From IMG/VR virus record IMGVR_UViG_2690316227_000003: a stretch of DNA of 5,836 bases; one strand, written 5' to 3'. This document shows positions 1-5,836 of this stretch, in pieces. The translations under genes were made by a program, and so were the position numbers. Under the pieces are notes generated by a model, which made no database searches, was not told where the DNA came from, and worked only from the letters and a program-made list of their open reading frames with translations. The stretch comes from a virus. Lineage: Duplodnaviria; Heunggongvirae; Uroviricota; Caudoviricetes. Numbering within the stretch: the stretch's first letter is position 1; each line of letters begins with the position of its first letter.

Positions 1-978
1 ACCCAGACATCCCGTATCGGCTCCATTGGCGTGATGATGAGCCATGTCAGCTATGCCGGTCATCTGGCGCAGGCCGGTGTTGATATCACGCTGATTTACT
101 CAGGGGCGCACAAGGTGGATGGCAATCAGTTTGAAGCGTTGCCGGCAGAGGTTCGCCAGGACATGCAACAGCGCATTGATGCGGCGCGCCGGATGTTTGC
201 TGAAAAAGTAGCGATGTATACCGGTCTGTCTGTTGATGCTGTCACGGGAACAGAGGCCGCCGTTTTTGAAGGTCAGTCCGGCATTGAGGCCGGGCTGGCG
301 GATGAATTAATCAATGCGTCGGATGCCATCAGTGTGATGGCCACGGCGCTGAACAGTAATGTCAGAGGAGGCACTATGCCGCAATTAACAGCAACGGAAG
401 CCGCCGCGCAGGAGAACCAGCGAGTGATGGGGATCCTGACATGCCAGGAAGCGAAAGGACGTGAACAGCTTGCCACGATGCTGGCAGGACAACAGGGCAT
501 GAGCGTTGAACAGGCCCGGGCGATTCTGGCCGCGGCGGCACCACAGCAGCCGGTGGCATCCGCGCAGAGTGAAGCCGATCGCATTATGGCGTGTGAAGAA
601 GCGAAAGGTCGTGAACAACTGGCGGCAACGCTGGCGGCGATGCCGGAGATGACGGTGGAAAAAGCCCGCCCGATCCTGGCTGCTTCACCGCAGGCGGATG
701 CCGGACCCTCACTCCGTGATCAGATCATGGCACTGGATGAGGCAAAAGGGGCTGAGGCGCAGGCTGAACAGCTGGCTGCCTGCCCGGGAATGACTGTGGA
801 GAGCGCCCGGGCTGTGCTGGCTGCGGGATCAGGTAAGGCAGAACCGGTCTCTGCATCCACAACCGCCCTGTTTGAACGCATCATGGCGAACCATTCACCG
901 GCAGCGGTACAGGGTGGCGTGCCACAGACGTCAGCAGACGGTGATGCGGACGTGAAAATGCTCATGGCCATGCCATGA
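1..978 (+). CDS. C: Head maturation protease / scaffold protein, lambda gpC-like (S49 peptidase family), 5'-partial; only the C-terminal part is in the window
   Basis: Frame 1 is open from position 1 (TQTSRIGSIGVMMSHV...) to the stop at 976-978, so the gene starts upstream of the window. Assigned mainly by position directly upstream of unambiguous D and E homologs, as in lambda; the Ala/Glu-rich repeat-containing C-terminal half is consistent with a scaffold domain. I cannot recall the lambda C sequence well enough for a residue-level comparison. Confidence 0.8.
   Translation, partial: TQTSRIGSIGVMMSHVSYAGHLAQAGVDITLIYSGAHKVDGNQFEALPAEVRQDMQQRIDAARRMFAEKVAMYTGLSVDAVTGTEAAVFEGQSGIEAGLADELINASDAISVMATALNSNVRGGTMPQLTATEAAAQENQRVMGILTCQEAKGREQLATMLAGQQGMSVEQARAILAAAAPQQPVASAQSEADRIMACEEAKGREQLAATLAAMPEMTVEKARPILAASPQADAGPSLRDQIMALDEAKGAEAQAEQLAACPGMTVESARAVLAAGSGKAEPVSASTTALFERIMANHSPAAVQGGVPQTSADGDADVKMLMAMP
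376..978 (+). CDS. nu3: Nested in-frame scaffolding protein, lambda Nu3-like, sharing the C-terminal 200 aa of the protease ORF
   Basis: Internal ATG at 376-378 is in the same frame as the protease ORF and is preceded by a strong Shine-Dalgarno GAGGAGG at 365-371. In lambda, Nu3 is translated from an internal start within C in the same frame; the 603-nt length is close to my recollection of lambda Nu3 (about 200 aa). Inference from sequence plus the lambda paradigm. Confidence 0.5.
   Translation: MPQLTATEAAAQENQRVMGILTCQEAKGREQLATMLAGQQGMSVEQARAILAAAAPQQPVASAQSEADRIMACEEAKGREQLAATLAAMPEMTVEKARPILAASPQADAGPSLRDQIMALDEAKGAEAQAEQLAACPGMTVESARAVLAAGSGKAEPVSASTTALFERIMANHSPAAVQGGVPQTSADGDADVKMLMAMP
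412..834 (+). repeat. Three tandem in-frame repeats of about 40-46 codons inside the scaffold (Nu3-like) region
   Basis: Protein-level repeats ENQRVMGILTCQEAKGREQLATMLAGQQGMSVEQARAILAAAAPQQ / EADRIMACEEAKGREQLAATLAAMPEMTVEKARPILAASPQ / LRDQIMALDEAKGAEAQAEQLAACPGMTVESARAVLAAGSG at about 412-549, 571-693 and 712-834, with a partial fourth copy (TALFERIMANH). DNA-level similarity is visible, e.g. gaagcgaaaggacgtgaacagcttgcc at 448-474 versus gaagcgaaaggtcgtgaacaactggcg at 598-624. Confidence 0.6.
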
Positions 979-1014
979 AGCCAGTGCTGACCATCAACAG
1001 GAGGTTTTTACAAT

Positions 1015-1362
1015 ATGGTGACGAAAACTATCACTGAACAGCGTGCGGAAGTACGTATTTTTGCCGGTAATGATCCGGCTCATACCGCCACAGGCAGCAG
1101 CGGGATTTCCTCGGCAACACCGGCACTGACGCCCCTGATGCTGGATGAGGCCACCGGGAAACTGGTGGTCTGGGACGGACAAAAAGCCGGTAGTGCGGTT
1201 GGCATACTGGTACTGCCGCTTGAAGGCACAGAGACGGCGCTGACCTATTACAAGTCGGGGACCTTTGCGACGGAGGCAATCCGCTGGCCTGAAAGTGTGG
1301 ATGAACACAAAAAGGCCAACGCCTTTGCCGGCAGTGCCCTGAGTCACGCGGCGCTGCCGTAA
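1015..1362 (+). CDS. D: Head decoration protein, lambda gpD-like
   Basis: 115-aa ORF with motifs matching recalled lambda gpD (DPAHTAT, TPLMLD, KLVxWDG, AVGIL, YKSGTF, WPE, AFAG). AGGAGG Shine-Dalgarno at 1000-1005 precedes the ATG at 1015. Position between protease/scaffold and major capsid gene matches lambda. Confidence 0.93.
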   Translation: MVTKTITEQRAEVRIFAGNDPAHTATGSSGISSATPALTPLMLDEATGKLVVWDGQKAGSAVGILVLPLEGTETALTYYKSGTFATEAIRWPESVDEHKKANAFAGSALSHAALP

Positions 1363-1370
1363 CACGTTAT

Positions 1371-1390
1371 CAGGCCACCGCGGTGGCCTG
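1371..1390. other. 20-bp perfect GC-rich palindrome (CAGGCCACCG|CGGTGGCCTG) in the D-E intergenic spacer; potential RNA hairpin
   Basis: Read directly from the sequence; lies 9 nt after the D stop and 30 nt before the E start. It is followed by ACTGATTTCTG, a poor U-tract, so it is not a classic intrinsic terminator. Confidence 0.3.
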
Positions 1391-1419
1391 ACTGATTTCT
1401 GAATGAAAGGAACTGATTT

Positions 1420-2448
1420 ATGGGATTGTTTACGACCCGCCAGTTACTCGGTTATACCGAACAAAAAGTGAAATTTCGTGCGCTGTTTCTGGAGCTGTTT
1501 TTCCGCCGTACGGTGAATTTCCATACCGAAGAGGTGATGCTGGACAAAATTACCGGAAAAACGCCGGTGGCGGCCTATGTTTCCCCGGTTGTTGAAGGAA
1601 AAGTGCTGCGTCATCGTGGTGGTGAAACCCGCGTGTTACGTCCGGGCTACGTCAAGCCGAAACACGAATTTAATTACCAGCAGGCGGTTGAGCGTCTTCC
1701 CGGTGAAGATCCGGCTCAGCTGAACGACCCGGCCTACCGTCGTCTGCGTATCATCACTGATAACCTCAAACAGGAAGAGCACGCCATTGTCCAGGTGGAA
1801 GAAATGCAGGCGGTGAATGCCGTGCTGTATGGCAAATACACGATGGAAGGAGACCAGTTCGAGAAAATTGAGGTCGATTTTGGCAGGTCGACGAAGAATA
1901 ACATCACTCAGGGTAGTGGTAAGGAGTGGTCAAAACAGGATCGTGACACGTTCGATCCTACACATGATCTTGACCTCTACTGCGACCAGGCCAGCGGTCT
2001 TGTGAATATTGCCATTATGGACGGTACCGTCTGGCGTCTGCTGAATGGCTTTAAATTGTTCCGCGAAAAACTGGATACCCGTCGCGGTTCAAATTCTCAA
2101 CTCGAAACAGCGGTGAAAGACCTGGGCGCGGTGGTGTCCTTCAAAGGGTATTACGGCGATCTGGCCATTGTGGTGGCAAAAACGTCTTATGTGGCAGAGG
2201 ACGGTACCGAAAAACGTTATCTGCCTGAGGGCTCGCTGGTCCTGGGGAATACGGCAGCAGAGGGCATTCGTTGCTATGGTGCCATTCAGGATGCGCAGGC
2301 GTTGTCCGAAGGTGTGGTGGCCTCTTCCCGTTATCCGAAACACTGGCTGACGGTGGGGGATCCCGCCCGTGAATTTACCATGACGCAGTCCGCGCCGCTG
2401 ATGGTGTTGCCGGACCCGGATGAGTTTGTGGTGGTACAGGTGAAATAA
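1420..2448 (+). CDS. E: Major capsid protein, lambda gpE-like
   Basis: 342-aa ORF (lambda gpE is 341 aa) with long near-identical stretches to recalled gpE: PGYVKPKHE, DPAYRR, AIVQVEEMQAVNAVLYGKYTM, EKLDTRRGSNSQLETAVKDLG, GDPAREFTMTQSAPLMVLPDPDEFVVVQ. Shine-Dalgarno AAGGA lies upstream of the ATG at 1420. Confidence 0.97.
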   Translation: MGLFTTRQLLGYTEQKVKFRALFLELFFRRTVNFHTEEVMLDKITGKTPVAAYVSPVVEGKVLRHRGGETRVLRPGYVKPKHEFNYQQAVERLPGEDPAQLNDPAYRRLRIITDNLKQEEHAIVQVEEMQAVNAVLYGKYTMEGDQFEKIEVDFGRSTKNNITQGSGKEWSKQDRDTFDPTHDLDLYCDQASGLVNIAIMDGTVWRLLNGFKLFREKLDTRRGSNSQLETAVKDLGAVVSFKGYYGDLAIVVAKTSYVAEDGTEKRYLPEGSLVLGNTAAEGIRCYGAIQDAQALSEGVVASSRYPKHWLTVGDPAREFTMTQSAPLMVLPDPDEFVVVQVK

Positions 2449-2456
2449 TCCGTGAG

Positions 2457-2485
2457 CGGGGGCGAAATGCCCCCGTGTCTTTTTT
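2457..2485 (+). terminator. Candidate intrinsic (rho-independent) terminator or RNA-stabilising hairpin immediately downstream of the major capsid gene
   Basis: Stem CGGGGGC (2457-2463), loop GAAAT (2464-2468), stem GCCCCCG (2469-2475), then TGTC and a run of six T (2480-2485). Located 9 nt after the E stop. The 4-nt spacer between stem and T-tract is slightly non-canonical. Confidence 0.45.
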
Positions 2486-2499
2486 CACAGGGGGATGAT

Positions 2500-2874
2500 A
2501 TGGCAACGAAAGAGCAAAATCTGAAACGGCTTGATGAACTGGCCCTGATTCTGGGGCGTGAGCCGGATATATCCGGGAGTGCCGCAGAGATAGCGCAGCG
2601 GGTGGCAGAATGGGAAGAGGAAATGCAGTCATCCGGCGATGATGTACAGGTTATGAATATGGATATCCGGGAGAGGGAAAACGCGGCTCATGATGTTCGT
2701 GAGGAAACATCCGGCGCGTTAACGCGCATCAGAGTTCTGACCTGCCTCCATCTCTGTGGCGTTGATGGTGAAACGGGGGAATCCGTTGAGCTTGCGGATG
2801 TTGGTCGGGTGATTCTGATTATGTCCTCAGATGCAAAAACACACGTTGATGGTGGAATGGCTGTTTATGCGTGA
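2500..2874 (+). CDS. FI: FI-like head assembly / DNA-packaging accessory protein (divergent from lambda gpFI)
   Basis: Occupies the FI position between E and FII. 124-aa product with a helical N-terminus, acidic middle and hydrophobic C-terminal segment, broadly like lambda FI (132 aa) but with low identity by eye. Start chosen at ATG 2500 (MATKEQ), preceded by AGGGGGA at 2489-2495; the longer ORF-track start at 2452 falls inside the terminator hairpin and lacks a ribosome-binding site. Confidence 0.65.
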   Translation: MATKEQNLKRLDELALILGREPDISGSAAEIAQRVAEWEEEMQSSGDDVQVMNMDIRERENAAHDVREETSGALTRIRVLTCLHLCGVDGETGESVELADVGRVILIMSSDAKTHVDGGMAVYA

Positions 2875-3220
2875 TTTTCAGAATGCCTTTGATGCCGCCC
2901 TTGCCGGGGTGGACAGTACGATTGTTGAAGTGATGGGCATCAGTGCGCAGTTCACCTCCGGTGCACAGCGTGGCGGCGAAGTTCAGGGGGTTTTTGACGA
3001 TCCGGAGTCGCTGGGGTTTGCCAGTAGTGGGATCCGTATTGAAGGAAGCAGCCCGTCATTATTTGTGCGGACGGATACGGTTCGTGCCGTGCGGCGTGGT
3101 GACACGTTGACCATTAATGGTGAGACGTTCTGGGTGGATCGTGTTTCTCCGGATGACGGGGGCAGTTGTTATCTCTGGCTGAACCGTGGGCAACCACCCG
3201 CAGTTAACCGGCGACGATAA
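2867..3220 (+). CDS. FII: Head-tail joining (head completion) protein, lambda gpFII-like
   Basis: Strong similarity to recalled lambda gpFII: FDAAxA, GVFDDPE, EGSSPSLFVRTD, RRGDTLTI, FWVDRVSPDDGGSC, LWLxRGxPPAVNRRR (C-terminus essentially identical). Start chosen at ATG 2867 (MRDFQNAFDAA, aligning with lambda MADFDNLFDAA); this overlaps the FI stop as ATGCGTGA. Confidence 0.92.
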   Translation: MRDFQNAFDAALAGVDSTIVEVMGISAQFTSGAQRGGEVQGVFDDPESLGFASSGIRIEGSSPSLFVRTDTVRAVRRGDTLTINGETFWVDRVSPDDGGSCYLWLNRGQPPAVNRRR

Positions 3221-3234
3221 ACGCAGGGTGAATT

Positions 3235-3810
3235 ATGGCGATAAAAGGGCTTGATCAGGCGATTGAAAATCTGAGCCGGGTTCGTAAAAACGCCATTCCG
3301 TCGGCTTCAGCAATGGCTATTAACCGCGTGGCTACAACGGCGATTAATCAGTCTTCATCACAGGTTGCCCGGGAGACCAGGGTGAGCCGGAAACTGGTAA
3401 AGGAACGGTCCAGACTGAAACGGGCGACGGTCAGAAATCCGAATGCCAGAATTATCGTTAACCGCGGTGATCTCCCTGCTATTAAGCTGGGGATCAGGAT
3501 GCTTGGTCATCGTCCGAACAGCATACTTAAAGCCGGTCAGCATCGTTATCAGCGGGCATTCATCCAGCGATTAAATAATGGGCGCTGGCATGTTATGCAA
3601 CGTTTGCCAGAAGCCCGGTATGCGAAGGGCAATGACGATAAAGGAAGGAAAAAGCGTAATCGTCTTCCCATTCAGGTGGTTAAAATTCCGATGGCGGCCC
3701 CACTGAAGCAGGCTTTTGATGAGAACGTTAACCGTATCCGGCGAGAACGTCTGCCAAAAGAACTGGGCTATGCGTTGAAACAACAACTAAGGATTGTGAT
3801 AAAGCGATGA
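3235..3810 (+). CDS. Z: Minor tail protein, lambda gpZ-like
   Basis: 191 aa; N-terminus MAIKGLDQAIENLSR matches lambda gpZ MAIKGLEQAVENLSR, and the C-terminus [25 protein letters not shown] is nearly identical to lambda. The central segment is more divergent. Confidence 0.95.
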   Translation: MAIKGLDQAIENLSRVRKNAIPSASAMAINRVATTAINQSSSQVARETRVSRKLVKERSRLKRATVRNPNARIIVNRGDLPAIKLGIRMLGHRPNSILKAGQHRYQRAFIQRLNNGRWHVMQRLPEARYAKGNDDKGRKKRNRLPIQVVKIPMAAPLKQAFDENVNRIRRERLPKELGYALKQQLRIVIKR

Positions 3811-4202
3811 AACATACTGATATCCGTGCTGCAGTGCTGGATGCACTCGAGCAGCATGAACACGGGGCGACGCTGTTTGATGGTCGCCCCGCTGTTTTTG
3901 ATGAGGCGGATTTTCCGGCAATTGCTGTTTATCTCACCGGCGCTGAATACACGGGCGAAGCGCTGGACAGCGATACCTGGCAGGCGGAGCTGCATATTGA
4001 AGTTTTCCTGCCTGCTCAGGTGCCGGATTCAGAGCTGGATTCGTGGATGGAAAGCCGGATTTATCCGGCGATGAGTGCGATCCCGGCACTGTCAGGCCTG
4101 ATTACCACGATGGTTACGCAGGGCTATGAGTATCGTCGTGATGACGATATGGCGTTATGGAGTTCTGCTGATTTGACTTATTCCATTACATACGAGATGT
4201 GA
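3807..4202 (+). CDS. U: Tail terminator protein, lambda gpU-like
   Basis: 131 aa, the same length as lambda gpU and near-identical throughout ([15 protein letters not shown]..., [62 protein letters not shown]). Start ATG 3807-3809 overlaps the Z stop TGA 3808-3810 (ATGA). Confidence 0.96.
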
Positions 4203-4209
4203 GGACGAT

Positions 4210-4962
4210 ATGCCAACACCAAATCCTCTGGCACCGGTAAAAGGTGCCGGTACCACCCTGTGGGTTTATAACGGTCAGGGTGATGCCTATGCAAACCCGT
4301 TGTCAGACGATAACTGGCAGCGACTGGCACAGGTAAAGGATCTGACGCCGGGCGAGATGACGGCAGAACCCTACGATGATAACTACCTGGATGATGAAGA
4401 CGCGGACTGGACTGCGACCGGGCAGGGGCAGAAGTCTGCAGGAGATACCAGTTTTACGCTGGCCTGGAAACCGGGAGAAGAAGGTCAGAAAGGGCTTATA
4501 GGCTGGTTTGAAAGCGGGGATGTGCGGGCCTATAAAATCCGTTTCCCGAACGGCACGGTGGATGTGTTCCGTGGCTGGGTCAGCAGTATCGGTAAGGCCG
4601 TAACGGCGAAGGAAGTGATCACCCGTACGGTGAAAGTGACCAACGTGGGCAAACCTTCTGTGGCGGAAGAACGCAGCGAAATTACGCCGGTCACTGCGAT
4701 TAAGGTGACGCCGACATCTGGTACGGTGGCAAAAGGGAAAACAACAACCCTGACGGTTTCTTTTGAGCCGGAAAGTGCAACCGACAAAACGTTCAGAGCG
4801 GTTTCCGCCGATCCGTCAACGGGAACCATTGCTGTGAAAGATATGGCGATCACTGTGACGGGGGTTAAGGCTGGAAAAGTGAGTATCCCCGTGATTTCCG
4901 GTAATGGTCAGTTTGCCACGGTAGCTGAAGTCACCGTTACTGAAGCGGGCGCTGCAGGGTAA
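4210..4962 (+). CDS. V: Major tail tube protein, lambda gpV-like, with a C-terminal Ig-like (Big_2-type) domain
   Basis: 250 aa; extensive identity to recalled lambda gpV ([86 protein letters not shown]). The C-terminal roughly 90 aa (about 4681-4959) are Thr/Val-rich beta-strand-like sequence, as in the lambda gpV Ig-like domain. Shine-Dalgarno GAGGA lies before the ATG at 4210. Confidence 0.96.
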
Positions 4963-4975
4963 ACGGAGGTCATAC

Positions 4976-5407
4976 ATGTTTCTGAAAACCGAACAATTTG
5001 AATATAACGGTGTGTCCGTCACGCTTTCCGAGCTGTCTGCGCTGCAGCGTATCGAGCATCTTGCCCTGCTGAAACGACGGGCAGAACAGGCTGAAGCCAG
5101 CGGTAACCTGCAGGTGAGCGTGGAAGACCTTGTCAGAACCGGCGCGTTTCTGGTGGCGATGTCCCTGTGGCATAACCATCCACAGAAAACGGAGTCACCA
5201 TCAATGAATGAGGCTGTGATGCAGATCGAACAGGAGGTGCTCACCACCTGGCCTGCTGATGCCATTGCCCGGGCGGAAGACGTGGTGTTGCGTCTGTCCG
5301 GGATGAGCGGGGCTGTTCATGTGGATACGGATATCACCGAAGTGGCGAAAAATAACGCGCTGACTGATGATGATTTTTCTGCGGGAAAGTCTTCGACGGC
5401 GAGCTGA
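4976..5407 (+). CDS. G: Tail assembly chaperone, lambda gpG-like
   Basis: 143 aa; MFLKTEQFEYNGVSVTLSELSALQRIEHLAL and RTGAFLVAMSLWHNHPQKT...PSMNEAV.QIEQEVLTTWP closely match recalled lambda gpG. GGAGG Shine-Dalgarno precedes the ATG at 4976. The slippery heptamer lies near the 3' end. Confidence 0.94.
   Translation: MFLKTEQFEYNGVSVTLSELSALQRIEHLALLKRRAEQAEASGNLQVSVEDLVRTGAFLVAMSLWHNHPQKTESPSMNEAVMQIEQEVLTTWPADAIARAEDVVLRLSGMSGAVHVDTDITEVAKNNALTDDDFSAGKSSTAS
5383..5389 (+). other. -1 programmed ribosomal frameshift slippery heptamer G GGA AAG (G to G-T fusion)
   Basis: In the G frame the codons are GCG GGA AAG (5381-5389), giving the X XXY YYZ heptamer GGGAAAG at 5383-5389, the same heptamer as recalled for lambda G-T. 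The -1 frame is open from 5374 through 5811 and encodes a T-like sequence. Confidence 0.85.
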
Positions 5408-5811
5408 ATTTTGCCCTCAGACTGGCGCGTGAGATGGGGAGGCCTGACTGGCGCGCCATGCTTGCCGGGATGACATCCACCGAATATGCCGACTGGCGAC
5501 ATTTTTACCGTACGCATTATTTTCTCGATACCCAACTGGATATGCATTTTTCCGGGCTGACGTACGCCGTACTCAGCCTGTTTTTTTGCGATCCGGATAT
5601 GCATCCCTCTGATTTCAGTCTGCTTGCCCCCCGGCGTGAGGAAGCGCAGACGGAGATGCCGGATGAGGAAAAAATGCTGATGCAGAAAGCGGCAGGACTT
5701 GCCGGAGGCGTCCGGTTTGGTGGGGACGGAGGGCGTGAGATTTTATCGTCTGCGGATGTGGCGGATGGTAAGCGTCAACGGAGCACCGTATTGACGCTTA
5801 TTTATTGGTGA
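5383..5811 (+). CDS. T: Tail assembly protein T segment, expressed as a G-T fusion by -1 frameshifting (full product is roughly 4976..5389 joined to 5389..5811)
   Basis: The -1 frame downstream of the slippery site translates to GKVFDGELNFALRLAREMGRPDWRAMLAGMTSTEYADW...LTYAVLSLFFCDPDMHP.DFSLL...LMQKAAGLAGGVRFG, closely matching recalled lambda gpT. The first in-frame ATG is at 5434, but by analogy with lambda this frame is reached by frameshifting rather than independent initiation. Stop TGA at 5809-5811. Confidence 0.85.
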   Translation, partial: GKVFDGELNFALRLAREMGRPDWRAMLAGMTSTEYADWRHFYRTHYFLDTQLDMHFSGLTYAVLSLFFCDPDMHPSDFSLLAPRREEAQTEMPDEEKMLMQKAAGLAGGVRFGGDGGREILSSADVADGKRQRSTVLTLIYW

Positions 5812-5823
5812 GTACTACGTTCC

Positions 5824-5836
5824 ATGGCAGGAGTTC
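5824..5836 (+). CDS. H: Probable start of the tail tape-measure gene (lambda gpH-like), 3'-truncated by the window end
   Basis: ATG at 5824 (MAGV...) lies 12 nt after the T stop, where H follows T in lambda. Only four codons are visible and there is no clear Shine-Dalgarno, so this rests on synteny alone. Confidence 0.3.

What the first reader, a model, noticed from the sequence alone, without database searches (positions are those of the whole stretch)
2449..2499. Terminator-like hairpin directly after the major capsid gene
A 7-bp all-G/C stem (CGGGGGC / GCCCCCG) with a 5-nt loop and a six-T run lies between E and the FI-like gene. Partial terminators after capsid genes are a known way for phages to raise capsid-protein transcript levels relative to downstream low-copy genes; in a prophage it could also insulate against read-through. 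Under Q-antiterminated late transcription it would be largely read through, so it may instead act as a 3' stabiliser of processed mRNA.
Basis: partly seen in the sequence, partly recalled or inferred. Interest (0 to 1): 0.45.

Follow-up and report, generated by a model that had tools for sequence, protein, structure and literature searches.

The report
Leaky terminator hairpin after capsid gene
A real, strongly conserved terminator-like RNA hairpin sits right after the major capsid gene of this phage-21-like prophage, just as in phage lambda; it is an ordinary, already recognised kind of element whose exact job inside an antiterminated late operon is still untested.

Summary
After the capsid-gene stop (2446-2448) come stem CGGGGGC (2457-2463), loop GAAAT, stem GCCCCCG (2469-2475), spacer TGTC, T6 (2480-2485), an SD, then the FI start at 2500. 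It is the only + strand site in the window with a positive terminator score; 0.5% of shuffles reach that score.

The window is a phage-21-like late operon (C/Nu3, shp/D, E, FI, FII, Z, U, V, G, T). A hairpin at this exact position occurs in almost every lambda-E-type capsid operon examined. There are about ten unrelated hairpin sequences, one compensatory G-C to A-U change, G.U intermediates, and covarying outer pairs in the lambda group. T content is 57-80% at +1 to +6 after the stems and falls to background by +9, which is the intrinsic-terminator signature. A second terminator-like hairpin precedes E, after shp/D.

All tail genes depend on the same Q-antiterminated promoter, so the site must be mostly read through. 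The best reading is a leaky terminator that defines or protects the 3' end of capsid mRNA. This is inferred, not shown. Similar intra-operon terminators have been reported in P22-like phage L with "roles not known". Verdict: new member of a known kind; modest interest.

The parts
1420..2448 (+). Major capsid protein gene (lambda E / phage 21 gene 7 homologue), stop TAA at 2446-2448
   Evidence: ORF. PF03864 Phage_cap_E, E = 2.7e-66. Annotated as the major capsid gene in phage 21 records.
2456..2476 (+). GC-rich stem-loop. 5' arm (G)CGGGGGC 2456/2457-2463, loop GAAAT 2464-2468, 3' arm GCCCCCG(T) 2469-2475/2476.
   Evidence: Sequence. Energy -16.8 kcal/mol. Pair probabilities 0.87-0.99 in context. 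Compensatory and G.U variants in relatives.
2477..2485 (+). Tail: spacer GTC (2477-2479) plus T6 tract (2480-2485). This would be the RNA:DNA hybrid (GUCUUUUUU) if termination occurred 7-9 nt after the stem.
   Evidence: T-score 2.8-3.3. T enrichment at +1 to +6 after the stem across 30 lineages.
2490..2502 (+). Shine-Dalgarno GGGGGA (2490-2495) and ATG (2500-2502) of the FI-like gene
   Evidence: RBS and start annotated at the equivalent positions in phage 21 records.
2500..2874 (+). FI-like DNA packaging protein gene (phage 21 ORF1)
   Evidence: PF14000 Packaging_FI, E = 1.6e-16. Annotations.
1370..1391 (+). Companion stem-loop TCAGGCCAC-CGCG-GTGGCCTGA in the shp(D)/capsid-gene gap, followed by CTGATTTCTG. 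Together with 2456-2476 it brackets the capsid gene.
   Evidence: -16.8 kcal/mol, d = -3.7. The same gap in lambda-type relatives holds a canonical GCCGC-N4-GCGGC-T7 terminator.

Best explanation
The element is an intrinsic-terminator-type stem-loop of modest strength. It punctuates the single late operon immediately after the major capsid gene.

Mechanism, with each step marked:
1. In the RNA the 7-8 bp all-G/C stem forms very stably (computed). It is followed by GUC and U6, so an unmodified RNA polymerase would be expected to release some transcripts at about 2483-2485 (inferred from anatomy and score).
2. During lytic growth the polymerase carries the lambdoid Q antiterminator, which blocks hairpin formation in the RNA-exit channel. 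Most polymerases therefore continue into FI, FII and the tail genes. They must do so, because no other promoter serves those genes (inferred from the literature and the promoter scan).
3. The hairpin still forms behind the polymerase, and in the minority of terminated transcripts. There it marks a structured 3' end that resists 3'-to-5' exonucleases, after release or after cleavage in the U-rich single strand just downstream. This keeps the C-shp-E segment more abundant or longer-lived than the mRNA for the low-copy downstream genes (inferred, not shown).

The same element would also stop any polymerase that entered the head genes without Q.
For: Structure and score. With the same scoring, the 42.9-kb phage 21 genome gives only 7 + strand hits. 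Five of them are terminators annotated by the depositors, one is inside a coding region, and one is this hairpin.

Selection on the hairpin:
- About ten unrelated hairpin sequences sit at the same junction in E-family operons: 21-type, lambda-type C(UUCG)G, Providencia GAAA, Serratia UACG, Trabulsiella, Buttiauxella, Aeromonadaceae, E. whittamii, Methylorubrum, and phages PhAER-2, Chi, Salvo and K243.
- These hairpins rank in the top 1-10% of 60-nt windows of their loci in 20 of 22 lineages.
- A compensatory G-C to A-U change occurs in L085, with G.U intermediates in L033 and L060.
- The outer pairs covary in the lambda group: UA 9, CG 3, UG 1 at one pair; AU 6, GU 6, GC 2 at the next. Only 6 of 500 shuffles reach the observed count of double changes.

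Selection on the U-tract: T fraction is 0.57-0.80 at +1 to +6 after the stem and falls to the 0.21 background by +9. A run of four or more T lies within 10 nt in 12 of 30 lineages. In L085 the tail sequence has changed but a T5 run now abuts the stem.

Orientation: no T run follows the hairpin on the minus strand.

Read-through requirement: there is no promoter-like site downstream. The Q21 and Q-lambda nozzle prevents terminator hairpins (10.1101/651190; PMC9388147).

Placement: hairpins follow the two highest-copy head genes, shp/D and E, in both phage 21 and lambda.

Precedent: a putative terminator at the end of the procapsid module inside the late operon of P22-like phage L, where partial termination or stopping spurious transcription were offered as possible roles (PMC8022706). 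Inefficient terminators are reported to balance expression in T7 (PMC9163698).
Against: - No transcript 3'-end, coverage or half-life data were available, so steps 1 and 3 are inference.
- The T6 run is offset from the stem by 3-4 nt (GUC/UGUC). This puts G:C pairs in the upstream part of the hybrid and should lower termination efficiency.
- The carefully annotated phage 21 record lists ten terminator features (nine sites) but not this site.
- phi80 has only a 9-nt E-FI gap and no hairpin, so the element is dispensable in at least one relative.
- Several lineages have a hairpin without a U-tract: L088, L090, L157 and Salvo.
- The major tail gene V, also high-copy, has no such hairpin; its gap to G is 13 nt.
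- From memory only: Sampson et al. 1988 concluded that translation initiation, not mRNA level, sets lambda late-protein ratios. Only the title was verified. If correct, any transcript-level effect is modest.
- The window does not include the Q gene, so the antiterminator type of this prophage is unknown.
Confidence: 0.5

Rival explanations
1. Safety terminator only. The hairpin stops polymerases that enter or start within the head genes without Q, for example in the lysogen or from spurious promoters. It has no meaningful effect on late-gene ratios during lytic growth.
For: The terminator signature (GC stem plus adjacent U-tract) is what is conserved across lineages, and it matters only to polymerases that can still terminate. 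Q-loaded polymerase is termination-deficient. This role is explicitly proposed for the phage L intra-operon terminator (PMC8022706). The element is carried by prophages in 1,539 of 5,426 complete E. coli genomes, where silence matters.
Against: It does not explain why the elements sit precisely after the two highest-copy head genes rather than anywhere else. The toxic lysis genes lie upstream of the head genes in the late transcript, so a backstop here comes too late to protect the host. Some lineages keep the hairpin but not the U-tract.
Confidence: 0.2
2. Translation-related element. The stable local hairpin and U-rich tract organise the FI ribosome-binding site. They could keep it single-stranded, provide an S1-binding U-tract, or couple or uncouple FI initiation from ribosomes terminating on the capsid gene.
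For: The hairpin lies 0-12 nt after the stop codon in most lineages, within reach of a terminating ribosome, and 15-25 nt before the FI start. Natural flanks pair with each other no more, and often less, than shuffled flanks, so the FI SD is kept open.
Against: The specific coupling model, in which the SD is sequestered by pairing across the base of the hairpin, was tested and not supported: observed flank-flank pairing was at or below the shuffle mean in most of 19 lineages. T enrichment hugs the stem rather than the SD. The equivalent hairpin after shp/D is a canonical terminator. phi80 translates FI with a 9-nt gap and no hairpin.
Confidence: 0.1
3. No selected function. The hairpin is a chance inverted repeat, or a DNA-level relic of a mosaic recombination junction between capsid and packaging modules.
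For: Different FI alleles are joined to the identical hairpin in close relatives, so a recombination boundary lies nearby. phi80 lacks the element.
Against: There is independent hairpin turnover at the same position in about ten lineages, with compensatory changes and covariation. The T-tract is strand-specific. The shuffle probability is 0.005.
Confidence: 0.04

Closest known systems
Phage lambda E-FI intergenic hairpin (ATGGCCC-UUCG-GGGCCAU followed by UGUUUCUCU; lambda 7163-7180)
   Same: Same gene junction (PF03864 capsid gene to FI), same orientation, 2-7 nt after the stop codon, U-rich tail, SD and FI start about 20 nt downstream, and a similar score (d = 19 against 18)..
   Different: The sequence is unrelated (GGCCC/GGGCC core with an extra-stable C(UUCG)G tetraloop, against G5/C5 with a 5-nt loop). 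Lambda's U-rich tail abuts the stem but is interrupted, whereas here a clean T6 is offset by 3-4 nt. It is not annotated in J02459 either.
Putative intra-late-operon terminator at the end of the procapsid gene module of P22-like phage L (PMC8022706)
   Same: A predicted rho-independent terminator inside a single-promoter late operon, at the end of the procapsid gene module, whose Q-like antiterminator is 80% identical to phage 21 Q. The authors state that the roles of such terminators are not known and suggest partial termination or stopping spurious transcription.
   Different: The capsid protein family and gene order differ (P22-type), and there is no sequence relationship. I did not examine the phage L sequence itself.
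Leaky terminators after major capsid genes in other phages (e.g. T7 T-phi after gene 10; weak terminators mapped by ONT-cappable-seq)
   Same: A hairpin terminator after the most abundantly needed structural gene, with substantial read-through used to balance expression (PMC9163698). The T7 T-phi position is from my own knowledge.
   Different: Those systems use phage polymerases or host polymerase without Q-type processive antitermination. Here read-through is enforced by an antiterminator rather than by terminator weakness alone.
Intercistronic mRNA-stabilising hairpins (malE-malF REP, Rhodobacter puf operon, T4 C(UUCG)G intercistronic hairpins). From my own knowledge, not checked here.
   Same: A stable stem-loop at the 3' end of the more highly expressed upstream cistron of a polycistronic mRNA, proposed to block 3' exonucleases.
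   Different: REP elements are dispersed repeats, whereas this element is found only at the capsid/FI junction. Those stabilisers need no U-tract, whereas a U-tract is enriched here. The stabilising effect has not been measured for this element.

Membership tests
Intrinsic (Rho-independent) terminator | G/C-rich stem-loop of about 5-14 bp with a short loop in the transcript | tested here: met
   7-8 bp stem, 7 G-C pairs, 5-nt loop, -14.8 to -16.8 kcal/mol, pair probability 0.96 or higher.
Intrinsic (Rho-independent) terminator | U-tract immediately 3' of the stem (within 0-2 nt), giving a weak rU:dA hybrid | tested here: inconclusive
   T6 is present but offset by 3-4 nt (GTC/TGTC). T-score is 2.8-3.3, against 4.1-5.2 for most annotated phage 21 terminators. 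The combined d-score is still positive at +10.7 to +18.2. Family-wide T enrichment at +1 to +6 supports the feature at this junction in general. The score formula was recalled from memory (d'Aubenton Carafa 1990) and applied with current energy parameters.
Intrinsic (Rho-independent) terminator | Co-oriented with transcription, downstream of a stop codon, with the U-tract on the sense strand only | tested here: met
   Lies 8 nt after the capsid-gene TAA on the late-operon strand. The minus-strand version has no T run.
Intrinsic (Rho-independent) terminator | Called by an established predictor (TransTermHP or ARNold) | not tested
   These programs are not available here. Indirect evidence: the curated phage 21 record OL657228 annotates ten terminator features (nine sites) but none at 7382-7432.
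Intrinsic (Rho-independent) terminator | RNA 3' ends in the U-tract in vivo, or release of transcripts in vitro | not testable with these tools
   No Term-seq or RNA-seq data were reachable. No paper on lambda or phage 21 late-operon 3' ends was found.
Intercistronic 3' mRNA-stabiliser hairpin | Stable stem-loop at the 3' end of the more highly expressed upstream cistron, conserved as structure rather than sequence | tested here: met
   About ten unrelated hairpins at the same junction, compensatory changes, and extra-stable UUCG, UACG and GAAA loops in relatives.
Intercistronic 3' mRNA-stabiliser hairpin | Upstream mRNA segment is longer-lived or more abundant than the downstream segment, dependent on the hairpin | not testable with these tools
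   Requires rifampicin-chase RNA measurements in wild type and stem mutants.
REP/BIME-type dispersed palindromic repeat | Many copies dispersed in intergenic regions of the host genome | tested here: not met
   The 91-nt junction hits 2,278 places in 1,539 E. coli genomes. In every listed row it lies under major capsid protein / gpFI annotation, with a median of 1 copy per genome. There is a single copy in the window.
Any curated Rfam RNA family | Covariance-model match | tested here: not met
   No relevant match in the window at E <= 1.

The most novel reading that the evidence does not exclude
The capsid gene is deliberately bracketed by two terminator-like hairpins: one after shp/D at 1370-1391 and this one at 2456-2476. 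Lambda-type relatives have the same arrangement, with GCCGC-N4-GCGGC-U7 upstream and C(UUCG)G downstream. Under this reading, processing of the roughly 20-kb antiterminated late transcript would excise a discrete capsid mRNA capped by a structure at each end and unusually long-lived. The terminator form would be kept because it doubles as the processing and protection signal. That would assign a function to the intra-operon terminators of antiterminated phage operons, whose roles are described as not known.
Probability: 0.15. Interest if true: 0.5.

Novelty: new member of a known kind. Interest (0 to 1): 0.3.

Why it matters
Lambdoid late operons are the textbook case of one promoter plus processive antitermination. 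Yet they carry conserved terminator-shaped hairpins right after the genes needed in the highest copy number, and the literature says the roles of such elements are unknown (PMC8022706). This junction is present in about 28% of complete E. coli genomes, and lambda has an equivalent, so the question can be tested directly in standard strains. If the hairpins set capsid mRNA level or lifetime, that would add a transcript-level layer to late-gene stoichiometry, which is usually attributed to translation initiation. It would also matter for engineering phage and prophage expression. If they are only backstops against un-antiterminated transcription, the finding is routine.

Tried and rejected
1. 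SD sequestration or translational coupling. The MFE of the 51-nt region pairs UCC/GUGA just after the stop with UCAC/GGG at the FI SD, and similar outer helices appeared in some relatives. I tested 19 lineages against flank shuffles. Flank-flank pairing was at or below the shuffle mean in most, so I rejected this idea.

2. Known RNA family. The Rfam scan was negative.

3. Dispersed repeat or REP element. Rejected, because the sequence is found only at the capsid/FI junction.

4. Strong terminator with a new promoter downstream. There is no promoter-like site after the hairpin, and all tail genes follow in the same operon.

5. Literature. Eight searches and several look-ups found no paper describing lambda or phage 21 E-FI hairpins, and none with 3'-end or coverage data for the late operon. 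Liu et al. 2013 (PMC3718152) and Casjens & Hendrix 2015 (PMC4424060) are not held.

6. Close relatives. The 80 IMG/VR loci are too similar (98% or more) to be informative beyond a few G.U variants and homopolymer-length variants.

7. First hairpin finder. It merged the U-tract into outer helices and gave misleading T-scores, so I replaced it with a perfect-stem core-hairpin scan.

8. Limit of the perfect-stem scan. It misses imperfect stems, including the experimentally known tR' of phage 21 and the weakened post-shp hairpin of L085. Its sensitivity is therefore incomplete.

Full report
**What the window is.**
The 5.8-kb window is the head-to-tail part of a phage-21-like (Jouyvirus) late operon. 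It is 97% identical to the phage 21 head operon M81255 over 1-3035, and 89-93% identical to phage 21 and related E. coli phages over most of its length. The gene order on the + strand is as follows:
- C/Nu3 protease-scaffold, 31-978
- shp, the lambda D homologue (PF02924), 1015-1362
- major capsid gene, lambda E / phage 21 gene 7 (PF03864), 1420-2448
- an FI-like packaging gene (PF14000), 2500-2874
- FII (PF05354), from 2867
- then Z, U, V, G and T

The finding's coordinates, 2449-2499, are exactly the capsid/FI intergenic gap.

**Check of the observation.**
The sequence reads TAA(2446-2448) TCCGTGAG CGGGGGC GAAAT GCCCCCG TGTC TTTTTT CACA GGGGGA TGAT ATG(2500). A G2456.U2476 pair can add an eighth pair.
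- The core hairpin is -16.8 kcal/mol. Its pairs have probability 0.96-0.99 when folded within 260 nt of context.
- The 51-nt gap folds at -22 kcal/mol, z = -2.2.
- The built-in terminator scan ranks it first in the window, although that loose pattern is not specific overall (9 hits against 5.9 expected).
- I applied a stricter score that combines hairpin energy per nucleotide with a weighted T-tail. The form is that of d'Aubenton Carafa; I recalled the coefficients from memory. By this score it is the only + strand site in the window with d > 0 (d = +18.2). In 200 dinucleotide shuffles, the mean number of sites reaching that score was 0.005.
- For calibration I ran the same scan over the whole 42.9-kb phage 21 genome. 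It returns seven sites. Five coincide with terminators annotated by the depositors, one lies in coding sequence, and the seventh is this hairpin.
- The scan misses imperfect stems such as the known tR', so it is specific but not sensitive.

**Comparative evidence.**
Close relatives tell us little. In 80 IMG/VR loci with capsid proteins 98% or more identical, and in four E. coli chromosomes, the hairpin is almost invariant. The few changes are C to U substitutions that give G.U pairs (L033, L060) or homopolymer-length variants. One somewhat more distant lineage (L085, Shigella/E. coli, capsid 95% identical) has GCGGGAGC-TAAAT-GCTCCCGT. This is a compensatory G-C to A-U change at one pair. Its tail has been rewritten so that a T5 run now abuts the stem.

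More distant relatives are decisive. I collected them through a capsid-protein alignment against one genome per species and against annotated phages. Almost every operon with an E-family capsid gene has a strong hairpin starting 0-22 nt after the capsid stop codon, but the sequences are unrelated:
- lambda and many Enterobacteriaceae prophages: GGCCC-UUCG-GGGCC with variable outer pairs
- Providencia: CGGCGGG-GAAA-CCCGCCG
- Serratia: AGGGGC-UACG-GCCCCU
- distinct hairpins in Trabulsiella guamensis, Buttiauxella, an Aeromonadaceae MAG, E. whittamii and Methylorubrum
- distinct hairpins in the phages PhAER-2, Chi, Salvo and K243

In 20 of 22 lineages this hairpin is in the top 1-10% of all 60-nt windows of its locus. 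Within the lambda group the five core pairs never vary, but the two outer pairs covary: UA/CG/UG at one and AU/GU/GC at the next. There are seven cells with changes on both sides, a count reached by 6 of 500 shuffles, and pairing collapses when partners are slid. Exceptions exist. phi80 has only 9 nt between E and FI, and two very distant copies (L156, L158) have no clear hairpin.

**Terminator or plain hairpin?**
Across 30 lineages the fraction of T is 0.57-0.80 at positions +1 to +6 after the stem and falls to the genomic background (0.21) by +9. Twelve lineages have a run of four or more T within 10 nt, and twenty have a run of three or more. The enrichment hugs the stem rather than the downstream Shine-Dalgarno. 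It is strand-specific, because no T run follows the minus-strand version. At the family level the element therefore carries the intrinsic-terminator signature, not just a hairpin.

The window's copy deviates slightly. Its T6 is displaced by GUC, which would place G:C pairs in the upstream part of the hybrid and should reduce efficiency. Its T-score (2.8-3.3) is below that of most annotated phage 21 terminators (4.1-5.2), though two of them score lower overall. The curated phage 21 genome record annotates ten terminator features at nine sites, including two inside the late operon (I/J and after J), but not this one. That hints that a standard predictor did not call it.

**A twin upstream.**
The shp/capsid gap in the window holds another strong hairpin (1370-1391, -16.8 kcal/mol) with a weak T tail. 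In lambda, phi80 and about twenty other lambda-type lineages the same gap holds a canonical terminator, GCCGC-N4-GCGGC followed by T7, with d = 24-46. So the capsid gene is bracketed by terminator-shaped hairpins, and both of the highest-copy head genes (D/shp and E) are followed by one. The major tail gene V is not; its gap to G is 13 nt.

**How it most likely works.**
The late genes of lambdoid phages are transcribed from one promoter by polymerase carrying Q. For phage 21 Q and lambda Q, structures show a nozzle on the RNA-exit channel that prevents terminator hairpins from forming (10.1101/651190; PMC9388147). There is no promoter-like site after the hairpin, and the tail genes lie downstream. 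The site must therefore be mostly read through in lytic growth.

What remains is a leaky terminator. A minority of polymerases, and all polymerases lacking Q, would stop at about 2483-2485. In every transcript the hairpin forms once the RNA has left the polymerase. A stable hairpin a few nucleotides after the stop codon, followed by a U-rich single strand, is the classic arrangement for a protected 3' end. I therefore favour a role in keeping capsid-gene mRNA more abundant or longer-lived than the mRNA for FI, FII and the low-copy tail-completion genes. Stopping stray transcription would be a side benefit. My confidence is 0.5.

None of the RNA-level steps is shown. No 3'-end, coverage or half-life data could be reached. 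Against a large effect:
- phi80 does without the element.
- Gene V lacks one.
- By my recollection, classical work (Sampson et al. 1988; only the title was verified) attributes lambda late-protein ratios mainly to translation initiation.

**Rivals.**
- A pure safety terminator for un-antiterminated transcription is the main rival (0.2). It explains the conserved U-tract, but not the placement after D and E. A backstop here also comes after the lysis genes.
- A translational role for the FI start is possible (0.1). The specific idea that the FI Shine-Dalgarno is sequestered across the base of the hairpin was tested in 19 lineages and failed: natural flanks pair no more, and often less, than shuffled flanks.
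- Chance, or a recombination relic, is disfavoured by the hairpin turnover, the covariation and the strand-specific T-tract (0.04).

**Comparison with what is known.**
- The closest relative by position is lambda's own E-FI hairpin, which is unannotated in J02459.
- The same kind of element is reported for P22-like phage L: a predicted terminator at the end of the procapsid module inside the antiterminated late operon. [quoted passage not shown]
- Leaky terminators that balance phage expression are described for T7 and for Pseudomonas phages (PMC9163698).
- Intercistronic stabiliser hairpins (malE-malF REP, puf, T4 CUUCGG hairpins) are functional analogues that I cite from my own knowledge.
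- It is not a dispersed repeat and matches no Rfam family.

**Verdict.**
Its interpretation is reasonable but only partly supported, because the choice among attenuation, stabilisation and insulation needs transcript data. It is a new, unannotated member of a known kind of element. Interest is modest (0.3). A specialist would not be surprised. However, the consistent bracketing of the capsid gene by two terminator-like hairpins across lambda-like phages, and the presence of this junction in 28% of complete E. coli genomes, make the open question of what intra-operon terminators do in antiterminated operons easy to test.

Noticed in passing
window 1370-1391 (and the D/E gap of L159 602-615, L160, and about 20 genome loci): A second strong hairpin, TCAGGCCAC-CGCG-GTGGCCTGA, lies between shp/D and the capsid gene. 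In lambda-type relatives the same gap holds a canonical terminator GCCGC-N4-GCGGC-T7-ACGGG (d = 24-46) with a variable loop. The capsid gene is thus bracketed by terminator-like hairpins. In L085 this hairpin is weakened by one C.A mismatch and one G.U pair.
   Followed up: partly
window 5383-5389: A GGGAAAG slippery heptamer lies about 20 nt before the stop of the G homologue (4976-5407), with the T reading frame following. This is the lambda-type G/GT -1 programmed frameshift site. Phage 21 annotates a joined G-T product.
   Followed up: partly
window ~440-850 (C/Nu3 ORF 31-978): The scaffold (Nu3-like) part of the C ORF contains three approximately 38-residue repeats (…EAKGREQLA…ARAILAA…). 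They correspond to the 'Tri boxes' annotated with unknown function in M81255. Tandem Repeats Finder sees nothing at the DNA level.
   Followed up: no
window 272-299 and 1148-1171, + strand: Two in-coding hairpins are as strong as or stronger than the intergenic ones: -20.6 kcal/mol in C/Nu3 and -16.9 kcal/mol in shp with a GAAA loop. Neither has a T tail.
   Followed up: no
window 2452-2499: The FI reading frame stays open upstream through the hairpin to a GTG at 2452, so mechanical ORF calling gives a 140-aa product. The annotated start in relatives is the ATG at 2500, preceded by GGGGGA.
   Followed up: yes
L018, L030, L083, L167-L170 versus window 2500-2540: Distinct FI alleles (for example ATGGCAACAAAAGAAGAAAATCAG… against ATGGCAACGAAAGAGCAAAATCTG…) are joined to the same capsid gene and hairpin. 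This implies a mosaic recombination boundary at or just after the hairpin or FI start.
   Followed up: no
Genome-contig loci L091-L106, L127-L147: Many hits at 61% capsid identity in unrelated taxa (Chromatium, Streptomyces/Kitasatospora, Paenibacillus, Bradyrhizobium and others, on short low-coverage contigs) share a single downstream sequence carrying the lambda-type hairpin. They are most likely lambda DNA contamination of those assemblies.
   Followed up: no
L166 (phage 21 genome) 15649-15673 and 19195-19222: The phage 21 late operon carries two further annotated intrinsic terminators, between I and J and after J. Both scored d = 26 and 49 in my scan. Terminator-like punctuation of the antiterminated operon is therefore not limited to the head genes.
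   Followed up: partly
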